Part shown: positions 1 through 64,000 of the stretch, piece after piece | Numbering within the stretch: position 1 is the first letter of the stretch | Layout of the letters: every line of letters begins with the position of its first letter | Sequence record: HE978309 | Origin: Enterobacteria phage GEC-3S | Direction: 5' to 3' (one strand) | Length of the DNA stretch: 64,000 nt | Notes under the pieces: model-generated | Database searches by the model: none | What the model saw: the letters and a program-made list of their open reading frames with translations, nothing else | Told to the model about the DNA's origin: nothing | Position numbers and translations under genes: made by a program

Positions 1-2109
1 TTAAAATTTAACATTCTTAACCAGTTTCATAAAGTCTTGTGCGCGTTTGTCATTATGCAGAATACGATACCAGTTATCTACAATATCATACAGTAACGGG
101 CTATTCTCTTTAAACTTCGCACAAACTGCTTTAATTCGTTCGTTTGCTGCCGTGAATTTTTCGTCACAGATCTTTTTAGTTTCTTCGTCCATAATCCAAC
201 GAGTACGAAGGAGTAACTTGGAAACCTCTTTATTATAATGACGACCGTACAGTCTGTCAATAAATTCTGGAATACAGCGTTCTAATTCATCGTCATGAAA
301 CAACATAGTGATCACACCCAGATATTCGCCATACCCCAGATGATTGGTCTTAACCTTCTTAGCCAGACCAGCCAGCTTACCGCGAACAAATTCTAGCGCA
401 CATTCCAATTGTTCGTCAACGAGATATTTTTGTGTCTCGTTTCGAGTAATAATATACTTTGTTACCCCGAAGTAGTCAAGCGCCGTGTGTAATGTATTTT
501 CATTATAGATCGATTGACGGCTACGGCTTTCGAATGCATCACCTACGCGGAACATGTGCAAGCCTGATAACTCGCGAATCTCTGCCGCTTTCATGTGATG
601 GCTGGTTTTATGCCAACTGTCACCAATCTTTTCCATGATATACACGTTAGGCAGCTTGGGAGTAGCTTCACGTTGTGTACGCTCGGTCTTCTCCGGCTTA
701 ACTGCTTTAGCACGCAGATCATCGGCCTCGGACACTTTAATCACGGTCATTTCAGAATCATCATAATACTGTTTGATGTACTCGAAAGTCTCCATATGTT
801 TTTCGTTGTTCTGACGGAACACCAGTACCTTTTTATTGATGCCATATTCCTGGACCATGCCGTTAAGAGTCAGTGCACGCAGTTTCGGTTTATCGGTGTC
901 ATCAATAAGACACGTAATATCTTCTTTATGCATCCATACAAAATGCGTAATGTTGTATTGACTGCTAACGAAAGCAGGGCGCAATTTGCTGATTGTGTGT
1001 CGATGATGATACAGAGTATACACCTGTCCTTCTACGTCATTTGGCGAATCTTTACCCGCATTCACAAACTTATTATAGATTGCTACCGGGTCATCCCACT
1101 GCCCGATCTTACCCATCTTGCTAATAATATTGCGTTGCGTCGATGAATACTCGCTCATAAATTGCGCAAGTTTACGCTCTGTTTCAATGCTGGCGATCTT
1201 TTCTTTAACCTTTTCCAACATCATTTCATTGATTTCTGCAATGCGTTTTTCGATGTTCGCTTTAGTCTCAATTGACAAGTGAACTTCTTCACGCGATGGC
1301 ATCAGGTCCAGATCACCCAACTCAAAATTAATGTAAATGGTCTGGTGCTGTCGGTTTACAGCTTCTAACCATGTTCCGCGAACATATTCATACGGGATCG
1401 GATACTGGATCTTGCCCATGATTGCATATACCACATAGGAATCGTTATCACGTCCATTACACACATAATAATTATCAAAGCTAGGGAAATAATTAATTTC
1501 GATTGCGTTGATATTCGGTTTATGTTCCCCAAAATGACGCAGTACAAACTGTGCTTCTCGATGCCATGTCTGAATGTCTTTTTCTTTCACCGGAATAGTG
1601 ATTTTCAGACCATTGTCTTCATAGGTCGGTTCGTCGAAAATCTGCACCATTTTCGGCATAGAGTTTTGCACGAATGCGGTAAAGCCATAAGCGCGACCAT
1701 TGTAATAGTTTACGATTGTAAAGGTGTCGGTATAGCTATAAGCAGACTTCGCACCCAAACCAAAAGACCCGATATAGTCATTAGTCTGGTCTTTTGTTGA
1801 TTCAAAGTAAACCGTAAACAGTTGTTCTAATTCTTTCTTAGACGGAATACCAGTACCATAATCACGCACAGAAAAATACGGTTCGATTGCAGTCGGTAAA
1901 TGAATATCAAACGGACGATCTAAGGTTCCGGCTTCTTTGTGAGTGTCGGTAGCATTGCACGAATACTCACGGACGCAAGCACGCTCACAATATTGATAAG
2001 TGTTCTTAGAAAGCACCATAAAAGCCTTGCTACTTGCTTTCAGTGAAAAATCAACTGCACCGCTCAGGTCACTACCAAATACTTCTTCATTATCAATATG
2101 CATTTTCAT
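1..2109 (-). CDS. rIIA: rIIA protein (GHKL/Bergerat-fold ATPase-like)
   Basis: 702-aa ORF, ATG with SD GAGGA; N-terminal motifs RDYGTGIP and GSFGLGAKS; sits directly before gp39 as in T4. Confidence 0.8.
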   Translation of the reverse strand: MKMHIDNEEVFGSDLSGAVDFSLKASSKAFMVLSKNTYQYCERACVREYSCNATDTHKEAGTLDRPFDIHLPTAIEPYFSVRDYGTGIPSKKELEQLFTVYFESTKDQTNDYIGSFGLGAKSAYSYTDTFTIVNYYNGRAYGFTAFVQNSMPKMVQIFDEPTYEDNGLKITIPVKEKDIQTWHREAQFVLRHFGEHKPNINAIEINYFPSFDNYYVCNGRDNDSYVVYAIMGKIQYPIPYEYVRGTWLEAVNRQHQTIYINFELGDLDLMPSREEVHLSIETKANIEKRIAEINEMMLEKVKEKIASIETERKLAQFMSEYSSTQRNIISKMGKIGQWDDPVAIYNKFVNAGKDSPNDVEGQVYTLYHHRHTISKLRPAFVSSQYNITHFVWMHKEDITCLIDDTDKPKLRALTLNGMVQEYGINKKVLVFRQNNEKHMETFEYIKQYYDDSEMTVIKVSEADDLRAKAVKPEKTERTQREATPKLPNVYIMEKIGDSWHKTSHHMKAAEIRELSGLHMFRVGDAFESRSRQSIYNENTLHTALDYFGVTKYIITRNETQKYLVDEQLECALEFVRGKLAGLAKKVKTNHLGYGEYLGVITMLFHDDELERCIPEFIDRLYGRHYNKEVSKLLLRTRWIMDEETKKICDEKFTAANERIKAVCAKFKENSPLLYDIVDNWYRILHNDKRAQDFMKLVKNVKF

Positions 2110-2123
2110 AATATAATCCTCAC

Positions 2124-2381
2124 TTAATTAAAATCTTCTTTGTCCATCTCTGCGTAGATTACATCCCACGCCCATAAATCAATAAACGCATTATATGTCA
2201 CGGTGCAATCGTTGTCAATCACTTCTTTCGCATATTTCTTGATGTTTTCGTAGGAAACTTGCGGATCAATTTTGTGTTTACGAAGGTGCGCATATTCATA
2301 TCTCAGACATTTCATAAACAGGTCCATCGATTTCTTTTCTCGATGGTACTTGGCGAACATAAAATCAAAACTTCTATTCAT
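2124..2381 (-). CDS. hypothetical protein (85 aa)
   Basis: ATG preceded by AAGGAG; position of T4 rIIA.1-type small genes. Confidence 0.5.
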   Translation of the reverse strand: MNRSFDFMFAKYHREKKSMDLFMKCLRYEYAHLRKHKIDPQVSYENIKKYAKEVIDNDCTVTYNAFIDLWAWDVIYAEMDKEDFN

Positions 2382-2391
2382 TTTCTACTCC

Positions 2392-2586
2392 TTATACATT
2401 TTCAATCACCCATTGCAGATGGGCTTCTTCGGCAACCAGTTCAGCGCGGCTTTTCTCTAAGCACTTGCTGTATTCTTTACGTTCCCAATCAGCAATTTCG
2501 TTTTTCAGGGCTTCTTCATAGTAAGCAATTACGCCTTTCAGATCGGAAACTCTACGGCTTGCCAGTTCGATGTAATGGTTACGCAT
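2392..2586 (-). CDS. hypothetical protein (64 aa)
   Basis: ATG preceded by AGGAGAATCAAA leader. Confidence 0.5.
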   Translation of the reverse strand: MRNHYIELASRRVSDLKGVIAYYEEALKNEIADWERKEYSKCLEKSRAELVAEEAHLQWVIENV

Positions 2587-2773
2587 TTTGATTCTCCTTT
2601 GTTACTAGATAACGAATTTGGTCTTGCATTGCGATCAGTTCCCAGCGTGCTACTTTCATCATGGAAACTGACTCTTTGAACATAATATTAGCTTTTTCCT
2701 TATCCCCTGTCAAGTAGATTTCTGCAATTTTTTCACAAAATTTTTGAGTTTCTTCATTCTTAAACGGTTTCAT
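2579..2773 (-). CDS. hypothetical protein (64 aa)
   Basis: track start is TTG; first ATG at 2773 (MKPFKNEE...) lies downstream of promoter 2804-2832. Confidence 0.45.
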   Translation of the reverse strand: MKPFKNEETQKFCEKIAEIYLTGDKEKANIMFKESVSMMKVARWELIAMQDQIRYLVTKENQNA

Positions 2774-2803
2774 ATAAGTCAACCTTTTGTTTTCGATGGG
2801 GAT

Positions 2804-2832
2804 ATTATGATATATCCCCGATCCAGTGTCAA
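2804..2832 (-). promoter_or_regulatory. sigma70-type early promoter (TTGACA-N17-CATAAT), -10 inside GGGGATAT/ATATCCCC palindrome
   Basis: read on minus strand; followed by leader ATCGAAAAC...AAGG and ATG 2773. Confidence 0.5.
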
Positions 2833-3140
2833 CAACTTTTTAATCTTTTTTTCAGTGCATCCATTACTCGCTCTGCGATCAGTTCTCGTAAGCACTGATA
2901 ACCATGATATTTGATGGCAATGTCACGCAGATCATTAACCAGTTCCCGTACTTCATGGTCTTTTAGATCGTCTCTATATTTCGATTTAATCGTATCTTTA
3001 GGTGGATTTCGGATAACCTGAAAACCTTGTTCTGCAATCACTGCGGCTTCTCGCTGGCGTTCATGCTGTACTGTATTTTTGATCAGGTCTACTTCCATGA
3101 ACTTTGTCATACTCATCATCATGTTATTCTTTTTTCTCAT
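2829..3140 (-). CDS. hypothetical protein (103 aa)
   Basis: start moved to ATG 3140 (MRKKNN...) with SD GAGGA; the track extension runs through promoter 3175-3202. Confidence 0.5.
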   Translation of the reverse strand: MRKKNNMMMSMTKFMEVDLIKNTVQHERQREAAVIAEQGFQVIRNPPKDTIKSKYRDDLKDHEVRELVNDLRDIAIKYHGYQCLRELIAERVMDALKKRLKSC

Positions 3141-3174
3141 TATTAAATCCTCATAAAAGAAAAGGGAGACTCCC

Positions 3175-3202
3175 ATTATAGAGAATCTCCCTTGTATGTC
3201 AA
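3175..3202 (-). promoter_or_regulatory. early promoter (TTGACA-N16-TATAAT) with flanking GGGAGA/TCTCCC palindrome
   Basis: -35 overlaps last codons of gp39. Confidence 0.5.
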
Positions 3203-3205
3203 GTG

Positions 3206-5029
3206 TTATGATTGCATCCAAATTTTGCGTTGATCTGCATCTTCGCTATAGAGCAAATCGAATAGCTCTTTATAGTTTTCCGGCAACGTGATGATCTCCA
3301 TTACAGGATCGTTGATCACGCGATGATAATCTGATTCTGTAAGAGATGCTAACCCTTTGATATATCTAATGCTATAACCTTTGATATTATCTCGGTCGTT
3401 CTCAAAATCTTCTAGGTCATAATACCATCGAACATCATCACCTTTCTTTGGTTCCGCAATGATAATAGGTGTTTTGACAAACCTGATTCGACCATCTTCG
3501 AACAATTCAGGCCAACGTGCAAAGAAAGAGATCAGACTAGGTTTAATAGACCCGATCCCGTCAGTATCAGCGTCTGTCATAATCGCAATATTTTTGTATT
3601 GCATAACTTCAAGTGCATCAACACCAAATTGCAAGCCAGTGATCGCCATGATGTTAAAAATTTCGGCGTTCTTAACGATCTTTGCCTCCGGTTGTTCCCA
3701 CGTTGTAAGAGTTTTACCTCGCAACGGGAAACCGCCATGTAAATCTTGATCACGTACAGAGATCAGATAGTTGATTGCGGAATCACCTTCCGTCAAAAAC
3801 AGGGTAGTTTCTGCGTCAGTTCCAATAAGGTTAGCTTTAACGTGTTTTGCTACCTTAGCCCGTTTCGCTGCCTTTGCTGCCTTAGTCGCTGCCGCTTTAT
3901 CTGCTGCCTCTTTGCGTGCCAGGACTACAGCAATAATAGGCATGATAATGTTTTCTTTCTTCGCAATGACTTTAGCCAGTTTTTTAAAGTCTAGATCAAT
4001 GTGTCGCTTGATATCACCAGTTGGATTAGTCAAGCGTTCTTTTGTCTGTGAATCAAAACGAAGGTTAGGCAATTCACGAACAATCAAAATACAGGTCAGT
4101 CCAGACTTAACCGCAGCTTTAGTAACATCAACCTTATATTCTTTCTTGATTCGTTTTACAATCTCTTCACAAAGATCATCTGTCACGTAGTCTACGTGTG
4201 TTCCCCCGTTTTTGGTAAACAGACCATTAGCAAAGGATACTGATTTAAAACCTTCTCCCTCGACCGCAGGAACTAGGGCAAGTGAAAAGTTTTTATCTTC
4301 AATGACAAACGGATCATCATTGTATAGTTTAGCATAATCCTTGAACTTACTAACAATACGTTTACCATTAAACTTAAACGTGATCTTAGGAAAGATTACG
4401 CTCAATGATTGCAGACGGTCATGAACAATATCTAAAACAGAGTTGTCCATCATATAACCTTCGAAGTGGTCGAAGTCTGGGCAAAATGTAACCTTTGTTC
4501 CCTTCAATTTTGATGGTTTCGATGACCATGTGATATTTTCAGCACCATTTGTGCATTGTACGGTCATTTCTGTTTCGCCGTCACAAGTTACACCAGTAAA
4601 CCAATCGCTAAAGAAATTTGACAACGACGACCCCACACCGTTCATACCTTGCGTTAATCGATTTGTATCATCAAAGTTAGACCCTGCTTTTGTTCGTGTC
4701 CATGCGGCTACAGGTTGCGGAATCTGCGTGCCCTCTGGGGTAGTAACCATATGTTGAGGAATACCGCGACCATTGTCTGTTACCGTAACAATATTGTTTT
4801 GGATATCGACGCTAATCACATTGGCAAATTCAAAATTAGTGCGGATCGCCTCGTCTACAGAGTTGTCGATGATCTCATCAATGATTTTAACCAGTCCAGG
4901 AACATATGAAATTTTTGTCCATTTACCGAACAGGAAACGTTGATGTTCTTCGTAAGTTGTTGATCCTATATACATTCCTGCACGCTTAAGGACATGTTCA
5001 CGATCAGATAAAATGCGAAACTCACTCAT
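3206..5029 (-). CDS. 39: DNA topoisomerase II large (ATPase) subunit, unsplit gp39
   Basis: 607 aa; GyrB-type N-terminus LSDREHVLKRAGMYIGS and DNGRGIP; ATG with SD GAGG; no gene-60-type split visible. Confidence 0.9.
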   Translation of the reverse strand: MSEFRILSDREHVLKRAGMYIGSTTYEEHQRFLFGKWTKISYVPGLVKIIDEIIDNSVDEAIRTNFEFANVISVDIQNNIVTVTDNGRGIPQHMVTTPEGTQIPQPVAAWTRTKAGSNFDDTNRLTQGMNGVGSSLSNFFSDWFTGVTCDGETEMTVQCTNGAENITWSSKPSKLKGTKVTFCPDFDHFEGYMMDNSVLDIVHDRLQSLSVIFPKITFKFNGKRIVSKFKDYAKLYNDDPFVIEDKNFSLALVPAVEGEGFKSVSFANGLFTKNGGTHVDYVTDDLCEEIVKRIKKEYKVDVTKAAVKSGLTCILIVRELPNLRFDSQTKERLTNPTGDIKRHIDLDFKKLAKVIAKKENIIMPIIAVVLARKEAADKAAATKAAKAAKRAKVAKHVKANLIGTDAETTLFLTEGDSAINYLISVRDQDLHGGFPLRGKTLTTWEQPEAKIVKNAEIFNIMAITGLQFGVDALEVMQYKNIAIMTDADTDGIGSIKPSLISFFARWPELFEDGRIRFVKTPIIIAEPKKGDDVRWYYDLEDFENDRDNIKGYSIRYIKGLASLTESDYHRVINDPVMEIITLPENYKELFDLLYSEDADQRKIWMQS

Positions 5030-5132
5030 TATTAAACCTCTTCATAACATAACCATAACTTACTGCAACCGCCACAAAGACGGCTGCAACAATCATATTA
5101 AAAATTGAGTGATTGTCAAGTATATGACTCAT
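5022..5132 (-). CDS. possible small hydrophobic peptide (36 aa)
   Basis: hand-read ORF MSHILDNHSIFNMIVAAVFVAVAVSYGYVMKRFNNE; ATGA-coupled to upstream stop; no clear SD; not in ORF track. Confidence 0.25.
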   Translation of the reverse strand: MSHILDNHSIFNMIVAAVFVAVAVSYGYVMKRFNNE

Positions 5133-5302
5133 GACACGCGCACATTTTTATCGTAATACCCGCCATTAATCCCGCGCGGGGCAGTTAATCCCTGTTTGCA
5201 TTCTTTACCACATTCAGGACATTCTGCCTTTTCACGCTCGGAAATTTTGCGGATTTTCTGAAATTGACCGTGTTCTTCACAAGAATAATCATATAATGGC
5301 AT
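5129..5302 (-). CDS. zinc-ribbon protein (57 aa)
   Basis: ATG 5302 with SD AAGGGG; CEEHG...CPECG cysteine pairs; track version is an N-terminal extension. Confidence 0.5.
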   Translation of the reverse strand: MPLYDYSCEEHGQFQKIRKISEREKAECPECGKECKQGLTAPRGINGGYYDKNVRVS

Positions 5303-5303
5303 A

Positions 5304-5972
5304 TTATCCCCTTTGTTTCTTAACTGAATTTGGATCTGGATTTTCTGGCAAGTCTTCCAGACCCATAGCATAACGTTGTGCATAGATTAGCATAAGAATA
5401 TCGCGAGCGCAATCATGAATTGCATCATGCGCGATAAATCCGTCTAGCGTACCCATTGGTAACGGGCATTCACACATACCACGATGCATCAATGTACGCT
5501 CAATGGCGGTGCGAACGTCTCGGATGTTCCAGAATCGCACAGGTTCAAGATTGAACGTCTCACGGGTATTGTGTGCGCGGCGGATCATATCAACTAGTAA
5601 CGGAATATCAAACGCATTACCGCGTGACCACATTACTGATTTAACCGGATCTACTCCTACGGATTCACAGAATGCGTTAAAACGCGCTAAACCTTCTTTA
5701 GTTGATACTTCCGTACCATTTGTGATTAATTGCTTTCTCATGCCTTCTGAGGCGGTATTCTTCCACCATTCAACCACACCATGATCAAACACCCTTACAC
5801 CTTTCTGGGAAGGAATATCAAATTTTACCAGAAAGGAATTGTCAACCAGTTCTTTAAATGTAGGTGGGTTGTGCGGATCTTCTTTAAATCCGATTGCCGC
5901 CATATTGATAACCGCCCCATCAGGCGGATAACCTAAACTTTCAAAGTCAATCATTAAATCCACTGGAAGCAT
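5304..5972 (-). CDS. dexA: exonuclease A (DEDDh 3'-5' exonuclease)
   Basis: 222 aa from ATG 5972 with SD GGAGGA; Exo I motif IDFES and Exo III motif HDAIHD; between gp39 and dda as in T4. Confidence 0.8.
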   Translation of the reverse strand: MLPVDLMIDFESLGYPPDGAVINMAAIGFKEDPHNPPTFKELVDNSFLVKFDIPSQKGVRVFDHGVVEWWKNTASEGMRKQLITNGTEVSTKEGLARFNAFCESVGVDPVKSVMWSRGNAFDIPLLVDMIRRAHNTRETFNLEPVRFWNIRDVRTAIERTLMHRGMCECPLPMGTLDGFIAHDAIHDCARDILMLIYAQRYAMGLEDLPENPDPNSVKKQRG

Positions 5973-5973
5973 T

Positions 5974-6216
5974 TTAAATATCCTCCGCGATATGTCGGAA
6001 CAACTCCAGATCGTTTTTATCCAGAATGAAACCGCTACAATCAATAATCCCGTTACCGTAATTATCGGTTAACAGTCGTTCCGTTGCCATGTATGCGCGT
6101 ACTTTGTTGTTAAAATTCATTACATGTTGTGCATAGTCACAATGAATCTTTTGACGCTTCCACGCGACAATTGATTGTAGATGTATTACATTAGCAATAT
6201 TATTAATAACAACCAT
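5974..6216 (-). CDS. hypothetical protein (80 aa)
   Basis: ATG 6216 (MVVINN...) with SD GAGG; stop abuts dexA start. Confidence 0.5.
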   Translation of the reverse strand: MVVINNIANVIHLQSIVAWKRQKIHCDYAQHVMNFNNKVRAYMATERLLTDNYGNGIIDCSGFILDKNDLELFRHIAEDI

Positions 6217-6217
6217 A

Positions 6218-6394
6218 TCAAAAACCTCGCTTAGTGAAATGTTCTGGCATTTTATTGATACATACAGCTTGGTAGTCACGAGATTTTTTTGACGAATTAA
6301 GAGCTACGGCCAAAAAATCCTGTAACTGTTCGTTTGTCATTTTTGGCTTACACCGCGTATCTAAACTCTTCGTTCTTCTAGCTTCATTAGCCAT
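6218..6394 (-). CDS. hypothetical small protein (58 aa), tandem paralog
   Basis: hand-read; C-terminus AVCINKMPEHFTKRGF; stop-T-ATG junction with next gene. Confidence 0.4.
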   Translation of the reverse strand: MANEARRTKSLDTRCKPKMTNEQLQDFLAVALNSSKKSRDYQAVCINKMPEHFTKRGF

Positions 6395-6395
6395 A

Positions 6396-6563
6396 TCAAA
6401 AACCTCGCTTAGTGAAATGCTCGATCATTTTATTGATACATGCAGCTTCACTATCGCCGGACACGTTCCAGCCGTATAGACCCCATCTAAAGCACATGGT
6501 AACAGTTCCATTGTGACGGCTTACCGTCACATCATTAAATTCTGGGATACTTCGCATAATCAT
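6396..6563 (-). CDS. hypothetical small protein (55 aa), tandem paralog
   Basis: hand-read; SD GAGGAA; C-terminus AACINKMIEHFTKRGF nearly identical to the neighbour. Confidence 0.4.
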   Translation of the reverse strand: MIMRSIPEFNDVTVSRHNGTVTMCFRWGLYGWNVSGDSEAACINKMIEHFTKRGF

Positions 6564-6573
6564 AATAATTTCC

Positions 6574-7965
6574 TCAAATATAGTCTACTCGATACCGCGC
6601 ACGGGTAACACCAACATATAATAACTGCATTGCCAATTCAAAGTCAACATTATCTGTACACATGCAAGGAGTATACAGGAACACGCGGTCTACGCTGATC
6701 CCTTGTGACTTATGAATAGTGCAAGCTGGTAATGCTTTTACATTCAAGAACATACGTTTCATAGTCCAGAAAGAGTCCCAATCTGGTTTAAATTTTGGAT
6801 TCTCTTTCTTCATTTCGCGATATTGTCCGGCGACCGTATTCAGATAGATAGAGAAAATGTTCTTCTGACGTTGTTCTGTCAGAATGTTGATTTCTACTAA
6901 ATCTGGTTTATCTGTAGTGATTCCGACTGCATCTAAACCGACTTTCTGATTTAGGATTTCTTTGTCTTCGTCATCATCGACGCTTTCCACTTTCAGAGTA
7001 TAGCCTAAAACTGGTTGCGGATCTACCCCCGTGCAACGTAATGTAAATTCACGCGGGATGACCTCTTTAACTCGGATCATCTCACCATTGTTAAAAATAA
7101 CATTGGGAATCTTCTTCCCGCGTTCATCTCGCATATATTCGATCAACGGTTCCTGAGTAACCAGAATTTCATCTACAATCACTGGTTCATCGGTGTTATA
7201 AACGCGCTTGCGCACAATTTCATTGAGTTTTTCGACGCTCTTGTTAGTGTAAGCCAGAATACGGTTTTCTAGAAGGTCTTCCGGCGTTTTAACGGTTTCG
7301 AAATAATGTTTCATAAACTCCGGCAGAGTTGAGCTATGGAATACACCCTCGTTACCGCACTGCTTTTCGAATACCCATTTACCGTTACGGACAGCGGTCG
7401 CCACATCAATGATCGGTGCATTAGATCGTTTAATTTCTGTCAACTCCACGTTTTGAAAATTTTCATCCGTGAAGAAAGGAGAAATTGACGTTGCACCGCT
7501 CGGATCAACTGGTCGTAACTGGTGCGGATCGCCAACTGCAATAACAACAATTCGACCGTTGATACTCTTCATGAGAATATCAAATAACTTCTTATCGACC
7601 ATACTCGCTTCATCAACAATGATGATCTGAACATCATCTAGCTTAGGAGTATCTTTTTGTTCAAATACTTGAGTATCTTCATAGTTGGTCGGGTTTAGTC
7701 GCAGTAGTGCATGTAAAGTAAATGCTTGACGACCTACCGCTTTACTCAAAACTTTTTTAGCCTGGTGGGTAGGCGTTGCCAAAACCACACCAGTTACACC
7801 ACGGCGGACCATTTCCTGAACAATGAATTTCATCATTGCGGTTTTACCAGTACCCGCCGCACCCCGGACAGTTGTATGCTTCTTTTGTTCAATGCGTTTC
7901 ATTAGAACATCAAAAGCATGTTTTTGCCCGTCTGTTAACATATCGAAAGTTAATACTCTGCTCAT
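6574..7965 (-). CDS. dda: Dda DNA helicase (SF1)
   Basis: 463 aa; Walker A GAAGTGKT, Walker B IIVDEASM; T4 synteny. Confidence 0.85.
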   Translation of the reverse strand: MSRVLTFDMLTDGQKHAFDVLMKRIEQKKHTTVRGAAGTGKTAMMKFIVQEMVRRGVTGVVLATPTHQAKKVLSKAVGRQAFTLHALLRLNPTNYEDTQVFEQKDTPKLDDVQIIIVDEASMVDKKLFDILMKSINGRIVVIAVGDPHQLRPVDPSGATSISPFFTDENFQNVELTEIKRSNAPIIDVATAVRNGKWVFEKQCGNEGVFHSSTLPEFMKHYFETVKTPEDLLENRILAYTNKSVEKLNEIVRKRVYNTDEPVIVDEILVTQEPLIEYMRDERGKKIPNVIFNNGEMIRVKEVIPREFTLRCTGVDPQPVLGYTLKVESVDDDEDKEILNQKVGLDAVGITTDKPDLVEINILTEQRQKNIFSIYLNTVAGQYREMKKENPKFKPDWDSFWTMKRMFLNVKALPACTIHKSQGISVDRVFLYTPCMCTDNVDFELAMQLLYVGVTRARYRVDYI

Positions 7966-8279
7966 TATCCTAAAATCCTCACCTTGCGAACACAGATAGT
8001 ATTGAGTTCTCGCCGTACCCGTTCTTTCTCATATTCAGGAATTTTGTATTCTATACCATCCCGAACAATTTCAGAAGACCGGATTATACCAAATTTTCTT
8101 TTAGGCACAACCTTGTATTTCGGTTCACCTGCCAATAGACTCTCACAATAATCTATCTGATCACACATTGACGCTAACGCAGCATCATGGGTTTCGCAAG
8201 TTAGGACGCGACCTTTCGCGTCCACTGAGTATTGAAAGAATCCGTCTTTATCACGATAACATACAGCAAATACATGCAT
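7965..8279 (-). CDS. hypothetical protein (104 aa)
   Basis: ATG; TAATG overlap with dda start. Confidence 0.5.
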   Translation of the reverse strand: MHVFAVCYRDKDGFFQYSVDAKGRVLTCETHDAALASMCDQIDYCESLLAGEPKYKVVPKRKFGIIRSSEIVRDGIEYKIPEYEKERVRRELNTICVRKVRILG

Positions 8280-9034
8280 TATAAACCTACCTTAGCTTTC
8301 ATCAATTCAATCCACGACGCATCAATCGGAAGCCCGTATTTCACGCGTTCTTTTTGTGCTGGCGTTAAGTTCTCATACTTAGAAAGAGATTCAATCAAAA
8401 CGCTGGTATATTTTAGCACGATTTCGGCATTGTTTGCAATAGCCTTAAGTTTTTCTTCTTTCTTGTTGATTTCGCTAAGTGCTTGCTTGAGATCTGCAAT
8501 TTTCTGATAACGTTCTTCCATACGGAAGAGAGTATTTTTAATCGCTCGCTCTGCTGCCTCTGCTTTCTCTGGTTCGTTGTGCTTTTTGTGGCGCTCGATT
8601 GCTAATTTCTTTTCTTCGATTGCCATTTCCTGATTTTTGATGCGATTCTCGTTAAGTTCGATCCACTCGATGTACTTCGCACGTAGGGCAATTTCATCAT
8701 CAGAAAGTTTACCGTTAGTTCCTAGTTCCTGGATCTCTTTAAGAGATTCGATAGTGTGATTGCCACGGAAAGAATTATATTTCAGTTTAACCGGAATTAC
8801 ATTGCCATCAACATATCCCAGATTGCAATCAATGCGCTCTAATGAGAGTCCGTCATCACCTTCACCGAAAGCCTCACCTGAATAGGCGCAATGAGTCTGA
8901 CGGTAAATGTTACGCACAGTGACTAAGCTCATAGAGAAGTCTTTGTTGCGACGTGAAGCGCCAGCCATGATAGAGTTCAGACGGAAAACAACCAGCGCCA
9001 ATTCTTCGTTAGATTTAAAAGCAAACAGTTTCAT
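8279..9034 (-). CDS. hypothetical protein with C-terminal coiled coil (T4 srd position)
   Basis: 251 aa; ATG with SD AAGGAGA; identity as Srd is positional only. Confidence 0.5.
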   Translation of the reverse strand: MKLFAFKSNEELALVVFRLNSIMAGASRRNKDFSMSLVTVRNIYRQTHCAYSGEAFGEGDDGLSLERIDCNLGYVDGNVIPVKLKYNSFRGNHTIESLKEIQELGTNGKLSDDEIALRAKYIEWIELNENRIKNQEMAIEEKKLAIERHKKHNEPEKAEAAERAIKNTLFRMEERYQKIADLKQALSEINKKEEKLKAIANNAEIVLKYTSVLIESLSKYENLTPAQKERVKYGLPIDASWIELMKAKVGL

Positions 9035-9063
9035 AATTGATTCTCCTTAGTTGGTATGTGTTT

Positions 9064-9092
9064 ATTATTGTCTATCTGGTTTGTGCTGTCAA
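9064..9092 (-). promoter_or_regulatory. early promoter (TTGACA-N17-AATAAT)
   Basis: upstream of ORF 8279-9034 with conserved leader ...AAGGAGAATCAATTATG. Confidence 0.45.
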
Positions 9093-9095
9093 CAC

Positions 9096-9599
9096 TTAAA
9101 TTAAAGAAAATTTGTAAATCTCTATCAGATCGCCGTTACACGCGTAAACTTCCTCGATCTCATCAAGGATCATGGTCGTCCCTGTCTTGTATATGCACTC
9201 TCGCTCATCTGCCAACATAGCATACAAAGACAGTCGAGTAGTCGGATTGTCATACTCTTTAGACACCACTCGGTCAATAGCATGTTCGTAATAATTCATG
9301 CAAGGCTTGGTAGGTTTTATTGCAATAATCTTTCCTGTTGCATAAACATCGGTTGCAAAGTCCTCTGCTGTTGATTGCAGTGGCGTAAAGCTCATAGGAC
9401 GCTCTACAACGAAAGAATCACCTACAATTAAGGTATCCAGCTTACGGCCTTCTCTTTTGCTCACACCGCGATACAAGGCTTCATGATGCACTAATCGCTC
9501 AGTCTTTTCAATCAATCCATTAAGGATCGACATATCGATATTTTCTTTAGAGTTCATCACTTCATCAATGATGTTAAGTTCTTCTGGTGTAAATTGCAT
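9096..9599 (-). CDS. ADP-ribosyltransferase-like protein (ModA/ModB-like)
   Basis: 167 aa; R-S-E type motifs (YRG, QSTAED, DERE); lies between srd-position gene and gp56 as modA/modB do in T4. Confidence 0.45.
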   Translation of the reverse strand: MQFTPEELNIIDEVMNSKENIDMSILNGLIEKTERLVHHEALYRGVSKREGRKLDTLIVGDSFVVERPMSFTPLQSTAEDFATDVYATGKIIAIKPTKPCMNYYEHAIDRVVSKEYDNPTTRLSLYAMLADERECIYKTGTTMILDEIEEVYACNGDLIEIYKFSLI

Positions 9600-9608
9600 A
9601 ATAAAAAA

Positions 9609-9632
9609 GCCTCCAATCTTTCGACGGGAGGC
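9609..9632 (-). terminator. intrinsic terminator hairpin GCCUCC-N12-GGAGGC + U6 that contains the SD of the downstream gene
   Basis: stem then TTTTTTATT running straight into ATG 9599. Confidence 0.5.
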
Positions 9633-9660
9633 ATAATAAAACCATTATAGAGTAGTGTCA
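9633..9660 (-). promoter_or_regulatory. early promoter (TTGACA-N17-TATTAT) abutting the terminator hairpin
   Basis: predicted start falls in or near the hairpin. Confidence 0.4.
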
Positions 9661-9668
9661 ACTAATTT

Positions 9669-10187
9669 TTAGTAGCCGCGTTCTTGACGGGCGAAGTTTT
9701 CAGCATTTTTCAGATAGTACAGAATAAAGAGTTCTTGAGCGTCAATACCCAGCGGGATCATCTTTGACAGAATGAAGTGGATCGCGTCCACAAATTCAAA
9801 TTTCACTTCAAGCTGATCTTCCGGTGACAGTTCAGAGAATTTACGCGCTCGCGCTTCTCCGTGGTTCTTTTTCCACATTTTCCAGATTGCACTTGCATCT
9901 TTACCATTGGACATTCCACCCAGCGATGTGTAAAGCTCTCGTGTTTCGTCTGCGATAGCGTCATCCATCCGTTGCATCCAATCCAGCATTTCACCGCAAG
10001 TCTCTAGCTTAGTTGGATTTGGGACCCAATCAAATTTTTCGGATAATGCAACCTGCAAACCAGTTTGCATTTCGAGCATCACCTGAAACGGATCTTTACC
10101 TTCTGCAATCGCGTGATGATATGCGGCGATAGCCGCGTTAATATCTTTTTCGTTAACCAGACCAGCACAAGAATTAAATTCTGACAT
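9669..10187 (-). CDS. 56: dCTP pyrophosphatase (dCTPase, MazG-like)
   Basis: 172 aa from ATG 10187 with SD GAGGTG; track start is GTG; T4 gp56-like sequence and position before gp61. Confidence 0.75.
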   Translation of the reverse strand: MSEFNSCAGLVNEKDINAAIAAYHHAIAEGKDPFQVMLEMQTGLQVALSEKFDWVPNPTKLETCGEMLDWMQRMDDAIADETRELYTSLGGMSNGKDASAIWKMWKKNHGEARARKFSELSPEDQLEVKFEFVDAIHFILSKMIPLGIDAQELFILYYLKNAENFARQERGY

Positions 10188-10201
10188 ATTCACCTCATTA
10201 A

Positions 10202-11230
10202 TTAAAATTTACAATATTTCATAAACCGCATTTTAGCCATCAGACCTTGTACGGTGTTCTCTTTGATATATTCCATGATCTGGTCGCGTGTAGCGCCCTC
10301 GTCCTGAATCATGGCGTTAACGTCTTTAGAATGCCACGGGCAACGGTCCCACAATACAATCTTTTCCCCTGCATTGATAAACTTTTCCAGTCGGTGCATT
10401 GTATCGGCAGACCGTGGTTCCGCATCAAGTACAAACACTCGCTGGTCTGGGAAAGGGATTTCATCTAATCCCAAAGTACCGCCAGTAATTGCACACCCGT
10501 TATCAATAAACAATGAATCGATCGGACCTTCTAAGAAATACACTGGCCTACTCGGATCGGCGCGTTCAAGACCATAGACCTTACTCGCTAACTCATGAGT
10601 TTTAATCGTCATATATTTGGTCTTTCCGTAATCCTTTCTCAATGCTCGCCCCTGAATGGATTCTATCTTGTTCTCGCGGTTAAAGATAGGAATCACTAAA
10701 CGCGGTTCAGGTTGTGGATTCTTGAAAGTATCAGCTTTAATGTGATTTGCTACCTTTTGCCATTCTCTCGTGAAATACAGAAGATCCCATTTATCGTGGG
10801 GAATGCAACGATCACTGACATACTTTATTATAGGATGATTAGCCGGAAGAGTATCTAACCTCTCGCAGAAAGGCAATGTTTGCACTTTCTTAATCTCCGG
10901 CTTTTCTACCTTTTTCAGTGGCTTGAACGTGGTGTTCTTGTTGTCGCCTTGTTCCTTCCGTCTCTCCATAAGCCATTCCCTGAATAGGTCCGGCTTATAT
11001 TGTTTAAGAAATTCACCTAACGGCTGATTGTAGTTACAGTTGAAGCAACCACAACGCAAACTATCCTTATAGGTATAGATACGGAATCGCGCTTGAGTAT
11101 GATTTTTCTTTGAGTCACCGCAGATCGGACAACTACAGACCAGCGTAAATGAGCTAGTATGCAACCGTTTAAAATTTCGTTCGCCGTATATGGCTTTTTC
11201 CGCTATTTCATAATCTGCGTAGTAAATCAT
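10202..11230 (-). CDS. 61: DNA primase
   Basis: 342 aa; N-terminal zinc-binding CSCPICGD...CGCFNC; TOPRIM-like core; T4 synteny. Confidence 0.85.
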   Translation of the reverse strand: MIYYADYEIAEKAIYGERNFKRLHTSSFTLVCSCPICGDSKKNHTQARFRIYTYKDSLRCGCFNCNYNQPLGEFLKQYKPDLFREWLMERRKEQGDNKNTTFKPLKKVEKPEIKKVQTLPFCERLDTLPANHPIIKYVSDRCIPHDKWDLLYFTREWQKVANHIKADTFKNPQPEPRLVIPIFNRENKIESIQGRALRKDYGKTKYMTIKTHELASKVYGLERADPSRPVYFLEGPIDSLFIDNGCAITGGTLGLDEIPFPDQRVFVLDAEPRSADTMHRLEKFINAGEKIVLWDRCPWHSKDVNAMIQDEGATRDQIMEYIKENTVQGLMAKMRFMKYCKF

Positions 11231-11239
11231 AATAACCTC

Positions 11240-11443
11240 TTATAGCTCAAATTTCATGAAAGTTCCTACACTTTCATTTTCATTCTCTCCGTTCTCATCT
11301 AAGCCAAATTTGTAGACACTACCATCTGGCGATGTGTAAGAGAATACACGAAAACGGCCTACCGGATCAAGTTCTGTAAATTCATATTCTTTTCCGGCTT
11401 CAAAAAGTGCATATGTGCTTTTAAGACATTTTATCGTAATCAT
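11240..11443 (-). CDS. hypothetical protein (67 aa)
   Basis: ATG overlapping upstream stop (ATGA). Confidence 0.5.
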   Translation of the reverse strand: MITIKCLKSTYALFEAGKEYEFTELDPVGRFRVFSYTSPDGSVYKFGLDENGENENESVGTFMKFEL

Positions 11444-11598
11444 TTAAGCGCCACCGATGAGAACATGATAATAATACCAGCATACATAACAGTCTCAGAA
11501 ATTTTTTCTGTTTTTGTCTTATATCCAGATAACCCGAAAAAGACAACACCAGAAATAGCCATCACAAGCCCGATAATGAATACAATAAAACTAACCAT
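11440..11598 (-). CDS. small membrane protein (52 aa)
   Basis: hand-read MVSFIVFIIGLVMAISGVVFFGL...; strong SD AGGAGA; not in track. Confidence 0.4.
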   Translation of the reverse strand: MVSFIVFIIGLVMAISGVVFFGLSGYKTKTEKISETVMYAGIIIMFSSVALK

Positions 11599-11763
11599 TA
11601 TCTTTCTCCTTTTTGCGTTTTTCTTTACCCGCTACACTAGGTCCACGATTGGTAATAGATCCGCTCGTTTCACCTGCTGCGATCTTCTCAGGATTGCCGC
11701 CAGCATCGCCAGCGGTCATATCTTCTTTGAGTTTATTTTCTTCAACAAACTGTTTAAAGCCAA

Positions 11764-12141
11764 TCATAGAATAATCTCTTTCAGTAAGTCAACAATCTGG
11801 TCTTTTGTCAGTTTATCCTGATTCTCTACAATCTTGATAACACAAGCGTTAACATCTTTTCTAGTCACGCGGGAGATCGTTTTAATCCGGTTAAATGGTT
11901 CGTAGAAATATACTGCTTCATTATAGAGAGCGGATACTTTACGACGCATTTGATCTTTATCTGACAAGAAAACAAGTGCTGTTTTATGACCTTCTACACC
12001 CGCCACGTTATATAGTTCAGCAACACCCCAGCGACCTTCCGGTTCAATCATTCCGGCGTGTTTACCGTCGATAAAAATAAGAATATCTCCGTTGAATGCG
12101 GTTTTGAATGCTACATCTTCCGGCGTAATCATATTTTTCAT
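11764..12141 (-). CDS. hypothetical protein (125 aa)
   Basis: ATG with SD AAGGAGA. Confidence 0.5.
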   Translation of the reverse strand: MKNMITPEDVAFKTAFNGDILIFIDGKHAGMIEPEGRWGVAELYNVAGVEGHKTALVFLSDKDQMRRKVSALYNEAVYFYEPFNRIKTISRVTRKDVNACVIKIVENQDKLTKDQIVDLLKEIIL

Positions 12142-12171
12142 AATATAGTCTCCTTAGAGTTTCATTATAGA

Positions 12172-12807
12172 TCAATCGAATGTAGAAAGCAAATGTTTTG
12201 TTTCTTTCAGTTGTCGTTCAAGATTTTTGCGTTTCTCTTTAAGTTGCATTTTAGCATTATTTCGCTCTCTTGTAACCTCTTTATCAATGCTCTTATTCCA
12301 GTTATCAATATCAGAATAAGTTGGCATACCCAATTCTAGACCTAATGCGGTTGGATGCAGGGTAACAGTCCATAAACCGCTAATCTTCTTAAACAGGTCG
12401 GGGTGTAGTGTACTATCTACATCTTCCGGTGTCAACTCTTTTTCTTCTTTCAGTGGTGGGATCTCGTCATATGGTTCCAGTGCATTTACTTTAATATCAG
12501 ATACCTCATCAAAGAATCCGCGTACATCCGCAGGAAATACACAAGCAATTTCCCAACCGCGATCACGCAGAGAAGTAATATTTTTCACTCCCCCACCATG
12601 TGTGATGATTGATGTGACATTGCCATCAAGGTCCACCGAATTTACGAGAAATGGCTTATCGTCTGTCAGATCATTATAAAACTGTGCTTCGGCTGTAGTC
12701 ATCTCCAGAAACAGATCTCGGATCGGACGACCATCAGGTGCGTTACCTTCCTTGAGAGTATAAAAGCGACTTACGATCCATTTTGGCGGTAAAGCATTAG
12801 CGATCAT
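12172..12807 (-). CDS. hypothetical protein (211 aa)
   Basis: ATG with SD TAGGAGA. Confidence 0.55.
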   Translation of the reverse strand: MIANALPPKWIVSRFYTLKEGNAPDGRPIRDLFLEMTTAEAQFYNDLTDDKPFLVNSVDLDGNVTSIITHGGGVKNITSLRDRGWEIACVFPADVRGFFDEVSDIKVNALEPYDEIPPLKEEKELTPEDVDSTLHPDLFKKISGLWTVTLHPTALGLELGMPTYSDIDNWNKSIDKEVTRERNNAKMQLKEKRKNLERQLKETKHLLSTFD

Positions 12808-12835
12808 GTTATATCTCCTATCAAATCATTCATCA

Positions 12836-12851
12836 GCGCCCCGCAGGGCGC
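12836..12851 (-). other. GC hairpin GCGCCC-CGCA-GGGCGC just downstream of gp41 stop
   Basis: perfect 6-bp stem; weak U-tract; possible terminator or stability element. Confidence 0.35.
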
Positions 12852-12857
12852 ATTTTA

Positions 12858-14270
12858 TTAGAAAGTCATGTTATTTGCTAGCTCGTCGAGTTTTTCTCGT
12901 TTCTCGGCTTGCTGTGCGCTTTGCGGTTTAACTTGTGCATTCTCCTGATCTGCGATCTGGTTTGGTACTTCATACCAACGCTGATTGCCTTTTTTCACAC
13001 CAACGTTAAACCGTGAATAATAGTTCTTGTCACCGTAACGAGACTTGATCTGCTTCATGAGTTGAACGCCCATTTTAGCCAGGTCTTCGGTTTCGATAAC
13101 ACCCAACATAAAATCGGCTGTAGCCGGAAGACCTGCTGATTCAGCGGTATCACTCATGTTAAGGTCGGAAGCATCCCAACCCGCGCGGGTAGTCTGTGCC
13201 GCAGTCCAACCAACAACATCCCACTTAACAAAAAATCCTCGCAGTTCTTCCGCAATCGCCTTAACTAGTGTGTAACTATTTTCAGAGTATACACGCAAGC
13301 GAGACGATGCGCAAATCCCCAGATAGTCAACAATCACAACATCAGGTTTAAACTGTTTCTTGAGTCGCAATTCATTCATTAACGCCTCAAAGTGATTGGA
13401 GTTCGCGCCACCAGTCGGATACTGCTTGATCATCAATTTTCCAACCGGACGATCTCCGATCTTCTTATTCTTAACACGCTTCATACGTGCGGAATATTCC
13501 GCAAAAGAAACATTACCATTATCCAATTCATCTAATGTAATGTCAAGCAAGTTTGCGTCGATACGTTTGGCTACGACATGCTCTGCCATCTCCATTGAGA
13601 TATACAATACATCATAACCGCATTCCATATAATCCGCAGCAAGAGAACACAATCCAAGCGATTTACCAACATTTACACCAGCAAGCAACACATTTAGCGT
13701 TTTTCTTTCCGCCCCTCCTTTCGTGATTTTATTCAACATCGGCAGCTTAAACGGGATCTTATTCGCTTTAGTCTGATATAGCAAGAATCGTTTTTCAAAG
13801 TCATTAAACCAGTCATGACCTACATCAGAATCAAACGTAATGGATAGTGCTTCCTGCATGATCTCAGGAATAGCTCCCTCACTCGGCAATTTCTTATTCT
13901 GTTTCTCTTTTGGTAGTTGTGCGTTCGCCTGAATCTCTAGCGCCCGTGACATTGCATTATACATGGCACGGTCACGAATAAATTTTTCGGTTTCCTTCAT
14001 TAACCAATCAAGGTCTTCCGGTGTATTCTCCAGCGAATCGAGAAGAGTTTTAGCCCCTTCATATGTTGTCTGATTGCCTCTCTCCTTGTCCAAAGCAATC
14101 TGTAATGCAGTTGGCGTAGGAATATTGGAATATTCGTCTACGTGCTTTTTAATCAGCTTATAAATCAGTTTTTCTTCGTCTTCGGTGAAGTAGTCCGCTT
14201 TAAGGTGAGGCCATACATTCGTAAAGAATGCGCCATTGTAAATCAACTGTGAAAAGATAGTTTTAATCAT
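12858..14270 (-). CDS. 41: replicative DNA helicase (DnaB-like)
   Basis: 470 aa; Walker A GVNVGKS; T4 gp41-like; ATGA overlap with upstream gene. Confidence 0.9.
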   Translation of the reverse strand: MIKTIFSQLIYNGAFFTNVWPHLKADYFTEDEEKLIYKLIKKHVDEYSNIPTPTALQIALDKERGNQTTYEGAKTLLDSLENTPEDLDWLMKETEKFIRDRAMYNAMSRALEIQANAQLPKEKQNKKLPSEGAIPEIMQEALSITFDSDVGHDWFNDFEKRFLLYQTKANKIPFKLPMLNKITKGGAERKTLNVLLAGVNVGKSLGLCSLAADYMECGYDVLYISMEMAEHVVAKRIDANLLDITLDELDNGNVSFAEYSARMKRVKNKKIGDRPVGKLMIKQYPTGGANSNHFEALMNELRLKKQFKPDVVIVDYLGICASSRLRVYSENSYTLVKAIAEELRGFFVKWDVVGWTAAQTTRAGWDASDLNMSDTAESAGLPATADFMLGVIETEDLAKMGVQLMKQIKSRYGDKNYYSRFNVGVKKGNQRWYEVPNQIADQENAQVKPQSAQQAEKREKLDELANNMTF

Positions 14271-14584
14271 ACATAGCCCCCAACTACACGCATAACAAAG
14301 GTCTTGAGTTTATACCAGAAAGTTTCTTTTTTCAACTTTTCTTCTGCTTCTTTGATCTGCGCGGTTAACGCCTTAATGACGTGTGGATATACCACATCAC
14401 GATCTGACGGCGTGGAGTAGTCGACCACAATACCTTTAGTGTCTGGATCGTATTCAACATTATGAATATAGACAATATGATGTTCTCCCTCTTCATCAAC
14501 AATTATCAATTCCTGAATAACTGTCTTCATTGCTTCTTGAATCAAGCCGTGTGCTTCTTCTAAACTTGTTGGCTTCTTATCCAT
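14267..14584 (-). CDS. hypothetical protein (105 aa; T4 gene 40 position)
   Basis: ATG with SD GAGAGGA. Confidence 0.45.
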   Translation of the reverse strand: MDKKPTSLEEAHGLIQEAMKTVIQELIIVDEEGEHHIVYIHNVEYDPDTKGIVVDYSTPSDRDVVYPHVIKALTAQIKEAEEKLKKETFWYKLKTFVMRVVGGYV

Positions 14585-14606
14585 AATATAATCCTCTCTA
14601 GATATG

Positions 14607-14630
14607 AAAAAGGGGCACGTAGCCCCTTTA
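14607..14630 (-). terminator. intrinsic terminator after uvsX
   Basis: AAAGGGGC-UACGU-GCCCCUUUUU on minus strand. Confidence 0.6.
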
Positions 14631-14639
14631 CTACCATTG

Positions 14640-15710
14640 TTATGCTAACATATCTTCGATTTCTTTGTCAACTGCTTCGTCGCTGATCACTTGCCCCAGC
14701 TTATAATGATCGTTGATCGCTTCGTTAAACTTATCGTTTGTCAGAAGTGGTTTCCAGAACTCAATGCTATTGGTTTCTTTAGCACGGAACTTGCGTTCTT
14801 CGGTTTCCATCTCTCCGGTCTCAGTATTCAGGATTGAACGAGAATACCAGCCGTTTGACGGTTTCACTACCCAGCCTAACTCTACAGCCAACTCCAGCAA
14901 ACCGGAATAAGGATCGATGCCACCGCTAAATGTTACGCTAATAGGGAACTTAGATTTTTCTTTAACGGTTCGTGATTTTTCCGCATTCAGGATAAAATCA
15001 TAACCAGTAATTTCGGTTCCTTCTTTCTGCTGACGACGACCAATAATGAAAACTTCATTGGCTGAATACATCGCGCCAGTACCGCCGGACATAACGGTCT
15101 TACTAAACATTTCTTGCGTTTCGTAAGTGTGGTTAATAGCGATGCACGGGATATCATTCATAGTCAGATACGGCGTAACCATACGGAACAAGCCTTTAAG
15201 TGCTTTAGCTCGCGTCATATCCTGTGCGGATTTCTCATTAATCGCGTCTTCAACTTCTTTTTTGCTTGCTAAGTTACCGATTGAGTCAATAAAGATGATC
15301 ACTTTATCTTCACGGGTAATTTGCTCAAGCTGGTTCATGATTTCAAATTTAAGTTCTTCGATGTTCTTGATTGGAACATGCACCACGCGATCAGGATCTA
15401 CACCCATAGATTCAAGATAAGCGGATGTAATACCGAACTCAGAATCAAAGAACAAACACGCTGCATCAGGATTCTGTTTCATGTATGCACTAACGCAAGT
15501 TAATCCCATGTTTGATTTAAAGTGCTTAGACGGACCAGCAAAGAAAATCAGACCAGATTGAAAGCCTTTTTTAAGATCACCTGAAAACGCAATATTCAGC
15601 ATCGGGATCTTAGTGCGAGTATTTGTTTTTTCGTTAAAGAAGCTGGATTTAGACAGTACCGCAGTAGTTTTCAGGGTAGAGTTCTTTTTCAGTTTTTCCA
15701 GTACAGACAT
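14640..15710 (-). CDS. uvsX: UvsX recombinase (RecA-like)
   Basis: 356 aa; Walker A GPSKHFKS; strong T4 UvsX-like sequence. Confidence 0.9.
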   Translation of the reverse strand: MSVLEKLKKNSTLKTTAVLSKSSFFNEKTNTRTKIPMLNIAFSGDLKKGFQSGLIFFAGPSKHFKSNMGLTCVSAYMKQNPDAACLFFDSEFGITSAYLESMGVDPDRVVHVPIKNIEELKFEIMNQLEQITREDKVIIFIDSIGNLASKKEVEDAINEKSAQDMTRAKALKGLFRMVTPYLTMNDIPCIAINHTYETQEMFSKTVMSGGTGAMYSANEVFIIGRRQQKEGTEITGYDFILNAEKSRTVKEKSKFPISVTFSGGIDPYSGLLELAVELGWVVKPSNGWYSRSILNTETGEMETEERKFRAKETNSIEFWKPLLTNDKFNEAINDHYKLGQVISDEAVDKEIEDMLA

Positions 15711-15721
15711 TATTAATACCT

Positions 15722-15910
15722 CTATTCAGTTAATCCGTAATACTTTAATTGCTTCATTGATATTCGATCTTTGTAGTGCTCTTGAATTAACTTTTTCATC
15801 GCATCAACATCGATCGTCACAAATACTTCGTTGCTGTGATTTCCGTGAACTTTCTTGAAATGCTCTATGCCTTCCTCACGTTCACGTTTAATCTTTTCAA
15901 TGTCTCTCAT
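15722..15910 (-). CDS. hypothetical protein (62 aa)
   Basis: ATG 15910 downstream of promoter 15955-15982. Confidence 0.45.
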   Translation of the reverse strand: MRDIEKIKREREEGIEHFKKVHGNHSNEVFVTIDVDAMKKLIQEHYKDRISMKQLKYYGLTE

Positions 15911-15954
15911 AGTATATTTCTCACGTTGGCGGGTATCGTCACCCAACACCCGCC

Positions 15955-15982
15955 ATTATACACACTCGATCTTAAATGTCAA
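15955..15982 (-). promoter_or_regulatory. early promoter (TTGACA-N16-TATAAT) followed by palindrome GGCGGGT...ACCCGCC
   Basis: -35 lies at the 3' end of gp43. Confidence 0.5.
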
Positions 15983-18650
15983 ACAGGTCCGTAAGCGATG
16001 CCACCTTTTCATATTGCAGCTTTGCAGCCGTGGTAATGTTCTCCAGCGGTTTGACGAAAGTCTTATTAAACAACAAAGGCCAGTCTAACCACTTCAACAC
16101 TTCTGATTCAATTTCTGGTGGAATACGAGTACCAGACAACCAACCAAAACAGATTTCTCCAAACGGATTTCGGTCTTTAAGCGGTACAATCATAACCTTC
16201 TCGCCTTCACGAATCGGATCTAGTCCGAATTTTCTGGCATTACGATTATAACACAATACACTCTTAACCGCATACGGACAACCCTTAATCGGATACCCGT
16301 TTGAATCGCTGTATTTCTGTAGGTTGTTTGCCGATGATACCGCAGCAACCTCAAGATAGTCAAGTTTTCGAAACTCTTGCTCAAAAATACCGTAGTATTC
16401 CTGCAATGACTCTTCCCCTTCCTGCAACATACGGCGAATACATTCTTTCAGTGATTTCTGACATGCTTTAGGTGTAGAACTACGTTGCGTTTCCAAGCCC
16501 ATGATTTTTAGCTTAGGTTCAGCAAAGCGCGTTCCTTCCATATCCCAAACATTAAGAGCATAGCGTTTTTTACCCGTCCAGAATCCACCGATACCCGCAG
16601 ATTTCAACGGAGGACCAGCAATTGCCTCACGGTCCATAAACATCAAGTGCTCATAGTTGTTCATGTACTCGCATAACTCGCGATACCCCTTGTCGATAAT
16701 AGGTTCCATTCTATGCTTACCGAAATTATCAAGGAAGTCAACAAGTTTTTCAGTATCGTCGAAACGGTCTTCCCCGCCAACCTTATCAATAACATTGTTA
16801 ACCAGCACATAAACGGAGTCAGTATCACAATAACGAACATATGCAAAATCGGTTGTTCCGCAAAGCTCGTTTAAGTATTCGTTAATCTTACGCTCAATCC
16901 ACTGAATTGCAAGCTGACCAAACAAGGTGATCGCACTAGCGTTACGGAGATCATAAAAACGGAATTTAGGATTCCCCAACGCACCATAAAGGGAGTTGAT
17001 CAAAACTTTACGAGAAAGCTGGTTTGTATTGCACAAGATCGATTCGTCTTTACATTCTTCCAGCAATTTCTCTAAGGCATCTTTACTTAATTCAGAAAGC
17101 ATCGATTTAAACGCTTCATCGAAGTCGTGACGCACTTCAACGCTATAGCTAATGGTTCCCCCATAAACATGATTTTCATCGTGTAGAATCGCTTTACAGA
17201 GTTCAGCATTGCGATCACATGCCAACATCATGTTTTTATACTGCTTACGCTGATCGAATACCTTTTTAATCTCAATCGGTACGATACCATGAATATCTTT
17301 TCTATACATCCATCCGTTAGGCGAGCAAGAATACTCATCACTCGGACGTGGTGCAGTTTTATTGATATACTCGTGCATCGGTGCAGCATCAAAAGATCCA
17401 GCGATTGTTTCAGGCGAAATATTAACCTGTCGAATAATAGATGGGTACAGACTTGTTAAGTCAAAGCTCATCATCCAACGGTAAGCATTCGGCACAGGTT
17501 CTTTTACGAATGCGCCCGGATAGGTCTGCTTAGGCTGTATCTTGTTCTCTGGTACTACTTTACCCTCAGCTTTCAGAGATCCGAAGATAATAGCATCCCA
17601 TACTTTCATCGGGTTATAAACATGGTTAAATTTAATCTTTGCATAGAAACATAGACTATACACCAGATCGATAAATCCACGCTTTTTATCAATCGCCAGA
17701 ACACGATCAACGTCGCCGATGTTATAATCGATGTAAAGTTGATGGTTGTCATCACGCAATTTCTTTAACGGACCATCATAATCAACCTTACCTATTCCGG
17801 TCTCATATTCAGCAACATAATCTAAGGCATATGTTGGTTGAGTCGTAAAGCTAAATTTCTTGTATAAGTCAATGTAATCAAGGCTTTCGATCCCCATGAT
17901 CGTAAAGGCTTCACGCTCGTTGCCAAAATCATCCTGTGAGATTCGGGATTTAATCTTACCGCACGGGCTTAGACGGTTGGCGGTTCTACTTCCGAACTTA
18001 TTACTGATACGTTTAATGATATACGGAATATCGAATGTTTCTGTGTTCCAGCCAGTGAAACCAACGGGTCGGTTTTCCTCAAAGAATCGGATGTATTCTA
18101 ACAGCAATTCATCTTCTGTGTCATAGACGTTATAAACAACGCGCTCTACAATATCAGGTCGAAGAATAGACTTGCTTGCTTCCCAGATTTCACCGTTTTT
18201 TCCTTTCAAATCAAATACAAAGAAACGATCATGTACGGAATCATAATGCGTAATTGCATCGATAGGATATTTCGCTTCTTCTGGTTTAGGAAATTCCGGT
18301 GCAGTGACCTCGATATCAACCCATGCTACACGGATTTTATTTCGGTCATATCGAATCTCGCCTTTATATGTATCGGACAGATAGGAGATGATAAAATCAT
18401 CCATCCCTAGTGCCTCCTGCCCCATTTCTCCCATCTTTTTACGCCATTTGTTGGCCTCGTTCATAGATGGGAATTTTTTAGCAATGCAAGGCTTGCCATA
18501 GATATCTTTATAATTCGTAACCATACCAGGCGCGGCATGATGAAATAAAGTTGGCGTATATTCAACGTAACGCTCTTGTTCTTGTCCAGCATCATCAATA
18601 TAACGCTCGTAGATCTTATCACCCACTCGCTCACATGACAGAAAATACAT
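15972..18650 (-). CDS. 43: DNA polymerase (family B)
   Basis: 892 aa from ATG 18650 with SD GAAGGAG; exo motifs and polymerase motif YGDTDS present; no intein or intron visible. Confidence 0.95.
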   Translation of the reverse strand: MYFLSCERVGDKIYERYIDDAGQEQERYVEYTPTLFHHAAPGMVTNYKDIYGKPCIAKKFPSMNEANKWRKKMGEMGQEALGMDDFIISYLSDTYKGEIRYDRNKIRVAWVDIEVTAPEFPKPEEAKYPIDAITHYDSVHDRFFVFDLKGKNGEIWEASKSILRPDIVERVVYNVYDTEDELLLEYIRFFEENRPVGFTGWNTETFDIPYIIKRISNKFGSRTANRLSPCGKIKSRISQDDFGNEREAFTIMGIESLDYIDLYKKFSFTTQPTYALDYVAEYETGIGKVDYDGPLKKLRDDNHQLYIDYNIGDVDRVLAIDKKRGFIDLVYSLCFYAKIKFNHVYNPMKVWDAIIFGSLKAEGKVVPENKIQPKQTYPGAFVKEPVPNAYRWMMSFDLTSLYPSIIRQVNISPETIAGSFDAAPMHEYINKTAPRPSDEYSCSPNGWMYRKDIHGIVPIEIKKVFDQRKQYKNMMLACDRNAELCKAILHDENHVYGGTISYSVEVRHDFDEAFKSMLSELSKDALEKLLEECKDESILCNTNQLSRKVLINSLYGALGNPKFRFYDLRNASAITLFGQLAIQWIERKINEYLNELCGTTDFAYVRYCDTDSVYVLVNNVIDKVGGEDRFDDTEKLVDFLDNFGKHRMEPIIDKGYRELCEYMNNYEHLMFMDREAIAGPPLKSAGIGGFWTGKKRYALNVWDMEGTRFAEPKLKIMGLETQRSSTPKACQKSLKECIRRMLQEGEESLQEYYGIFEQEFRKLDYLEVAAVSSANNLQKYSDSNGYPIKGCPYAVKSVLCYNRNARKFGLDPIREGEKVMIVPLKDRNPFGEICFGWLSGTRIPPEIESEVLKWLDWPLLFNKTFVKPLENITTAAKLQYEKVASLTDLFDI

Positions 18651-18682
18651 AATATAAACTCCTTCACTTACGAAAGACACTC

Positions 18683-18711
18683 ATTATAGGGGAATCAACT
18701 TAGTTTGTCAA
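18683..18711 (-). promoter_or_regulatory. early promoter (TTGACA-N17-TATAAT) upstream of gp43
   Basis: minus-strand read; flanked by ATAGGGG/CCCCTAT inverted repeat. Confidence 0.55.
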
Positions 18712-18732
18712 TACCCCTATCCCATCAGTATC

Positions 18733-19095
18733 TTAGCGTCCGATCTGATATTTCTCGATCAGCGTCCACTCTTCTTTCTGTTTGAAAGACAGTACACGGA
18801 AATTATTAACTTCGGTAGTTTCAAAATCACTATCAATCAGGGTACACAGATTCCACTGCGCAAGAAGTTTTGCAATGTTATTACGGCGCAATTCATCTTC
18901 CCACGTCATCTTAACACTACGACCATCTAATTTCAACAACTCCTTGAAATGAACGATGTAATAGCGCCCCTTCTTCTGGAGAATATGACAAGACTGATAC
19001 AGCGTCTTGTCTCGATTGTTGGCAATACCGCAGCGGGTTAAAGTTTCCTTAATTTTAAGGAAGTTTTCAGGACTAATCAAATTAATTTCAATCAT
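18733..19095 (-). CDS. regA: RegA translational repressor
   Basis: 120 aa; near-identical blocks to T4 RegA (KETLTRCGIANN, LYQSCHILQKKG). Confidence 0.9.
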   Translation of the reverse strand: MIEINLISPENFLKIKETLTRCGIANNRDKTLYQSCHILQKKGRYYIVHFKELLKLDGRSVKMTWEDELRRNNIAKLLAQWNLCTLIDSDFETTEVNNFRVLSFKQKEEWTLIEKYQIGR

Positions 19096-19096
19096 T

Positions 19097-19675
19097 TTAC
19101 CACCTTTCTATAATCTTTTTAAGTCGTTTCCTTTCTGTCTGATTCTTAGTAACACCCGCCAAAAGTTCATCGGTCGCATACGGTTTAATGTGCTTCAATA
19201 ACTTGTCCATATATCCCTTTTCATTAGCCAAATCGAGATAAAACCGGGCGTCATCCATATTTACACAATATGCTTTCGCCACTGCCATTAAAACCAATTT
19301 TTGGTCCAATTCTTCTGTTAGTTTAGCCCATTTACCGTATCGTTTCCCCTTAGAAATACTCTGTAAGAGATAATCAAAATGCATTTGATCTGGGAGGCCA
19401 TGACCGATTAAATTCATCACATACGCGCTATATAGACAATCTGCGTGCTGGGAAAGAGCGGTGTTAATCCATCTCTGGTTATATGCAGAATTGTTTCCCA
19501 CATTAACGCGCTGTTTATCTAAGGTGATATGATCCATCAGAGCAAATAATGCATTGTCGGTTTTCTCGGTGAATGTATCCGCTAATTCAGACACCTTTTC
19601 CCAATCACGAGAGCGCCATGCAATTTCATGCTCGTTTAATTGTGTATCATCTTCACCGAAAAATTGACCTAACAT
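19097..19675 (-). CDS. 62: clamp loader small subunit
   Basis: 192 aa; QLNEHEIAW and YGKWAKL blocks as in T4 gp62; TAATG-coupled to gp44. Confidence 0.85.
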   Translation of the reverse strand: MLGQFFGEDDTQLNEHEIAWRSRDWEKVSELADTFTEKTDNALFALMDHITLDKQRVNVGNNSAYNQRWINTALSQHADCLYSAYVMNLIGHGLPDQMHFDYLLQSISKGKRYGKWAKLTEELDQKLVLMAVAKAYCVNMDDARFYLDLANEKGYMDKLLKHIKPYATDELLAGVTKNQTERKRLKKIIERW

Positions 19676-20649
19676 TATACGAACTCCAATTCAACCATTA
19701 ATTGCATTAACAAAAAGACAATGTGAATCTCTTTATCAGCCGCGTGCGCAAACATCTGATTATTTTCACCGATAATCTCAGTGAGACGAATAATAGAAGC
19801 TGGCTTAACTTGAGTATACAACTCATTATAAAGTTTCTTGACAAATTGAGCGTATGTATTGGTATATCGCGGTGCAAGTTTACGTACATTAGCAAACTGT
19901 TTAGTTTTAAGTGCTTCCACCACATCGGTTACTTCGGTATTGCTACTTTCGATAACCATGCTCAATACGCCAGCATCAATTTTACCATGTTTAGCGTAGC
20001 GGTCCAAAAGTTTCATTACGCGTCGGAAGTCTGGGAAGTTCTGCTTAACCAGTTCCGCTAATACGCGCATTTCTTCTACTGGCACACCTTCTTTATCAAG
20101 AATTGCTTTACACCGGACGATCATTTCTTTCATCATGCGAAGCTGATCATCTTTAGTCGGAGATCCAAACGTGATGGGATCAAATCGAGATCGTAACGCT
20201 GGGATAATACCTTCTAGATCGTTTGCTGTGATAATGAATGTCACGTTGTTTGAGTATGCCTCAGAGAAACTACGCAAGTGTCTTTGAGCATCAGCTAGCC
20301 CCGCTCGGTCATACTCATCGATAATAACAACTTTGCCTTTTTCTCGTTTTTCTTCATCGAGTGATACACTCTGCGCAAAGCGTGTAATCTCATCGCGGAT
20401 AAAATCAATCTTACAATCTGCGCCGTTAACAAACAGATAATCAACACCCACATCTTCGCAAAGTGCCTTAGCAACGGTTGTTTTACCAGTACCCGGCGAT
20501 GGGCTATGCAGGATCATAGAAGGGATTCGGCCTTGCTTAACAATCTGCGCGAAGATCTTTTTATCTGCTTCCGGCAGAATACATTCAGAAATTGATTTCG
20601 GACGGTATTTCTGTTCCCACTGAAACTCATTTTCATTAACACTCAGCAT
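19675..20649 (-). CDS. 44: clamp loader large subunit (AAA+)
   Basis: 324 aa from ATG 20649 with SD GAGAGGTG; Walker A SPSPGTGKTT. Confidence 0.9.
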   Translation of the reverse strand: MLSVNENEFQWEQKYRPKSISECILPEADKKIFAQIVKQGRIPSMILHSPSPGTGKTTVAKALCEDVGVDYLFVNGADCKIDFIRDEITRFAQSVSLDEEKREKGKVVIIDEYDRAGLADAQRHLRSFSEAYSNNVTFIITANDLEGIIPALRSRFDPITFGSPTKDDQLRMMKEMIVRCKAILDKEGVPVEEMRVLAELVKQNFPDFRRVMKLLDRYAKHGKIDAGVLSMVIESSNTEVTDVVEALKTKQFANVRKLAPRYTNTYAQFVKKLYNELYTQVKPASIIRLTEIIGENNQMFAHAADKEIHIVFLLMQLMVELEFV

Positions 20650-20682
20650 ATAATCACCTCTCACAAATTACATCATTAAAAT

Positions 20683-20702
20683 GGGGAGTATTTACACTCC
20701 CC
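20683..20702 (-). other. hairpin GGGGAGU-N6-ACUCCCC between gp45 and gp44
   Basis: perfect 7-bp stem; same GGGRGTA/TACYCCC palindrome type seen at many promoters. Confidence 0.4.
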
Positions 20703-20714
20703 ACAAACATTATA

Positions 20715-21401
20715 TTAGTCGGTGTAGCTGGAGTCAAGGTCACACGCGATCATATAAGATACGGTTTCACTTGCCAGCCATACAGCCTTACGGCGAGTGA
20801 AGCTCAGTTTGTAATCGCCGAAGTCAGTAGCAACCAGTTTCATGTTATCTTTACGAATAAAGAAATGGAAGTCTGCGGTTCCGGTATATTCGCCCATATC
20901 AAGACAAAACATCTCATTAGGATTATTTTTGTCAATCTCTTCCCAACCTTTGATCATCAGACGACCATCAATCGGAAGAAATTCAAGGCGATCCACTTTA
21001 AGCTGATTGCTCATTTTCATAAGCTGTTTCAGATCGTCGTTGCTCAGTTCGTAATCTACATCGCTTGCAGGTGGAGTAACTCGGCCTTTCGGTGATACGA
21101 TAGCCGCAGCACTAGCACCAGGATAATTAATTTTCAGACGATCATTAGACACACGAATGTTTCCGGTTCGGTCATCAACCGTAATATCTGCTTCATCGCC
21201 TACCAGATTCAGAATACCCAGGAAAGAGTTAAGATCATAGATCCCAATTTCGTGTTCCAGTTCTTGATTCAGAGTCGCTTCACCATATACAACGTTTGTC
21301 ATGTTTTTGGTGATCAGGACGTTTCCTTTTTTCAGGATGATACCTGGGTTAATAGCGGAAAAGTTTTTCAGGGTAGCAATGGTTTCTTTAGTCAGTTTCA
21401 T
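20715..21401 (-). CDS. 45: sliding clamp
   Basis: 228 aa from ATG 21401 (MKLTKETIATLKNF...) with SD AAAGGTGA; track M1 is TTG. Confidence 0.85.
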   Translation of the reverse strand: MKLTKETIATLKNFSAINPGIILKKGNVLITKNMTNVVYGEATLNQELEHEIGIYDLNSFLGILNLVGDEADITVDDRTGNIRVSNDRLKINYPGASAAAIVSPKGRVTPPASDVDYELSNDDLKQLMKMSNQLKVDRLEFLPIDGRLMIKGWEEIDKNNPNEMFCLDMGEYTGTADFHFFIRKDNMKLVATDFGDYKLSFTRRKAVWLASETVSYMIACDLDSSYTD

Positions 21402-21431
21402 CAAATCACCTTTATCATGTTAATCAATTAA

Positions 21432-21809
21432 TTACGGGTTTACTTCGTGCTCATTTTGAATCTTTAGCATTCTTTCGATAAATTTTTTCTCGGCTTCCTT
21501 GTCGGATGAGTGAGTATACTTCAATCCAATGTAAGCTGTCAAGTATTGTTGCAGAGCATAGACAGTAACAGGATTCTTTGCGGTCTTTTTGCCATCGAGA
21601 TATACCAGATCACCACGAACATCAAACGCAAGTTTACGACGAATCACATCATCAACAAATTTATCTAGGACAAAATACCACTCAATACACTCTATCCCGT
21701 GACGGTAGTTCATTACATCATTATCTTTGATATAGTCAAACGGAATATGACATAATTTACTATTTTGTAGGATGAATAGCATTTGTTCTTTTAAGCTCAT
21801 ACGTTTCAT
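21432..21809 (-). CDS. hypothetical protein (about 125 aa; T4 rpbA position)
   Basis: start chosen at ATG 21809 with SD GGGAAGTGA; identity not established. Confidence 0.4.
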   Translation of the reverse strand: MKRMSLKEQMLFILQNSKLCHIPFDYIKDNDVMNYRHGIECIEWYFVLDKFVDDVIRRKLAFDVRGDLVYLDGKKTAKNPVTVYALQQYLTAYIGLKYTHSSDKEAEKKFIERMLKIQNEHEVNP

Positions 21810-21813
21810 TCTA

Positions 21814-22191
21814 TCACTTCCCATCAGCAATTGCGATCAGACGAGTTACTACTACGCTAGCGGCTTCAATCAGCAGTTCATCGGTGTCAATCTGATAACC
21901 CTTTTCGAGAATATCTTTACCTCGAATAGTTTTAGCGCCTTTAGCAATTGAATCATCGTAATACTTGCGCATTGTAGCGATCCATTCTTTTTGCACCATA
22001 TCATCAATATGCGCGTACAGTTCAAAACGTGCTTGCTGCGGGATAACCTTCATTTTAGCTTTCTCGCTTTCCGGCATTTGTAGTACCCACGCTTTACGGA
22101 TCTTGTTCATTGCTCGGTCAAATTCGAGGCTGGTTTTCTTGTTCTGAATGTCTGCTACAGTAATTTTAGCCAGGTTTGCGGAAGTAGTCAT
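21814..22191 (-). CDS. hypothetical protein (125 aa)
   Basis: ATG 22191 with SD GGAGA. Confidence 0.45.
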   Translation of the reverse strand: MTTSANLAKITVADIQNKKTSLEFDRAMNKIRKAWVLQMPESEKAKMKVIPQQARFELYAHIDDMVQKEWIATMRKYYDDSIAKGAKTIRGKDILEKGYQIDTDELLIEAASVVVTRLIAIADGK

Positions 22192-22221
22192 AATATTAAT
22201 CTCCAAAATAAAATCAGTATA

Positions 22222-22452
22222 TCACGTTCTAAAGTTTGTTGCAACCCCAGCATCAGGGTAATCAAGTTTATCTAAGTTGGGGACCAGCATAAACTCATGA
22301 TGACGACAAGACAACATTTTTGTTATGTCTTCATCGCTGTATATGCTGTTTTTCATATCCCCCATACTAACTACATATTCTTCACCGGAATATAGATTGA
22401 TTAAGGTATACAATTCTAACTCCGGCTGCGTTACTCTGTCAAATGTTAACAT
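22222..22452 (-). CDS. hypothetical protein (76 aa)
   Basis: ATG; overlaps gp46 stop. Confidence 0.45.
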   Translation of the reverse strand: MLTFDRVTQPELELYTLINLYSGEEYVVSMGDMKNSIYSDEDITKMLSCRHHEFMLVPNLDKLDYPDAGVATNFRT

Positions 22453-24121
22453 TCATTTCAGTGAATCGCCCACGTTTAACCATCTTGAGATGACGGCTAA
22501 AATCATCAGGGTTATGGTCACGATGGCTGATAATATACACGTTATCATCTAACTTGTCAATGATGGAATCAAGTGCTTTTACGCCTTGAACGTCCGTAGC
22601 CCCATCATAAATTTCGTCGAGTACCAACAAAGAAATATTAGTACCAGATACTTTACCAGCAACATCACGCCATGTAAAGAGCATCGCAAGGTCAATACGT
22701 GCTTTTTCGCCTTGACTGAATGATGTATACGAAAACGATTCACGCCCCCGTGATTTGATTGTTTCGTTAAACTCTTCATCTAGCGTAAAGATATAATCCG
22801 CTTCCATGATATCAAGATAATACGCAATCCGATCATTGAAATATGGAATATATTTCTTGACGATAGACGCCTTAACACCGGAATCCTTCAACATTTCTGT
22901 TACAAATCCACGGTGATATTTTTCAAGAACTAGCTTTGATTTTTCATTAGTAATCTCTACCAGTTCGTGTTCCAGTTTAGCAAGTTCTTCGGAATTGTCA
23001 ACCCTTTCTTTTTGGAATTCCTGAATTGCTTTCTGGATCTGTTTAGCCCGACCTACAGATGCCGTTAAATTCGCTCTCTGTGACTCTATAGCGCGTTTAA
23101 TTTCCAAGACCTTAGTTTGTGCTGTCTGGAAAGAATTGGCCTTCTCTGCGTATTCTACGCGTTTCTCGTCAATCAGAGACAGTTTATGTTCTGCTTGTGC
23201 TTTTTGTTCGCGTACAGCTTGATCATTACCTTGAATGATCGGTTGTGTGCACGTAGGACAGATCCCGCCTTTCTCATGCATATGAATAACGCGGTCAAAG
23301 TTCTGGATCTGCGCACCAATCTGTGCGATAGCCGTATTAATTTTAGCCAATGCCGCGCTAGGATCTTCCGGCATAACAACAGCCAATAGCTCATCGGTTA
23401 AGCGCGTTTCTTCGGCTTTAAATGCTTTAGCCGATTCTACCTCTTTATCATACATATTCTGTAAACGCTGGAGATTCTCGGCACTCGCCTTGCTAGCGTC
23501 TTCTATGTACTTTTTATGAGTGTTGATTTGTTGCTGAACGTGATTAGCTTTCATTTCCTGCATTTGGATATTCTGGGTAATCTCGCGCACATACGCTTTA
23601 TTCAGTTTATCCATTTCGCCTAGTGTAGCAATATCAAGCAAATCCTCGACCAGTTTACGGCGACCCGCTGCCGGAAGACTCATAAACGGAACATAACCAG
23701 CAGTGCCTAAAACAACGATCTGTTTAAAGCTGGCTAGGTTCATGCCTATGATACCTTCAAAATATTCCTGAAAGTCTTTGGTGCTTGCGCTCTCGTCGAT
23801 CTTTTGACCGTCTCGATGCACTTCGAATACTTCCGGCTTTTGTCCACGTTTAATATAAAATTCTTTCCCGTCCAGTTCAAACCAGACTTCGACTAACAGT
23901 TTCTTTTTGTTGACGCTGTTAATCAATTGGCCTTTCTTGATACTACGAAACGGTTTACCGAACAACACAAAGCAAAGCGCCTCGATCATGGTCGATTTAC
24001 CAGCACCGTTAACACCAGTGATTAGCGTCTTTTTGAATCCGTCTAGCTGAATCTCAACAGGTTCAGCACCCACGCTCATTATATTTTGATAGCGCAAGGT
24101 TTTAAAATTTAACTTTGCCAT
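22439..24121 (-). CDS. 46: recombination endonuclease subunit (Rad50/SbcC-like)
   Basis: 560 aa from ATG 24121 with SD GGAGTGG; Walker A GVNGAGKST, long coiled coil, C-terminal LVLDEIYDG. Confidence 0.9.
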   Translation of the reverse strand: MAKLNFKTLRYQNIMSVGAEPVEIQLDGFKKTLITGVNGAGKSTMIEALCFVLFGKPFRSIKKGQLINSVNKKKLLVEVWFELDGKEFYIKRGQKPEVFEVHRDGQKIDESASTKDFQEYFEGIIGMNLASFKQIVVLGTAGYVPFMSLPAAGRRKLVEDLLDIATLGEMDKLNKAYVREITQNIQMQEMKANHVQQQINTHKKYIEDASKASAENLQRLQNMYDKEVESAKAFKAEETRLTDELLAVVMPEDPSAALAKINTAIAQIGAQIQNFDRVIHMHEKGGICPTCTQPIIQGNDQAVREQKAQAEHKLSLIDEKRVEYAEKANSFQTAQTKVLEIKRAIESQRANLTASVGRAKQIQKAIQEFQKERVDNSEELAKLEHELVEITNEKSKLVLEKYHRGFVTEMLKDSGVKASIVKKYIPYFNDRIAYYLDIMEADYIFTLDEEFNETIKSRGRESFSYTSFSQGEKARIDLAMLFTWRDVAGKVSGTNISLLVLDEIYDGATDVQGVKALDSIIDKLDDNVYIISHRDHNPDDFSRHLKMVKRGRFTEMNVNI

Positions 24122-24365
24122 TAATCCACTCCGCAATCACACATTCCATAATATTAAATGCTAACACATCTTCATCAATGTTGTAAACACTTGCCGCCTT
24201 CACTTTAACTAGTGTGTCTCTGCGATCTGGCAGCATGATCACATAATCCAGTGTCGCAGGATCATATGTCATAAAGGGATCAACATAAATCCCTTTATTC
24301 AATGCCAGATATTCGCGAAGACCTTCTATAACCCTGTGTCTAAGGTAGGTCATCGATAGAATCAT
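24102..24365 (-). CDS. hypothetical protein (87 aa)
   Basis: ATGA overlap with upstream gene. Confidence 0.5.
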   Translation of the reverse strand: MILSMTYLRHRVIEGLREYLALNKGIYVDPFMTYDPATLDYVIMLPDRRDTLVKVKAASVYNIDEDVLAFNIMECVIAEWINGKVKF

Positions 24366-24922
24366 TTTAGTTTATGTTCCTCTAAAAATTCTTCAATTTC
24401 ACCTTGCAGGTCTTCCGCTTGCTGTTCCAGAATATCGCGAAATTCACCTACAGTCAAGCGGTGATCACATTTCACCAGACGATGTGGGAGAATATACCCT
24501 TTATACATTGTCTCTGACGCTTCCAGGAATACCCCACTATGCATGACAGAGATCCAACCTGTTAACGTCAATGGAGTATTCGGAAAATAATACTGGCTGG
24601 ATTGTTTCCACTGGACGAAAGCACCATACACAATAGGATTATATTCACCAACCACACTCTTAATAATGGATTCTACTTTGTCTTTTACAAAGTCGCCAAT
24701 GTCCATAGTTATCATCAACTCTTTTGGATTAATGATTTTAAGGTAACGACGGTAGCCGTCATCATACCACATCTTAACAACTGACCGATCAATATTCGCT
24801 TTCAGATAGCCATAGATCGGATTCTTGTAATATGATTGTTTTAGTGTGTATGTGTGCACCAATTTAATAAAATGTTCCATTACCAACAAATCAGAATCAG
24901 CCGCGACCATAGTCGTATTCAT
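24362..24922 (-). CDS. hypothetical protein (186 aa)
   Basis: start chosen at ATG 24922 with SD GAGGAA. Confidence 0.45.
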   Translation of the reverse strand: MNTTMVAADSDLLVMEHFIKLVHTYTLKQSYYKNPIYGYLKANIDRSVVKMWYDDGYRRYLKIINPKELMITMDIGDFVKDKVESIIKSVVGEYNPIVYGAFVQWKQSSQYYFPNTPLTLTGWISVMHSGVFLEASETMYKGYILPHRLVKCDHRLTVGEFRDILEQQAEDLQGEIEEFLEEHKLK

Positions 24923-25214
24923 AATATGTTCCTCGTTCAATCTCATATTGTTTCAGGTCTTCTAAAAGTTCATCCACTGCTTGTTTCAGCACATGACGCA
25001 GCGTAAAGTAATAGCTTTCATCAAATTCTATTTCCGCGCGAGGAATAGAACGAAACTTACACTTAACAGTAGTATCGGTGAGTCGCTTTTCGACCATCAT
25101 CCGAACTTCTTCATGCTCTTTGGAATACCATACATCAACGGAGATCCCCTTGCGTCGAGCAAACATAGGCAACGCTGCATTAAATTCCATTACTTTTTGT
25201 GCAAGTGTTTTCAT
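24897..25214 (-). CDS. hypothetical protein (105 aa)
   Basis: ATG; ATGA overlap. Confidence 0.5.
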   Translation of the reverse strand: MKTLAQKVMEFNAALPMFARRKGISVDVWYSKEHEEVRMMVEKRLTDTTVKCKFRSIPRAEIEFDESYYFTLRHVLKQAVDELLEDLKQYEIERGTYYEYDYGRG

Positions 25215-25462
25215 CGTACAGACCCCATAGATCCACGCGCAATAACATTCTGGGTAATATCAGCAACCTTACGGGATACGATGTTTGTTAGCCCCTCTTT
25301 GGTGATATTTTCACGATCAAATGGGATTTCGTCATGAGTCCACAAACCATAGTTAGACCGAAATGATAGCATATACTGACCATCTCGCACAACCTCAAAT
25401 ACATGGATCTTAGTGAATTTCGATAAACCTTCGTTGATTTCTTTCAGTGCATTAGTAATCAT
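25211..25462 (-). CDS. hypothetical protein (83 aa)
   Basis: ATG 25462 with SD GGAGG. Confidence 0.5.
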   Translation of the reverse strand: MITNALKEINEGLSKFTKIHVFEVVRDGQYMLSFRSNYGLWTHDEIPFDRENITKEGLTNIVSRKVADITQNVIARGSMGSVR

Positions 25463-25487
25463 AACAACCTCCAATCAATTTTTAGAG

Positions 25488-25516
25488 AGTATAACGGGGA
25501 TTTCTCCCCGCGTCAA
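25488..25516 (-). promoter_or_regulatory. early promoter (TTGACG-N17-TATACT); spacer is palindrome CGGGGA-GAAA-TCCCCG
   Basis: immediately after gp47 stop. Confidence 0.5.
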
Positions 25517-26542
25517 CTAACTTTTTGCGCTATTTACTTCGGCTAAAAGTTCATCAGAAATACGCTTGACCGCCGCAAGTTCTTCCGGTTCTAGGTTTTG
25601 TTCTTCCAGATATTCATAGACCATCTGAATAGTGCTTTTAACTTCAATAACACCTGTTTCCTGTGATGCGCTACTCTCCAGCTTATGGACCACTTTTAGC
25701 TTGTGTACAACGGCCTCTAACGCGCTTTCTAACTTACTTAACCCATTATCAGCAACCGTTGCGATAAGACGCACACTAAGCCCCTTAAAGCGTTCTACAT
25801 CGATTTTATCATCTGACGGGTAAGTGATACGCACATGATAAGTTTTATCATTCTGGATAAACTCTTTTTTGTGTGTATCGGTATCGAATACCCAAAAACC
25901 ACGCGGATCGTTTTCGTCACCCGCCGTTAGTGTGTATGGTGTACCAATATACGTTACGTTACCGCCATCGCTGATAGTATGAAAATGACCAGAAAACACT
26001 TCACGGTATTTCTTGAGGAAGTCCGCACTATAACCTTCGGATTTTAGCCCTTTATAGAAATAGTAACCGGACAATTCCCAATGGCCTACACAATATTCGC
26101 TGAATGAGTTTTGAATAAACTCTAAAATCTCTGATTTGTTATCATCACAAAACCACGGGAACAGATCAAATGATACACCATCAAAGGTAACTGTTTCCGG
26201 CTTATCAATAACTTTAATACAATCATACTGGCTTAACACTTCACGCGGTGCGTTAGGCTGGATCTTGTTTCGTTTAAACATATCATGATTTCCGACCGTG
26301 ATATAACAAGTAATACCAGCCTCTTCCAGTAGCGGGATGACCTTAGTACGGTTAAATTTCATTGTTTCATGAGTTATCGCCTTGCGGCAATCAAACCAAT
26401 CCCCTGTTTGAATCCATGTCTTAATATTATGCTCTTTGGAGTATTCAACCGCTTTCTTGATGGTATCAAGAATATACTCATGCACCCACGGATCATCGCC
26501 ACCGATACCAGTATGCAGATCACCTAAAAGCAAAATTTTCAT
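25517..26542 (-). CDS. 47: recombination endonuclease subunit (Mre11/SbcD-like)
   Basis: 341 aa; calcineurin-type phosphoesterase motifs GDLH, GDWFD, GNHD. Confidence 0.9.
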   Translation of the reverse strand: MKILLLGDLHTGIGGDDPWVHEYILDTIKKAVEYSKEHNIKTWIQTGDWFDCRKAITHETMKFNRTKVIPLLEEAGITCYITVGNHDMFKRNKIQPNAPREVLSQYDCIKVIDKPETVTFDGVSFDLFPWFCDDNKSEILEFIQNSFSEYCVGHWELSGYYFYKGLKSEGYSADFLKKYREVFSGHFHTISDGGNVTYIGTPYTLTAGDENDPRGFWVFDTDTHKKEFIQNDKTYHVRITYPSDDKIDVERFKGLSVRLIATVADNGLSKLESALEAVVHKLKVVHKLESSASQETGVIEVKSTIQMVYEYLEEQNLEPEELAAVKRISDELLAEVNSAKS

Positions 26543-26594
26543 AGTCTCTTCCTCTCTTCGTTTTCGATGCTCTCACTATATCACATAAAAATAA

Positions 26595-26610
26595 AAAGGG
26601 AAACCCCTTT
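26595..26610 (-). terminator. intrinsic terminator
   Basis: AAAGGG-GUUU-CCCUUU followed by UUAUUUUU on minus strand. Confidence 0.5.
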
Positions 26611-26632
26611 CAGAGTCTCCCTTATAAAGCCA

Positions 26633-26920
26633 TTACAGCATACTTAATACCGTTTGCCGTGTACTAATCCACATAGCAGAAAGCAGTTCTGGCGTGTGTG
26701 GCTGTTTGTAGATATCACGTAACTTTCCGATAGCGTAGATATACGCATCACGGTTATCATCGATGATAGCTTGTTCAGCCCACCGCTTAAGGCGTGCAAT
26801 CTCTCGCGAGTTCTTACGCAAGATCTTTTCCGCTTTCTTAGCGGCTTTAGCCTCTAGTTCTGCTTGTACTTTGTCTACTTCATTCACTGCAATCTGGTCA
26901 TGCTGTTCATCGTAAGTCAT
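26633..26920 (-). CDS. hypothetical protein (95 aa)
   Basis: ATG 26920 with SD GGAAGGAAA; track start is TTG. Confidence 0.45.
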   Translation of the reverse strand: MTYDEQHDQIAVNEVDKVQAELEAKAAKKAEKILRKNSREIARLKRWAEQAIIDDNRDAYIYAIGKLRDIYKQPHTPELLSAMWISTRQTVLSML

Positions 26921-26921
26921 G

Positions 26922-27155
26922 TTATTTTCCTTCCGGGATATAGTCAATTATTAAAGAAAATTCATCTTCTGATACATTATAGCTATGTGAGATTGTACCC
27001 GTAAAGACCTCAAGATCCGGTGATTTGATATTGCACGGATCGATAATCACCGGAACGCCGCAATCTCTCAAAAATAATTTGGCGAAATACGGCACAAGGT
27101 CAGTTTCAAACTCTGCTTCTTCCAGCAAACGGGAAATGTTAATTTTCAATCTCAT
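26922..27155 (-). CDS. hypothetical protein (77 aa)
   Basis: ATG; overlaps gp55 stop. Confidence 0.45.
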
Positions 27156-27672
27156 AAAATTGGTCCAGGCTAGGCAATTCCTCGGTTAATACATCTTCAA
27201 CCTTTGGCGCTTTCGGTTTATTGACCGATTCCTCGTAGTTGTTGATTTTATCGTAAATGTCCTGTATGAATGCCTCATCAGCAATCTGGCACATATCAGC
27301 GTCGCGTTCGTCATATACATGATGCACAAAATATTTGTATTTTGCGGCTGTCGCTGTTCTTTCTTTTTTAATGCGCTGCACAAAAGCATTAAAGCACGCT
27401 TGCGTGATGTAAGCATGAGGATTTTTATACTTTGTCTCGTCAAAATTAATCAAACCCTTGACCGCCGCTTCGATTCCGTCGTCGATCATTTCTTCGCGCC
27501 ATGTTTGACTATAACCAGAAAAGTTAAAACGCCGTGATAGATTTTTAGAGATTTGCATAATTGCCAGGCCGATTTGATCGCTCATTGGAACTTGCCGACC
27601 TTCTGCTGCAATTTGTTGTTTCCAACGGCAAATTTCTTCGTAAAGCTCTTTATTGTTTACATAATCAGACAC
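27139..27672 (-). CDS. 55: late-transcription sigma factor
   Basis: 177 aa; long blocks matching T4 gp55 ([29 protein letters not shown]); only in-frame start is GTG with SD GAGGGTG. Confidence 0.9.
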
Positions 27673-27697
27673 TTCGCACCCTCGCTATTATTTAGGA

Positions 27698-27717
27698 AAT
27701 AACCCTTTCGGGCTATT
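27698..27717 (-). other. RNA hairpin with GAAA tetraloop spanning the stop codon of the 489-aa gene
   Basis: AAUAGCCC-GAAA-GGGUUAUU on the minus-strand transcript only; no U-tract. Confidence 0.4.
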
Positions 27718-29182
27718 CCCCATTGCCATTATACTTTCTTTGCTTAGTTATCCACACTCTAACCATCTCTACTGATTCACCGTCAGACGGATCAAGAGTT
27801 TTTCCTTTTTTCTTCATGCGGTACTTAAATCCGTTAAATCTTGCATTCTCTTGCTCGTTAAAGTCGAACATCTTTTTAAATGATTTTCGCCCTTTACGCT
27901 CACCGCATTCTAGCGGAATCATTCGGTCTGTTATTACATTGGCATTAGGTAGAAACGTTTTTAGATAATCCACCAACGCCCAATCAGGAACATATAGATT
28001 AACATTCTCCTTGCTCTCGTTGTCTCTCAGGTTACAACGCAAACATAATTGAAATGCTGGTTCCAGATAATCAGACACATGACGCGCTTTCAAAAACTCG
28101 TTTGTCGGGAGATCGCAACTATTAGCAAGACCTTTTAAAATATCAATCTCCCATCGTTGAGGGTTAAAGCTGAACATCACAGCAACATTTTTATGATGAA
28201 TGTAAGAGTTAAGACCATAAGATCCGTAAGGTATCCGCTCACCAATACCATTTGTGCACGCTTCACGGTCCCGATTCACGGTATAAATGAAGTCATCACC
28301 ACATTCATTTTTAACCATATCAACAAGACGTTCAAAGGTATTGTTTGTTTCTGACTGGTGACGCGACCATCGTTCAGAGTCCGTCATAAGGATGATATTA
28401 ACTCTATCTGTATTTTTATACTCTTTGAAATATAGTCTGGATTCTAGCGCACTCGGAACAAAATCGCAATTTGCATAGTATCGTAGATACTTCCCACTAT
28501 ATGTATCAAAGAGATTTGCACATGCTATCGTAACCTTTTTAAAGTCTCCCCACGTACCGTGTTTGTTATCGTTCAAGAAAACAATTTTCGACCCATTCTT
28601 CCGGTGTCCTTCGTTATGTTTTACCATAACGTTGATTTTCTTCTCTAATAACGCCTCATAAAGCCCTCTAAGAGAAGAATCGATCATATCAGTACCATCC
28701 TTTGCACTTTCTATCTTTTCTTTGATAGCGGCCTTCTCAGAGTCTTTTAGAACTAAGTTCTGTAGGCATTCCGATTCGTCGGCGATTGGTTCGCAATGCT
28801 TCGTGATAAGTTCAAGATTAGACTTAAACGGATACTCATTAAATTCAACCAGTTGAGGAACTTCATCAATGTAAAGAGCATATTCACCAAACATTTTTGA
28901 ACGTTCCATATTAGATAACGCTGTATGTGTAATGAATATCACATCAGCACCGTCTTTAACTGATTGCATTATCGACGCTTGCACTGTCTTAAGGCTTCTT
29001 AGTCTTGTGCTATCAATCAAGACAGCACGACCGCCCATTCTTTTAAACTTATTGTAAGATTGTTCACTTAAAACACGAGATGGCGAAGCAATAACCGCTT
29101 TTTCTTTTGTCTCTAGGACGTGGGAAAGTATAGCATCAGTTTTCCCCGCCGCTGGCAATGCGATTAATGTTTCAATCTTCAT
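27713..29182 (-). CDS. uncharacterised P-loop NTPase (489 aa)
   Basis: ATG with TAATG overlap to upstream gene; Walker A ALPAAGKT at residues 9-16, Walker B-like LYIDEV near residue 105; large Cys/His-containing C-terminal region of unknown fold. Confidence 0.6.
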   Translation of the reverse strand: MKIETLIALPAAGKTDAILSHVLETKEKAVIASPSRVLSEQSYNKFKRMGGRAVLIDSTRLRSLKTVQASIMQSVKDGADVIFITHTALSNMERSKMFGEYALYIDEVPQLVEFNEYPFKSNLELITKHCEPIADESECLQNLVLKDSEKAAIKEKIESAKDGTDMIDSSLRGLYEALLEKKINVMVKHNEGHRKNGSKIVFLNDNKHGTWGDFKKVTIACANLFDTYSGKYLRYYANCDFVPSALESRLYFKEYKNTDRVNIILMTDSERWSRHQSETNNTFERLVDMVKNECGDDFIYTVNRDREACTNGIGERIPYGSYGLNSYIHHKNVAVMFSFNPQRWEIDILKGLANSCDLPTNEFLKARHVSDYLEPAFQLCLRCNLRDNESKENVNLYVPDWALVDYLKTFLPNANVITDRMIPLECGERKGRKSFKKMFDFNEQENARFNGFKYRMKKKGKTLDPSDGESVEMVRVWITKQRKYNGNGE

Positions 29183-29469
29183 TAGAAACCCTTACGTCGT
29201 GCTTTCTGGCATTTCTTGATCATTTTATCAGAAATTTCGCGCTTAGGTGCAATCTCTTTCACACCGAAAGCACTAATGCCAAATTCAGAGAGAATGTATT
29301 CAACCAACAATTCACGCACACGCGCTTTACCGATATTCACGCCGTTATTTTTCAGATATGTCTGGCCTTCGACTTGCATCAGATCTAAATCTGCGTCGGT
29401 AATATTGATTTCTTCCATGCGCCCAAATCGAGAATAAACCATGTGTGCGATTGCATTGTGTACTAACAT
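29182..29469 (-). CDS. hypothetical protein (95 aa)
   Basis: ATG 29469 with SD GAGGAA; stop overlaps start of the NTPase. Confidence 0.5.
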   Translation of the reverse strand: MLVHNAIAHMVYSRFGRMEEINITDADLDLMQVEGQTYLKNNGVNIGKARVRELLVEYILSEFGISAFGVKEIAPKREISDKMIKKCQKARRKGF

Positions 29470-29490
29470 AATATATTCCTCACTCAAGAA

Positions 29491-29649
29491 TTACTTAATG
29501 ATACTTACTTTACCAGATCCATGACAATGAGCGCAACACCCATCACCACGCAATCCTGTTCCGTTACAGTGTTTACACTTCTTCAACGGTAAAGCCATTA
29601 TAGCAAATAAAGCAATAATGAACACCGAAACTAAATTCTCAATAATCAT
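29491..29649 (-). CDS. small membrane-anchored zinc-finger protein (52 aa) with two CxxCxGxG motifs
   Basis: hand-read MIIENLVSVFIIALFAIMALPLKKCKHCNGTGLRGDGCCAHCHGSGKVSIIK; start overlaps end of NrdH-like gene; not in track. Confidence 0.4.
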   Translation of the reverse strand: MIIENLVSVFIIALFAIMALPLKKCKHCNGTGLRGDGCCAHCHGSGKVSIIK

Positions 29650-29908
29650 AAATCGCCCTCAGTTCTTTATAGCCTCCAATGTGCTCGTTGTCAATGAATA
29701 TCTGGGGGTATACATACCGGAGGCTCTTTGAGTTCAGCCTCCCCGCCAGTTCTTCAATCATATCACGGTCGGGAATAATGTCAACCCCGACCTGCTTGAA
29801 TACTGGTTTAAGTGTATACGGAATACCCAGATCATCCAGTAGCTTCATTGCACTAATACAACCATAACAATGATAAGCCTCTTTCGGTATACCGTATATC
29901 TCGATCAT
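29639..29908 (-). CDS. glutaredoxin-like protein (NrdH/NrdC family)
   Basis: 89 aa; CYGC redox motif and C-terminal PQIFID..HIGGY; ATGA overlap with upstream gene. Confidence 0.6.
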   Translation of the reverse strand: MIEIYGIPKEAYHCYGCISAMKLLDDLGIPYTLKPVFKQVGVDIIPDRDMIEELAGRLNSKSLRYVYPQIFIDNEHIGGYKELRAIYDY

Positions 29909-30381
29909 TTCTCAGCCTTTAATCTTTCTAGTTCTTCTTCCAGTTCCTTGATCCGTTGGTCACGTTCAAAGTCACGCTGTAACTTAGTGGCGAATACTCG
30001 TTTAAACTGATTGTAATCATCGATTTTAAACACTTCTTCTTCGCCATAGCGACGCACAGAAACTTCGTAGTTATTGAAGAATTGTTGCATCATTGCTTCG
30101 GATGATAGCTCTGCTGATACCACTTTAAAATATTGATCTTCTGTAGGCGAAAACCAATTACAAGCATAAAGATAAACCTTTTCATTGTCTGGGCACTGGT
30201 AAGCCTTACCATCGATTTCAATCACAGAAACATATTCAGGTATAGTAGATGAATCAATAGCTAAGACTTTAAACTGACGGTCCCCGATAAACTCAGAGAT
30301 CACACGATTCGCATCACTGGTTGCAAAGGCTTTACGCGCTTGTTCGTTTTTCCACTGATAGGTCATACCAACAACAAACAT
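29905..30381 (-). CDS. paralog family A protein (158 aa)
   Basis: start chosen at ATG 30381; N-domain motif GMTYQWK plus C-terminal coiled coil. Confidence 0.45.
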   Translation of the reverse strand: MFVVGMTYQWKNEQARKAFATSDANRVISEFIGDRQFKVLAIDSSTIPEYVSVIEIDGKAYQCPDNEKVYLYACNWFSPTEDQYFKVVSAELSSEAMMQQFFNNYEVSVRRYGEEEVFKIDDYNQFKRVFATKLQRDFERDQRIKELEEELERLKAEK

Positions 30382-30382
30382 A

Positions 30383-31207
30383 TTACCAACCTCGCTCTTT
30401 ACCAATCAAAAATTCAACTTCACGACGTTTAATGTCTTCTTGAAGGTCTTTAATCTTCTGGCGATCTTGCATGATTTCATCCATCTTGTCAAGTGCCGCA
30501 ATGAAATCATCGAAACGTTCAAAGGTTTTACCTTCATTTGCTTCGCCAAATTTAACCATTGTCAGGCCGTAACGACTACTAAACAGACGTTTCAACTGTC
30601 CAACGATTTTAGAATCAGTGGTTATAACTTCCAATTCTTCTACTTCACGAAAGAATTTTCTATCAGAATCAATAAACCAGCTAGTTCCTTTATGGTTACT
30701 ATCTTCGGTTGCACTCATTAGAGTATGGTCTTTACCATCAATTTCAATTACATCAATTTGCCCACATGGACGAACATTTTTAACAGTAAAAGGTCTATAA
30801 TTTATTGCTCGTGCAATAACATAATTAAGATTAGATACGTTTTCAGCATAATGACAGAAGTCGGTCATAGCCTTATCATCTTTCCAAGTATAAGTTTTAC
30901 CAACTTCCCATTTCTGGGGAACTTCTTCAACTTCACGAAAGAATTTTCTATCAAATGGACTAAAGAAATATGTTGCAGTCCAAATGTCTTTTCCTGTAGC
31001 AGTTTTCGCCGTATGATAAACACCGTCTAGCTCTATTGCATCAATCCAACCGTTACCCTCGATCTCGATGATGGTAAATGGCTTGTCACCAATAGCTGCA
31101 CTAATATCGCTGTTAAGTGGAGAAAGAACACCTTCTCCGTTAGTAATAAACTCAGTTTTAGCGTTTACATCTTTCCAAGTGTAAGTTTTACCAATTTCCC
31201 ATTTCAT
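30383..31207 (-). CDS. paralog family A protein with internal tandem duplication (274 aa)
   Basis: ATG with SD AAGGGGA; two copies of W-E-x-GKTYTWKD ... DRKFFREVEE module. Confidence 0.55.
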   Translation of the reverse strand: MKWEIGKTYTWKDVNAKTEFITNGEGVLSPLNSDISAAIGDKPFTIIEIEGNGWIDAIELDGVYHTAKTATGKDIWTATYFFSPFDRKFFREVEEVPQKWEVGKTYTWKDDKAMTDFCHYAENVSNLNYVIARAINYRPFTVKNVRPCGQIDVIEIDGKDHTLMSATEDSNHKGTSWFIDSDRKFFREVEELEVITTDSKIVGQLKRLFSSRYGLTMVKFGEANEGKTFERFDDFIAALDKMDEIMQDRQKIKDLQEDIKRREVEFLIGKERGW

Positions 31208-31219
31208 AATATATTCCCC

Positions 31220-31705
31220 TTAACCGATTTTATCAAGTTCGTTTAATGCTTTCTCAGCTTCCTGTATAGCTTGCACTCTTTCCGGCATTTTGTCAAGAAA
31301 ATCTTTCAACTCTTCAAAACTGGAGATATGACGCAAGGCATTAGCACCGATAGCCGCATGTGATTTGCATTCAAAGCGAATTTTATAATTATCCATAGCC
31401 AATTTGAGAAGGTCTATTAGATCATATTCACGACCAGGCAATAAAACTTCTTTGAAGCACGCTCGGTCGCCATCGGAAAACCATATATTATCACCAACAT
31501 CGATAGAACTAATATAATCCCCTTCGTGATTATAGATTGAACGTACATTACCCCAACGGTCTACAGTAGCGACAGTAAATGGTTTATCTAGATATGTAAA
31601 CACACCATCAATATTAGGTTTTTGTTCGTAACGCCAACAATCACGCAAAATACGCTTTTCGTACTCACCAACCAACTTATATGTCTTCCCTTCTTCCCAT
31701 TTCAT
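31220..31705 (-). CDS. paralog family A protein (161 aa)
   Basis: start chosen at ATG 31705 (MKWEEGKTY...). Confidence 0.5.
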   Translation of the reverse strand: MKWEEGKTYKLVGEYEKRILRDCWRYEQKPNIDGVFTYLDKPFTVATVDRWGNVRSIYNHEGDYISSIDVGDNIWFSDGDRACFKEVLLPGREYDLIDLLKLAMDNYKIRFECKSHAAIGANALRHISSFEELKDFLDKMPERVQAIQEAEKALNELDKIG

Positions 31706-31709
31706 AATA

Positions 31710-32237
31710 TCATCTCTCATTTTTGATACGTGATTCTAATTGGATCATACGGTCGCGCGTTTGCTTATATTCTCGGATATCACCGATCCGGCTAGGCATA
31801 CCATCCAGTACGCTCTTAATCCCTTCTAGGGTAGTGATTTTAGCAATACTATTATGCAATCCCATCTTATCGATTAACTGAATGTCGTAGGCTTCCATAA
31901 GCAGACCCAGACGTTCTAAAGTTAGGTCTTCTTCTTTTTCTTCCGATTCTGGAATCTTAGGTTCAATAGTAACTTCGGTAAAGAAACGACGCTCGCCCGA
32001 CCAAAACCACACACCGGAACAGCCAATAGGGGATTCTTTTAACGTCATAGAGTCGTAACCACTGCCGATAATAGTAATTTCTCTAACATCACCATCATCG
32101 TCAATGTCTTCTACCCTAAACGGGCGACCAGCCAACAGGTCAACAATACATCTGTTAATAGACGACGAAAATTTAGTCAGTTCGGCTTTCGACGCTTCGC
32201 ATTCAATCTTGTAAGTTTTACCAACTTCCCATTCCAT
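31710..32237 (-). CDS. paralog family A protein (175 aa)
   Basis: start at ATG 32237 (MEWEVGKTY...) with SD GAGGTGA. Confidence 0.5.
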   Translation of the reverse strand: MEWEVGKTYKIECEASKAELTKFSSSINRCIVDLLAGRPFRVEDIDDDGDVREITIIGSGYDSMTLKESPIGCSGVWFWSGERRFFTEVTIEPKIPESEEKEEDLTLERLGLLMEAYDIQLIDKMGLHNSIAKITTLEGIKSVLDGMPSRIGDIREYKQTRDRMIQLESRIKNER

Positions 32238-32247
32238 AATAATCACC

Positions 32248-32751
32248 TCAAATAATTTTCACTGGAATACTATTAACAATCTTGTATTGTACTTGATTGT
32301 CAGACCCCCGCCACGGCTTCTTCGTTGGCATATCTTTAATATAACGACCATCGATGAACATGTCAACTGATTCTACAATTTTTCTTTGCTCATCATTCAA
32401 TTGGTCAAGGGTATAACCAGACCATAGCCAAATATCTTTATTTGGCATCCATGATTTTACTTCATCGATGATCCGCTGTACACCCTTTAAATTGCGTTTA
32501 TACAGTGGATCGCCACCTAAGAATGTTAGCCCCTGAATAAAATCAGGTCTAAGCAGATCCAGAATCAATCCCATTGTATCATCGGTGAATGGTTTCCCGT
32601 TCTTAGGATTGAGTATACTGGAATTAAAGCAACCATCACATGCGTGTGAACATCCGGTAACGTAAAGGGAGACTCTCACTCCCTCACCGTTAACCATATC
32701 ACAATCTTTAATATCGGCATAGCGTAGTTTGCCGTATGTATCAGAACTCAT
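32248..32751 (-). CDS. nrdG: anaerobic ribonucleotide reductase activating protein (radical SAM)
   Basis: CSHACDGC (CX3CX2C) cluster; start at ATG 32751; T4 synteny next to nrdD. Confidence 0.85.
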   Translation of the reverse strand: MSSDTYGKLRYADIKDCDMVNGEGVRVSLYVTGCSHACDGCFNSSILNPKNGKPFTDDTMGLILDLLRPDFIQGLTFLGGDPLYKRNLKGVQRIIDEVKSWMPNKDIWLWSGYTLDQLNDEQRKIVESVDMFIDGRYIKDMPTKKPWRGSDNQVQYKIVNSIPVKII

Positions 32752-32893
32752 ATTCAATTACCCCGAACTCGTTTACAATCTGCGCTTTATAGTAACCACC
32801 GCGAGATGCCAATAGATAAGCTGGGCTTAGGTATTCGTATTCACGGATTTCTACTTGTGCGTTTTCAGTTTCCCAAATCAGTAAAGTCCACAT
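32741..32893 (-). CDS. possible small protein (50 aa)
   Basis: hand-read ORF with strong SD AGGAGAATCAAAT, ATGA-coupled to nrdG; downstream of promoter 32936-32964. Confidence 0.3.
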   Translation of the reverse strand: MWTLLIWETENAQVEIREYEYLSPAYLLASRGGYYKAQIVNEFGVIEYEF

Positions 32894-32935
32894 ATTTGAT
32901 TCTCCTGTAAAGTTGTATCTCGTCTTGATGAATAT

Positions 32936-32964
32936 AGTATAGGGGATCTCGCGATCCCCGTCAA
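32936..32964 (-). promoter_or_regulatory. early promoter (TTGACG-N17-TATACT); spacer is palindrome GGGGATC-GCGA-GATCCCC
   Basis: minus-strand read. Confidence 0.5.
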
Positions 32965-32968
32965 GCGT

Positions 32969-33496
32969 TTATTTTAAATTTTTTCGAATGTATTCAGACC
33001 ATTCCTTCCCTGTCATTTCGGACCCGTTCTGGAAACTGAAATATTCATACGGCATCGAGTCAAGATAAAACAGGATCATACATCGCGCCATATAATACCA
33101 ATCACGATTAAAGTAAACTACGTTATCACCAGTACCATCAACCCCTTTATCATAACCATCGCGGGTACGGGCAACCCATTGAATAGTATCATTTTTCTCA
33201 CGGATAGTAACAGGTTCCCAATATCCAGCACATCCAGCATGACCACACGAACAAGTAAGGAAATATTGTCCTTTTGCTTTGTTGTCATCCCATTCACGAT
33301 GGATTGGTTCGATCTCGTGAAACAGTGCCAAACAATCATGATTATGCAACACTGGCTTACCATCAATCAATGCATGGAATGTATACAAACGACCAGTAGA
33401 CAAATAGCTATCCTCACGCTCAACCAGTTCAATAGCAATCTTTTTAGCTCGTTCTTTGTGTCGCTGTGCTTTACGCTTACGGTTTAATGATTTCAT
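32969..33496 (-). CDS. hypothetical protein (175 aa)
   Basis: start at ATG 33496 with SD GAGGTGA. Confidence 0.5.
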   Translation of the reverse strand: MKSLNRKRKAQRHKERAKKIAIELVEREDSYLSTGRLYTFHALIDGKPVLHNHDCLALFHEIEPIHREWDDNKAKGQYFLTCSCGHAGCAGYWEPVTIREKNDTIQWVARTRDGYDKGVDGTGDNVVYFNRDWYYMARCMILFYLDSMPYEYFSFQNGSEMTGKEWSEYIRKNLK

Positions 33497-33513
33497 ATTC
33501 ACCTCACACATTA

Positions 33514-34059
33514 TCAAATGTCGCGATATAGTACATTATGAAAATGAGAACTTGCATTACCAATATTGTAGATAATAAATTCTTCATCCGGCGCTTGCGC
33601 TACAAATTGAGTATGAGCAACCGCCACAACCTTAAAAATACGATCCGTGATCTTGTGTTTAATTTCTGCTCCTACTTCCATAGGAACATATTCATTTGTT
33701 TCTGTTTCAGTCGCAAAACAGCCATCTTCTTCATAAGCACGAACAAATCGATCGCAATCAGTACGCTTAACAAATTCAAGAGTATACAATTCTCGCGAAT
33801 TGTCGGTATAGACCAATACAGAATTATTCTGATAGCGAATCACATACAGGTTATTATCATCGTCAATTACGCAAAAGCTACGGATTTGTGTTCCTTCTCC
33901 TTTACTCCAGCAGATATTAACCACCGTTCCTCTAATAAAAAAACTTTCCTTTAAATTAAAACTAGCCAATGTGCTAGCGTGCATTTTAACAACAACACCA
34001 TCGCCAATTTCCAGTTTACGAAGTTTAACTTCTTTGCTCAGTACACAAAACATCATCAT
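33514..34059 (-). CDS. hypothetical protein (181 aa)
   Basis: three consecutive ATGs after SD GAGAGGA. Confidence 0.5.
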   Translation of the reverse strand: MMMFCVLSKEVKLRKLEIGDGVVVKMHASTLASFNLKESFFIRGTVVNICWSKGEGTQIRSFCVIDDDNNLYVIRYQNNSVLVYTDNSRELYTLEFVKRTDCDRFVRAYEEDGCFATETETNEYVPMEVGAEIKHKITDRIFKVVAVAHTQFVAQAPDEEFIIYNIGNASSHFHNVLYRDI

Positions 34060-34091
34060 TATGTTGTCCTCTCGTTGTTTTCGATGTGAGC

Positions 34092-34119
34092 ATTATACAT
34101 TAGCTAATCATGTTGTCAA
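34092..34119 (-). promoter_or_regulatory. early promoter (TTGACA-N16-TATAAT)
   Basis: directly downstream of terminator 34137-34156. Confidence 0.5.
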
Positions 34120-34136
34120 CACCCCAAAACGAAAAA

Positions 34137-34156
34137 GCCGACCCTTTCGGATCGGC
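34137..34156 (-). terminator. intrinsic terminator after nrdD
   Basis: GCCGAUCC-GAAA-GGGUCGGC then UUUUUCGUUUU on minus strand. Confidence 0.55.
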
Positions 34157-34162
34157 TGAAAA

Positions 34163-36025
34163 TTACATGTGCTTAACGCGGTTTACCATCTCGGAGTGTT
34201 TCCCGTGGTTGAATGGACGCAGATCAACAGATCCAAGATATCCACTAACGCGACGGATAACATTCATCTTTTCCAGATTGTCATTGCCGCAATCAGGGCA
34301 AACAAAACCAGACTCGGTCGCTCTCATTTCCTTAGTAGATCCGCATACATGACATACATCAGAAGGAGTATTAACACCGAAGTAGTGCAATTTATCCATT
34401 GCATAGTCTACTACAGTTTCAAGACCTTTCAGGTTGTTTTTCATGTCTGGGAACTCAACATAAGAGATCATGCCCCCGGACGCCAGCCAGTGATAATCTT
34501 TCTCAAAGTCGATTTTCTCAAATGGAGTGACTTTCCGGTCTACGTCAAGGTGGAATGAGTTGGTGTACCAGTCTTTATCGGTAGCACCCTTAACAATACC
34601 AAATTGCTCTCGGTCCAGTCGATTAAATCGATAGCAAAGGCTCTCGGCTGGCGTACCGTAAAGACTAAACCCAAGTCCAGTTTCGTCCTTCCATTTTTCA
34701 GTATAATGACGCAAGATCTTAAGAATATGTTTACCGTATCGCTGCGCAACTTCCGAATCAAACGGATGAACACCAAACAGGACGCTCAATACCTCATGTA
34801 AACCAATATATCCAAGAGAGATACTAGCTCGACCATCTTTCAACACTTCCAAAATTTCATCGTTTTGATGAATACGGAAAAATGCACCTTCGGTATACAG
34901 TACAGGAGCAACATTGGCTTTAGCCCCTTTTAAAGCGTCTACGCGACTCATGAGCGCATCAAAGCAAATAGGCAGACGATTAGCTAGCTCTTGTTCGAAT
35001 AGCTCAATTCTGCGCATTACAGACGCTTTACCAGCACGACGCGCGGCAATAAGGGCAATACGCGGAAGATTCAGAGTAACAACACCTAAGTTATTACGTC
35101 CGTCTAATACTTCTTCGCCTTTCTCATTATGCCACACACCCAGGAAGCTACGACAACCCATCGGGCTAACCGGAACACTAGATCCAGTGATACTACGGTT
35201 ATTCTTTGCAGAGATATAATCAGGGTAAAGACGCTTACTAGAACATTCCAATGCAAGTTGCTTAATGTCGTAGTTCGGATCTTCCGGTTTAAGGTTTAAT
35301 CCTTCTTCTAAGAACATCACCAGCTTAGGAAACACCGGAGTGATACCATCTTTACCTAAACCTTTAGTTCGAACTTTCAGGATCGCTTTCTGAATCAGTT
35401 TTTCTTCCCAGCTAGTACCCATACCAAATGTTAAAGTCACAAAAGGTGTTTGACCGTTGGTGGAGAACAAAGTGTTGATTTCATATTCTAACGCTTGATA
35501 CCCGTCTAGCGTTTCTTTTTCTGTCTTCTCTTGTGCATAGAGAGTATCAGCTTTGATTCCGTAGGTTTCGGCATCAGCAAGGTGTTTATGATATGTTTTC
35601 TCAACATACGGTGCTAACACCTGATCGATGTTTGCAATTGTGGTCCCGCCATATTGATGACTTGCCACCTGTGCGATAATTTGAGCGGTTACAGCACAAG
35701 CAACGCCGATTGATTTCGGACTTTCGATTTGTGCGCTACCCAATTTAAAACCATTCTCTAGCATGTCTTTTAGATTAACAAGACAGCAGTTAGTAAACGG
35801 CATAGCGGGTGCATAATCCATATCATGATAATGAATATCACCGTCTACATGCGCTTTATAGATGTGCTCAGGTAACACGGTTTTAGCAATCTGTTTAGAC
35901 ACAGCGCCAGCAATCAGATCTCGACGTGTCGGGAATGTTCGCGCGTCTTTGTTCGCGTTCTCTTTGCTTACTTCGTTTTCTTTACCCGTTGCGATCTCTG
36001 TAATGTCTTTGATTAGTTTTTCCAT
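34163..36025 (-). CDS. nrdD: anaerobic ribonucleoside-triphosphate reductase
   Basis: 620 aa; C-terminal glycyl-radical motif RVSGYLG and zinc ribbon CHVCG...CPDCG; ORF is continuous, no intron. Confidence 0.95.
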   Translation of the reverse strand: MEKLIKDITEIATGKENEVSKENANKDARTFPTRRDLIAGAVSKQIAKTVLPEHIYKAHVDGDIHYHDMDYAPAMPFTNCCLVNLKDMLENGFKLGSAQIESPKSIGVACAVTAQIIAQVASHQYGGTTIANIDQVLAPYVEKTYHKHLADAETYGIKADTLYAQEKTEKETLDGYQALEYEINTLFSTNGQTPFVTLTFGMGTSWEEKLIQKAILKVRTKGLGKDGITPVFPKLVMFLEEGLNLKPEDPNYDIKQLALECSSKRLYPDYISAKNNRSITGSSVPVSPMGCRSFLGVWHNEKGEEVLDGRNNLGVVTLNLPRIALIAARRAGKASVMRRIELFEQELANRLPICFDALMSRVDALKGAKANVAPVLYTEGAFFRIHQNDEILEVLKDGRASISLGYIGLHEVLSVLFGVHPFDSEVAQRYGKHILKILRHYTEKWKDETGLGFSLYGTPAESLCYRFNRLDREQFGIVKGATDKDWYTNSFHLDVDRKVTPFEKIDFEKDYHWLASGGMISYVEFPDMKNNLKGLETVVDYAMDKLHYFGVNTPSDVCHVCGSTKEMRATESGFVCPDCGNDNLEKMNVIRRVSGYLGSVDLRPFNHGKHSEMVNRVKHM

Positions 36026-36043
36026 TGTATCACCTATGAAAAA

Positions 36044-36060
36044 GCGGGATTTTCTCCCGC
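36044..36060 (-). terminator. intrinsic terminator
   Basis: GCGGGA-GAAAA-UCCCGC + UUUUUC on minus strand, just upstream of nrdD SD. Confidence 0.55.
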
Positions 36061-36070
36061 TCGTTGATAG

Positions 36071-36565
36071 TTATTTTACCAGTTCTGCTAATTCTTTTTC
36101 TTTAGCTTCCAGTTCAGCCTTAAGCTGTTTAATCTCTTGTCGCTTCTTATTAGCGGCTTCTTGCTTACTATTTCGGATAACCTGATCTAGATACAACTCC
36201 CAATCCTGAATATTTTTGATAATATAACCGTCAACATTAATTGGTCGGATATTTAGTACAGCTTCCAGTTTAGTCGCAAAAACTTTAATTGCTGGGGTGA
36301 AGTATTCATATTCGTTATCTTCAAACCAATAACCTAGACTTGCATTATCAATACGAAGACGAAGTTCAAGATCAAGGTCTTTATCTTCGGTGTAAAGATC
36401 TTTCACCTGACCCAGCGAACTAACAACAACTTTAAAACGAATTTTATCTACACCACCAAACACATCAGTAAGTATACCAGCAATTGAGCTATTAGCGCAA
36501 GATTGGTCGCTGAATGCGTCAAGGTTTTCTTTAGTTACAGTATACCAAACATCTTGTACCCACAT
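36071..36565 (-). CDS. hypothetical protein with C-terminal coiled coil (164 aa)
   Basis: ATG with SD GAGAGGATTATATT. Confidence 0.5.
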   Translation of the reverse strand: MWVQDVWYTVTKENLDAFSDQSCANSSIAGILTDVFGGVDKIRFKVVVSSLGQVKDLYTEDKDLDLELRLRIDNASLGYWFEDNEYEYFTPAIKVFATKLEAVLNIRPINVDGYIIKNIQDWELYLDQVIRNSKQEAANKKRQEIKQLKAELEAKEKELAELVK

Positions 36566-36595
36566 AATATAATCCTCTCGTTGTTAAGTGGGAGT

Positions 36596-36623
36596 ATTAT
36601 AGCATACTCCCTTCGCATGTCAA
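36596..36623 (-). promoter_or_regulatory. early promoter (TTGACA-N16-TATAAT); -10 inside GGGAGTA/TACTCCC palindrome
   Basis: minus-strand read. Confidence 0.55.
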
Positions 36624-37798
36624 GCACTAACTTTTTTCTTTACTGCTTTCACCTTCTGGCGAATTGCTCGAATCTCTTCGATCTCTTTTTCAGTATCTTT
36701 AACAATTTCTTTGCGATTCTGAATATCTTTATCGAGATTATCATCAAGTTTAGGCAGCATGTCAATCAAGAACTTTTTAAGGTCTTTCAGGTTGCGAATA
36801 ACAGTACCTTCACCCATTACCGCCACGCCTACACCATCCGGCAGATCACCAAACAGTTTAACCAGTTCAGACAGATGATCATGATCTTCTAGTGCTTCTT
36901 CCGGTTCAGATGGCAGTTCAACAAAGTAATAACGTTCATCATTGCTGATCAGGTGATACCAGCAAAGCCCAAAAGATTTAGGAGTATATTCTACACCACC
37001 AACTTCAACTGCGTCAACACTTCCGAAAGAATCTACTTTAGTTACCTTAAATCCATGTTCCAGCGTTTTAATAATTTCAATAACATGACTGGATACGGTT
37101 TCAGTATTAAACCAATGAGGCAAATTATGTGGATTTGGCTTGTATCGTTCGCCTACTTTAAATCTCTGACCACGCTCTTGCATACGGACATATTCAACTC
37201 GCGTGATTTCCGCGAAGTATTCAAATTCGCTACCGTCAAACAAGCAATTCCATTGATCACAAAAACGATCCGCCTTGACGGTTTCACCTTTCGCGGTGAT
37301 CATGGTAGCTGATCCGTGCAATTCTTCTTCAACTAAAAAGCCATATTCTACAAAATCAACAAGTTTCATGGCTTCTTTGTGCTCTGGGTCATGCTCTCCC
37401 CAGAATCGCTTAAATTCTTGCAAACCTTCTGGGGTAAACGAATAACATTTACCTTTTTCAAAGTAAGTCGGCATTGCATCCTCTTTCTTGTTCATCGCTT
37501 CGTATGCCTCTTTTGAGATACGTTTAAAGTATTTGCGCTCATTGTGCATAATCATAGTAGCCCAATAATAAACGATATCCTCAGCGGAATAAACTACATC
37601 TCCAGCTTCAATAGTAATAACATGACCGTTGTCATCTTTTTCTAATACTTTAAAGCCCTTTTCTACGATTTCAGCAACCCGAATATGACCACGGCGCGAA
37701 GCATCGGTCAGAATAATTGAATAGCGAGAAAAGTCTAGAAACTCATCTTTACCACCTTCACGGAATGCATAGTAATGACCTTCAAAGAATTTAGCCAT
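36620..37798 (-). CDS. paralog family B protein (392 aa, multi-module)
   Basis: ATG with SD; repeated GFKVL...ERKYFKRI-type modules. Confidence 0.55.
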   Translation of the reverse strand: MAKFFEGHYYAFREGGKDEFLDFSRYSIILTDASRRGHIRVAEIVEKGFKVLEKDDNGHVITIEAGDVVYSAEDIVYYWATMIMHNERKYFKRISKEAYEAMNKKEDAMPTYFEKGKCYSFTPEGLQEFKRFWGEHDPEHKEAMKLVDFVEYGFLVEEELHGSATMITAKGETVKADRFCDQWNCLFDGSEFEYFAEITRVEYVRMQERGQRFKVGERYKPNPHNLPHWFNTETVSSHVIEIIKTLEHGFKVTKVDSFGSVDAVEVGGVEYTPKSFGLCWYHLISNDERYYFVELPSEPEEALEDHDHLSELVKLFGDLPDGVGVAVMGEGTVIRNLKDLKKFLIDMLPKLDDNLDKDIQNRKEIVKDTEKEIEEIRAIRQKVKAVKKKVSA

Positions 37799-37829
37799 AA
37801 TATAATCCTCTCGTTGTTTAGATGGGAGT

Positions 37830-37858
37830 ATCTTACTACTCCCGTTTCATCATGTCAA
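37830..37858 (-). promoter_or_regulatory. early promoter (TTGACA-N17-TAAGAT) inside GGGAGTAG/ACTCCC palindrome
   Basis: minus-strand read. Confidence 0.5.
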
Positions 37859-38421
37859 GCGTTAAATGACTTTTGGATCTCTTTCAGTTCAGCTACTTTA
37901 TAGGCGCTGAATTTAGCGTAGGTATCATGTCGAATAATTTCACTTTCAAGAAAGGTTTCCAGCCGAGATCTATTTTCAATAAGGAACTCTTTCAGGTCTT
38001 CCGCGTTCTTGATAAAGATTTTATTGTCAGTAATGTCATCTTCAATCGCAAAGGAGATAGAGCGAACTTTACCAAACAAGTTAATCAGATCTTCCAGAGA
38101 TTCTTCTTTCTTAACTGGTTTCATTTCTTCAAACTGCTTTTTAGTGATGCGTTTAAAGTATTTGCGCTCGTTTGCAGCAATCAGAACAGATGCACCTTCA
38201 TACCCATGAGTTTCTACCAGATACACACGCCCCATCGCATCAACAGTGAGAACTTTAAAGCCGTTACAAAGCACGTCATACAAGAACTTATTATGTTGCG
38301 GACATCGTTTGATAAATTCTGCGGCTGTTTCTGCACTACGGAAAGTATAGTAACGACCTCGTTCAAAAACAGCATCATTTGAAGACTTAGCCGGATACAC
38401 TTTATACATTTTCTGTACCAT
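37855..38421 (-). CDS. paralog family B protein (188 aa)
   Basis: start at ATG 38421 with SD GAGGATTATATT; motif NERKYFKRITKKQFEEM. Confidence 0.5.
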   Translation of the reverse strand: MVQKMYKVYPAKSSNDAVFERGRYYTFRSAETAAEFIKRCPQHNKFLYDVLCNGFKVLTVDAMGRVYLVETHGYEGASVLIAANERKYFKRITKKQFEEMKPVKKEESLEDLINLFGKVRSISFAIEDDITDNKIFIKNAEDLKEFLIENRSRLETFLESEIIRHDTYAKFSAYKVAELKEIQKSFNA

Positions 38422-38435
38422 AATATAATCCTCTA

Positions 38436-38708
38436 TCATTTCACTAATTGAACAGCACGAAACAGAATGCGGTCACACGGAAGCAGCATAAATTCCCAAC
38501 GCGGATCAAAGTCTTTAGCGGTATATGTTTTCCCATCAACCGAGATTTCACTTACATAACCAATAGGTGACACTTTAAGAACAGTAAATCCATTCTTGAT
38601 TGCTTCGTAGGTATCTTTCAGACCTTCGTAGTCGTCCTCTAAGAAGTCTTTATGTGCTTGCTCAGATTTAAAAACATAGGCCACACCGGATTTAAACATC
38701 TTACGCAT
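38436..38708 (-). CDS. paralog family B protein (90 aa)
   Basis: start at ATG 38708 with SD AAGGAGAATCAACA; track extension overlaps promoter. Confidence 0.45.
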   Translation of the reverse strand: MRKMFKSGVAYVFKSEQAHKDFLEDDYEGLKDTYEAIKNGFTVLKVSPIGYVSEISVDGKTYTAKDFDPRWEFMLLPCDRILFRAVQLVK

Positions 38709-38739
38709 TGTTGATTCTCCTTCTTGATTAGATGGGAGC

Positions 38740-38768
38740 ATTTTACTACTCCCATTTCTTATTGTCAA
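38740..38768 (-). promoter_or_regulatory. early promoter (TTGACA-N17-TAAAAT) inside GGGAGTAG/GCTCCC palindrome
   Basis: minus-strand read. Confidence 0.5.
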
Positions 38769-38771
38769 CTA

Positions 38772-39245
38772 CTATCTTAATCTTTGTATGAATTGTTTCT
38801 TATACTTCTTCGTGATTTCTTCTCGTGTATCAGCGTCGCAGTAATCGAAACCTTCTGCGTCCATAATAGCAACCATCTCCGCTCGTGTCAAGCGTGAAAA
38901 TCGTTTTACTTTATCAACAGCATATTGAGGATGTAAATGATTGTTGGTGTAGTCTCCTTTGATGTAATTAACATAGTTTGTAGCCCAAACAACGAAATCA
39001 GCACCTAAAGCACCAACACCAAACCGTTTAAAGTCTCCGGTCAACGATCCTTCTAGGCGGTTGCAACACGAATGAAGCAATCCCCTTACGCGGCCTTGCC
39101 CTTTCCCATCTAGATCGTGGTCGTGGTCAAGATGGTTTTTGCTCATATCCTCAAAAAGTGGCAATTGACAAAGGGGGCAAATGCCCCCCTGTTTTTCGAA
39201 TAGTTCTTGTTTGTACTCTTTAGCACTCTTAGCAGTCAGTAACAT
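38772..39245 (-). CDS. 49: recombination endonuclease VII (Holliday junction resolvase)
   Basis: 157 aa from ATG 39245 with SD GGAGGGTG; zinc site CPLCQ...CCNRLEG and HLDHDHD as in T4 gp49. Confidence 0.85.
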   Translation of the reverse strand: MLLTAKSAKEYKQELFEKQGGICPLCQLPLFEDMSKNHLDHDHDLDGKGQGRVRGLLHSCCNRLEGSLTGDFKRFGVGALGADFVVWATNYVNYIKGDYTNNHLHPQYAVDKVKRFSRLTRAEMVAIMDAEGFDYCDADTREEITKKYKKQFIQRLR

Positions 39246-39269
39246 AAATTCACCCTCCAAAGAAGGTAT

Positions 39270-39551
39270 TTAACCATTAATCTTGTTTTTGACTACAAAG
39301 GATCGGAACTCATCAAAACCACCGATATAATCACCATCATAGAAAATCTGCGGCATGGTGGCAATAACTTCTACCCCTGCGCGATCCTGAATATCGGCAA
39401 TGATAGAATCAATCTTTACCGGGCGACCGTTTTCGTCCACACCATCATTAACCGGAATGTAGATGTAAGGGATCTTACGCGCTTCACAAAGGCGCTTTGC
39501 ATTCTGGCAATACTTACAGTTGTAACCTTCAAAACCAAAAATTTCTACCAT
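39270..39551 (-). CDS. nrdC: thioredoxin/glutaredoxin (NrdC-like)
   Basis: 93 aa from ATG 39551 with SD GAGGT; CKYCQNAKRL redox motif; C-terminal PQIFYDGDYIGGFDEFR. Confidence 0.7.
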   Translation of the reverse strand: MVEIFGFEGYNCKYCQNAKRLCEARKIPYIYIPVNDGVDENGRPVKIDSIIADIQDRAGVEVIATMPQIFYDGDYIGGFDEFRSFVVKNKING

Positions 39552-39552
39552 G

Positions 39553-40308
39553 TTATACCTCATTCAGTTCTATATCAAGTTCATTTTCAATAATATAGGC
39601 ATTAACTGCCCGTGCCGCATCATCTTCTGTGTCAAATCTTCCTATATACACACCGCGAACTTTAGCACCGTAATTACCTTGTTTTGGTACTTTGTAAACG
39701 TATCTATGACGGGAACTTGCTGCTTTTTGGAGCTTCTTGCCATATTCAGACTTTGCATATTCTATATCATCAATCTCGTTTATACAAGACCTATCACCAA
39801 AATGTTTCAACGCTGCAAGATTATATGCATACGCCGCACCGATCTCGGAGGGAAAATATCCTAAATGTATAGACTTCCCATCCAACATTATTGCACCAGT
39901 CCAATAACCTTTATTCTTATTAAACGACACACCTTTATACTTCGAATATGTTTTGCATTTGGTCTTGCTCATATTCATATTATTTTGTTTGCTTGTCGTC
40001 TCTCTAAGGTTTTCAATGCGGCTATTATAACGATCTCGGTCTTTATGATCTATATACTTAGGACAATGACCATGAAACATATGATAGATAACACGGTGCA
40101 TACGTTCGTATCGCTCGCCAGTCCATACAATACGATACCCATCGGGGGTATCACTTCCAGCTAATCCGTTTATAACACCTTTTCGGTGCGGGTGAATCTT
40201 CCACCTAAGAAAACCATCATCATAATAAAACCGTGAATGATATAAATCATATAAACGTTTATCTTCTGGAGTCTTGTGTATAACCTCATATTTTAACATT
40301 GGTGACAT
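39553..40308 (-). CDS. HNH homing endonuclease with AP2-type DNA-binding domains
   Basis: 251 aa; HNH core IDHKDRDRYNSRIENLR; two AP2-like segments; overlaps both neighbours. Confidence 0.7.
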   Translation of the reverse strand: MSPMLKYEVIHKTPEDKRLYDLYHSRFYYDDGFLRWKIHPHRKGVINGLAGSDTPDGYRIVWTGERYERMHRVIYHMFHGHCPKYIDHKDRDRYNSRIENLRETTSKQNNMNMSKTKCKTYSKYKGVSFNKNKGYWTGAIMLDGKSIHLGYFPSEIGAAYAYNLAALKHFGDRSCINEIDDIEYAKSEYGKKLQKAASSRHRYVYKVPKQGNYGAKVRGVYIGRFDTEDDAARAVNAYIIENELDIELNEV

Positions 40309-41101
40309 AAACTTCCTTAGTATCGGATTTTTTACCCCCGCTACGATCTAAACAATATGTTTTATCCAGTTCAACAACAGAAACATCATTACGTTCGATA
40401 AAATCAAGCAAATGGTTGTTAACTTTCCCTTTGTGGTGAGTAACATTGCTTAATCCAAACTTAGCACCGCTAGACATTAATGATTCTATCCACATGTAGA
40501 ATTTAATCTCTTCTTCTTCACTCCAGAACTTATTATATTCTGCCGACGTGATCCAATATGGCGGATCAAGGAAAACGAAATCACCTGGCAAGATCTCGAT
40601 CTCGTCATAGCGACCAGACGTAAAACTGATTCGACCGTCTTTGTTTTCTTCCTTAAAATTCAGGACACGCTCTACCGCGTTTTCGTTAAAAGTCCGGCGA
40701 CCAAAATTAGCATTAAATTCTCCCTTTCGGTTATGGCGGTTAATGTTGCTAAAACTGTGCTGAATCAACACAAACAGCGATAGCGGATCTGGATTCTCGT
40801 TATACTTCTTACGGAATGTCATGTAAGCGTCTTTATCTTCGCGAGACAAACCATTTTCGGCAATAATACGCTTGATCGTAGAAACCGGATCAGGACACTC
40901 GTCAATCGCTTTGTACGCGTCAATTAAGCGGTGATCATAGTCATTAGCCAGCACATCACCTTCGACGTACAGAGACACGCTCAAGCCTCCACAGAAGGCA
41001 TCAACAAAGCGGTTATAGCGCTTAGGGAAATACTTACTAACACCTGGCAATAGCTTTTCCTTATTGCCAGTATAGGGAATTAAACCTAATGCTTTCTTCA
41101 T
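40286..41101 (-). CDS. dam: DNA adenine methyltransferase
   Basis: 271 aa; motif I FVDAFCGGLSV and motif IV DPPY; close to T4 Dam sequence. Confidence 0.9.
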   Translation of the reverse strand: MKKALGLIPYTGNKEKLLPGVSKYFPKRYNRFVDAFCGGLSVSLYVEGDVLANDYDHRLIDAYKAIDECPDPVSTIKRIIAENGLSREDKDAYMTFRKKYNENPDPLSLFVLIQHSFSNINRHNRKGEFNANFGRRTFNENAVERVLNFKEENKDGRISFTSGRYDEIEILPGDFVFLDPPYWITSAEYNKFWSEEEEIKFYMWIESLMSSGAKFGLSNVTHHKGKVNNHLLDFIERNDVSVVELDKTYCLDRSGGKKSDTKEVYVTNVKI

Positions 41102-41532
41102 TATCCCTTCCTCAAATAAGTTCGCTCAATCTCTACCCGTTCGAAAAAATCTTGCCAGTCGCAAGGAAAATTGCAGTTTCCGAAATGATCCTCTTTGTAA
41201 AGTTCTTTACCGGATGGCAGCTTAATATCTGTTACGCTGTAGTATCCGCAACAATCGCAATCACCATCTGTATATTCTGTTTTGGTAGGAATATCCATCA
41301 TTGCCAGATACAAAGGTACATCGTCTTGCTCAAAGTTCATGTAACCTTCATGGTCGAATGAAACAAAGTTATCATCGCCACCGAAAGGGATATAATGGTC
41401 ATAATCGGTTACAGGTTGACCGTGCAATTCCCATTCTACAATTTTAACATTACCGCTAAACTTGATACCCATAATTTCAACAAGAAAATGAGTATCGTCA
41501 ATGTAAATCTTACTAGGAGTTGGATAACCCAT
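41101..41532 (-). CDS. hypothetical Cys-rich protein (143 aa)
   Basis: ATG with SD GAGGATTATATA. Confidence 0.5.
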   Translation of the reverse strand: MGYPTPSKIYIDDTHFLVEIMGIKFSGNVKIVEWELHGQPVTDYDHYIPFGGDDNFVSFDHEGYMNFEQDDVPLYLAMMDIPTKTEYTDGDCDCCGYYSVTDIKLPSGKELYKEDHFGNCNFPCDWQDFFERVEIERTYLRKG

Positions 41533-41542
41533 TATATAATCC

Positions 41543-41836
41543 TCATATCTCAGAGAATAGAATCTCTGTTAGCTTCACTGACTGCTCTCTGAATGTTAGC
41601 GTATACTCGAAAGGAAAGTCAACACCCAACTTCAAAAGAGAATAGCCTACCGCCTCTTTATGCTTATCGGTTAGGGCGATCCTAACCAATTCCCGTTGAA
41701 TCTCTTTAGGCGGTGAATGGATAGTAACACGGGTATCATGTAATGTCCAGTCACCATTTCGAATTAAGATTAACGGTTTATCATCATTGAAGATCACCGA
41801 CCCCTTTCCGGTCGGTGAGTGTTTTATACTAATCAT
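41543..41836 (-). CDS. hypothetical protein (97 aa)
   Basis: ATG 41836; track M1 is TTG. Confidence 0.45.
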   Translation of the reverse strand: MISIKHSPTGKGSVIFNDDKPLILIRNGDWTLHDTRVTIHSPPKEIQRELVRIALTDKHKEAVGYSLLKLGVDFPFEYTLTFREQSVKLTEILFSEI

Positions 41837-42050
41837 CAAATTCTAAGAAATATTCTGGAACGATATAACCGTTAAAGTCATTGCACTTATAAAAATGTGG
41901 TGCATTTAATGCTGGATGAGCATTAGTAAAGAGTTTACCCTCTAGAAACAGAATGTAATTAATCGGTCTAATACCGACAGAATCAGGGTCTAAACCTTTT
42001 TCTTTCAGTTCAGCCAGCGTTAAAACTCGTCCAGATCTTAACTTAGCCAT
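41829..42050 (-). CDS. hypothetical protein (73 aa)
   Basis: ATG; overlaps neighbours. Confidence 0.45.
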   Translation of the reverse strand: MAKLRSGRVLTLAELKEKGLDPDSVGIRPINYILFLEGKLFTNAHPALNAPHFYKCNDFNGYIVPEYFLEFDD

Positions 42051-42336
42051 GATTTACCCCCAATTCATCAAGATTATGTCGCAGCATTTCAGAGTATTTT
42101 TCTACTTCCTTAATCTTAGTGTGGATCTCCACGATCTCATCCACACTATCAGAAATTTTAATGGCATTCGCGAGCGTGCTTTTACCCGCTTTCACAGTCT
42201 CTTTCATTTCAACCAACATGTCCGCGTGTTTCAATAGTAATTCTTCACGTCGAACATAAGCGGCGGTCAAAGCCTCATCAGCGATTTCTAAAGCATTTTC
42301 AGCGACACCAACAACCATTTTACGAGTAGACAGCAT
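42043..42336 (-). CDS. hypothetical protein (97 aa)
   Basis: ATG with SD GAGGTGA. Confidence 0.45.
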   Translation of the reverse strand: MLSTRKMVVGVAENALEIADEALTAAYVRREELLLKHADMLVEMKETVKAGKSTLANAIKISDSVDEIVEIHTKIKEVEKYSEMLRHNLDELGVNHG

Positions 42337-42350
42337 AAATTCACCTCACA

Positions 42351-42659
42351 TTATTTCACGTTAACGCCGTCATCAATCCAGCCGACGCTATTTGGTTTAA
42401 CAGTTTTACCATAGGATGCATACTTAATCAAGCATGGTTTAACATCATTATCAAATCTTCCTAAACGTACTCCCAAATCAGGAATATCCATGTATGCGGC
42501 TTTATATCCCCATGTGCCATATTCAGAATCAATCTCAACCGGACGGCCTTTAAAAGCATACACTACACCGTGACGGTCAACGATAACATAGCAATAGCCA
42601 GCCGGAAGATACACCGTTTCTCCGTAAACTTTAACTGGAGTAGCAGAAGAGATAAACAT
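42351..42659 (-). CDS. hypothetical protein (102 aa)
   Basis: ATG with conserved leader GAGGATTATATT. Confidence 0.5.
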   Translation of the reverse strand: MFISSATPVKVYGETVYLPAGYCYVIVDRHGVVYAFKGRPVEIDSEYGTWGYKAAYMDIPDLGVRLGRFDNDVKPCLIKYASYGKTVKPNSVGWIDDGVNVK

Positions 42660-42693
42660 AATATAATCCTCACATCGTTCATTTGATGCGGTT

Positions 42694-42722
42694 ATTATAG
42701 GATAACCGCATTTTCATGTCAA
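42694..42722 (-). promoter_or_regulatory. early promoter (TTGACA-N17-TATAAT)
   Basis: minus-strand read. Confidence 0.5.
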
Positions 42723-42729
42723 CAGTTTT

Positions 42730-43038
42730 TTAAAAATCTTCTTCCGGTTTATATCGACCGTCATCGACTGGTTTTGGACTGAATCCTTTATGCGTGCGCG
42801 GCTTCGCTTCCGGTTTCCCCGCGATCGACAGTCCAAGCCATTTAAGAAGTTTGTATGAGTAAGCGATGATCACAACTACCCACGTTAAAGGCCATACAAT
42901 AGAACAAATGGCATATGCTCCGGTATCGACCTCTTTGGTGTCCTTGTCGAATCTGGCATACAAGCAAATTATAAGATAGGTGATCATTGCACCAGTAGGC
43001 CAAATATAAAGCACATTAACAATATCTTGTGTTGTCAC
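42730..43038 (-). CDS. membrane protein (about 102 aa)
   Basis: start placed at GTG 43038 behind a perfect SD AAGGAGGA; two hydrophobic helices. Confidence 0.4.
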   Translation of the reverse strand: MTTQDIVNVLYIWPTGAMITYLIICLYARFDKDTKEVDTGAYAICSIVWPLTWVVVIIAYSYKLLKWLGLSIAGKPEAKPRTHKGFSPKPVDDGRYKPEEDF

Positions 43039-43048
43039 GTTATCCTCC

Positions 43049-43327
43049 TTACATGTCTTGCAGTGCATAAAAGCATTTTTCTTCGTAGTCATAGAAAATG
43101 TCAAAGTATGCTTTTTCTACATACTCACCATTGATCCAAGCGGCAGTAACAATCAGAGTGGTCCAGTTAGATCCGCTCTCAACGGTAAAGGTTTTAATAC
43201 CCAGCTTCGCTGCTAAGTCGAACGCAAACCGGACACAACCACGGCAGGAAGTGATATTGGAAGTTTTGATTTTAATGCCACCGCGAGTTTTAGAAATTTC
43301 TACTTTAGCGAAAGACAGGTTGCTCAT
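43049..43327 (-). CDS. hypothetical protein (92 aa)
   Basis: ATG with leader CTTAAGGAGAATCAAA. Confidence 0.5.
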   Translation of the reverse strand: MSNLSFAKVEISKTRGGIKIKTSNITSCRGCVRFAFDLAAKLGIKTFTVESGSNWTTLIVTAAWINGEYVEKAYFDIFYDYEEKCFYALQDM

Positions 43328-43369
43328 TTTGATTCTCCTTAAGAAAGTGTGTTTCGTTTTGATGTGTTT

Positions 43370-43398
43370 AGTATAGGGGATACGTGATCCCCTGTCAA
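43370..43398 (-). promoter_or_regulatory. early promoter (TTGACA-N17-TATACT); spacer palindrome GGGGAT-ACGTG-ATCCCC
   Basis: minus-strand read. Confidence 0.5.
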
Positions 43399-43414
43399 CA
43401 ACTTTTTTATGATT

Positions 43415-43735
43415 TTAGTGAATTAACTCTACACCAAAATGAGGCACAGAGAACGCCTTACGAAACACATATTCATCATGTTTAGGAATCGCCCCTAACC
43501 GCTCTATTTCGCTCGCTGACACGATAAACCGCTTATCTGGTGCATTTACCTTATATGCTTCAACAACGCACGGAAAACGCGTTTTATCGAGTTCTGGATA
43601 GTTTTCCGAATCCATCAGGACAATGAATACCCTATTACATTGATTGTAGAATCCTGTTTTTGATTTCATCAAGTTTTCTTCTATGTTCAAGTCGTGCAAT
43701 CTTCTTTTCATGATTTCGTTGGTTCTTGTCTTCAC
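43415..43735 (-). CDS. hypothetical protein (start uncertain)
   Basis: overlaps the upstream ORF by about 100 nt in another frame; could be a shorter gene or a frameshifted continuation. Confidence 0.3.
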   Translation of the reverse strand: MKTRTNEIMKRRLHDLNIEENLMKSKTGFYNQCNRVFIVLMDSENYPELDKTRFPCVVEAYKVNAPDKRFIVSASEIERLGAIPKHDEYVFRKAFSVPHFGVELIH

Positions 43736-43973
43736 AGTTTACCCACTCAACAAGATCTTTACCTAACTCGAAAGCCCATTCTCGGTCCTGCTTTACGTTT
43801 TGTAGGTATGGACTTTCCGACACTCGACGAAGTGATGTTGTCGTAACAAGAATGATCCCAGGAATGTTCGGATGTTCCTTTCCATATACAATAGGACGCG
43901 AGTCACTATCAATACCTTGTAAGAAGGTGTATCCTGAATCACTTAGAATCATATACTTTTTCATTTCACACAT
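43635..43973 (-). CDS. hypothetical protein (112 aa)
   Basis: ATG 43973 with SD GAGGAA. Confidence 0.45.
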   Translation of the reverse strand: MCEMKKYMILSDSGYTFLQGIDSDSRPIVYGKEHPNIPGIILVTTTSLRRVSESPYLQNVKQDREWAFELGKDLVEWVNCEDKNQRNHEKKIARLEHRRKLDEIKNRILQSM

Positions 43974-44230
43974 CACAGTTTCCTCAACCAGTTATTAAAG
44001 CTAGCAAACCATGATGCTTTTCGTGCTTCTTTGACTTTATGTGCACGTAAACCACTGAAACACCATTCATAATCATCACTGAAACATGATTCAACAGGAA
44101 CACCCGCATTTCGTAGTTCTCTGGTCGTTATCATGAATCCTTGACATAATGGGCGACCTTCAACAATGATAGGAAGTTTAACTTTTTCCATGAAAGTATA
44201 CCCAGCACGGTCAATAATTTCAATCTTCAT
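43973..44230 (-). CDS. paralog family C protein (85 aa)
   Basis: MKIEIIDRAGYTFM...; ATG with SD GAGGATTATATT. Confidence 0.5.
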   Translation of the reverse strand: MKIEIIDRAGYTFMEKVKLPIIVEGRPLCQGFMITTRELRNAGVPVESCFSDDYEWCFSGLRAHKVKEARKASWFASFNNWLRKL

Positions 44231-44248
44231 AATATAATCCTCAATTAG

Positions 44249-44446
44249 TTATACCGCCCAGGCTTCATTTGCACGAAAACACCATTCATATTCAGGAAAA
44301 TAACCTTTAATTGGTACGCCAGCTTTTTGTAGTTCCTGCGTTTCTACAAGATAATCAAGCCCATAACGACGACCTTCCACGATGATCGGAAGTTTAACGC
44401 CATTCATGAAAGAAAATCCACCGTCATCAATAATTTCAATTTTCAT
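44249..44446 (-). CDS. paralog family C protein (65 aa)
   Basis: MKIEIIDDGGFSFM...; SD GGAGA. Confidence 0.5.
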   Translation of the reverse strand: MKIEIIDDGGFSFMNGVKLPIIVEGRRYGLDYLVETQELQKAGVPIKGYFPEYEWCFRANEAWAV

Positions 44447-44690
44447 TTACATTATCTCCATAGATCTTTCCAGCAATATCAATTTCACCAGCGCGAACAT
44501 CTAGGATAAGATGCGGTAGGTGTATGCAGTTTTCCCACCCCACGCGCTTCATTTCTTCTACGGTAACGTAAGCCCACCCGTTCGCTGTAATAAAGTCTAC
44601 TTCAACCTTGAGAGGAAAGCAAGACTTTTCTATGTCTTCGAATCCGACAATATGTTTTGTTGTTGAATATGGAATATATCCGGTGATCAT
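44436..44690 (-). CDS. hypothetical protein (84 aa)
   Basis: ATGA overlap. Confidence 0.45.
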   Translation of the reverse strand: MITGYIPYSTTKHIVGFEDIEKSCFPLKVEVDFITANGWAYVTVEEMKRVGWENCIHLPHLILDVRAGEIDIAGKIYGDNVNEN

Positions 44691-45121
44691 TTTGTGATCT
44701 CCTTATACTCAACACACCATAAGCGGGTAGCCCATGATAAACGCTCATAACGCTGGCAGAAATCGGACCATAGATATTGTGTACCGTCTTGCATAGTTGA
44801 AATATGCGTTTTCTCGCCCACTTTCACGAAAGATGTATTTGACTTCGTGATCACGACCGGAGTATATCCGAAAGCGGGTTCCAACTCAACATCTGAACTA
44901 AATGCCAATTTAACAGAATTTGTTTTTCTGACCGCTGTCCGGTTTCCTTCTGGGTATAGCACAGCAGGTTTAGCTCCTAAGCGGATAAACTCAGTGTTTT
45001 TAATGAACAGAATATCATGATAACCGTCATATTCCGACACTTCCATAGTAACAGGAAAATCGATATGTGCTAAACCTGGTAGATCTCGCATATCATGAAA
45101 TGTAGCCATAATCTTTTTCAT
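44687..45121 (-). CDS. hypothetical protein (144 aa)
   Basis: start chosen at ATG 45121 with SD GTGAGGAA. Confidence 0.45.
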   Translation of the reverse strand: MKKIMATFHDMRDLPGLAHIDFPVTMEVSEYDGYHDILFIKNTEFIRLGAKPAVLYPEGNRTAVRKTNSVKLAFSSDVELEPAFGYTPVVITKSNTSFVKVGEKTHISTMQDGTQYLWSDFCQRYERLSWATRLWCVEYKEITK

Positions 45122-45131
45122 TCTATATTCC

Positions 45132-45329
45132 TCACTCTTCTGTTTCATTTCTTTTATATGGTACTATAACAGGATTAATACAGCAAGCACCAATTACGTT
45201 ATGAGCACCACAATTTAAGCATTTATAATCATGGAACTTATTAAGGAATCGACCAAACTCATAACCGACTAGCGCCGCTTGTACTTGAGTCTCGATCTCA
45301 TCCATATCAGCCAATGTTTTAACCTTCAT
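45132..45329 (-). CDS. hypothetical Cys-rich protein (65 aa)
   Basis: ATG with SD GAGGATTATACT; CLNCG...CC motif. Confidence 0.45.
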   Translation of the reverse strand: MKVKTLADMDEIETQVQAALVGYEFGRFLNKFHDYKCLNCGAHNVIGACCINPVIVPYKRNETEE

Positions 45330-45339
45330 AGTATAATCC

Positions 45340-45624
45340 TCAAATGGTAGTTTTGCGAAGATGGTCGTTACATGCTTTTAATGCATCAGTCGCGGTGTCA
45401 TAGCGAGTATTATCATAGCACCAGTAACCATCTGTCAACTGATAAATCAATCCATCTTTTTTAGCTTCGATGAAAGATAACTCTTTGAAAGTTTCTACTT
45501 TCTTTGCTGATACTCCACGGCGTTTATAGAGTTTAGCTAAAATGCGTTCAGCTTGTTCCTCTTTATCACCAGACAGATCCCAGATGATGTTTCGGATATG
45601 CTTGATTAATTGTTCAGTGGTCAT
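45340..45624 (-). CDS. hypothetical protein (94 aa)
   Basis: ATG with leader AAGGAGAATCAAAG. Confidence 0.5.
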   Translation of the reverse strand: MTTEQLIKHIRNIIWDLSGDKEEQAERILAKLYKRRGVSAKKVETFKELSFIEAKKDGLIYQLTDGYWCYDNTRYDTATDALKACNDHLRKTTI

Positions 45625-45653
45625 CTTTGATTCTCCTTAGTTGGTATGCGTGC

Positions 45654-45681
45654 ATTATAGCATTGTGATTATCTTTGTCAA
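45654..45681 (-). promoter_or_regulatory. early promoter (TTGACA-N16-TATAAT)
   Basis: directly downstream of terminator 45699-45718. Confidence 0.5.
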
Positions 45682-45698
45682 CACCCAAAAACAAAAAA

Positions 45699-45718
45699 GG
45701 CTACCCCGAAGGATAGCC
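45699..45718 (-). terminator. intrinsic terminator after the glycine-rich gene
   Basis: GGCUAUCC-UUCG-GGGUAGCC + UUUUUUGUUUUU on minus strand. Confidence 0.55.
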
Positions 45719-45725
45719 CATAAAA

Positions 45726-46505
45726 TTACACGCGAGCACCGTAGATCGTGCCTACTTTATCCCAGCGAGGGGCATTGCCAGTAACAGCCTTACCAGCCGC
45801 ACCACCGTTATATTCCGATCCCTGTCCACGGATATTACATTTACCACCAGCACCACCAGCATCACCACCGTTACCGCCATTATATACACCGTTTACAGAC
45901 CCTTTACCTGGCGCGGAAATAGTACCAGCAGTAGCACCCTGTTCCATATTAGCAGACCCACCGGCAGCACCAAACGGACGCCCACCGCCACCGCCAAAGG
46001 TTAATCTCATTTGTGAAAAAGGAGAATAATACCCACCGCCGCCGCCGCCACCACCACCGCAAATAGCGCCGTTATTTGTGATGCGTAAGCGTGTGCCTAT
46101 ACCGTTGTTAATTGCATTACCACCAGCGCCACCAGCGGAGTTATTGCCACCATTACCACCACGCCCCCAAACATGAACACCTGGGTTAATGATCAATGTT
46201 ACATATTCGTTTGTTAACGAGCTAGGGAAGTCAAGACAAGGAACTCCAGTAGATTGGGAAACAATATTACCCGTGATAGTAATTACTACCGGAGTAGATC
46301 CCTGTGCTTTCATCCAGTTAATAAGAGTGTCTTTATTGTAAGAGTTACTAGCACCAATGCTATAATGAATCTCTTTAGAGCGTCCGACCATTGCCGACAT
46401 ATACGCCGGACGACCTAAGCGAACAGCTTGCATTGCGGCGCTCATCCACCGTTGACCAGTCTCGGACACCGCAGATGATCCTACCCATCCAGAAGATATT
46501 GCCAT
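45726..46505 (-). CDS. glycine-rich protein (259 aa)
   Basis: ATG with SD GAGGAA; C-terminal two thirds dominated by GGxGG repeats including G9; function unknown. Confidence 0.6.
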   Translation of the reverse strand: MAISSGWVGSSAVSETGQRWMSAAMQAVRLGRPAYMSAMVGRSKEIHYSIGASNSYNKDTLINWMKAQGSTPVVITITGNIVSQSTGVPCLDFPSSLTNEYVTLIINPGVHVWGRGGNGGNNSAGGAGGNAINNGIGTRLRITNNGAICGGGGGGGGGYYSPFSQMRLTFGGGGGRPFGAAGGSANMEQGATAGTISAPGKGSVNGVYNGGNGGDAGGAGGKCNIRGQGSEYNGGAAGKAVTGNAPRWDKVGTIYGARV

Positions 46506-46521
46506 AAAATTTCCTCACAAG

Positions 46522-46541
46522 AAAAGCCCCAATTAAGGGGC
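46522..46541 (-). terminator. intrinsic terminator just upstream of the glycine-rich gene SD
   Basis: GCCCC-UUAAUU-GGGGC + UUUUCUU on minus strand. Confidence 0.5.
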
Positions 46542-46559
46542 ATTGATTGATAATATTAC

Positions 46560-46781
46560 TTAGATGACCTCTGCTTCACCATCCAGGAAGAAAGACCATG
46601 TTTTGTTAGGATAGCGAAGCGCCCATGATTCAGCAGTTTTAACACCAGCTTCGAACAATTGACGGCTGGTTACTTTAGCCATACCATCTTCGATGGCAAC
46701 GTTTTCAATAATCATCGGGTACTTAGCGCCACGCATGAAACCGAAACCAGCGGAAGATTTGATAATTTTAACAGTTGCCAT
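46560..46781 (-). CDS. paralog family C-like protein (73 aa)
   Basis: MATVKIIKSSAGFGFM...; leader GGAGAATCAAAA. Confidence 0.5.
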   Translation of the reverse strand: MATVKIIKSSAGFGFMRGAKYPMIIENVAIEDGMAKVTSRQLFEAGVKTAESWALRYPNKTWSFFLDGEAEVI

Positions 46782-46822
46782 TTTTGATTCTCCTAGAAAG
46801 TGTATCTCGTTTCGATGTGTGT

Positions 46823-46851
46823 ATTATGCAATAACACCGGAACGCTGTCAA
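46823..46851 (-). promoter_or_regulatory. early promoter (TTGACA-N17-CATAAT)
   Basis: followed by leader ACACACATCGAAACGAG. Confidence 0.5.
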
Positions 46852-46869
46852 CACTTTCTAAGAAAAATT

Positions 46870-47154
46870 TTAAACTAATCGAATGTAACCCAAAATTTCA
46901 GCACTTTTAGCCAGATCTAAAATTTCCCATTCAAGATCGCCGTAGTCATAATTTGCAACCATCAACTGACCATTTTTCATGCAGCAATCATGAGAGAAAA
47001 TTTGCCCCGCATAAACTACGATAGTGATAAACTTTCCTGATTCTGGCGGTGTGGAAGACAAAGCGACCATATGACCATTCAGCTTAGTCACCAGTGATGG
47101 AACAATAAAATTCGGGCTTACCTTAATACCGTTAAATTCGTTTGTGTCTTTCAT
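46870..47154 (-). CDS. hypothetical protein (94 aa)
   Basis: ATGA overlap. Confidence 0.45.
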   Translation of the reverse strand: MKDTNEFNGIKVSPNFIVPSLVTKLNGHMVALSSTPPESGKFITIVVYAGQIFSHDCCMKNGQLMVANYDYGDLEWEILDLAKSAEILGYIRLV

Positions 47155-47501
47155 GCCAGACCTCGCAAAACACTAATAGCATAATCATGCTGGTTATTCA
47201 TAATATCAATTGCATTGTGATAACGAGCTAAACCATCAAGGATAAATTCTTGTTTATCCTGTTTCAGTTTGGTATCACGCGCAGCCATAAGAGCATCGAG
47301 AACAGGTCCAAAGTGATTATCTAATTCATCTTCGGTTGCAATGTTTCCTATTGCCTCGTCGATCCGTGATTCTAATGCTTGCTTTTCGTTGATCACTTGC
47401 TGGGTATATTCCAACACATCAAGAATATCGCGGGTAACGTCGCCATGATAAGGTATTCCCGCATGAAGATGATCAATTAATCGCTGAATATCAATGTTCA
47501 T
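47151..47501 (-). CDS. hypothetical protein (116 aa)
   Basis: ATGA overlap. Confidence 0.45.
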   Translation of the reverse strand: MNIDIQRLIDHLHAGIPYHGDVTRDILDVLEYTQQVINEKQALESRIDEAIGNIATEDELDNHFGPVLDALMAARDTKLKQDKQEFILDGLARYHNAIDIMNNQHDYAISVLRGLA

Positions 47502-47836
47502 TTGTAACCCTCCTCTGAAAGCACATCCCAGATCGTTGAGTCAAGGTGCATTAAATTCCACATAATAGAGTCATAACTACCGAAGCCAGAAGTAAAAATT
47601 ACATCACACTGGCGATAGGTCTTATGAAAATCGGTGGCTGTCTCTGCATCAATCGGCATATCGTCACCAGAAAGCACCAGACATTTAAGAATCATAACTC
47701 TGTTAGCCGTTGGCGCTTGCTTAGTCTTTTCAGCATATTTTTCGATGATCCGTTTTGCCTTTTCTTCTTTGATACGTCCAGACCAAATCCGGTTTCGGTA
47801 TTGATTCATAATAATTTCAATCACATCATTTTGCAT
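47498..47836 (-). CDS. hypothetical protein (112 aa)
   Basis: ATG; SD GGAGA. Confidence 0.45.
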   Translation of the reverse strand: MQNDVIEIIMNQYRNRIWSGRIKEEKAKRIIEKYAEKTKQAPTANRVMILKCLVLSGDDMPIDAETATDFHKTYRQCDVIFTSGFGSYDSIMWNLMHLDSTIWDVLSEEGYK

Positions 47837-55691: not shown

Positions 55692-55907
55692 TTATTTTCC
55701 TTTTCTCTGTTTACGTTTATAAAAGTAATACATTACCTCATCACATCCGGTGATCCAACATGCTATGGCAGTAAACAGGTTTACAATTCCCAACACACCT
55801 ACTGACGCGGCGCTGTCAACAGACATAGGAACAGTAAAGGCCATAGCTAACATAGCAACGCCACAAATGACATTAAGCACCATTATAATAAGACCGAAGA
55901 AAACCAT
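55692..55907 (-). CDS. small membrane protein (71 aa)
   Basis: start at ATG 55907 behind SD GGAGGA. Confidence 0.45.
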   Translation of the reverse strand: MVFFGLIIMVLNVICGVAMLAMAFTVPMSVDSAASVGVLGIVNLFTAIACWITGCDEVMYYFYKRKQRKGK

Positions 55908-55909
55908 TG

Positions 55910-56089
55910 TCAATCCTCCGACACAAGAAAACCAACAATCACGCCAGTGATAAGACATGATGCGCCGCTAATCAGACAACCCGCACCAAGTGATTCCCAC
56001 CAGATCAGAGAAGCGACAATAACACAGAATCCCCATACTACCGCAATCACAACATAGGCAAGGGTCGCCCAAAACATATATTTGTTCAT
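55910..56089 (-). CDS. small membrane protein (59 aa)
   Basis: start at ATG 56089, ATGA-coupled. Confidence 0.45.
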   Translation of the reverse strand: MNKYMFWATLAYVVIAVVWGFCVIVASLIWWESLGAGCLISGASCLITGVIVGFLVSED

Positions 56090-56274
56090 AATAAATCCCA
56101 TTCACCAAACAAATAAGAAAAAAGCCATATCAACAGAAACGAGGCAATTGATCCGGCAAGCAAAATGATATTAGAGAATCCGCCGTCTATCCAGGCGACA
56201 AAACAGAATACGCCAGTATAGAAGCATAAACCCATTACAAAGCATACTATAAGCAACCATAGACAAAACTCCAT
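56086..56274 (-). CDS. small membrane protein (62 aa)
   Basis: ATG with SD GGAGGG. Confidence 0.5.
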   Translation of the reverse strand: MEFCLWLLIVCFVMGLCFYTGVFCFVAWIDGGFSNIILLAGSIASFLLIWLFSYLFGEWDLL

Positions 56275-56335
56275 AGAAAGCCCTCCATCGAGATAAATTA
56301 GTACGGGTAGGGGACTGCACTACCCGCTTTGTTAA

Positions 56336-56494
56336 TCAACGCAGAGCTTCTTCTAGCGCGATCCCAAACCATCCACAAACAACGCCCATACAGACAGCTA
56401 CAAGAAGATTCATTCTCTCTTTAGGGATCATTGCAATCATAACAACAACCATACAGAAAGCCATTACCATTGATGTTAACATTTGTTCAACCAT
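56336..56494 (-). CDS. small membrane protein (52 aa)
   Basis: hand-read MVEQMLTSMVMAFCMVVVMIAMIP...; SD AAGGTG; not in track. Confidence 0.4.
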   Translation of the reverse strand: MVEQMLTSMVMAFCMVVVMIAMIPKERMNLLVAVCMGVVCGWFGIALEEALR

Positions 56495-56496
56495 TA

Positions 56497-56829
56497 TCAC
56501 ACCTTTAAAGTCATAGACGCATAAACATTAATGCCAGGCCAGTTAGGATCGCAATTATACTCAACATCCCACAAATAAAGCGGTTTAGATGTATCAGCCA
56601 AGTTTTTAAAATCTTCTACCCACATTTCAAGGCTATATGATGGATAAACTAGGCTATCATATCCGCCGTAACGTTGGCCTACTGGTCGGTCAGTAAAAAC
56701 TACCTCAAGATCCGGTAATTCTTTTTCAAGGATAACCGCCAGCGCATAAATCAGACGGTCTTCCTTGTTACGCTGCCGAAGGACCGTTGTCAGTTGGTTT
56801 TTCTGGTTCACTAGCAAGCACCTCCACAT
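56497..56829 (-). CDS. hypothetical protein (110 aa; possible frameshifted continuation of upstream ORF)
   Basis: no SD at its ATG; overlaps upstream ORF by about 62 nt in the +1 frame. Confidence 0.35.
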   Translation of the reverse strand: MWRCLLVNQKNQLTTVLRQRNKEDRLIYALAVILEKELPDLEVVFTDRPVGQRYGGYDSLVYPSYSLEMWVEDFKNLADTSKPLYLWDVEYNCDPNWPGINVYASMTLKV

Positions 56830-57088
56830 TTTCACAGAATGAAATTTTCACAGACACAATTTTACCATAAGTGAAGAATGAATATACATTATCGAGATAT
56901 TCAACGTCACCTACAATCACATCAAACTGCGGATCAGCCACTGCCGCAACATATTCTACCAGTTCATCAAGAGAATGCAACTTAATTTCATCAATTCGGC
57001 TGTATTTGGTTGCATCTTTGATTTTAAAACCACGTTCTTTCAGCTTATCAATTAGAATTTCACGCGGAGTTTCAAACAGTTTGCTCAT
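56768..57088 (-). CDS. hypothetical protein (106 aa)
   Basis: ATG with SD GTGAGGATTATATT. Confidence 0.45.
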   Translation of the reverse strand: MSKLFETPREILIDKLKERGFKIKDATKYSRIDEIKLHSLDELVEYVAAVADPQFDVIVGDVEYLDNVYSFFTYGKIVSVKISFCENVEVLASEPEKPTDNGPSAA

Positions 57089-57109
57089 AATATAATCCTC
57101 ACATTAAAT

Positions 57110-57307
57110 CTAAAATTTGTTAACGACGAATTGCATAATTAGACTAATCACAAACATTGCAAACCAAGTATAAATGCAACAGATAAAAGCTACATACAAT
57201 TCAATCTGGTCAGAGAATACACCGGGTAAAAGCATTAGCAAAATAAAAACAGTAAAGACGCTAGCGATACCCGCAACAAAACCAATATCATTTTTACTAA
57301 TCGTCAT
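57110..57307 (-). CDS. small membrane protein (65 aa)
   Basis: ATG 57307, ATGA-coupled. Confidence 0.45.
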   Translation of the reverse strand: MTISKNDIGFVAGIASVFTVFILLMLLPGVFSDQIELYVAFICCIYTWFAMFVISLIMQFVVNKF

Positions 57308-57516
57308 CAAGTCACCGTTTTGTAAAGAAACACAATAAAATCCAAGACAAGAAAGACAGTGTAAATGATCATCGTCAAGACAGTAAACATTGTCAAATTT
57401 TCATCGTTAGTTAATTCATAGTCGCCCATCCATACAATCACAAGATATAGCATTGAAAGAATGGAAGCACCTACGAAGTTAAAAAACATATTCTTGAGCG
57501 TCATATTAACAACCAT
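57307..57516 (-). CDS. small membrane protein (69 aa; start may be 57504)
   Basis: two TM helices. Confidence 0.45.
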   Translation of the reverse strand: MVVNMTLKNMFFNFVGASILSMLYLVIVWMGDYELTNDENLTMFTVLTMIIYTVFLVLDFIVFLYKTVT

Positions 57517-57688
57517 CGCGGCTTAAGTCAACAGCAATTGCATACAGCATAATGAATATGCTAGCAGATCCAAGAATCAATACACCCTCACATTTTGAAA
57601 CTCGCTCATCAAAATGTAACATTATCCATCCGAGGATGTTAAAGGCGCAGACCGCGCCTATGTTCGCTAACCAATTAATCTTTTTCAT
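57506..57688 (-). CDS. small membrane protein (60 aa)
   Basis: ATG with SD TAAGGTA. Confidence 0.45.
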   Translation of the reverse strand: MKKINWLANIGAVCAFNILGWIMLHFDERVSKCEGVLILGSASIFIMLYAIAVDLSRDGC

Positions 57689-57696
57689 AATATACC

Positions 57697-58023
57697 TTAG
57701 AAAGAAACAGTTTTCAAGAAATCCAGATTTTCAGTACCGAAAACAGAAAAGTAGTGTTTTCCTTTTTCGGTTTTAGAGAAAGCGATTGTCTTCTCTACAT
57801 GGTGACGGAAGCCCGACAGACGATCACCCAGGTCAAGGCGGCAAGCGTAAGTAGTGCCGTTTTCGAAAGTAACCTCGATTTGAGTTTTGTCATATTCGCT
57901 TTCATAGGCTTTTGCTGCCGCGTCCTGTGCTTTACGCTCGAAGTCTTCGAAGTGGAATACTTCGTTTGCGTTAGCGAATACAGAAGATTCAGAGAAGATA
58001 ACTTTAACAGATACTGGTTTCAT
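57697..58023 (-). CDS. hypothetical protein (108 aa)
   Basis: leader AAGGAGTATCAAAATG. Confidence 0.5.
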   Translation of the reverse strand: MKPVSVKVIFSESSVFANANEVFHFEDFERKAQDAAAKAYESEYDKTQIEVTFENGTTYACRLDLGDRLSGFRHHVEKTIAFSKTEKGKHYFSVFGTENLDFLKTVSF

Positions 58024-58065
58024 TTTGATACTCCTTAGTAGTTCGTGTTTCGTTTCGATGGGTGT

Positions 58066-58094
58066 ATTATGCTATACACCCTCTCGCGTGTCAA
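58066..58094 (-). promoter_or_regulatory. early promoter (TTGACA-N17-CATAAT) inside GGGTGTAT/ATACACCC palindrome
   Basis: followed by leader CATCGAAACGAAACAC. Confidence 0.55.
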
Positions 58095-58102
58095 CAACTT
58101 TT

Positions 58103-58291
58103 TTAGTCTTTTTTCATAATTTCTAGAGCAGTTTCTACAGCACCTTTCCAACCCTCCCACATAATGGACATAGTAATGAAGTTAAAGCACCCGCAGGAAT
58201 CAACCTTTTTAGAGATAAACCATTCTACAAACGCTTCGCTCATACCATGCTCTTTAGCGGATTCGCGTAATTGTTCAATTTGGTCTTCCAT
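58103..58291 (-). CDS. hypothetical protein (62 aa)
   Basis: SD GAGGTGA. Confidence 0.45.
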   Translation of the reverse strand: MEDQIEQLRESAKEHGMSEAFVEWFISKKVDSCGCFNFITMSIMWEGWKGAVETALEIMKKD

Positions 58292-58300
58292 AGTATCACC

Positions 58301-58489
58301 TCAACACTTAACGTTATTCAAACGATTTTGAAAGTACATATAGCAAGCATAATTTTGTTTTGGCTGTACCGTATCAGATAAGCACGCTTTTACAGCCTCG
58401 CGGTCCGATGGATCTACGCCCTCAGCGTTAAGCAATGCTAAGATCTGATAATAGCGTACTCTCAGTTGCGTTAATGGTTTCTCTCCCAT
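58301..58489 (-). CDS. hypothetical protein (62 aa)
   Basis: start at ATG 58489 behind SD GGAGGG. Confidence 0.45.
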   Translation of the reverse strand: MGEKPLTQLRVRYYQILALLNAEGVDPSDREAVKACLSDTVQPKQNYACYMYFQNRLNNVKC

Positions 58490-58501
58490 AAAACCCTCCA
58501 A

Positions 58502-58729
58502 TTAAAGTTGTTCTGCAATGTATGCGGTGCATTTACGGAGTTTAGCCATCGCACCACCTTTCATGTCGCTTGCACCTACAAGGTTCATGATCTCTAAGCG
58601 GTCAGTCGGATTCAGTCTAGTAGCCCAGATCTGGTTAGCCAGTTCCATTTTACCCATCTGCGGTTCCATCTCAAACAGTTCGCGCTCAAAGTCGATAATT
58701 TCTTTTGCTGCGTCTTTAAAGTTAATCAT
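58502..58729 (-). CDS. hypothetical protein (75 aa)
   Basis: leader GGGAGAATCAAAATG. Confidence 0.45.
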   Translation of the reverse strand: MINFKDAAKEIIDFERELFEMEPQMGKMELANQIWATRLNPTDRLEIMNLVGASDMKGGAMAKLRKCTAYIAEQL

Positions 58730-58758
58730 TTTGATTCTCCCGTTTCGTTGATGGTTGT

Positions 58759-58787
58759 ATTGTAGGGGAGTTATCCTCCCCTGTCAA
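58759..58787 (-). promoter_or_regulatory. early promoter (TTGACA-N17-TACAAT); spacer palindrome GGGGAG-GATAA-CTCCCC
   Basis: minus-strand read. Confidence 0.5.
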
Positions 58788-58795
58788 CACTTTTA

Positions 58796-58981
58796 TCAGA
58801 AATATGCAATATAGTTTGCCAGTCCTACAGAGTCATCATTCGGCATTGCTTTTACTGCCAGTTCAAACCCTGCTTCAACTTTCTGTTTAGCGGATTCTTC
58901 GTTATAACCCCAGATTACCAGAATAGCTACTACGTTTTCTTTGCTTACTGCTTTCAGTGCTTTAGTGATGCGACGTGCCAT
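58796..58981 (-). CDS. hypothetical protein (61 aa)
   Basis: leader GGAGAATCAAATTATG. Confidence 0.45.
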   Translation of the reverse strand: MARRITKALKAVSKENVVAILVIWGYNEESAKQKVEAGFELAVKAMPNDDSVGLANYIAYF

Positions 58982-59027
58982 AATTTGATTCTCCGTTTAA
59001 GAAAGTGTGTTTCGTTTCGATGGGTGT

Positions 59028-59056
59028 ATTATGCTATAGGCCGGATCTGGTGTCAA
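59028..59056 (-). promoter_or_regulatory. early promoter (TTGACA-N17-CATAAT)
   Basis: directly downstream of terminator 59090-59107. Confidence 0.5.
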
Positions 59057-59089
59057 CAACTTTTTTAAAAAATTTTAGGCAATAAAAAA

Positions 59090-59107
59090 GCCACTCCGAA
59101 GAGTGGC
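59090..59107 (-). terminator. intrinsic terminator with UUCG tetraloop
   Basis: GCCACUC-UUCG-GAGUGGC + UUUUUUAUU on minus strand. Confidence 0.65.
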
Positions 59108-59245
59108 TTATAGGGAAGGTAGCGAATCTTCCTTGTCTCCAACCTGCTAGCGGCCTAGCAAGTGAATGCTTTAGCGTACCGGATCGCCCACATACGCTGT
59201 AATAAATGCGGCTAGGTGACGTCCAAATCATTCTAACCGCGCTGT
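59108..59245 (-). ncRNA. candidate small non-coding RNA (about 135 nt) from late-type promoter to intrinsic terminator
   Basis: TATAAATA at 59250-59257 then hairpin-rich sequence ending in the terminator; the only ORF here runs through promoter and terminator. Confidence 0.35.
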
Positions 59246-59249
59246 CTTT

Positions 59250-59257
59250 AGTTCACT
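59250..59257 (-). promoter_or_regulatory. T4 late promoter core TATAAATA (exact consensus)
   Basis: immediately after stop of ORF 59259-59477. Confidence 0.4.
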
Positions 59258-59258
59258 A

Positions 59259-59477
59259 TTATTTATATCGCTTTCTCTCGCGACGTTTTTGATCTTCTTC
59301 CTTGATAGAGTTAAATGCATCAAAAAGACACATGACACTGATAATGAACATAACCGTATTTTCTACGATATCCCACGGCTTCGCATCAGTACAGATCCCC
59401 CAAACGGTAAGAAATGCAAATAAGGCAGAAGAGATCACAAGCATGATACTTGCTAAGATATAAAAAGTCATTTTCAT
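59259..59477 (-). CDS. small membrane protein (72 aa)
   Basis: ATGA-coupled. Confidence 0.45.
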   Translation of the reverse strand: MKMTFYILASIMLVISSALFAFLTVWGICTDAKPWDIVENTVMFIISVMCLFDAFNSIKEEDQKRRERKRYK

Positions 59478-59656
59478 GGTTTTACCTCAATTCTTCGATA
59501 TTCATCACACATCCACGCAGTAAGCAAGAATCCCAACACATAAGCAACAAAATACGTTAATGCTTCTTCTGGTTCGGTGCTATGCGCCATCATCAGACCA
59601 GCGAGAAAGGTCTTAACAATTACATTTAAAATAATTAGCCACGCAAATAATTTCAT
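59474..59656 (-). CDS. small membrane protein (60 aa)
   Basis: start at ATG 59656, ATGA-coupled. Confidence 0.45.
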   Translation of the reverse strand: MKLFAWLIILNVIVKTFLAGLMMAHSTEPEEALTYFVAYVLGFLLTAWMCDEYRRIEVKP

Positions 59657-59877
59657 CGTTTGCCCCATTTCGGACGAGTCTTTTCAAACTTATACATTAC
59701 GCAACAATCTCGAATCATCCACGTAACAAGAGCACCAGTCAACACAGACAACACACAGAAGAAGTAAAACGGTCCGGTTGCATTATCAACATGAGCAAGC
59801 CATGTAAAGAAAACACATGCAAGGAATGTAAAGAACATCATAAAACACAAGAAAGCAAAATATTTTATGCTACTCAT
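59653..59877 (-). CDS. small membrane protein (74 aa)
   Basis: start at ATG 59877, ATGA-coupled. Confidence 0.45.
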   Translation of the reverse strand: MSSIKYFAFLCFMMFFTFLACVFFTWLAHVDNATGPFYFFCVLSVLTGALVTWMIRDCCVMYKFEKTRPKWGKR

Positions 59878-59984
59878 AGCGCCACCATACAACAGATCAT
59901 AAGAAAACCCAACGCAATAAGAATTGCATCAAATTTAGTGAACTCCGGTCCACCTATCAACATCATTCGTTCCTGTTCAGTCAT
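59874..59984 (-). CDS. possible small membrane peptide (36 aa)
   Basis: hand-read; ATGA overlaps at both ends; not in track. Confidence 0.3.
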   Translation of the reverse strand: MTEQERMMLIGGPEFTKFDAILIALGFLMICCMVAL

Positions 59985-60178
59985 AGATCACAGAGCCATC
60001 TTAAAGCACCACATAAAGCGAGCAGAATACTAGGTATAAACGAGATCAAAACAAGTTGGCAAAAATCATCTAAGGTAACACCGGAATAGCTACCTACTGT
60101 AACAACACCGATCATCAGACACAGAAAGAAAACAAATGCAACCAGAAACAAAGTATTGCTAAACAGTTTAGTGATCAT
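59981..60178 (-). CDS. small membrane protein (65 aa)
   Basis: start chosen at ATG 60178 with SD GGGGTG. Confidence 0.4.
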   Translation of the reverse strand: MITKLFSNTLFLVAFVFFLCLMIGVVTVGSYSGVTLDDFCQLVLISFIPSILLALCGALRWLCDL

Positions 60179-60371
60179 TAGACACCCCACGACGATCAAT
60201 TTCAAAAACTTTTTTATCATCAACGAAGCATGTCACAACTGCCTCGTTGACTTCCGCAAATTGTTGTGTTACCCACTTAAGGTCAGAGCGAAACAATGTT
60301 CTATTAATAACAAATGCTTTACCGATCTTATCCTTACCCATAAATTTTGCTTTAACCATATCCAATTCCAT
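60168..60371 (-). CDS. dmd: Dmd-like antitoxin (inhibitor of RnlA/LsoA-type toxins)
   Basis: 67 aa; MEL..V.F.G...K...D..W.TQQFAEVN.A.V..FVDDKKV.E.D.RG pattern matches T4 Dmd as I recall it. Confidence 0.45.
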   Translation of the reverse strand: MELDMVKAKFMGKDKIGKAFVINRTLFRSDLKWVTQQFAEVNEAVVTCFVDDKKVFEIDRRGVSNDH

Positions 60372-60380
60372 ATTATCACC

Positions 60381-60539
60381 TTATTTGCTAATCGCTAAAC
60401 CCAATCCGAAGAGAGCACCCGATGCTACAGTATACCCGAAAGTTTCAAATGCAGTAAAGATATCTAAGCCACCAGCTAACAGAGTTGCAGTAAACAGAGT
60501 ACCAGCTACGAACATAAAAGTTTTACCGATAAATTTCAT
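60381..60539 (-). CDS. small membrane protein (52 aa)
   Basis: hand-read; leader GGAGAATCAAAATG; not in track. Confidence 0.4.
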   Translation of the reverse strand: MKFIGKTFMFVAGTLFTATLLAGGLDIFTAFETFGYTVASGALFGLGLAISK

Positions 60540-60570
60540 TTTGATTCTCCTTTCGTTTGTTTGTGGGGGT

Positions 60571-60599
60571 ATCTTACTACCCCCGTTTCATGTTGTCAA
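60571..60599 (-). promoter_or_regulatory. early promoter (TTGACA-N17-TAAGAT) inside GGGGGTAG/ACCCCC palindrome
   Basis: minus-strand read. Confidence 0.5.
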
Positions 60600-60605
60600 C
60601 TATTT

Positions 60606-60980
60606 TTAAGAATATTTTACTTCGTCTACAATGTCTTTCATGACATTGATTTCCATTCCGGTCAGAACACGTTGGAACATGTGCTGCACATACGCTTTCA
60701 GGTATTCATTTGATGGCTTGCTATCGAAAGTCTTTTTAGTGTAGTAGTCATCACCGAAAGCTACTGTAATTATATTTTCGTCGTCGTTCCAAGCGATATA
60801 AGCAAATTTGCCGTTATCCCAGAAGCGAGCACTAATTGCTACTTTTGTTGAATCGAATCCTACTTCGCTGTGAGATTCAAGAACTACTTGCGTGCCAGTT
60901 TCTTTATGAATGTAGTAGCGGGATACTAAGTCAAAGTTACGGGTGTAGTGACATTCGAATTTATCTTTAAACATCATCAT
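60606..60980 (-). CDS. hypothetical protein (124 aa)
   Basis: start at triple ATG 60974-60980 behind GGAGAATCAAA; track extension overlaps promoter. Confidence 0.5.
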   Translation of the reverse strand: MMMFKDKFECHYTRNFDLVSRYYIHKETGTQVVLESHSEVGFDSTKVAISARFWDNGKFAYIAWNDDENIITVAFGDDYYTKKTFDSKPSNEYLKAYVQHMFQRVLTGMEINVMKDIVDEVKYS

Positions 60981-61017
60981 TTTGATTCTCCTAAGTGTGT
61001 TTCGTTTCGATATGTGC

Positions 61018-61046
61018 ATTATTCTATAGTCGTTTATGGTTGTCAA
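61018..61046 (-). promoter_or_regulatory. early promoter (TTGACA-N17-AATAAT)
   Basis: directly downstream of terminator 61064-61082. Confidence 0.45.
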
Positions 61047-61063
61047 CACCTAAAAACAAAAAA

Positions 61064-61082
61064 CCCCGAAAAATTTTCGGGG
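61064..61082 (-). terminator. intrinsic terminator
   Basis: CCCCGAA-AAUUU-UUCGGGG + UUUUUUGUUUUU on minus strand. Confidence 0.6.
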
Positions 61083-61089
61083 TATAAAA

Positions 61090-61554
61090 TTACAGTTTGG
61101 TCGTCCACTCCAGGTCTAGATCTTCGACATACTCATGAGATCGGACAATCTCTAAATCGAACTCTAGGTCAGTGCCAAATTTACGCGCACCAACATCATA
61201 AGAAAGCGTGATATGCGGTACATATTCAGGATAATCCCACGTCGCACCTAAAGCAGTTCCGATATCGTGTCTGAATTGCATGTAGTCGCTTTCAAATGCC
61301 AACACAAGCGCATTAGTACCGGATTGAGTTTCAAACACTTTCAGATGACACAGAGAGCCTAAAAACTTTTCACCCTCTTCCGGGATAAACGGAACATAGA
61401 CACGAGAATATAAGATAGTGCTATGCAGTTTATCACGAGGAACAGCATTAGGCAGATCGTAGAACTCCTGCAATTTTTCAATGCGGTCTAGTGTATCCTC
61501 AGTGAATTTAACCGCAGCATATGTACCTTTAACGGATTCTCGAAACGGGGTCAT
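61090..61554 (-). CDS. 57B: 2H phosphoesterase (Acb1/57B-like cyclic-nucleotide phosphodiesterase candidate)
   Basis: 154 aa from ATG 61554 with SD GGAGG; two H-x-T/S-x motifs (HSTI, HITL); position downstream of 57A and gene 1 as in T4. Confidence 0.5.
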   Translation of the reverse strand: MTPFRESVKGTYAAVKFTEDTLDRIEKLQEFYDLPNAVPRDKLHSTILYSRVYVPFIPEEGEKFLGSLCHLKVFETQSGTNALVLAFESDYMQFRHDIGTALGATWDYPEYVPHITLSYDVGARKFGTDLEFDLEIVRSHEYVEDLDLEWTTKL

Positions 61555-61556
61555 AA

Positions 61557-61817
61557 TCAAGCCTCCGTGATCAGTTCTACTTCCTCTTTAGCGTCTTCCG
61601 CTGCTTCGTCTTTAGGGAGAAGTGCTTTCACTTCTTCGACAATAGCATCAAGGGAAACAGTGCCGTTTTCGTCTGGCTGAATACCCAGAATGCGTACCAG
61701 TTCCATCAATACACGCTCACGATCTTTCAGTTGGCCTTCTAAGAATGCGGCCTTTTCTTGAGTGTCAAACAGACGTACTTTCAGGACATTAATCATTTGT
61801 TCATGCTGATTGGACAT
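61557..61817 (-). CDS. 57A: gp57A-like coiled-coil protein (tail fibre assembly chaperone candidate)
   Basis: 86 aa from ATG 61817 with SD AGGAGA; acidic C-terminus; positional match. Confidence 0.4.
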   Translation of the reverse strand: MSNQHEQMINVLKVRLFDTQEKAAFLEGQLKDRERVLMELVRILGIQPDENGTVSLDAIVEEVKALLPKDEAAEDAKEEVELITEA

Positions 61818-61849
61818 ATTCACATCTCCTACTTGTTGATAACTTTTTA

Positions 61850-62506
61850 TTAAATGTTCGCGAGAATCGCGCTTTCAAATTCTTCTAATGTGCCATTATT
61901 TATAATGATGGTTTCACCGTCAATAGGCAAAATTCCTTTTTCGGTGGAGTGAGTCGATACAATACCAGTATCACGCTGAATATGCAACACCTTAGCACCC
62001 ATAGCACGCATGAGAGCAATTTCAATAGGCTGACGCACATCAACCACTACAAAATACCCTTCTTCATTTTTGCGCTTCATAAACTCATCCACAAATAGAT
62101 TACACCAATAAAGCGGATTGATCAAGTTAACCATTATATCAGTACCGAGAGTGGTTAACATGAGACGAATAGACCAGACGTTATTATGTTTTTCGCCGAT
62201 CTCATTAACGACCTTGTAAATCTCAGCCAGACGATCACAAGTAAAGGAGCTACCGCCATACTTCGAATCTAGCATAAGCAGACACTGAATAAACCACTTA
62301 TGCGCGGTGTAGGTATCAATACCTAGATCGGCTTCTCTGTCACGCCCTAACCCGTCAAAGTCAAGATAAGTCAGACCTAAGTCTGGTTGACATTCGCATA
62401 AGATTTCTTTGATCGGCGCTGCCAGTTGATAACTGTGTCCATCAATGATTAACGCGGCAGTGTCTTTTCCTACTCGCTTTTTACCACAAAGTGCAATCAA
62501 TTTCAT
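61850..62506 (-). CDS. 1: deoxynucleoside monophosphate kinase
   Basis: 218 aa; P-loop GKKRVGKDT; long blocks matching T4 gp1 (LGTD, DVRQ, AMGA). Confidence 0.85.
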   Translation of the reverse strand: MKLIALCGKKRVGKDTAALIIDGHSYQLAAPIKEILCECQPDLGLTYLDFDGLGRDREADLGIDTYTAHKWFIQCLLMLDSKYGGSSFTCDRLAEIYKVVNEIGEKHNNVWSIRLMLTTLGTDIMVNLINPLYWCNLFVDEFMKRKNEEGYFVVVDVRQPIEIALMRAMGAKVLHIQRDTGIVSTHSTEKGILPIDGETIIINNGTLEEFESAILANI

Positions 62507-62521
62507 TATATAAGCCTCTTA

Positions 62522-63112
62522 TTACTTTCTAAAAGCAGGGTGCATAGCTTTAATACCTTCCACCCGCTGACGATCCGCCGCCTGAATTGCTGGGCGAGGA
62601 ACGATCAGTTGGCCATCACGTTCAATGCTCATTGTTTTAAATGGAAGAATTGCAGTACACACCAGAGATTCATGCATATCATCGGTGTATGTTAACTCAA
62701 GTTCCCCCAATTGTGAACACCAACAACCATAAAAGTTAAAGGTGCAAACAATGTTACGGCGTTCATTGTCCATCATGTGAACTTGAACGGCTTCCGGCAT
62801 TGAATCCTTCCACGCTGTGGAGTTACCGTTATTGTAGTCTACTATAGAAAGCATCCATGTGTAAAGGTTTAGATAACTTTCCAAATGCTCATCGACAATA
62901 AACCGGACTACCAACGGGTCAAACTCCACATGACTAGAAGGATAATCAGCAACCGCCAAACCATATTGGCCAGCAACTTGCTTAGTCGGTGGAATGGTTA
63001 TAGCAGGAAGTGTAACACCTTGAGCATTTAAAGTAAAGCCTTTTGTTAGTTGTCCATCTGGAATATTGATCTGCCAGTTGCTAGGGTTAGCATAGTTAAA
63101 GAGATTAGACAT
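62522..63112 (-). CDS. hypothetical late protein (196 aa; T4 gene 3 position)
   Basis: ATG with SD GAGGAA; late-promoter-like AATAAATA upstream; identity not established. Confidence 0.4.
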   Translation of the reverse strand: MSNLFNYANPSNWQINIPDGQLTKGFTLNAQGVTLPAITIPPTKQVAGQYGLAVADYPSSHVEFDPLVVRFIVDEHLESYLNLYTWMLSIVDYNNGNSTAWKDSMPEAVQVHMMDNERRNIVCTFNFYGCWCSQLGELELTYTDDMHESLVCTAILPFKTMSIERDGQLIVPRPAIQAADRQRVEGIKAMHPAFRK

Positions 63113-63132
63113 TACTGATTCCTCAAATGAAA

Positions 63133-63142
63133 ATATTTATTA
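63133..63142 (-). promoter_or_regulatory. possible late promoter (TAATAAATAT, 7/8 match to TATAAATA)
   Basis: about 25 nt upstream of ATG 63112. Confidence 0.3.
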
Positions 63143-63266
63143 ACAATTGTCGCTTTGCGACGTGCCGTAGGCACTGACTACTTTTTAACCGAAACAAATT
63201 TTTATTATTCTAAAGATCTTTCTTCGTTTTGGTTATGTTTTAACCAATAACTATATTTTTATACAG

Positions 63267-63275
63267 TAATAAATA
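63267..63275 (+). promoter_or_regulatory. possible late promoter (TAATAAATA) for plus-strand gene
   Basis: about 26 nt upstream of ATG 63302; SD GAGGA. Confidence 0.3.
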
Positions 63276-63301
63276 AAACGGGTACTATACGAGGACTTCT
63301 T

Positions 63302-63556
63302 ATGACAGAAGACATTTTGTTAAAACTCTATGATCGTTTGGATAACGAATTAGCAACATTGCGGGGTGAAGTTCTCTATTTGTCTAAATGCAATACAGAT
63401 CTGCTTAAGCAGATTGCAGAAAGGGATGATCAAATAAAATCCCTTTCAGGTGCATTACGTGATCGCGACAAGGCATTAGAGATTTTACAGCGTGTTACCA
63501 ATAAGGAAGAATTAAAAGACTTCTTACATGGTTATGCTCATGCCATCGATCTATAA
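63302..63556 (+). CDS. hypothetical coiled-coil protein (84 aa), the only plus-strand gene
   Basis: ATG with SD GAGGA; ends at a bidirectional terminator. Confidence 0.45.
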   Translation: MTEDILLKLYDRLDNELATLRGEVLYLSKCNTDLLKQIAERDDQIKSLSGALRDRDKALEILQRVTNKEELKDFLHGYAHAIDL

Positions 63557-63561
63557 TAAAA

Positions 63562-63578
63562 AAGCCCGTCATTGACGG
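63562..63578. terminator. bidirectional intrinsic terminator between convergent genes
   Basis: GCCCGTC-ATT-GACGGGC flanked by A6 and T-rich tract. Confidence 0.55.
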
Positions 63579-63586
63579 GCTTAATC

Positions 63587-63991
63587 TTATGCATCCTTCC
63601 AAACTTTCCTTGCGTCGTATTTCTTGCCTTTTGACATAAACTGATATGTAGGCATATAGATAATATTGCTCCAGTCTTTCGGGCTAATCTCAACAAGTTT
63701 TGTTTTAATGTGTCCCGGTAGATATGCTTTGATCATGTGGTCACTACCACGCATACCTTTTACATCGCTCCATTTGATTTTTAAGCGTGTTTTATTGCTC
63801 AAGGTAGGAGTAGATGCATATTGCTTTAAAAGTGCCTCTAAAAACTGCTGACGGGCTTTAGGAGTTACATAGTGTAAGTTAAGACCCAACATTACAGTAT
63901 TACCCGCCTTTGTCTTAGAATCACCCAGACAAATGATCAGCGGGAAAACATCCCAATATGGCAAAGTGTCTTTATACTTCGCATCATACAT
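63587..63991 (-). CDS. hypothetical protein, N-terminus probably beyond window edge
   Basis: reading frame stays open to position 64000. Confidence 0.4.
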
Positions 63992-64000
63992 AAAGGTATA

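Follow-up and report, generated by a model that had tools for sequence, protein, structure and literature searches.

Judged by its sequence, the 489-aa product of RB49ORF044c is an SF2 helicase with its catalytic motifs intact, and it probably serves as an early-expressed accessory DNA helicase acting on replication and recombination intermediates. The gene was found in a 64,000-nt stretch of Enterobacteria phage GEC-3S (HE978309; “the window”), a Krischvirus (RB49-like) genome with 99% identity to RB49, kvi and FL20, where the locus forms part of the conserved early-gene block nrdD-nrdG-nrdH-55.2-X-55 of this phage type. Gene order on the minus strand runs nrdH, RB49ORF046c (52 aa), the 55.2 ortholog, RB49ORF044c and gene 55 (Table 1). 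Three of the four genes ahead of gene 55 are ordinary (nrdH, a 52-aa ORFan and a 55.2 ortholog) and one, RB49ORF044c, encodes an uncharacterized enzyme. All four ORFs reported in the first-pass annotation were recovered on the minus strand with unchanged coordinates, and their junctions and motifs were rechecked. Its description of tight gene packing was confirmed, while its chain of overlapping stops and starts held for two of three junctions: nrdH and the 52-aa gene overlap by 11 nt and the 55.2 and 489-aa genes share 1 nt (TAATG), but 21 nt separate the 52-aa stop from the 55.2 ATG, which has its own Shine-Dalgarno sequence (GAGGAA) ahead of it. The chain extends further upstream, as ORF048 and nrdH overlap by ATGA, and the four genes are probably co-translated in part.

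Table 1. Coordinates of genes, protein features and RNA structure at the locus (positions within the window).
Feature	Coordinates	Strand	Basis
nrdH, glutaredoxin-like CxxC protein, 89 aa	29639..29908	-	Pfam Glutaredoxin, phrog_22, RB49 annotation nrdH
RB49ORF046c, 52-aa peptide, predicted N-terminal TM helix and two CxxCxGxG zinc-ribbon motifs	29491..29649	-	Sequence features, phrog_3931
Ortholog of T4 gene 55.2, 95 aa	29182..29469	-	Pfam DUF7570, RB14 gp55.2 identity, annotations, position
RB49ORF044c, 489-aa SF2 helicase-like ATPase, predicted DinG/XPD-like fold without Fe-S cluster	27713..29182	-	
Helicase motif I (Walker A), ALPAAGKT, residues 8-15	29138..29161	-	
Helicase motif II (Walker B), LYIDEV, residues 103-108	28859..28876	-	
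Insertion between motifs II and III, ~105 residues (109-213), at the XPD/DinG Arch-domain position	28544..28858	-	Model secondary structure, motif mapping
Helicase motif VI, QLCLRCNLR, residues 378-386	28025..28051	-	
Basic helical C-terminal tail, residues 418-489, 18 K/R in 72 residues	27716..27931	-	
GAAA-tetraloop hairpin, 13-bp stem, helicase UAG stop in 5' arm	27693..27722	-	Folding
Gene 55 (late sigma factor), downstream neighbor of helicase	27139..27672	-	Annotated in RB49

The earlier identification of the 489-aa protein as a P-loop NTPase was correct, as was a Walker B motif near residue 105 (located at 103-108); the Walker A motif is present as described, at residues 8-15 rather than 9-16. 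Conservation of these motifs is strict. Walker A residue K14 was invariant both in alignment A1 and in the broader alignment A2 (G13 and T15 were invariant in A1 and nearly so in A2), D106 and E107 of Walker B were invariant among 40 distant relatives, and Q378, R382 and R386 of motif VI were likewise invariant among distant relatives; together with G323/N325, the residues K14, D106/E107 and Q378/R382/R386 are retained across relatives that are only 19-28% identical. The Pfam DEAD model matched the N-terminal domain only (27.4 bits, gathering cut-off 26), and the distant relatives matched DEAD in 30 of 40 cases and ResIII in 17 of 40. No match of the 489-aa protein to DEAD_2 (PF06733) or Helicase_C_2 (PF13307) was found at E up to 1, nor were these two families among the 25 most frequent of the 29 matched by the 40 relatives at E up to 0.01, and no NCBIfam model matched the protein. 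When the PDB was searched by sequence, the protein alone hit nothing, the A1 profile gave two chance-level hits only (E above 0.6) and the A2 profile generic motif I-Ia matches only. Literature searches recovered the protein in a 2006 comparative-genomics table alone, where it has a weak DEAD/DEAH hit; the helicases treated in a paper on retron triggers are UvsW and D10.

An AF2 model, predicted from a 25-sequence alignment (pLDDT 87.6, pTM 0.75), contains a second RecA-like alpha/beta domain that aligns to SF2 RecA2 domains, and all of its strongest structural neighbors are SF2 helicases or translocases. In Foldseek comparisons against the PDB, the closest solved overall fold was that of the XPD/Rad3/DinG group, with DinG among the best matches and more residues aligned to XPD/DinG structures than to other SF2 enzymes, all of these matches being distant (9-15% identity, Foldseek TM about 0.45-0.51). 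The same fold was found in many other phages in BFVD. Members of the XPD/Rad3/DinG family (e.g., PDB 3crv, 2vl7, 9kqh and 6fwr) are SF2 5'-3' DNA helicases, and where they have the Arch domain, between motifs II and III, the phage protein has an insertion that in the predicted model comprises mixed helices and strands. In contrast to XPD and most DinG enzymes, which carry a four-cysteine Fe-S domain between motifs Ia and II, the 489-aa protein has no cysteine in residues 43-102; it is also much smaller, with its Walker A motif already at residue 8. The large Cys/His-containing region noted in the first-pass annotation does hold 10 Cys and 10 His; since the sole CxxC falls within helicase motif VI, however, these do not point to a metal site, and with only C130 and C380 invariant among the cysteines of 25 homologs, an Fe-S or zinc site was rejected. 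No Pfam domain matched the basic C-terminal tail, and a helix-turn-helix assignment was likewise discarded, since HTH_23 was matched in 6 of 40 distant relatives but no HTH match occurred in the tails of T4-like members. CasDinG of type IV CRISPR systems (PDB 8s35_M, 8e2w and 7xf0) has an extra N-terminal domain and works with a CRISPR effector complex, whereas the helicase described here is a lytic phage gene with no CRISPR components.

Homologs of the helicase gene are widespread, with matches in 242 phage records and 1331 clusters (50% identity) matching the helicase profile. The block nrdG-nrdH-55.2-X-55-a-gt.5-a-gt.4-47 was recovered in 29 IMG/VR viral loci spanning several Straboviridae genera, and the conserved order was also seen in Cronus, PM2, 65.2, 44RR and RB43; genera with the helicase at this fixed position include Krischvirus, Pseudotevenvirus, Biquartavirus, Bragavirus, Roskildevirus and Ishigurovirus. 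The suggestion that the gene belongs to an accessory module was not upheld, as it is embedded in a block this deeply conserved in 29 viral loci of several genera. On the other hand, the statement that the protein has no T4 counterpart agrees with our search, there being no Tequatrovirus among the matches listed from the 242 phage records. In the Tequatrovirus RB14, the helicase slot is occupied by 55.1 and a small ORF. T4 and its close relatives are without the helicase gene, so the enzyme is not essential in every background.

A link between the 489-aa helicase and DNA replication is suggested by the domain composition of distantly related proteins some 800 aa long (E about 1e-34). These proteins have an added C-terminal module with an invariant DxD, which matched PriCT_2 at 1e-7 in one member and PriCT_1 and RepB_primase_C weakly; with one solid PriCT_2 hit in 10 proteins scanned, assignment of this module as a primase is weak, and the argument from fusion concerns relatives only about 20-25% identical to the RB49 protein. 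They also carry a GRxK-rich linker similar to the C-terminal tail of the 489-aa protein. Genes for the ~800-aa relatives adjoin serine recombinases in Alphaproteobacteria, and some lie on contigs of 3-4.6 kb, two of which have high assembly coverage; the genomic context of one JGI relative (P0043) was uninformative. Kazlauskas et al. (2018, PMC5862659) predicted a virus- and plasmid-specific family of SF2-like helicases fused to AEP primases (pVOG1685/pVOG9714), to which proteins of some T4-like phages are the nearest homologs. Both in that family and among the relatives of the RB49 protein, a helicase is fused to a primase or primase-like (DxD/PriCT-like) module, but the primase is N-terminal in the pVOG1685/pVOG9714 fusions and the helicase is N-terminal in the relatives reported here. 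SPbeta ORFs gave no hmmsearch hit with three profiles. The 489-aa protein may be a candidate member of the pVOG1685/9714 family.

Under the interpretation that we favor as probable, RB49ORF044c would be made together with the early genes and bind phage DNA, use ATP to translocate on single-stranded DNA, and unwind or remodel structures such as forks, D-loops or R-loops, alongside gp41, Dda and UvsW. Movement would be 5' to 3' by analogy with the nearest structural relatives, and both polarity and the choice of DNA or RNA as substrate are inferred only. T4 UvsW, a phage-encoded SF2 enzyme of similar size that unwinds R-loops and branched DNA, is a candidate functional analog. T4-like phages are a reference system for the enzymology of replication and recombination. 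The helicase, at a fixed position in many Straboviridae genera, has nevertheless never been studied because T4 itself lacks it. Learning its substrate would close a gap in the set of helicases described for T4-like phages, and the protein would offer a compact, cluster-free DinG/XPD-type enzyme for mechanistic work; its study would also test for a functional link to its persistent neighbor, gp55.2. No concept is changed by the assignment, and the rest of the locus is already explained.

That neighbor, the 95-aa protein, is by homology a member of the characterized T4 gp55.2 family. It matched Pfam DUF7570 with 99.2 bits (E 1.4e-28, cut-off 27) and is 41.7% identical to RB14 gp55.2; the gene is annotated as 55.2 in RB49 and RB43 and sits between nrdH and gene 55, as it does in RB14. 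Mechanical ORF calling instead starts this gene at a TTG at 29487, giving 101 aa. T4 gp55.2 binds DNA and inhibits relaxation by E. coli Topo I (PMC4396842). Topo I inhibition is predicted for the protein reported here, the activity having been demonstrated only for the T4 protein. Because the 95-aa protein belongs to this family, the proposal that the three small proteins form a dedicated partner set for the NTPase was not borne out.

It is conceivable, though unlikely, that the two abutting genes constitute a functional pair that acts jointly on DNA topology and R-loops. Here, restraint of Topo I by gp55.2 would allow negative supercoils and R-loops to persist, and a DinG-like helicase would then process or remove RNA:DNA hybrids. 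Bacterial DinG unwinds R-loops and D-loops, and the ranking of DinG among the best structural matches of the helicase is consistent with such a role, as are the Topo I inhibition by T4 gp55.2 and the gene order: the helicase has 55.2 upstream of it in 23 of 29 loci, and the two genes abut in roughly 16 lineages, directly (ATGA or TAATG) in phages of the Krischvirus, RB43 and PM2 types. However, 55.2 occurs without the helicase in T4 and in about 850 further phage records, a DprA/SLOG-like gene intervenes between the two in 44RR/25-type phages, about 1.2 kb of other ORFs separates them in Cronus, and gene order in T4-like phages is conserved irrespective of function. A broader version of this idea, which we likewise regard as unlikely, is that gp55.2 and the helicase form an ancestral two-gene device for R-loops and supercoiling, with the helicase drawn from a virus/plasmid clade that also supplies the primase-fused replicative helicase of ~4 kb elements. 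In such a device, a block of Topo I by gp55.2 would let R-loops form or persist, for instance at replication origins, and the Fe-S-less DinG-like helicase would resolve or exploit them; the helicase would later have been lost from T4-type phages, leaving them the inhibitor alone, and the ~4 kb elements would be recombinase-bearing, with the helicase fused to a primase module.

Placement next to gene 55 raises the question of whether the protein is instead an SF2 motor that works with the machinery of late transcription, or acts on RNA as a helicase or in the release of transcripts. We consider this improbable, even though gene 55 directly follows the helicase in 20 of 29 loci and the lower-ranked structural matches of the protein include poxvirus A18-like and other transcription-linked SF2 enzymes, as well as XPD/Rad3 of TFIIH. 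In RB43-type phages the gene after the helicase is 34 and not 55, T4 late transcription has been reconstituted in full with no factor of this kind, the alignment to DEAD-box RNA helicases covers one domain only (about 140 residues), and the primase-fused relatives point to DNA. A role as an exclusion or anti-defense ATPase, as put forward in the first-pass annotation, or as a trigger or decoy for host defense helicases, seems just as improbable. The sole PADLOC match was a weak and partial one to RTasSLATT (E 0.0088, about 60 residues), there was no NCBIfam hit, and the genomic context is of another kind, since the gene lies in a conserved replication and nucleotide-metabolism block (nrd/55/46-47) rather than in a hyperplastic region; the strict conservation of catalytic motifs is that expected of a housekeeping nucleic-acid enzyme. 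Defense genes do occur near distant relatives, because those relatives reside on mobile elements in variable islands. A nucleic-acid kinase or other non-helicase P-loop enzyme, also suggested earlier and in keeping with a Walker A motif at the extreme N-terminus, is very unlikely given two RecA-like domains, a full SF2 motif set with invariant motif VI arginines, and strongest structural neighbors, DinG/XPD included, that are all SF2 helicases or translocases.

At the upstream end of the locus, nrdH encodes a glutaredoxin for nucleotide reduction, in line with its earlier description as an NrdH-like CxxC protein: its product scored above the cut-off of the Pfam Glutaredoxin model (24.5 bits against 22.9), has the motif CYGC at residues 14-17, matches phrog_22 (thioredoxin domain) and is annotated nrdH in RB49. 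The NCBIfam glutaredoxin models all scored below their cut-offs on this product. The gene adjoins nrdG in 29 related loci. For the 52-aa peptide RB49ORF046c, the TM helix (NLVSVFIIALFAIMALPL) and two CxxCxGxG repeats (CKHCNGTG and CAHCHGSG) described previously were both found, but not membership of the DnaJ zinc-finger family: DnaJ_CXXCXGXG (PF00684) gave 14.6 bits against a cut-off of 32.7, and whereas the DnaJ domain has four such repeats and two zinc centers, RB49ORF046c has only two repeats. Its predicted motif resembles that of DnaJ without belonging to the family. The peptide matches phrog_3931 (E 4e-10), is 96-100% conserved within Krischvirus and shows 42-44% identity to proteins of unrelated Felixounavirus phages; among 29 viral loci compared, a 52-aa gene at the nrdH/55.2 position occurred only in Krischvirus. 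We classify it as a lineage-specific ORFan encoding a putative small membrane-anchored zinc-ribbon protein.

At the other end of the locus, the GNRA-tetraloop hairpin proposed to span the helicase stop codon was confirmed by folding, with a GAAA loop and the UAG within its 5' arm. The hairpin alone had a free energy of -18.4 kcal/mol and lies 21 nt upstream of the gene 55 GTG; its 91-nt context gave z = -2.85 against shuffles. It is one of the phage's usual intercistronic stem-loops: the window contains about 30 stable hairpins, several of which, on the coding strand, are capped by GAAA or UUCG. In RB49 and phi1, PeSL cassettes combine an early promoter with a stem-loop (PMC2839356), and the hairpin resembles them in being a stable intergenic stem-loop where two genes meet in a genome of the RB49 type. 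A TATAAT occurs at 27728-27733(-), 15 nt upstream of the helicase stop codon, but unlike a PeSL the site has no convincing -35 element (best 2/6) and is absent from the strong list of the promoter scan; its stem also differs from the typical PeSL stem, GGGG...CCCC. The late promoter TATAAATA was not found within the locus near gene 55, its three copies in the window all lying elsewhere. Other genera also have stem-loops between the helicase and gene 55, and the hairpin probably attenuates or stabilizes the upstream transcript before gene 55.

The 3.5 kb around the four ORFs shared 99% identity with Escherichia phages kvi, FL20 and RB49 (genus Krischvirus), and in RB49 the ORFs are annotated as nrdH, RB49ORF046c (the 52-aa peptide), 55.2 (the 95-aa protein) and RB49ORF044c (the 489-aa protein), followed by gene 55, all five on the minus strand. 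The first-pass annotation had described all four genes as chained by overlaps, which was true of nrdH and the 52-aa ORF (11 nt) and of 55.2 and the 489-aa ORF (one shared base, TAATG), but 21 nt separate the stop of the 52-aa ORF from the start of 55.2. Likewise, its placement of LYIDEV near residue 105 stood, while ALPAAGKT had been put one residue too far along, at 9-16; apart from such small details the observation was correct. The gene before nrdH overlaps nrdH as well (ATGA), so tight packing is not peculiar to these four genes.

Features of the four-gene locus, the surrounding window and the collected relatives (L-numbers denote loci around helicase relatives)
Feature	Position or locus	Strand	Remarks
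nrdH	29908..29639	-	89 aa, CYGC; ORF list and direct translation
RB49ORF046c, 52-aa peptide	29649..29491	-	hydrophobic helix, then CKHCNGTG, CAHCHGSG
55.2, 95-aa ORF	29469..29182	-	ATG at 29469, preceded by GAGGAA
RB49ORF044c, 489 aa	29182..27713	-	ALPAAGKT residues 8-15, LYIDEV residues 103-108
Hairpin at helicase stop codon	27693-27722	-	before gene 55
Four tandem paralogous ORFs	29905-32246	-	between nrdG and nrdH
RB49ORF040c site	26542-26633		90-nt spacer only
Terminator at RB49ORF040c site	26596-26623	-	GAAA loop, T-tailed
Hairpin with TATAAT in loop	3162-3193	-
GAAA-loop hairpins	26596, 34136, 48106	coding	window scan
UUCG-loop hairpins	45698, 59088	coding	window scan
Helicase-to-gene-55 spacers with GC-rich stem-loop	L013 6437-6570; L011, L012, L015, L016, L032
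168-190 aa gene abutting helicase (44RR/25-type)	L003 2998-3504; L018-L020, L036 about 4430-5004
Short contigs with ~800-aa helicase relatives	L040, L044, L047, L050		among L038-L075, Alphaproteobacteria

The P-loop NTPase recognised at first pass is a helicase-type motor. The protein is a full-length member of PHROG 2467 (function unknown; E = 8.8e-175), and its N-terminal part scored 27.4 bits against Pfam DEAD (threshold 26). Motifs conserved among 25 homologs, down to 32% identity, were PAAGKT, S..L..QS, VIFITH, LYIDEVP, VTIAxAN, FIYTxNxxR, HGLNxY and EPAFQLCxRxNxR. When 1.84 billion representative sequences were searched with a profile, 1331 relatives came out at E ≤ 1e-3, and in 40 drawn from these (19-28% identity to the query) K14, D106, E107, G323, N325, Q378, R382 and R386 were invariant. 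They correspond to the residues that bind and hydrolyse ATP, and to the arginine fingers, in SF2 motifs I, II, V-like and VI; with the catalytic residues so conserved, the enzyme would almost certainly be active, and the proposal of a nucleic-acid kinase fails on the same motifs. An alignment-based AlphaFold2 model was confident (pLDDT 87.6, pTM 0.75); with the protein as Foldseek query, DinG/XPD-type structures were again the leading group in the PDB, and among viral models the helicase fold was found in Agrobacterium phage Atu_ph07, Ralstonia phiRSL1, Fusobacterium Fnu1 and others.

Membership of the XPD/DinG family is only partly borne out. An insertion of ~105 residues (109-213) occupies the place between motifs II and III where XPD/DinG proteins carry the Arch domain; however, their Fe-S domain is absent: the stretch from motif Ia to motif II is free of cysteines, and C130 and C380 are the sole invariant ones in the helicase family. 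XPD/DinG-specific Pfam models did not match the query and did not figure in the set of families that its relatives hit most frequently, and profile searches of PDB sequences gave generic motif I-Ia similarity only. Family membership was therefore rejected and the protein classed with the SF2 helicases, its fold being DinG/XPD-like.

Of the 150 best profile hits, roughly half were proteins of 750-890 aa in which an N-terminal helicase is followed by a conserved ~400-residue extension. The extension contains an invariant DxD as part of (I/V)WLDxDxG, together with the motif NSxS...RxRVxIP. One matched PriCT_2 (1e-7), and weak PriCT_1 and RepB_primase_C matches were also seen; PriCT-type domains are helical and accompany archaeo-eukaryotic-type primases. 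The 38 genes found for these long relatives were almost all in alphaproteobacterial genomes, most commonly beside serine recombinases (Resolvase, 10 of 72 neighbouring ORFs), and several lay on contigs of 3-4.6 kb (two with high assembly coverage), which may represent tiny elements capable of self-replication or integration. The primase-type extensions and recombinase context support a role on DNA, in replication-type reactions. The 489-aa protein most likely works on intermediates of replication or recombination, as an accessory SF2 DNA helicase, and the anti-defence role once suggested is judged wrong; DNA as substrate is supported, and we infer polarity and specific substrate.

Among the small genes, nrdH exceeded the Pfam glutaredoxin threshold, and the 95-aa protein matched DUF7570 (E = 1.4e-28) and was ~42% identical to gp55.2 of T4-type phage RB14. 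In T4, gp55.2 blocks the relaxation activity of E. coli topoisomerase I, is toxic when overexpressed and confers a fitness advantage (PMC4396842). The 95-aa gene is therefore a known conserved T4-like gene rather than an unknown partner protein. The reading of the four genes as a dedicated module was rejected. That the helicase is functionally paired with this topoisomerase I inhibitor, in R-loop or topology management, seems improbable. The helix and paired CxxCxGxG repeats described for the 52-aa peptide were confirmed, although its DnaJ-type resemblance is motif likeness only (14.6 bits, cut-off 32.7) and family membership was rejected. The peptide is 96-100% conserved across all Krischvirus records and occupies the nrdH/55.2 position in Krischvirus loci only; relatives in Felixounavirus phages (42-44% identity) cover both the TM and zinc parts, which suggests a small ORFan that may move between unrelated coliphages. 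Conservation, relatives and a Shine-Dalgarno sequence (GAGGG) argue that the ORF is translated, contrary to the alternative of untranslated small ORFs.

As first reported, the NTPase has no T4 counterpart: RB14 carries 55.2-55.1-ORF065c-55 at the same place, without the helicase. The idea of a recently acquired accessory module was rejected, as the gene occurs in 242 phage records (from hosts such as Aeromonas, Escherichia, Cronobacter, Enterobacter, Citrobacter, Klebsiella, Serratia, Proteus, Morganella and Erwinia) and the order nrdG-nrdH-55.2-helicase-55-a-gt.5-a-gt.4-47 recurs in 29 distinct IMG/VR loci. Upstream, 55.2 was detected in 23 of the 29 (abutting in ~16), and gene 55 comes directly after the helicase in 20; in RB43-type phages its place is taken by gene 34. 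Annotated Roskildevirus, Bragavirus, Ishigurovirus and Biquartavirus examples were consistent with this order. Wide retention at a fixed position marks the gene as an old and widely kept member of a replication/nucleotide-metabolism block that the T4 lineage is without.

Neighbouring genes vary. In Aeromonas 44RR/25-type phages a gene of 168-190 aa abuts the helicase in place of 55.2, here located another 1-2 kb upstream; this gene is DprA-like per RefSeq (GGADGADD motif) and had no match in a Pfam search. The tandem paralogues of GEC-3S (166, 274, 166 and 178 aa) share an N-terminus of the MKWE.GKTY type; the two that were tested matched phrog_5347 (E = 2e-60 and 5e-92) and, weakly, 'goF mRNA metabolism modulator' PHROGs, and the 274-aa ORF has the phrog_5347 domain in two copies. 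RB49ORF040c, an HNH/AP2 homing-endonuclease-like ORF between gene 47 and a-gt.4 in RB49, is missing from GEC-3S.

The GNRA hairpin noticed earlier is real: GGGGAAUAGCCC-GAAA-GGGUUAUUUCC encloses the UAG stop of the helicase and is stabler than shuffled controls (z = -2.85). The window holds ~30 hairpins of comparable stability, and this one is unremarkable, a regulatory or stabilising element with nothing peculiar to the helicase gene. PeSLs in RB49-type genomes are intergenic stem-loops combined with early promoters, and they terminate transcription in reporter assays (PMC2839356). Other genera also have a stem-loop in the helicase-to-gene-55 spacer, GC-rich and often with a GCGUAGC-type centre; in locus L013 a good sigma70-like promoter (TTGACT-17-TATAAT) comes next, a PeSL-like arrangement ahead of the late sigma factor gene. 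The TATAAT found in GEC-3S, 15 nt ahead of the helicase stop codon, has no convincing -35 element. Many stable intercistronic hairpins across the window have GAAA or UUCG tetraloops, and the one with TATAAT in its loop resembles the PeSL cassettes (promoter plus stem-loop) of RB49 and phi1.

What the first reader, a model, noticed from the sequence alone, without database searches (positions are those of the whole stretch)
29905..32237. Tandem array of four paralogous genes with an internally duplicated member (family A)
Four consecutive genes between the NrdH-like gene and nrdG share an N-terminal module beginning W-E-x-GKTY-x-W and ending around FF.EV, followed by a helical/coiled-coil tail. 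The 274-aa member carries two copies of the module (MKWEIGKTYTWKD...DRKFFREVEE twice). Such rapidly duplicating arrays in phage early regions often encode host-takeover or anti-defence factors with diversifying specificity.
Basis: seen in the sequence. Interest (0 to 1): 0.5.

Follow-up and report, generated by a model that had tools for sequence, protein, structure and literature searches.

The report
GoF-like paralog array in RB49-type phage
Four neighbouring genes of an RB49-like E. coli phage are real, old paralogs of the phage T4 protein GoF: a small SH3-like barrel "head" on a conserved helical "tail". Related phages swap the heads like cassettes, but what the proteins do is still unknown.

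Summary
Window 29905-32237 (minus strand) holds four tightly packed genes (175, 161, 274 and 158 aa) between nrdG and nrdH of a Krischvirus (RB49-like) phage. All four share a ~90-aa N-terminal module, and the 274-aa protein carries two copies.

The module is not an orphan. It is the N-terminal domain of T4 GoF, in the GoF/Frd.2/MotB.1 family described in 2025 as "LSm-like". Profile matches run in both directions. AlphaFold models give a five-stranded barrel whose nearest solved folds are SH3-like (FeoA, Mind-bomb repeats, IdeR/SloR), not Hfq.

The window holds five more family genes, making nine genes and twelve modules in all.

Across eight related phages the flanking genes are 96-100% identical. 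Each head occurs in two deeply diverged allele types (39-68% identity, dS near saturation), while tails stay 87-100% identical. Near-identical DNA at the module ends explains the head swapping and the gain or loss of one G3 module.

"Rapidly duplicating" is not supported, and no dN/dS exceeds 1. A host-takeover or anti-defence role remains untested.

Most likely these are acidic, non-enzymatic, dimerising adaptor proteins whose variable heads bind a host or phage partner linked to mRNA fate. I rate it a new member of a known kind, of moderate interest.

The parts
31710..32237 (-). G1, 175 aa (RB49p051 ortholog): one GoF-like SH3-like head (aa 1-92), a disordered linker, and an alpha/beta tail ending in a long helix.
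   Evidence: ORF. Shine-Dalgarno site and ATG. phrog_5347 E 5e-67. AF2 model with pLDDT 76.7.
31220..31705 (-). G2, 161 aa from MKWEE (the ORF can also start at 31720). RB49p050 sits in the same slot but carries the alternative head allele.
   Evidence: Head only 46% identical to RB49's; tail 94% identical.
30383..31207 (-). G3, 274 aa (RB49p049 ortholog): head G3a (30920-31207), head G3b (30632-30919) and tail (30383-30631).
   Evidence: Two HMM domains. G3a/G3b 50% identical, E 4e-27. AF2 model shows two copies of the same fold.
29905..30381 (-). G4, 158 aa from MFVVG (the ORF extends to a TTG at 30405). RB49p048 ortholog. Its stop overlaps the nrdH start.
31149..31205 (.). Conserved 5' end of module G3a, a direct repeat of 30858-30914 (the 5' end of G3b). 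The first ~40 nt are 37/40 identical.
   Evidence: The AV108 G3 protein is the product expected from a crossover here.
30858..30914 (.). Conserved 5' end of module G3b, partner of 31149-31205.
30923..30964 (.). Conserved 3' end of module G3a (encodes ..DRKFFREVEE), a direct repeat of 30635-30676.
   Evidence: P0057 and P0059 (G3a head fused to the tail) are the products expected from a crossover here.
30635..30676 (.). Conserved 3' end of module G3b, partner of 30923-30964.
32338..32366 (-). Sigma-70-like promoter match (11 of 12) inside the 3' end of nrdG, about 100 nt upstream of G1. A 12-of-12 match at 34119-34092 lies further upstream, after the nrdD terminator.
   Evidence: Consensus scan only. 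Not evidence of function.
36620..37798 (-). More distant family member, 392 aa, with three heads and a tail. Belongs to phrog_8944, annotated 'goF mRNA metabolism modulator'.
37855..38439 (-). Family member, 194 aa, one head plus a tail (phrog_8944).
38436..38708 (-). Family member, 90 aa, head only with no tail (phrog_16115).
36071..36565 (-). Family member, 164 aa. Borderline in the first HMM pass (E 2e-3); also hits phrog_3710, which GoF hits too.
12172..12807 (-). Family member, 211 aa, immediately downstream of the gene 41-type helicase (12858-14270).

Best explanation
IDENTITY (shown). The four genes are old paralogs in the superfamily of phage T4 GoF (comC-alpha). Each protein has one or two ~90-aa heads, a disordered linker, and a ~75-aa tail ending in a long helix. 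The heads are SH3-like five-stranded beta-barrels with two helices inserted between strands 1 and 2. No conserved polar or catalytic residues exist; only core residues are invariant (Y9, F40, F86, near-invariant V42 and G49). These are therefore binding scaffolds, not enzymes.

POPULATION BEHAVIOUR (shown). Among closely related phages the heads occur as discrete, deeply diverged alleles that assort independently, while the tails and flanking genes stay nearly identical. The DNA at both ends of each module is kept near-identical. Those short homologies are where heads are exchanged, and where one G3 module is lost or gained in 291-bp steps.

MECHANISM (inferred, about 35-40% likely). The proteins are made early, from sigma-70-type promoters and by translational coupling with nrdG and nrdH. 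They dimerise through the tail helix. Their acidic, variable heads bind a protein or ribonucleoprotein partner of the host or the phage. By analogy with GoF, that partner most plausibly belongs to mRNA turnover or Rho-dependent termination. The tail would supply a constant function and the head would choose the target. Head polymorphism would then reflect variation in the targets among host strains.
For: Family membership:
- An HMM of the five heads aligns with T4 GoF residues 3-89 end to end. E was 2.5e-9 among 4 sequences and 1.2e-10 among the ORFs of seven loci.
- G1-G4 hit GoF's own phrog_622 (E 3e-18 to 3e-4). GoF hits their phrog_5347 (E 6.5e-7).
- Frd.2 also matches (E 1.5e-4).

Fold:
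- AF2 models have pLDDT 77 with barrel cores at 85-92.
- Foldseek's best hit is the tandem Mib-repeat domain (E 6e-4), followed by FeoA, SloR and ScaR.
- These are the same neighbours reported for GoF in PMC12152347.

Other support:
- All four proteins are acidic, pI 4.8-5.2.
- Heads are 39-68% identical between allele types, tails 87-100%, flanks 96-100%. Nine genomes hold ten head types.
- Module-end DNA repeats exist, and the single-module G3 variants are the predicted recombination products.
- GoF and MotB.1 run as monomer plus dimer. GoF is abundant early, at an estimated ~20,000 copies per cell.
Against: - No function is known for wild-type GoF, MotB.1 or Frd.2. All are dispensable in the laboratory.
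- No binding partner is known. The published GoF pull-down recovered essentially only GoF.
- Early expression rests on consensus promoter matches alone.
- Dimerisation through the tail is inferred from a predicted helix. Published AlphaFold3 homodimer models of GoF were not confident.
- Head polymorphism could simply reflect the mosaic periphery of T4-type genomes. The neighbouring genes p054 and p055 also show divergent alleles.
Confidence: 0.55

Rival explanations
1. RNA chaperones or mRNA stabilisers. The heads are LSm-like RNA-binding domains, as proposed for GoF, which bind phage mRNAs directly and protect them from decay.
For: - GoF(D25Y) raises reporter expression post-transcriptionally by lengthening RNA half-life. 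The rho-suppressor sites D25 and G84 both lie in the head.
- The position aligned with GoF G84, just before the conserved FF, is K or R in 5 of the 12 window modules. The residue before it is R in 8 of 12. So these heads naturally carry the charge that the G84R suppressor introduces.
Against: - Wild-type GoF and MotB.1 have little effect on the reporter. D25Y is interpreted as a gain of function.
- All array proteins and each of their heads are net negative, pI 4.6-5.5.
- There is no N-terminal Sm helix; the helices are inserted after strand 1.
- No Pfam LSM match.
Confidence: 0.2
2. Counter-defence repertoire. Each head neutralises or decoys a variable host immunity protein, and the alleles are kept by frequency-dependent selection.
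For: - The genes lie among early-type genes and are packed in an operon-like way.
- Heads exist as discrete, independently assorting alleles on a nearly clonal background.
- Module number is polymorphic.
- The proteins are small, acidic and non-enzymatic.
Against: - No comparison gave dN/dS above 1. Head divergence is old, with saturated dS.
- The four-slot layout is fixed.
- No family member has a reported anti-defence activity in the literature searched.
- Neighbouring unrelated genes p054 and p055 show similar allele replacement, so the pattern is not specific to this family.
Confidence: 0.2
3. Accessory or scaffold proteins of the nucleotide-synthesis machinery. This reading rests on both gene clusters being embedded among nrdD, nrdG, nrdH and nrdC.
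For: - Position: G1-G4 lie between nrdG and nrdH. The second cluster (36071-38768) lies between nrdD and the endonuclease VII-like and nrdC-like genes.
- T4 frd.2 lies next to frd.
Against: - T4 goF and motB.1 lie among unrelated early genes, and another window member lies next to the gene 41-type helicase.
- Heads vary between phages whose Nrd proteins are about 98% identical. That is hard to reconcile with binding the conserved Nrd enzymes.
Confidence: 0.04
4. The shared motifs are chance matches, or the ORFs are not genes.
For: None found.
Against: - Pairwise E-values reach 4e-27, and full-length PHROG matches reach E 1e-92.
- The ORFs are intact in all eight Krischvirus genomes examined in detail. 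Tail dN/dS is at most about 0.2 in comparisons with dS above 0.1.
- The AF2 models are confident.
Confidence: 0.01

Closest known systems
T4 GoF (comC-alpha) and the GoF/Frd.2/MotB.1 'LSm-like fold' family (Kim et al. 2025, PMC12152347)
   Same: - The ~90-aa N-terminal five-stranded barrel is homologous, with the same signature: an aromatic-E-x-G-K-x-Y start and an FF-x-E-V end.
- The domain plan is the same: head, flexible linker, variable C-terminal domain.
- The proteins are likewise small, acidic and encoded among early-type genes.
- The structural neighbours are the same (FeoA, IdeR/SloR).
   Different: - The C-terminal part differs. Here it is helix, two strands, helix, then a ~28-residue helix, placed in phrog_5347. 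GoF has a short acidic linker and a small beta/alpha C-terminal domain, placed in phrog_622.
- Here the genes form a four-gene tandem array with a two-head member, and a three-head member lies nearby. The paper describes three dispersed single-head T4 genes and mentions neither arrays, nor duplication, nor RB49-type phages.
- The host phage is a Krischvirus, outside the subfamily Tevenvirinae.
FeoA and the SH3-like domain of DtxR/IdeR/SloR regulators; Mind bomb 1 Mib repeats
   Different: - Sequence identity is only 6-17%, and no profile-level relationship was found.
- The two-helix insertion after strand 1 is specific to the phage family.
- Per PMC12152347, GoF lacks the metal-binding histidines.
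Hfq / Sm-LSm proteins
   Same: Both are five-stranded, strongly bent antiparallel sheets of similar size. The published name of the GoF family refers to this resemblance.
   Different: - The heads lack the N-terminal helix.
- No Sm1/Sm2 sequence match was found.
- No Hfq or LSm entry appears among the top structural hits.
- The heads are acidic rather than basic.
- No ring oligomer is predicted for GoF in the literature.

Membership tests
GoF/Frd.2/MotB.1 phage family (PMC12152347) | Sequence-profile relationship of the N-terminal domain to T4 GoF | tested here: met
   The head HMM matches GoF residues 3-89 over its full length, with E 2.5e-9 and 1.2e-10. PHROG hits run both ways. Frd.2 gives E 1.5e-4; MotB.1 is only marginal at E 6e-3.
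GoF/Frd.2/MotB.1 phage family (PMC12152347) | N-terminal bent five-stranded antiparallel beta-sheet domain of about 80-90 residues | tested here: met
   The AF2 models show strands at 8-11, 40-45, 51-56, 64-67 and 86-89 in G1, and the same pattern twice in G3. FeoA and IdeR-type neighbours match those reported for GoF.
GoF/Frd.2/MotB.1 phage family (PMC12152347) | Flexible linker to a C-terminal domain that differs between subfamilies | tested here: met
   pLDDT falls below 50 at G1 residues 95-102 and G3 residues 192-197. The tail is not the GoF-type C-terminal domain.
GoF/Frd.2/MotB.1 phage family (PMC12152347) | Early expression and high abundance during infection | tested here: inconclusive
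   Only sigma-70-type consensus matches upstream (34119-34092 at 12/12; 32366-32338 at 11/12) and tight gene packing. No expression data.
GoF/Frd.2/MotB.1 phage family (PMC12152347) | Self-association (dimer) and dispensability in laboratory hosts | not testable with these tools
   This needs biochemistry and genetics. The long C-terminal helix only suggests dimerisation.
GoF/Frd.2/MotB.1 phage family (PMC12152347) | Effect on mRNA stability (shown only for the mutant GoF D25Y) | not testable with these tools
   The alignment shows K/R at the GoF G84 position in 5 of 12 modules. This is suggestive only.
Sm/LSm/Hfq | N-terminal alpha-helix followed by five strands carrying the Sm1/Sm2 motifs; ring-forming oligomer; detectable structural similarity to Hfq or LSm | tested here: not met
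FeoA / SH3-like barrel superfold | Structural superposition on solved SH3-like domains | tested here: met
Tandem paralog array generated by duplication | Adjacent, co-oriented genes with significant mutual similarity | tested here: met
   The G3 internal repeat has a 291-nt period with near-identical ends.

The most novel reading that the evidence does not exclude
The heads form a swappable specificity repertoire. On this reading Krischvirus phages keep a fixed set of 'tail' chassis genes and exchange SH3-like heads through short conserved homology arms built into the coding sequence. That would retarget an abundant early dimeric adaptor to variable host factors such as immunity proteins or RNA-decay and termination components. 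It would be a protein-level cassette system comparable in logic to tail-fibre tip swapping, but for intracellular takeover.
Probability: 0.15. Interest if true: 0.7.

Novelty: new member of a known kind. Interest (0 to 1): 0.4.

Why it matters
GoF has been a puzzle since the rho/nusD suppressor genetics of the 1970s and 80s, and its family was recognised only in 2025. Two points follow from this locus.

First, the family is much larger in RB49-type phages than in T4: at least nine genes and twelve modules in 64 kb, against the three genes reported for T4.

Second, natural variation already separates a constant tail from a variable head. That gives a ready-made experimental handle, because swapping or deleting heads and looking for host-range or mRNA phenotypes becomes a direct test.

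The results also suggest that 'LSm-like' may be the wrong label. The fold evidence here points to protein-binding SH3-like domains. If the proteins turn out to be ordinary dispensable accessory genes, the locus is still a clean example of module exchange through conserved coding-sequence ends.

Tried and rejected
- Pfam gave no significant hit for G1-G4, for the five other window members, or for GoF itself. Only Frd.2 has a Pfam family, PF03197.
- The word-indexed protein search returned only close Krischvirus relatives. Even with a 12-module profile it gave just 19 hits.
- The exhaustive profile search of 1.84 billion representatives found only 82 hits at E <= 1e-3. The large multi-stretch hits are Big_2-type repeat proteins that match a short V-x-x-V-D-x-x-G-x-V hairpin motif; I rejected them as chance.
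- An HMM of the four tails did not detect the tails of the second cluster. Pairwise BLAST between tails is mostly negative. Tail homology among G1-G4 therefore rests on full-length phrog_5347 coverage and colinear full-length alignments. For the second cluster it rests only on residues 212-377 of the 392-aa protein matching phrog_5347.
- I considered gene conversion between slots as the source of alternative heads and rejected it. In four of the five slots the alternative allele is closest to its own slot's allele; the alternative G3b head is about equally distant from G3b (39%) and G3a (38%).
- I considered positive selection, but no comparison gave dN/dS above 1 and dS is saturated in the heads.
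- RB49 positions 114-164 kb contain no further module at E <= 1. Positions 64-114 kb were not scanned.
- The chimera P0069 (G1 head on a G3 tail) comes from a k-mer metagenome assembly. It could be an assembly artefact across the 31+ nt repeats, so I did not use it as evidence.
- The afdb50 fold library was unavailable.
- Literature searches for RB49 paralog families or hyperplastic regions found nothing specific.
Full report
WHAT THE WINDOW IS. The region is 93-99% identical in DNA to about 57 RB49-like E. coli and Shigella phages (Krischvirus, Straboviridae). It is 98.6% identical to phages MIZ2, MIZ3 and MIZ6 and 98.2% to RB49. Almost all genes are on the minus strand.

CHECK OF THE OBSERVATION. 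Four minus-strand ORFs lie between nrdG (32248-32757) and the NrdH-like glutaredoxin (29639-29908):
- G1: 31710-32237, 175 aa
- G2: 31220-31705, 161 aa
- G3: 30383-31207, 274 aa
- G4: 29905-30381, 158 aa

They correspond to RB49p051 through RB49p048, all annotated as hypothetical. G1 starts at the ATG at 32237, behind a GAGGTGA Shine-Dalgarno site that overlaps the nrdG stop. Gaps between the genes are 1-12 nt, and the G4 stop overlaps the nrdH start. The layout therefore looks like one translationally coupled unit.

Pairwise BLASTP shows that the similarity is real. G3a and G3b are 50% identical (E 4e-27). G1/G2 gives E 1e-14 over 163 residues, G1/G3b E 8e-12 and G3a/G4 E 5e-10. G1 and G2 are linked to G4 only through G3. 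All four match PHROG family 5347 over its full 165 positions, with E 1e-59 to 1e-92.

WHAT THE MODULE IS. Pfam has nothing. The weaker PHROG hits included families labelled 'goF mRNA metabolism modulator'. [quoted passage not shown] An HMM built from only the five heads aligns with T4 GoF residues 3-89 end to end, at 25.7 bits and E 2.5e-9. The broader 12-module HMM gives E 1.2e-10 for GoF and 1.5e-4 for Frd.2 among the ORFs of seven loci.

The relationship also holds in the other direction. GoF's own family is phrog_622 (E 5e-38), which G1-G4 hit at E 3e-18 to 3e-4. GoF in turn hits phrog_5347 at E 6.5e-7.

The GoF family was described in 2025 (Kim et al., PMC12152347). [quoted passage not shown] They have variable C-terminal domains, are dispensable in the laboratory, and run as monomer plus dimer. 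GoF is abundant early, at about 20,000 copies per cell. Only the mutant GoF(D25Y) stabilises a gene-41 leader reporter mRNA; wild-type function is unknown. That paper does not mention RB49-type phages, arrays or duplication.

STRUCTURE. An AlphaFold2 model of G1 used a 15-sequence alignment and reached pLDDT 76.7, with barrel blocks at 84-92. It shows strand 1, two helices, strands 2-4, a short helix and strand 5. A disordered linker follows at residues 95-102. The tail is helix, strand, strand, helix, then a 28-residue helix. The G3 model (pLDDT 77) repeats the same head twice.

In BFVD there are 63 matches at E <= 1e-3. Among the hits listed with a name, nearly all are from T4-type phages of many enterobacterial and Aeromonas hosts, and one is annotated GoF.

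THE FAMILY IS BIGGER THAN THE FINDING. The head HMM finds five more genes in the window:
- 36620-37798: 392 aa, three heads
- 37855-38439: 194 aa
- 38436-38708: 90 aa, head only
- 36071-36565: 164 aa
- 12172-12807: 211 aa, next to the gene 41-type helicase

First-pass E-values ranged from 1e-9 to 2e-3. The total is nine genes and twelve modules in 64 kb. The 392-aa and 194-aa proteins belong to phrog_8944, already labelled goF-like. RB49 positions 114-164 kb hold no further copy.

Worldwide the family is small. There are 82 profile hits among 1.84 billion representative proteins, mostly 76-392 aa with one to three heads. A Yersinia T4-type phage has a two-head member at the goF position, between dexA and gene 39.

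VARIATION BETWEEN PHAGES. I compared the window with eight Krischvirus genomes. The flanking proteins (the 489-aa protein, 55.2, NrdH, NrdG) are 96-100% identical. Each of G1-G4 falls into two classes, about 95-99% or about 68-77% identical.

Splitting the proteins shows that the divergence sits in the heads. Heads are 39-68% identical between classes, while tails remain 87-100% identical. Clustering gives ten head types in nine genomes. The types assort independently between slots. In four of the five slots the alternative allele is closest to its own slot's allele rather than to another slot's; the alternative G3b head is about equally distant from G3b and G3a.

Between classes the heads have dN 0.26-0.61 and dS 0.8-2.1. 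For the alternative alleles of G1, G2 and G3 the tails have dN about 0.04 and dS 0.04-0.4. The G4 alternative-allele tails are more diverged at synonymous sites (dN up to 0.06, dS up to 0.95). These are therefore old alleles moved by recombination, not fast evolution in place, and no comparison gave dN/dS above 1.

HOW HEADS MOVE. At the DNA level G3a and G3b are 37/40 identical over their first ~40 nt and 33/34 identical over their last ~35 nt. Their centres are only about 50% identical. These ends are direct repeats 288-291 nt apart, and the 5' motif recurs at the starts of G1 and G2.

Phage AV108 has a 177-aa G3 made of the first 13 residues of G3a joined to the G3b body. That is the product of a crossover in the 5' repeat. 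P0057 and P0059 (178 aa, found on contigs up to about 168 kb) have the G3a body joined to the tail, the product of a crossover in the 3' repeat. The conserved module ends therefore act as built-in homology arms for unit loss, unit gain and head replacement. An apparent G1-head/G3-tail chimera (P0069) comes from a k-mer assembly and may be an artefact.

HOW IT MOST LIKELY WORKS. The following points are shown:
- The proteins are non-enzymatic scaffolds; only hydrophobic core positions are invariant.
- They are acidic, pI 4.8-5.2, and every head is net negative.
- The head is variable and the tail conserved.

The mechanism is inferred. I think the proteins are made early, dimerise through the long tail helix, and use the heads to bind a protein or ribonucleoprotein partner. 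The GoF genetics points to RNA turnover or Rho-dependent termination as the affected process. Two observations favour protein binding over direct RNA binding: the nearest folds are protein-binding SH3-like domains, and the proteins are acidic. I put about 0.9 on the family assignment and about 0.35-0.4 on this mechanism.

The RNA-chaperone rival keeps some weight. The position aligned with the GoF suppressor site G84 is K or R in 5 of 12 modules, and the preceding residue is R in 8 of 12.

The counter-defence reading fits the allele pattern but has no direct support. It is further weakened because the unrelated neighbours p054 and p055 show similar allele replacement.

VERDICT. The genes are new members of a recently recognised family (GoF), with a distinct tail, a tandem and multi-head organisation, and a clear head-cassette polymorphism that has not been described. 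'Rapid duplication' is not supported, and the function remains open. Interest is moderate.

Noticed in passing
window 36071-38768 (minus strand): A second tandem cluster of four GoF-family genes lies between nrdD and the endonuclease VII-like gene (38772-39260). It includes a 392-aa protein with three heads and a 90-aa head-only protein. Two of the four are already labelled 'goF mRNA metabolism modulator' in PHROGs (phrog_8944).
   Followed up: partly
window 12172-12807 (minus strand): A 211-aa GoF-family member sits immediately downstream of the gene 41-type replicative helicase (12858-14270). This is curious because the only known GoF phenotype concerns gene 41 mRNA. A 211-aa ECD7 protein that matched the G1 model in BFVD, probably its ortholog, is named 'Dc2'.
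   Followed up: no
window 32969-33517 and 33514-34059 (minus strand; RB49p054 and RB49p055): These two unrelated hypothetical genes between nrdD and nrdG also exist as sharply divergent alleles in some relatives (51% and 61-76% identity) on the same near-identical background. Allele replacement is therefore not unique to the GoF-like genes. The 181-aa ORF at 33514-34059 looks by eye like two repeated beta-rich units.
   Followed up: no
window 34092-34157 (minus strand): A strong terminator-like hairpin (34157-34136, 9 bp stem plus a T-run) lies right after nrdD. A perfect 12/12 sigma-70 promoter match follows at 34119-34092. Another 12/12 match lies at 36623-36596, upstream of the 164-aa family member.
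   Followed up: no
window 29491-29649 (minus strand): A 52-aa ORF with a hydrophobic N-terminal segment followed by CxxCxGxG...CxxCxGxG, which resembles a DnaJ-type zinc finger. It is conserved next to nrdH in all relatives examined.
   Followed up: no
window 27713-29182 (minus strand): A 489-aa protein, 98-100% conserved among the Krischvirus genomes examined, has an N-terminal P-loop-like motif (PAAGKT). Its only precomputed Pfam hit is a weak DEAD-helicase match on its metagenomic counterpart in L013. It is annotated as hypothetical in all records seen.
   Followed up: no
L007 (Yersinia phage MHG19) 3574-4747: At the T4 goF position (between dexA and gene 39) this Tevenvirinae phage has a 143-aa member followed by a two-head 246-aa member. 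Tandem and multi-head GoF genes therefore also occur outside Krischvirus.
   Followed up: partly
L013 4467-4938 (metagenome contig SRR11185258): In this contig the nrdG-nrdH interval holds only a 154-aa G1/G3 chimera plus two short ORFs (64 and 105 aa) where G4 should be. It is either a collapsed array with a frameshifted G4 or a k-mer assembly artefact across the repeats.
   Followed up: no

Follow-up and report, generated by a model that had tools for sequence, protein, structure and literature searches.

Three adjacent genes in a T4-type coliphage raise two questions: what do the proteins that they encode have in common, and were the genes multiplied by the promoter-hairpin cassettes found beside them? 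The locus is part of a 64,000-nucleotide stretch of the Enterobacteria phage GEC-3S (record HE978309; hereafter the window), and we refer to the genes as B392, B188 and B90, after the length of their products. The source phage is a Krischvirus, that is, an RB49/phi1-like T4-type coliphage, placed in the Straboviridae, and 57 Krischvirus records match the window at 91-99%. The locus is largely a known kind of phage gene family, and its flanking cassettes are the already described PeSL elements. The features discussed below are collected in Table 1.

Table 1. Family genes, modules and PeSL cassettes in the window
Feature	Position	Strand	Basis
g12k, isolated member, 211 aa, one module + tail	12175-12807	-	HMM E 8.8e-5; phrog_16187
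A cluster, directly downstream of nrdG	29905-32237	-	HMM that excluded these genes, E 2e-18 to 3.5e-6
A1	29905-30381	-	A cluster
A2, 274 aa, two modules 50% identical	30383-31207	-	A cluster
A3	31220-31705	-	A cluster
A4	31710-32237	-	A cluster
up164, 164 aa, probable member; module aa 1-94, then coiled-coil-like tail	36071-36565	-	second-iteration HMM E 1e-5, full module
PeSL upstream of up164	36566-36623 (strict cassette 36590-36623)	-	12/12 match to sigma-70 consensus
B392, 392 aa	36620-37798	-	ORF; phrog_8944 E 5.6e-210; three stretches match phrog_622
B392 C-terminal tail, aa 303-392	36620-36892	-	blastp to B188 tail; AlphaFold secondary structure
B392 module 3, aa 208-302	36893-37177	-	phrog_622 E 1.7e-8
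B392 module 2, aa 109-206	37181-37474	-	phrog_622 E 3.4e-6
B392 module 1, aa 1-100	37499-37798	-	phrog_622 E 6.5e-5
PeSL upstream of B392	37799-37858 (strict cassette 37824-37858)	-	TTGACA, 17 nt, TAAGAT; then SD + ATG
B188, 188 aa, one module + tail	37855-38421	-	ORF, PHROG, blastp
B188 module, aa 14-100	38122-38382	-	phrog_622 match
B90, 90 aa, single bare module	38436-38708	-	phrog_16115 E 1e-62; phrog_622 E 2e-6
PeSL upstream of B90	38709-38768 (strict cassette 38734-38768)	-	TTGACA, 17 nt, TAAAAT

B392, B188 and B90 are paralogs, and B392 is built of three modules

The coordinates that the original prediction gave for the three genes are correct, and the common block that it had noticed in them marks true paralogs, as both blastp and in-register phrog_622 matches indicate. 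With E-values computed for a database size of 1e6, B392(245-385) matched B188(50-188) at 3e-8, in an alignment that spans the tail of both proteins, and B392(2-124) matched B188(17-127) at 1e-4, while B90 matched B392 or B188 at 0.003-0.07. In support of this, phrog_622, the family of T4 GoF, was matched by every B392 segment, by the N-terminus of B188 and by B90, over profile positions of about 2-93 (E 6.5e-5 to 1.7e-8). The literal ERKYFKRI is confined to B392 module 1 and B188; its counterpart in B90 is the degenerate DRILFRAV. Gene conversion was considered as the origin of the 27-nt patch encoding this motif, in which B392 and B188 are the same at 25 of 27 nt, and was rejected: conditioned on the common peptide and the codon usage of the phage, the probability that at least 7 of the 9 codons are identical was 0.06.

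The proposal that the 392-residue protein is multi-modular was borne out by formal self-alignment. B392 consists of three modules of about 95 aa followed by a C-terminal tail. Smith-Waterman comparison of the modules gave z = 10 (1 vs 2), 16 (1 vs 3) and 6.2 (the remaining pair), scores reached by none of 2000 shuffles, and the corresponding hhalign P values were 2.8e-5, 8.8e-8 and 1.3e-3. Module 2 begins at M109, which is invariant in all orthologs and is preceded by GAGGA. A word-indexed homolog search with B392 recovered only orthologs, 83-96% identical; its relatives are labelled 'frd.2' in RB49, phi1 and JSE and 'goF mRNA metabolism modulator' in RefSeq.

The three genes thus have different architectures: B90 is a bare module, B188 a module with a helical tail, and B392 three modules with a tail homologous to that of B188. 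Note that the start of B188 at 38439 in the list of open reading frames is probably too long, since the ATG at 38421 is preceded by the standard ribosome-binding site of the phage, GAGGATTATATTATG.

The module is a predicted small beta-barrel related to T4 GoF and Frd.2

The AlphaFold model of B90 (pLDDT 92.8, pTM 0.83) contains a domain of about 80-90 residues with five strands (10-13, 41-46, 52-57, 60-63 and 83-86), and the same secondary-structure pattern occurs three times over in the model of B392 (pLDDT 65.7), whose pTM of 0.33 does not fix the arrangement of the modules or the fold of the tail. In this model the tail starts with a low-confidence stretch and continues as a long predicted helix (337-391). 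The repeating unit is modelled as a small beta-barrel of about 90 residues, in the order beta1, two helices, beta2-beta3-beta4 and beta5, which would be SH3-like, with FeoA as its nearest relative. Possible structural counterparts are thus FeoA itself and, in DtxR/IdeR-type regulators, the SH3-like domain (CATH 2.30.30.90). Structural matches with TM 0.7-0.86 were found to 45 phage proteins, one of them an annotated GoF. The Sm/LSm fold proper, with its N-terminal helix, five strands and Sm/Hfq neighbours, was not found, and Hfq/LSm proteins were absent among the structural matches listed.

A profile built only from the window modules matched the N-terminal domain of T4 GoF (residues 1-90) with a probability of 96.8% and E 2.1e-10, residues 2-87 of T4 Frd.2 with 88% and E 3e-6, and MotB.1 marginally (31%). 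All window modules matched phrog_622, and in a score matrix the best partner of T4 Frd.2 in the window was B392 module 3. None of the window proteins matched the Pfam FRD2 model (PF03197) at E<=1 (B cluster and up164) or E<=0.1 (A1, A2, A4 and g12k), whereas the control, T4 Frd.2, scores 133 bits; likewise, sequence searches of Pfam, NCBIfam and PDB gave no meaningful match either for the window proteins or for T4 GoF.

T4 GoF (comC-alpha, 141 aa, 'mRNA metabolism modulator') thus has an N-terminal barrel of about 90 aa that is homologous to every window module, at an identity of only about 18-28%. In GoF the module leads through a linker into a short strand/helix tail, and a C-terminal domain behind a linker is also present in B188 and B392, although their tail is longer, with a helix of about 55 residues. 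They differ further in the number of modules, which is one in GoF and in T4 Frd.2, two in A2 and three in B392, and B90 has no tail. [quoted passage not shown] 2025, PMC12152347); for that family and the window modules alike, the nearest solved structures are the SH3-like domains of FeoA, IdeR and SloR. Judged by these profile matches, B392, B188 and B90 are divergent versions of the small beta-barrel protein known in T4 as GoF/Frd.2.

These results bear on the reading that there is no real family and that composition or chance accounts for the similarity. The pairwise identities are indeed low (16-33%) and no Pfam or NCBIfam model matches, but the observed scores were never attained by the shuffled sequences, independent PHROG profiles match each module in register, the window-only profile retrieves T4 GoF at E 2e-10, and the fold is confidently predicted and common to 45 phage proteins. 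The PHROG matches, the shuffles and the GoF retrieval refute this reading, to which we give practically no weight.

The window contains at least nine family genes

The family is larger than the original prediction had listed. HMM and PHROG searches found at least nine GoF/Frd.2-like genes and 12 modules in the window: B392, B188 and B90 are joined by six or more others, of which one carries two modules. The A cluster matched phrog_5347 as well as phrog_622. The product of up164 matches phrog_3710, which T4 GoF also matches (8e-12), and up164 is a probable divergent fourth member of the B cluster, with weaker support than the other members. Homology of the tails beyond the B392/B188 pair was sought with a tail HMM and hhalign in both clusters, up164, the 12-kb gene and GoF, and nothing significant was found (P >= 0.002; A-cluster vs B-cluster tails, P 0.01). 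A 211-aa protein of phage ECD7, 'Dc2', is among the structural matches; its length equals that of the g12k product, which does not imply that they are identical.

In 1.84e9 proteins only 90 clusters were found at E<=1e-3, most of 120-210 aa and some with two modules, and among them three modules occur in one unrelated protein. The three-module protein P0086 had no match among cultured phages.

Across the modules only Y11, F41, F83, V43 and G50 are conserved, which belong to the hydrophobic core, and dN/dS values of 0.06-0.26 indicate purifying selection. Most members are acidic (net charge -6 to -17), and the B188 module alone is basic (pI 9.2). The acidic charge does not favour generic RNA binding.

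The family proteins as putative binding adaptors

GoF has puzzled phage workers since the 1970s. Its mutants rescue T4 on rho-defective hosts; we know of no comparable rho-suppressor genetics in the RB49 group. T4 GoF is an abundant, non-essential early protein that gives a dimer band on gels (PMC12152347). In the GoF D25Y mutant the gene 41 mRNA is stabilised and the RNA half-life is longer, indicating a post-transcriptional action, while a GoF pull-down recovered essentially GoF alone and AlphaFold 3 multimers of GoF were not confident (PMC12152347).

We infer that the family proteins are non-essential accessory binding adaptors, for RNA or for a host factor. Each barrel would carry a binding surface over a hydrophobic core that is conserved, and dimerisation would probably be the role of the tail helix. 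If GoF is a guide, the proteins would most likely be directed at phage mRNA metabolism, either RNA itself or the host decay/termination machinery. Another possibility could be that the barrels do not bind RNA and are protein-protein adaptors for the transcription/termination machinery, making Tudor/KOW-like contacts with RNA polymerase, Rho, NusG or the ribosome. We think this rather unlikely, since the structural matches to such domains are no stronger than any other small-barrel match, GoF(D25Y) acts after transcription by raising the RNA half-life, and the pull-down contained essentially GoF only. Much less probable still, and in our opinion scarcely credible, is that the modules are FeoA-like iron-handling accessories tied to the adjacent anaerobic ribonucleotide reductase genes nrdD and nrdG.

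In the RB49 group the domain occurs naturally in proteins with one, two and three barrels, and there are nine paralogs under purifying selection. Pull-downs, structural work and combinatorial deletions therefore have more to start from here than with the three single-domain genes of T4.

The promoter-hairpin cassettes are PeSLs

PeSLs are mobile early-promoter/stem-loop cassettes described in RB49 and phi1, for which both promoter and terminator activity have been demonstrated (Arbiol et al. 2010, PMC2839356). By their sequence, the promoter-hairpin cassettes of the locus are PeSLs of this RB49/phi1 type. As in the published elements (Arbiol et al. 2010; Comeau et al. 2014), sigma-70 -35 and -10 elements are followed by a Shine-Dalgarno sequence and an ATG, with a stem-loop over the -10: this element lies within the loop of GGGAGTA/TACTCCC upstream of B392 and in that of ATGGGAGTA/TGCTCCCAT upstream of B90. 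They are likewise intergenic and dispersed, and a hybrid PeSL remains once the flanked genes are excised; nothing essential differs, except that the crossover seen in phage KFS-EC (see below) lies inside the stem and not in the AT-rich region. Three strict cassettes are present at the locus, vs 0 expected by chance, and the window contains about 12 PeSLs, with promoter scores of 10-12 of 12. Immediate-early transcription by the host sigma-70 RNA polymerase would start from these PeSL promoters.

That each of the three genes has its own cassette, as had been suggested, holds for B392 and B90 but not for B188. Upstream of B188 there is only a ribosome-binding site, and the gene lies directly behind B90, whose stop overlaps ATGA; B90 and B188 would form one transcription unit.

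PeSL-mediated loss and probable recombination between paralogous modules

Phage KFS-EC lacks exactly the pair B90 and B188, both of which are present in the other 55 records. At the junction is a hybrid PeSL, composed of the 5' half of the B90 PeSL and the 3' half of the B392 PeSL, which shows a cassette-mediated loss and not a duplication. As read from this junction, the loss of B90 and B188 took place by the mechanism already published and adds one more case of it. The match in phage SSG23 that appeared to be in two pieces was simply B188 and B392 merged by tblastn.

The original prediction had ascribed the copies themselves to the cassettes. Mobile PeSLs and the hybrid junction do show that cassettes shape the locus, although what is seen is loss and exchange of genes, not their duplication. 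Duplication of a gene together with its cassette, by unequal recombination between PeSLs, has been proposed for RB49/phi1 (PMC2839356) and would fit the PeSLs that flank B392, the B90-B188 unit and up164; furthermore, PeSL x PeSL exchange is documented at exactly the B90-B188 site, and its reciprocal product, if unequal, would be a duplication. Nevertheless, we judge this origin improbable, since B188 has no cassette, the four abutting genes of the A cluster have no PeSL between them, B392 and A2 have their repeats within a single gene, the three PeSLs of the locus do not form a clade of their own (that of B90 is closest to PeSLs at 60599 and 52737), and the 57 genomes show one loss and no duplication product. 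At the low identity of the family paralogs, whose DNA similarity is gone, the original duplication mechanism is unreadable from the sequence.

In the score matrix, the modules inside both B392 and A2 are each other's best partners, as would be expected if they had been duplicated in tandem within the gene and not shuffled by cassettes. Our preferred reading is that the multi-module proteins would have arisen first by intragenic tandem duplication, after which recombination, either between two PeSLs or between paralogous modules, would have added, removed and swapped genes. Recombination of the latter kind is suggested by P0062, in which A4(1-51) is joined to the C-terminal part of A2 (order on the contig: nrdG, chimera), and by KFS-EC, which has no A4 and whose gp207 is a variant of A3. 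Taken as a whole, a GoF/Frd.2 barrel family of PeSL-driven early binding adaptors, formed by intragenic duplication and later subject to PeSL and paralog recombination, is in our judgement very probable. A bolder extension, which we regard as a long shot, is that the at least 12 barrels form a library of binding modules with the same core and differing surfaces, each suited to other RNAs or proteins of the host; the tandem forms, dimerised by the C-terminal helix, would give a six-barrel platform resembling the Hfq ring, and PeSL exchange and paralog recombination would re-assort the library between phages.

The locus adds a clear new case of a cassette lost through PeSLs and of paralogous modules recombining with one another; it documents the reshuffling of accessory genes in T4-type phages and does not overturn their current understanding.

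Finally, B188 of phage ELT3 is only 79% identical, vs 99-100% in its flanks. A replacement bounded by PeSLs was rejected, because the divergent patches lie inside the gene and not at the PeSLs, and so was positive selection (dN/dS 0.24, dS 0.67). On these substitution patterns, the divergence of ELT3 B188 is an allele replacement under purifying and not diversifying selection.

Three adjacent paralogs, one of them with three modules

For the 3.3-kb region carrying B392, B188 and B90, three adjacent genes of 392, 188 and 90 aa, there are 57 matching phage records, with identities of 91-99%. They are without exception Krischvirus, and on these matches we place the window phage in this group, the RB49/phi1/JSE group of T4-type coliphages. 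Every gene of the region lies on the minus strand.

The original prediction was that the three genes form a paralog family and that the 392-aa protein contains several modules, and both claims stand. With the database size set to 1e6, blastp aligned B392(245-385) with B188(50-188) at E 3e-8, B392(2-124) with B188(17-127) at E 1e-4, and B90 with each of the other two at E 0.003-0.07; the three proteins are related beyond chance. In support of this, when B392 was split into three ~100-aa pieces plus a tail, and the pieces were scanned one by one against PHROG, the three B392 pieces (E 6.5e-5, 3.4e-6 and 1.7e-8), the B188 N-terminus (9.5e-6) and B90 (2e-6) matched phrog_622 in register, at positions ~2-93. 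Moreover, B392 is significantly self-similar, because its three modules align significantly with one another: the Smith-Waterman z values were 10, 16 and 6.2, with the observed score reached by 0 of 2000 shuffles, and the profile-profile P values were 2.8e-5, 8.8e-8 and 1.3e-3. In the same comparison no module matched the tail. Only B392 module 1 and B188 contain the exact string ERKYFKRI.

Note that inside B392, at 37472-37492 (-), the in-frame AAGAAAGAGGATGCAATG carries an SD-like GAGGA 4 nt before M109, the start of module 2, a residue invariant in orthologs. This is only a hint, which could reflect an earlier gene start or gene fusion of which a remnant survives, or an internal start giving a two-module isoform. 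The extreme C-terminus of B392 varies among sub-lineages: the alignment stops at residue 381 in many relatives, and the CDS annotated in TB34 (L002 1536-2798) is longer, with 421 aa, and overlaps up164, the neighbouring 164-aa gene.

Features of the family and its surroundings (window positions unless stated)
Feature	Position	Strand	Remark
endonuclease VII	38772-39260	-	first in transcription order
B90	38436-38708	-	second in transcription order
B188	37855-38421	-	third in transcription order
B392	36620-37798	-	fourth in transcription order
up164	36071-36565	-	fifth in transcription order
nrdD	34163-36025	-	last in transcription order
B392 modules	aa 1-100, 109-206, 208-302
A1	29905-30381	-	HMM match
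A2	30383-31207	-	HMM match; 274 aa, two modules 50% identical
A3	31220-31705	-	HMM match
A4	31710-32237	-	HMM match
isolated GoF-like gene, 211 aa	12175-12807	-	HMM E 9e-5; phrog_16187
P0062 chimera	L009 3001-3465		Logan SRR11185258 contig

The modules are GoF/Frd.2-like barrels

T4 GoF (141 aa) is itself in phrog_622 (E 4.6e-38). A profile made from window modules only (alignment A1) matched T4 GoF residues 1-90 with a probability of 96.8% (E 2.1e-10) and T4 Frd.2 residues 2-87 with 88% (E 3e-6); the match to T4 MotB.1 was marginal. The Pfam FRD2 model matched no window protein. B392 is labelled 'frd.2' in the original RB49, phi1 and JSE records and 'goF mRNA metabolism modulator' in RefSeq.

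In the work of Kim et al. (PMC12152347), FeoA/IdeR-type SH3-like domains were the nearest structures. Among predicted viral structures, the module gave 45 matches (E<=1e-3, TM 0.7-0.86), of which the named ones are all phage proteins, nearly all T4-type, one being annotated GoF. The phages have Escherichia, Proteus, Aeromonas, Citrobacter, Morganella, Pectobacterium, Edwardsiella, Klebsiella and Acinetobacter as hosts, and a single phage often contributes several matches. The B392 model, which is moderate (pLDDT 65.7, pTM 0.33) and does not fix the placement of the modules relative to each other, shows one secondary-structure pattern three times, followed by a final helix at 337-391.

The family extends to both sides of nrdD-nrdG

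The B modules and the GoF N-terminus together gave an HMM that matched genes not among its input. A1-A4 (E 2e-18 to 3.5e-6) abut one another immediately downstream of nrdG and were confirmed independently by PHROG scans (phrog_5347 and phrog_622). This cluster, which is in the same superfamily as family B, is probably the other paralog family of the original prediction. The HMM also found an isolated gene (see table); the structural matches of the module include a 211-aa ECD7 protein with the label 'Dc2'. up164 joined at the second iteration (E 1e-5) and matches phrog_3710, as does GoF (8e-12). By these profile matches the window family comprises at least 9 genes with 12 modules, on both sides of the nrdD-nrdG block.

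Among 1.84e9 representative proteins only 90 clusters matched at E<=1e-3, mostly single-module proteins of 120-210 aa. Two modules occur in about ten, and three in B392 and one unrelated 354-aa protein. Long proteins in this search were partial matches; the one inspected, P0095, is an unrelated repeat protein.

PeSL cassettes and recombination

The promoter-hairpin cassettes are PeSLs (promoter-early stem-loops) as known from phi1 and RB49, where promoter and terminator activity was demonstrated and PeSL x PeSL recombination with excised mini-circles was proposed as a route of modular shuffling (PMC2839356). The strict pattern (TTGACA, gap, GGGAG, loop, CTCCC) occurs three times, with a chance expectation of 0: at 36590-36623, 37824-37858 and 38734-38768, before up164, B392 and B90, respectively. 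A looser scan of the window found about a dozen PeSLs. The PeSL before B90 is most similar to those at 60599 and 52737, so the local PeSLs do not form a lineage of their own.

The claim that each gene has its own cassette therefore holds for B392 and B90 but not for B188. The strict search found none before B188, whose ATG at 38421 is preceded only by the common RBS of the phage, GAGGATTATATTATG (eight exact copies in the window); B188 is thus in one unit behind B90. At 38436-38439 (-), the stop codon of B90 shares bases, as ATGA, with an ATG in frame with B188; this ATG lies 18 nt upstream of the annotated B188 start, which has the canonical RBS. Translational coupling or two starts are possible.

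Comparison with related phages showed that the cassettes mediate loss or exchange at this locus. In KFS-EC the match stops precisely on the base with which the B392 PeSL begins (window 37858), and endonuclease VII abuts B392; B90-B188 was absent from the whole KFS-EC genome. The junction is a hybrid PeSL, with the 5' half from the B90 PeSL and the 3' half, from the loop onward, from the B392 PeSL, the crossover lying in the common GGGAGTAGTAA stem. The loss of B90-B188 is a PeSL-mediated cassette loss. The locus is colinear in all 55 other records.

Recombination between paralogous modules is also visible. P0062, directly after nrdG on its contig, combines A4(1-51) with the C-terminal part of A2, with A3 deleted; KFS-EC lacks A4, and its gp207 (L006 1751-2215) is a variant of A3 whose N-terminal module differs. 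Since the B392 modules are mutual best partners, and likewise those of A2, these repeats probably arose by intragenic tandem duplication. What the related phages show for the cassettes is loss or exchange, not the duplication of the original prediction, and the intragenic repeats and the A cluster, with no PeSL between its genes in the window scan, speak against cassette-mediated duplication as the main route.

The locus is strongly mosaic. Between the window and ELT3, B392 is 99.7% identical (dS 0.008) whereas B188 (L007 2055-2621 vs 37855-38421) is 79% identical (dS 0.67), with dN/dS of 0.06-0.26 throughout the locus, which points to alleles having been replaced under purifying selection. 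The B188 divergence forms two patches inside the gene, off the PeSL borders; around ERKYFKRI the linker is conserved.

Possible function and neighbouring elements

GoF is made early and in abundance, is non-essential and migrates in part as a dimer, and its D25Y mutant, not the wild type, stabilised gene 41 mRNA (Kim et al., PMC12152347). RB49 and tandem modules do not appear in that paper. PeSL promoters would drive early transcription of the family genes, whose products may serve phage mRNA metabolism or host takeover as non-essential binding adaptors; the C-terminal tail, given its long helix and the dimer band of GoF, probably mediates dimerisation. Direct, generic RNA binding is uncertain, because the members are mostly acidic, with the B188 module as the one basic exception, and the results with wild-type GoF were negative. 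The gene family, its RB49 annotation and the PeSLs were already published; what is new is that two- and three-barrel tandem proteins are recognised, how far the family has expanded in Krischvirus, and the deletion in KFS-EC with its hybrid PeSL.

A 251-aa HNH_3 + AP2 homing-endonuclease-like gene lies between nrdC and dam (39553-40308, -). MIZ6, SSG23 and KFS-EC lack it at this position and have the methyltransferase directly after nrdC; it is probably a mobile insertion. Just downstream of nrdD, 34092-34157 (-) contains a strong intrinsic terminator (9-bp stem, then a T run) and, immediately after it, a perfect TTGACA-16-TATAAT promoter, a layout unlike that of the PeSLs.

Follow-up and report, generated by a model that had tools for sequence, protein, structure and literature searches.

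A probable free-standing HNH-AP2 homing endonuclease gene between dam and nrdC of Krischvirus phages

The genome of Enterobacteria phage GEC-3S (HE978309) carries, between the genes dam and nrdC, a gene whose product matches the PHROG 99 family "HNH endonuclease" (E = 5.6e-56). Is this gene a mobile element of the free-standing homing type, as was originally predicted, or does its product serve some other purpose in the phage? The question was addressed with a 64,000-nucleotide stretch of the genome, called here the window, in which all coordinates below are given. The gene occupies positions 39553..40308 on the minus strand, including the stop codon, and the ORF list shows an intact frame of 251 amino acids with an ATG start and a TAA stop. 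The ORF list, Pfam and PHROG 99 together identify it as a free-standing gene of the HNH-AP2 class. Our analysis indicates, with a probability of roughly 0.8, that a free-standing HNH-AP2 homing endonuclease gene resides in what is otherwise an 8-nucleotide dam-nrdC spacer and that it has spread horizontally within the phage genus.

With respect to transcription, dam (40286..41101, minus strand) is the upstream neighbor; it encodes a D12-class N6-adenine methyltransferase of 271 amino acids (Pfam MethyltransfD12, 6e-30). On the other side lies nrdC (39270..39551, minus strand), whose glutaredoxin-like product of 93 amino acids matches Pfam Glutaredoxin; the gene is annotated as nrdC in RB49, Sf20 and phiS, and gene 49 (endonuclease VII) is located downstream of it. 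The endonuclease gene was predicted to overlap both neighbors, by about 23 nucleotides in the case of dam. The overlap with dam is exactly 23 nucleotides (40286-40308). The overlap with nrdC disappears on inspection, since it arises only with the longest nrdC ORF (ATG at 39563) and is an artefact of choosing that ORF. The nrdC start used in all relatives is the ATG at 39551, which is also the sole start available in phages that lack the insert, and with this conserved start a single nucleotide separates nrdC from the endonuclease stop codon (39553-39555). The Shine-Dalgarno sequence of nrdC (GAGG) falls within the final codons of the endonuclease gene. The latter is an ORF in its own right, intergenic between the dam stop and the nrdC start, with no enclosing intron or intein. 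A tblastn search for other copies within the 64-kb window, using the protein as query, returned only the gene itself. As a separate observation, a small ORF located two genes upstream of dam (41543..41839, minus strand) is annotated with a length of 255 nucleotides in some relatives and 294 nucleotides in others, which is a difference in start codon or annotation.

The window is collinear with the RB49 genome (NC_005066) from RB49 nucleotide 1, as judged by blastn, and GEC-3S is a Krischvirus, an RB49-like "pseudo-T-even" relative of T4. The T-even setting in which the gene was originally placed is therefore right in that the phage is a T4-like relative, and wrong in that an RB49-like phage is not a T-even phage proper. 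In the same comparison, window positions 6270-6391, a segment of about 120 nucleotides, have no blastn match at the RB49 counterpart, where the flanking alignments overlap by 58 nucleotides (RB49 6212-6269). Here, a short piece of the dexA-dda region has been replaced or inserted.

If the gene is mobile, its presence at the dam-nrdC junction should vary among related phages, and a comparison of this junction had been proposed along with the original prediction. A megablast search with positions 38700-41200 as the query retrieved 57 Krischvirus records. The full query is covered in six of them (ELT3, vB_ESM-pEJ01, Sf20, KMB43, PHB13 and phiS), and these carriers have the gene always at the same dam-nrdC site. 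The other 51 records match in two pieces with approximately 730 nucleotides skipped and have an empty site, in which, as in RB49, 8 nucleotides lie between the dam stop and the nrdC start. This distribution fits a mobile free-standing gene. Far from being fixed in all relatives with no sign of mobility, the gene is absent from most of them, and carriers share flanking haplotypes with non-carriers, as described below.

The encoded protein is 99.2-100% identical in the six carrier records by tblastn, and the next best match outside the carriers among 50,697 phage records is 43.6% identical. The closest paralogs within Krischvirus, also by tblastn, are at most 44% identical and are located at other sites. 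The ORF is intact in all seven genomes, that is, in the window and the six carriers. Four of the six carrier records (Sf20 gp204, ELT3_198, KMB43 and phiS) annotate the gene as "(HNH/putative) homing endonuclease"; the gene class is already known, and proteins of 99-100% identity are already labelled homing endonuclease in GenBank. In the literature, we found no report on this gene or site, and none on cleavage, target or biased inheritance for this protein.

The protein appears to consist of an I-HmuI-like N-terminal half, comprising a DNA-contacting sheet and an HNH (His-Me finger) active site, followed by two AP2 modules. The predicted catalytic core, amino acids 70-111 (39976..40101, minus strand), matches Pfam HNH_3 (PF13392) with an E value of 2e-13 and a score of 50.2 bits versus a cut-off of 24.8. 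It contains D87, H88, N100 and N109, and in an alignment of 59 family members each of the residues D87, H88, N100, L101, R102, N109 and N112 is at least 90% conserved. A profile made from this alignment matches I-HmuI (PDB 1U3E), the HNH homing endonuclease of Bacillus phage SPO1, at 2.3e-11 over I-HmuI residues 3-104. The DH...N motif aligns at a constant offset of +13, such that D87, H88 and N109 correspond to D74, H75 and N96 of I-HmuI. The roles of the I-HmuI active-site residues were reportedly worked out by Shen et al. in 2004. Judged by these alignments, the catalytic residues (an Asp-His general base pair, a structural Asn and a metal-binding Asn) are intact, and the HNH core that had been claimed for this gene is borne out.

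Two AP2-like segments had also been claimed. The first (amino acids 122-173; 39790..39945, minus strand) is recognizable from sequence, as Pfam AP2 (PF00847) matches amino acids 122-168 with an E value of 1.1e-8 and 35.6 bits versus a gathering cut-off of 33.3. The best PDB match, to the plant tandem-AP2 protein WRI1 (PDB 7WQ5), was obtained at 4.8e-10 by sequence and at 3.2e-23 by profile. The second segment (amino acids 200-241; 39586..39711, minus strand) is weak by sequence, with 14 bits and an E value of 0.065 against Pfam AP2, which is below threshold. However, approximately the same residues align with the second AP2 of two-AP2 relatives in the 59-sequence alignment, and the predicted fold agrees. 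An AlphaFold2 model of the protein (pLDDT 93.7, pTM 0.76) is fully folded. In the HNH region, it has a predicted beta-beta-alpha-metal fold with strands at 85-88 and 101-104 and then a helix at 106-111. The first AP2 unit is modeled with strands at 127-130, 135-142 and 145-152 and a helix at 155-173, and the second unit with strands at 204-206, 213-217 and 220-225 and a helix at 228-241, at a pLDDT above 90. Because the model has two consecutive three-strand-plus-helix units, and because the alignment agrees with it, the description "HNH plus two AP2-like" seems right, with a second AP2 unit that is probably present in degenerate form, as suggested by the alignment and the predicted fold. The best Foldseek match in the PDB is again the double-AP2 protein WRI1 (5.7e-7, 165 columns); ERF1 (1gcc; TM 0.78, rmsd 1.9) and I-HmuI (probability 0.87) are also matched. 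The family is large, with 97,827 cluster representatives in a HMMER search at E <= 1e-3 and 18,249 at E <= 1e-10, and two or more AP2 repeats are found in many of its members.

Comparison of occupied and empty sites reveals that the junctions of the insert are sharp and asymmetric, being conserved on the nrdC side and accompanied by about 300 divergent nucleotides on the dam side. On the nrdC side, identity to RB49 is 99-100% right to the junction. On the dam side, it is 58-78% from 40286 to approximately 40581-40600, and 98-100% thereafter. The alignment of the two kinds of sites places the right junction at TGAGGTATAAC (39552..39562, minus strand). This sequence is the native spacer between the dam stop and the nrdC Shine-Dalgarno sequence; its bases now serve as the final codons (E V stop) of the endonuclease gene, and the nrdC Shine-Dalgarno sequence is preserved. 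A near-copy, TGAGGTTATACAC, is found at the left junction (40276-40288).

The divergent tract is the 3' part of dam (40286..40581, minus strand), delimited by identity to RB49 and to the other carriers, and it extends from the DPPY motif to the Dam C-terminus. Dam of GEC-3S differs from RB49 Dam at four positions in the first 176 amino acids, whereas about 20% of the last 95 differ, beginning at the DPPY motif. Thus, dam of GEC-3S is a mosaic of a native 5' two thirds and a foreign 3' third. When a 275-nucleotide query from the dam 3' region was used, identity was at least 98.9% in all six carriers and 71.0-74.8% in all 51 non-carriers; the linkage of the endonuclease gene to the divergent dam 3' allele is complete. 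The mean distance between carriers and non-carriers in this region is 0.29. One carrier shows a further peculiarity, in that a run of G residues close to the 3' end of phiS dam (PP449093; window ~40337-40341) is six long and not five, which shifts the frame, and the phiS record annotates a shortened methylase gene of 771 nucleotides. Either the frameshift is genuine or the homopolymer was misread in sequencing.

The origin of the foreign segment can be narrowed down to some extent. Outside the carriers, the nearest Dam C-termini in the phage collection are those of ordinary Krischvirus Dam proteins, at 80% amino acid identity, versus 50% or less in other genera. The donor was therefore presumably an unsampled Krischvirus-like lineage, and we infer that the block first entered from such a phage. 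Searches for the donor gave nothing close in IMG/VR, with either the endonuclease or the Dam C-terminus as the query. With the Dam C-terminus, the best identity over long matches in JGI metagenomes was 47%, and a collection of 5.8 billion proteins yielded only nine candidates, none informative.

To follow the block through the genus, an alignment of approximately 10.5 kb was built from GEC-3S, the six carriers and ten of the non-carriers. Among the seven genomes with the gene, the endonuclease gene has a nucleotide diversity of 0.0049 and the dam 3' tract one of 0.009, compared with 0.02-0.125 in flanking intervals of 500 nucleotides. In these flanks, carriers are as distant from non-carriers as the members of each group are from one another, and the closest flank neighbors of most carriers are non-carriers. 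Those of GEC-3S are MIZ4 for the left flank and JEP8 for the right; PHB13 goes with G2494, and pEJ01 with JEP8 and G2494. SNP haplotypes in nrdC and gene 49 are common to Sf20 and JSE/ECD7, to pEJ01 and JEP8/LF73P4, and to GEC-3S and Cognac/Phi1. The mobile block comprises about 1 kb, and its limits are identical in all carriers (39566 to ~40581). Because a near-invariant block of this size sits on diverse flanks that have non-carrier haplotypes, it has moved between lineages. The block is young relative to its surroundings and is present on several backgrounds, which is the pattern left by a homing element.

The flanks are themselves mosaic on a fine scale, as is illustrated by two segments. 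Positions 38200-38400 form a two-haplotype block that is 79-85% identical to RB49, and positions 41199-41390 exist in two alternative versions that are common to KMB43, PHB13, phiS, MIZ4 and UPWr_E1.

This mosaicism, which is found everywhere in Krischvirus flanks, bears on the most serious rival explanation. According to this explanation, the gene is an inactive or domesticated remnant that entered once from a divergent phage and was then spread passively by homologous recombination, its product no longer cutting DNA or having acquired another role in the phage, such as the exclusion of co-infecting relatives without homing. Ordinary recombination in freely recombining Krischviruses could equally place a neutral block on many backgrounds, and the diversity pattern alone does not separate this process from nuclease-driven homing. 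A remnant would also be in keeping with the low frequency of the gene (6 of 57 records), with block limits that are the same in every carrier and with the degenerate second AP2 unit, and several mob genes of T4 likewise lack demonstrated activity (PMC2988022, Table 1). A gene frequency of about 10% does not suggest strong ongoing drive. However, the reading frame is intact in seven of seven genomes, the protein is conserved at 99.2-100% identity with all conserved HNH residues kept, and the predicted model is fully folded. Moreover, the diversity of the block is 4-20 times lower than that of the flanks, which argues for recent spread and against old passive residence. We therefore regard an inactive remnant as unlikely, and the gene is best read, from sequence comparisons, as an active or recently active free-standing homing endonuclease. 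The original claim of a free-standing homing endonuclease is upheld in this sense by the polymorphism of the site, the linkage to the dam 3' allele, the haplotypes held in common with non-carriers and the intact catalytic residues.

If the enzyme is active, the events that spread the gene would take place in mixed infections. By analogy with T4 MobA/MobE and I-HmuI, the enzyme would bind an extended, asymmetric sequence of the allele that lacks the gene and nick or cut this allele, and the recombination-repair system of the phage would then copy the gene, together with adjacent sequence, from the carrier genome. The chemistry expected from the same analogy is a single-strand nick in a neighboring conserved gene (PMC2988022).

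Where might such an enzyme cut? Since a carrier genome has to escape its own enzyme, the target is expected within sequence that distinguishes carriers from non-carriers, which would be the dam 3' tract or the junction that is split by the insert. The likeliest location is the 3' part of dam close to the DPPY codons, with the dam/nrdC junction as the alternative. nrdC is an unlikely target because it is identical in carriers and non-carriers. An attempt to locate the target from the limits of the block was rejected; these limits do not vary among carriers and fall where the sequences become homologous again, as expected if they are set by homology and not by the cut site, and so they do not locate the target.

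A more specific indication may come from the endonuclease-free phages MIZ4 (OR167180) and MIZ5, which have a 62-nucleotide patch of carrier-type dam sequence with non-carrier sequence on both sides. The patch (40497..40558, minus strand) lies immediately downstream of the DPPY codons and is a candidate for the target or for a resistance region. It could be a repair scar that confers resistance, or it could be plain mosaicism. Combining these observations, we tentatively propose, as a possibility that we consider more doubtful than probable, that cleavage takes place in dam where the DPPY motif is encoded, approximately 250-270 bp away from the endonuclease gene, that each homing event consequently exchanges the entire catalytic C-terminal third of Dam, from motif IV onwards, for a foreign allele, and that the patch in MIZ4 and MIZ5 is a resistance scar marking the recognition site. 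If this proposal is true, the element drives modular exchange in a DNA methyltransferase.

The gene presumably depends on its neighbors for expression. A putative Shine-Dalgarno sequence, AAGGAA (40313..40318, minus strand), is located within the dam coding sequence, 4 nucleotides before the endonuclease ATG. At the same place, RB49 has CAAGAA, and the corresponding ATG is directly followed by TAA. Sigma-70-like sites occur at chance level around the gene, so no promoter of its own was recognized, and the T4 late promoter sequence TATAAATA is not found within 8 kb of the gene. Terminator-like matches are not positioned to isolate it. Some T4 endonuclease genes have an RNA hairpin that masks the ribosome-binding site; here, the predicted fold at the start of the gene is no better than that of shuffled sequences (z = 0.13). 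Because neither a promoter nor a terminator sets the gene apart, read-through is the simplest assumption, and expression probably occurs by read-through of the dam-nrdC-49 early transcript, with translation from the Shine-Dalgarno sequence and ATG in the foreign dam 3' end.

The AP2 modules permit another interpretation, in which the protein is a regulator of transcription or replication in the dam-nrdC-49 region and its HNH part is vestigial. AP2 domains are sequence-specific DNA binders that function in transcription factors of plants and apicomplexans, and phage satellites have recruited DNA-binding domains of homing endonuclease genes as repressors (PMC10448857). The interpretation was nevertheless rejected as highly improbable. 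A vestigial HNH part is at odds with the conserved catalytic residues, the gene is dispensable, given its absence from 51 of 57 relatives, and the architecture is that of the HNH-AP2 endonuclease family, whose members are scattered over intergenic sites.

HNH proteins encoded beside terminase genes are common in phages, and gene 49, whose product is the packaging and recombination endonuclease VII, is two genes away, but a packaging-associated role like that of the HNH proteins that assist terminases in cos-type phages is effectively refuted by the absence of the gene from 51 of 57 viable relatives, in addition to which the gene is not adjacent to terminase genes, T4-like phages package by a headful mechanism, and the protein matches HNH_3/I-HmuI-like homing enzymes with AP2 modules and not terminase-associated HNH proteins.

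A free-standing homing endonuclease gene at this site has little consequence beyond annotation. What is mildly new is the tight linkage of the gene to a foreign 3' third of dam, the population signature of its spread and the patch in MIZ4 and MIZ5. The locus provides a clean natural example of a mobile block of about 1 kb that has sharp, asymmetric borders and population-level evidence of spread, and it might lend itself to straightforward tests of target choice and co-conversion reach of HNH-AP2 enzymes. A practical caution is that Krischvirus dam is mosaic when it is used as a marker.

The AP2-HNH endonucleases were described as a class in phages, cyanobacteria and ciliates (Magnani, Sjolander and Hake 2004, cited in PMC1524935), and RB49 ORF040 (RB49p040) and RB43 ORF027 have been noted as HNH-AP2 genes (Nolan et al. 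2006, PMC1524935). The GEC-3S gene resembles this class in having an HNH_3 core followed by AP2 modules, in being free-standing and intergenic in the same phage genus, and in being present or absent between close relatives. It is distinct, by description, from RB49p040, whose product has 184 amino acids and a single AP2 and whose neighbors are gene 47 and a-gt.4, whereas the gene studied here encodes two AP2 units and lies between dam and nrdC. RB49p040 (NC_005066 nucleotides 26366-26930) is absent from the window, where the junction is at ~26540; thus, RB49 and GEC-3S each have the HNH-AP2 gene that the other lacks. Another T4-like phage has a relative with 51% identity as a free-standing gene flanked by regA and gene 43, which fits a family that colonizes intergenic sites beside conserved genes. 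Separately, nrdD of JSE, and apparently of phiS, is annotated as a short piece of 879 nucleotides, and in JSE a "Homing endonuclease" ORF adjoins nrdD, which suggests another endonuclease insertion in nrdD of some Krischviruses.

Free-standing HNH genes and co-conversion tracts in T4-like phages have been reviewed (PMC2988022). The MobE and MobA proteins of T4 are free-standing HNH enzymes that nick a neighboring gene; in mixed infection, their genes are inherited in excess, with co-conversion of flanking markers (PMC2988022). By description, the GEC-3S gene is similar to their genes as an intergenic HNH gene beside conserved genes of nucleotide metabolism. MobE and MobA differ in having no AP2 in the C-terminal DNA-binding region, and their activity is demonstrated, whereas that of the GEC-3S protein is predicted from sequence. 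The T4 SegG/SegF system, in which a distant cut inside the adjacent gene is followed by long co-conversion tracts (Liu et al. 2003, cited in PMC2988022), offers a model for replacement of the dam 3' region in GEC-3S, where the cut site may likewise be distant. However, SegG and SegF belong to the GIY-YIG nuclease family and not to the HNH enzymes.

At the level of the protein, I-HmuI shares the N-terminal DNA-contacting sheet and the HNH site, but it is encoded in a group I intron, has helical and helix-turn-helix C-terminal modules in place of AP2, and nicks one strand. The plant double-AP2 factors share the tandem AP2 arrangement, but they have no nuclease domain and act as regulators, not as enzymes of mobile elements. 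The IPA-HNH endonucleases of the vibriophage ICP1, which are found at the boundaries of recombination blocks (Barth, Dunham and Seed 2023, PMC10448857), combine an N-terminal HNH domain with C-terminal AP2 and repetitive DNA-binding modules, and their genes also lie beside essential or conserved genes. They come from another phage lineage, and their cores are too divergent for Pfam HNH_3, which the GEC-3S protein matches.

Follow-up and report, generated by a model that had tools for sequence, protein, structure and literature searches.

The open reading frame at 45726..46505 on the minus strand of the Enterobacteria phage GEC-3S sequence (record HE978309) is almost certainly gene 38 of an RB49-like phage (Krischvirus), its product being a T2/T6-type adhesin located at the distal end of the long tail fibre, where it selects the host receptor. 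The analysis covered a 64-kb stretch of this DNA (the window). It establishes the family membership and domain layout of the protein, the position of its gene and the signals that flank it, and none of the evidence speaks against a gp38 identity.

The g38 gene starts with ATG, ends with TAA, is preceded by a Shine-Dalgarno (SD) sequence (AGGAA, 46511..46515, minus strand) and encodes 259 residues, 60 of which (23%) are glycine. The original prediction of a gene for a glycine-rich protein of this length, made for the span 45699-46541 that lies between the outer edges of the two flanking hairpins, thus concerned a real and intact gene. The prediction placed the glycine in the C-terminal two thirds of the protein. 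The C-terminal part is indeed rich (34% glycine in residues 116-259 versus 9.6% in residues 1-115) and contains the predicted run of nine, but it makes up some 56% of the chain. Glycines occur in twelve runs of at least two, among them the run of nine (residues 150-158, nucleotides 46032-46058) and a run of five (residues 171-175). Because of the GGN codons, GC content rises to 0.53 across g38 as compared with 0.37-0.42 in its surroundings, and runs of these codons also account for short tandem repeats within the gene. A 93-residue proline-rich open reading frame on the plus strand (45748..46029) reflects the GGN codons of g38 read from the complementary strand and was rejected.

What kind of protein does g38 encode? 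Its product matches the Pfam family GP38 (PF05268) over residues 45-259 and the entire profile (positions 1-218 of 218; E 9.1e-73, 245.1 bits, cut-off 25), and the family Gp38_N (PF21721) over residues 1-40 (E 3.9e-18, 65.6 bits, cut-off 25); a Pfam search up to E 1 returned no families besides these two. It also matches PHROG 2056, 'tail fiber protein; host specificity' (E 4e-102), and, through its residues 1-257, residues 1-247 of Salmonella phage S16 gp38 in the PDB entry 6F45_D (E 2.3e-50). The second structure match, 9V85, is a GFP fusion of a 'receptor-recognizing protein gp38'. Using tblastn, homologs were found in 793 phage records, where they are mostly annotated as tail-fibre adhesins. 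The Pfam, PHROG and 6F45_D matches bear out two suggestions made beforehand, namely that this is not a core replication protein and that it might be a fibre protein. They also place it in a known structural protein family, an outcome that had been named beforehand as a refutation, and this disposes of its supposed novelty.

The layout of the protein is that of the gp38 family. The gp38 adhesins are monomeric; their glycine-rich motifs, of which there are five, pack as a polyglycine-II sandwich, their four hypervariable segments are the receptor-binding loops, and the monomer docks at the tip of gp37 (PMC12032242). The window protein likewise has a conserved N-terminus, containing the gp37-attachment domain (Gp38_N; codons 1-40, 46386..46505, minus strand), a conserved C-terminus, and five glycine-rich motifs alternating with four hypervariable segments (codons 114-240, 45786..46166, minus strand, delimited from alignment and composition). 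Its glycines cluster at residues 114-129, 146-158, 171-183, 208-221 and 232-238. In an alignment of six adhesins that included the S16 protein, the cluster glycines were invariant and the segments between clusters were variable, with indels. Homology to solved gp38 leads us to predict that codons 114-240 form a polyglycine-II sandwich receptor-binding domain. AlphaFold models of RB49-like gp38 have already been published (PMC9569957). S16 gp38 is homologous to the window protein over its full length (49% identity) and shares the attachment domain, the glycine motifs and the conserved C-terminal strand, but has other hypervariable loops and another host, and the window protein is known from its sequence.

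An analogy between the glycine-rich region and colicin or bacteriocin translocation domains, or needle proteins, had been proposed as well. The likeness is superficial and is one of glycine-rich composition, nothing more. Since gp38 is the sole family matched, even with Pfam taken to E 1, the analogy is without support and was rejected. Moreover, each glycine motif can be matched, alignment column for column, to its counterpart in S16 gp38, and such motifs make up an ordered polyglycine-II sandwich rather than a disordered tract (PMC12032242). We give a translocation domain or needle protein practically no chance of being the right identification.

Could the product instead be a gp38 of the T4 type, that is, a non-virion chaperone of tail-fibre assembly? 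Some homologs are indeed recorded as 'distal long tail fiber assembly catalyst' or 'tail assembly protein', labels that arise because names were carried over from T4 gene numbering. T4 gp38, however, has been described as an unrelated chaperone (PMC3157838), and the full-length match to the adhesin family and to the S16 adhesin structure argues against a chaperone function. So does the location of mutations that alter host range: extended-host-range mutants of RB49 carry E230K, or E230K with Y231S, in gp38 (PMC9569957). A chaperone of the T4 type is thus very improbable, and we retain the adhesin identity.

By tblastn the adhesin is 99.6% identical to gp38 of phage E26 and 82.5% identical to that of RB49. 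Residues 1-111 are of the RB49 type, differing from RB49 gp38 at residues 4-5 only, and the last 14 residues are RB49-type too. The central hypervariable block, YYSPFSQMRLTFGGGGGRPFGAAGGSANMEQGATAGTISAPGKGSVN-GVYNGGNGGDAGGAGGKCNIRGQGSEYNGG, differs from that of RB49 by substitutions and two indels and is nearly identical, in DNA as well as protein, to that of the Tequatrovirus phages JK38 and JLBYU22. As judged from these alignments, the allele is a chimera with RB49-type ends and a Tequatrovirus-type hypervariable centre. Exchange between adhesins at the glycine-rich motifs has been described previously (PMC3157838, PMC12032242). Over residues 6-259 the Tequatrovirus proteins (JK38, JLBYU22, slur02) are 87-90% identical to the one in the window, but they begin MAIVGVPGW..., and their gene lies between g37 and t with other flanks.

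JK38 is reported to be Tsx-specific and RB49 OmpA-specific, and gp38 swaps between T6-like phages change the receptor (bioRxiv 10.64898/2026.04.02.716166). From its JK38/JLBYU22-type hypervariable region one might guess, with low confidence, that the GEC-3S allele targets Tsx. An identity of 88% to a Tsx binder is no more than a hint, since single residue changes in a hypervariable segment can switch the receptor (bioRxiv 10.64898/2026.04.02.716166) and the receptors of RB49 itself are OmpA and O antigens (PMC9569957, bioRxiv 10.64898/2026.04.02.716166).

Over the roughly 1.9 kb around g38, the nucleotide sequence agrees to 97% with that of Krischvirus phages such as JEP8, which indicates that the window is from an RB49-like Krischvirus. 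All credible large open reading frames in the window are encoded by the minus strand. The arrangement of genes in RB49 matches that of the window (tk, rI, rI.-1, five small ORFs, g38, then further small ORFs), and the RB49 record says of g38 (RB49p079) that it is 'similar to T2 and RB69 gp38 adhesin'. The neighbors of g38 in the window are accordingly small early ORFs on the rI/tk side, not the g37 gene that directly precedes it at the usual site; no g37 homolog was found in the 64 kb. In RB49, g37 occupies 151.7-154.7 kb, with a 79-residue ORF and then the holin gene t after it. That g38 is out of place in these phages is already known: it was described in RB49 as 'displaced to a distant locus' (PMC3157838) and in Krischvirus as 'approximately 55 kb downstream of gp37' (bioRxiv 10.64898/2026.04.02.716166), and the existence of two g38 positions within the genus was noted by Lutz et al. 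The Krischvirus orthologs (RB49 RB49p079/NP_891650, phi1, JSE, E26, JEP8, FL37/FL38) are the same gene at the same displaced site, between homologs of ORF080 and ORF078, and share the flanking hairpins and promoters of the window.

The ORF080 homolog, a 73-residue ORF of PHROG 7345 directly upstream of g38 (46560..46781, minus strand), is apparently co-transcribed with it. It is one of three PHROG 7345 paralogs, of 73, 65 and 85 residues (46560-46781, 44249-44446 and 43973-44230, all on the minus strand), that flank g38 on both sides and have no assigned function.

RB49 gp37 (979 residues) has a C-terminal Peptidase_S74 chaperone domain (residues 871-930), as expected for a gp38-capped fibre. 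According to the published mechanism for the family, the gp37 trimer would form and its C-terminal chaperone domain would cleave itself off. A single gp38 monomer would then dock on the exposed gp37 tip via the N-terminal attachment domain, and the four hypervariable loops, projecting from the compact sandwich, would bind an outer-membrane protein or O antigen.

Is the displaced gene still functional, or is it a decaying relic? Its setting among small early ORFs of unassigned function and its lack of a late promoter could be read in the latter sense. However, the reading frame is uninterrupted and preceded by a good SD, there is a single gp38 match per genome among the records listed, g38 is at this site in 42 of the 58 matching Krischvirus records, and diversifying exchange is limited to the hypervariable segments. 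In addition, it is in gp38 that the host-range mutants of RB49 are altered (PMC9569957). We consider the chance that g38 is a non-functional relic to be negligible.

The gene is flanked by two hairpins. The downstream one begins 6 nt past the stop codon and consists of GGGCUAUCC-UUCG-GGGUAGCC (45719..45698, nine pairs, -14.2 kcal/mol); with the UUUUUUGUUUUU that follows, it makes up an intrinsic terminator at 45688..45719 on the minus strand (9-bp stem, UUCG loop, U6GU5 tail). The RB49 stem is a perfect 9 bp, whereas the window version has two G-U wobbles. The upstream hairpin, GCCCC-UUAAUU-GGGGC (46541..46526), has five G-C pairs, a 6-nt loop and a predicted energy of -10.0 kcal/mol; it is followed by UUUUCUUGUG, with which it would constitute a weak terminator or attenuator (46516..46541, minus strand), and then by the SD (46515..46511) and the ATG. 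Both sites have the G+C-rich stem-loop, U tract and intergenic location of rho-independent terminators. The terminator predicted directly after the stop codon is therefore where it was said to be. The one predicted about 20 nt upstream of the SD exists as a hairpin, but this ends 10 nt and begins 26 nt before the SD. Describing the gene as insulated by terminators is correct insofar as there are hairpins on both flanks, but overstated for an upstream element as weak as this one (5 bp, -10.0 kcal/mol).

Terminator-like sites in the 3-kb region are not more numerous than chance would give (2 found versus 2.2 expected), and the fold of the upstream hairpin region is unremarkable when compared with shuffled sequences (z = -1.07). 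The two hairpins are nevertheless credible because they are placed exactly in the intergenic gaps, are conserved, and correspond to TransTerm calls in RB49. Both are conserved in the relatives examined (RB49, Makalu_001 and E26), in all of which the upstream one is identical. The RB49 calls, in a table from 2006, are 45339-45360 ('9 bp', confidence 100, 'RB49ORF078c<--38') and 46164-46179 ('5 bp', confidence 90, '38<--RB49ORF080c') (PMC1524935 Additional file 6).

How, then, is g38 transcribed? Promoters and terminators were scanned for as consensus matches, whose counts are not above shuffled expectation. The 330-bp gap after rI.-1 (48036-48363) holds a strong bidirectional terminator (48106..48133; 12-bp stem, -19.5 kcal/mol) and, after it, an early sigma-70 promoter found in the consensus scan (48093..48065, minus strand), the two forming a unit like the PeSLs discussed below. 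Next in coding-strand order are four small ORFs, a sigma-70-type early promoter with the pattern TTGACA-17-CATAAT (46823..46851, minus strand, 11/12), which is the nearest recognizable one upstream of g38, and the ORF080 homolog. These are followed by the weak hairpin, g38, the UUCG terminator, and a perfect sigma-70 promoter, TTGACA-16-TGcTATAAT (45654..45681, minus strand, 12/12 with TG), that would drive the next gene (45340..45624). Between the upstream hairpin and the g38 ATG there is no promoter of a recognized type. A hairpin hiding the ribosome-binding site of g38, as in T4 e and soc, was considered but is not supported, the predicted GAGGA/UCUUC pairing being weak and the 141-nt region having z = +0.85 against shuffles.

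The nearest T4-type late promoter, TATAAATA (49086..49093, minus strand), is upstream of rI and 2.58 kb from g38, and the 48106..48133 terminator stands between the two. This promoter corresponds to Pl:48756 of RB49, which in the published RB49 HMM scan is the sole late promoter in the area, with none near g38 (PMC1524935 Additional file 5). In RB49-type late promoters the first base may be either A or T (PMC1524935). There is no (T/A)ATAAATA between 49086 and the g38 ATG, the only one-mismatch site in that interval being TATGAATA at 47202-47195; exact and one-mismatch searches near g38 with TATAAATA gave nothing usable.

From the promoter and terminator matches, g38 looks like the end of an early-type transcription unit. 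The unit would extend from the 48133-48106 terminator to the 45719-45698 UUCG terminator and be fed by the sigma-70 promoters at 48093-48065 and 46851-46823. As the last cistron, g38 would be reached by read-through of the weak hairpin (46541-46526), which would act as an attenuator that lowers but does not block g38 expression. The earlier suggestion that g38 depends on terminator read-through is therefore a reasonable one. Canonical g37-g38 loci support, by analogy, a leaky upstream hairpin. In the short g37-g38 gaps of MIZ5, JLBYU22 and JK38, similar hairpins (-9.8 to -10.8 kcal/mol) lie directly before the g38 SD and no separate g38 promoter is apparent, so that g38 is presumably co-transcribed with g37, transcription passing the hairpin. 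A dose of gp38 lower than that of gp37 would, we infer, suit a monomer that caps a trimer. Production of a virion protein from early-type promoters is atypical for T4-like phages, and this counts against the model.

The alternative is that g38 is transcribed late, either from the rI late promoter (49093-49086) through both the 48133-48106 and 46541-46526 hairpins or from a non-consensus late promoter. At its usual position g38 belongs, by gene order, to the late tail-fibre operon, and the closest TATAAATA upstream of g38 shares its strand; RB49 late promoters, moreover, tolerate A/T at the first position (PMC1524935). A late transcript from rI would, however, have to cover 2.58 kb that include the 12-bp, -19.5 kcal/mol terminator, the interval offers no (T/A)ATAAATA and a lone one-mismatch site (TATGAATA, 47202-47195), and the published RB49 HMM scan has no late promoter near g38 (PMC1524935). 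We view late transcription as a real possibility, although an unlikely one. A literature search on Krischvirus transcriptomics and on expression of the displaced g38 found nothing relevant.

The rI late promoter has a feature of its own. In the tk-rI gap (49055-49101, minus strand) there is an inverted repeat, CCCCAGATT...AATCTGGGG, whose 5' arm shares nucleotides with TATAAATA and whose 3' arm covers the rI ribosome-binding site (GGGGGAATGACTTATG). Transcripts reading through from tk might hide the rI ribosome-binding site, whereas late transcripts, which start inside the loop, could not. Such a switch resembles those of T4 e, soc and I-TevI. The g38 gene has no promoter/inverted-repeat arrangement of the rI kind.

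The presence of g38 at the displaced site varies within the genus. Of 58 Krischvirus-type records that match the upstream junction, 42 continue into g38; those that match only up to the ORF080 stop include, among the records listed, Skers, LF73P4, G37-3, kvi, FL04, MIZ4 and G2494. Roughly three in four of the Krischvirus genomes sampled thus have the hairpin-g38-terminator block (45688-46541), and the remaining quarter or so cleanly lack it. The empty site in kvi (L006:2780-2900) and G37-3 (L009:790-900) has one textbook PeSL with ORF078 directly after it, its sequence being TAA-t-TG-TTGACA-CGGGGAGAAATCCCCG-TATAAT-SD-ATG. PeSLs are recombination-prone promoter/stem-loop units of RB49 and phi1 (Arbiol et al. 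2010, PMC2839356, which does not mention g38). At the tk-side locus, the indel has one end just past the stop codon of ORF080 and the other at the -35 box of the PeSL, and with these bounds it is PeSL-associated. The downstream flank of g38 resembles the published PeSL cassettes in having all their parts (45719-45625: hairpin, T-rich tract, TTGACA-16-TATAAT [12/12], AAGGAG and ATG). The upstream flank does not, since the GCCCC/GGGGC stem-loop stands alone, with no -35/-10 pair before the ATG. Because neither flank is a copy of the other, a simple PeSL-by-PeSL excision fails to give the empty site, and the indel is at most a PeSL-associated event.

In MIZ5, g38 (62% identical; L007:4480-5262) is at the usual place, in the order g37-g38-small ORF-t, and gp37 is just 42% identical to RB49 gp37. 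After g38 in this phage (L007:5262-5330) there is a stretch, AAAAAGAATTAAGGAAAACTCCC..., that repeats the end of an RB49-type g37 and the intergenic gap following it (L003:8640-8700). The AAAAAGAATTAAGGAAAACTCCC repeat would mark the right-hand boundary of the segment in which a g37-g38 module was replaced in MIZ5.

Taken together with the exchange of variable loops between the g38 of this block and the adhesins of other genera, the clean presence or absence of the block raises the question of mobility. The adhesin gene may be under the control of sigma-70 promoters and a leaky hairpin and not of a gp55 late promoter, and the hairpin-g38-terminator block of about 0.87 kb may be a host-range cassette that moves in the manner of PeSLs. 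We put this forward tentatively, as a proposal that could well prove wrong.

The gp38 family, the displaced locus and both flanking terminators are already on record, and the regulatory and cassette questions were not first raised by this window. Identifying gp38 here assigns the correct function to 45726..46505. What interest remains concerns the manner in which a structural gene functions when it is located among early genes and preceded by a hairpin, and the possible mobility of the cassette that carries it. In most T-even-like phages gp38 is the main determinant of host range, which makes it a target for the engineering of therapeutic phages.
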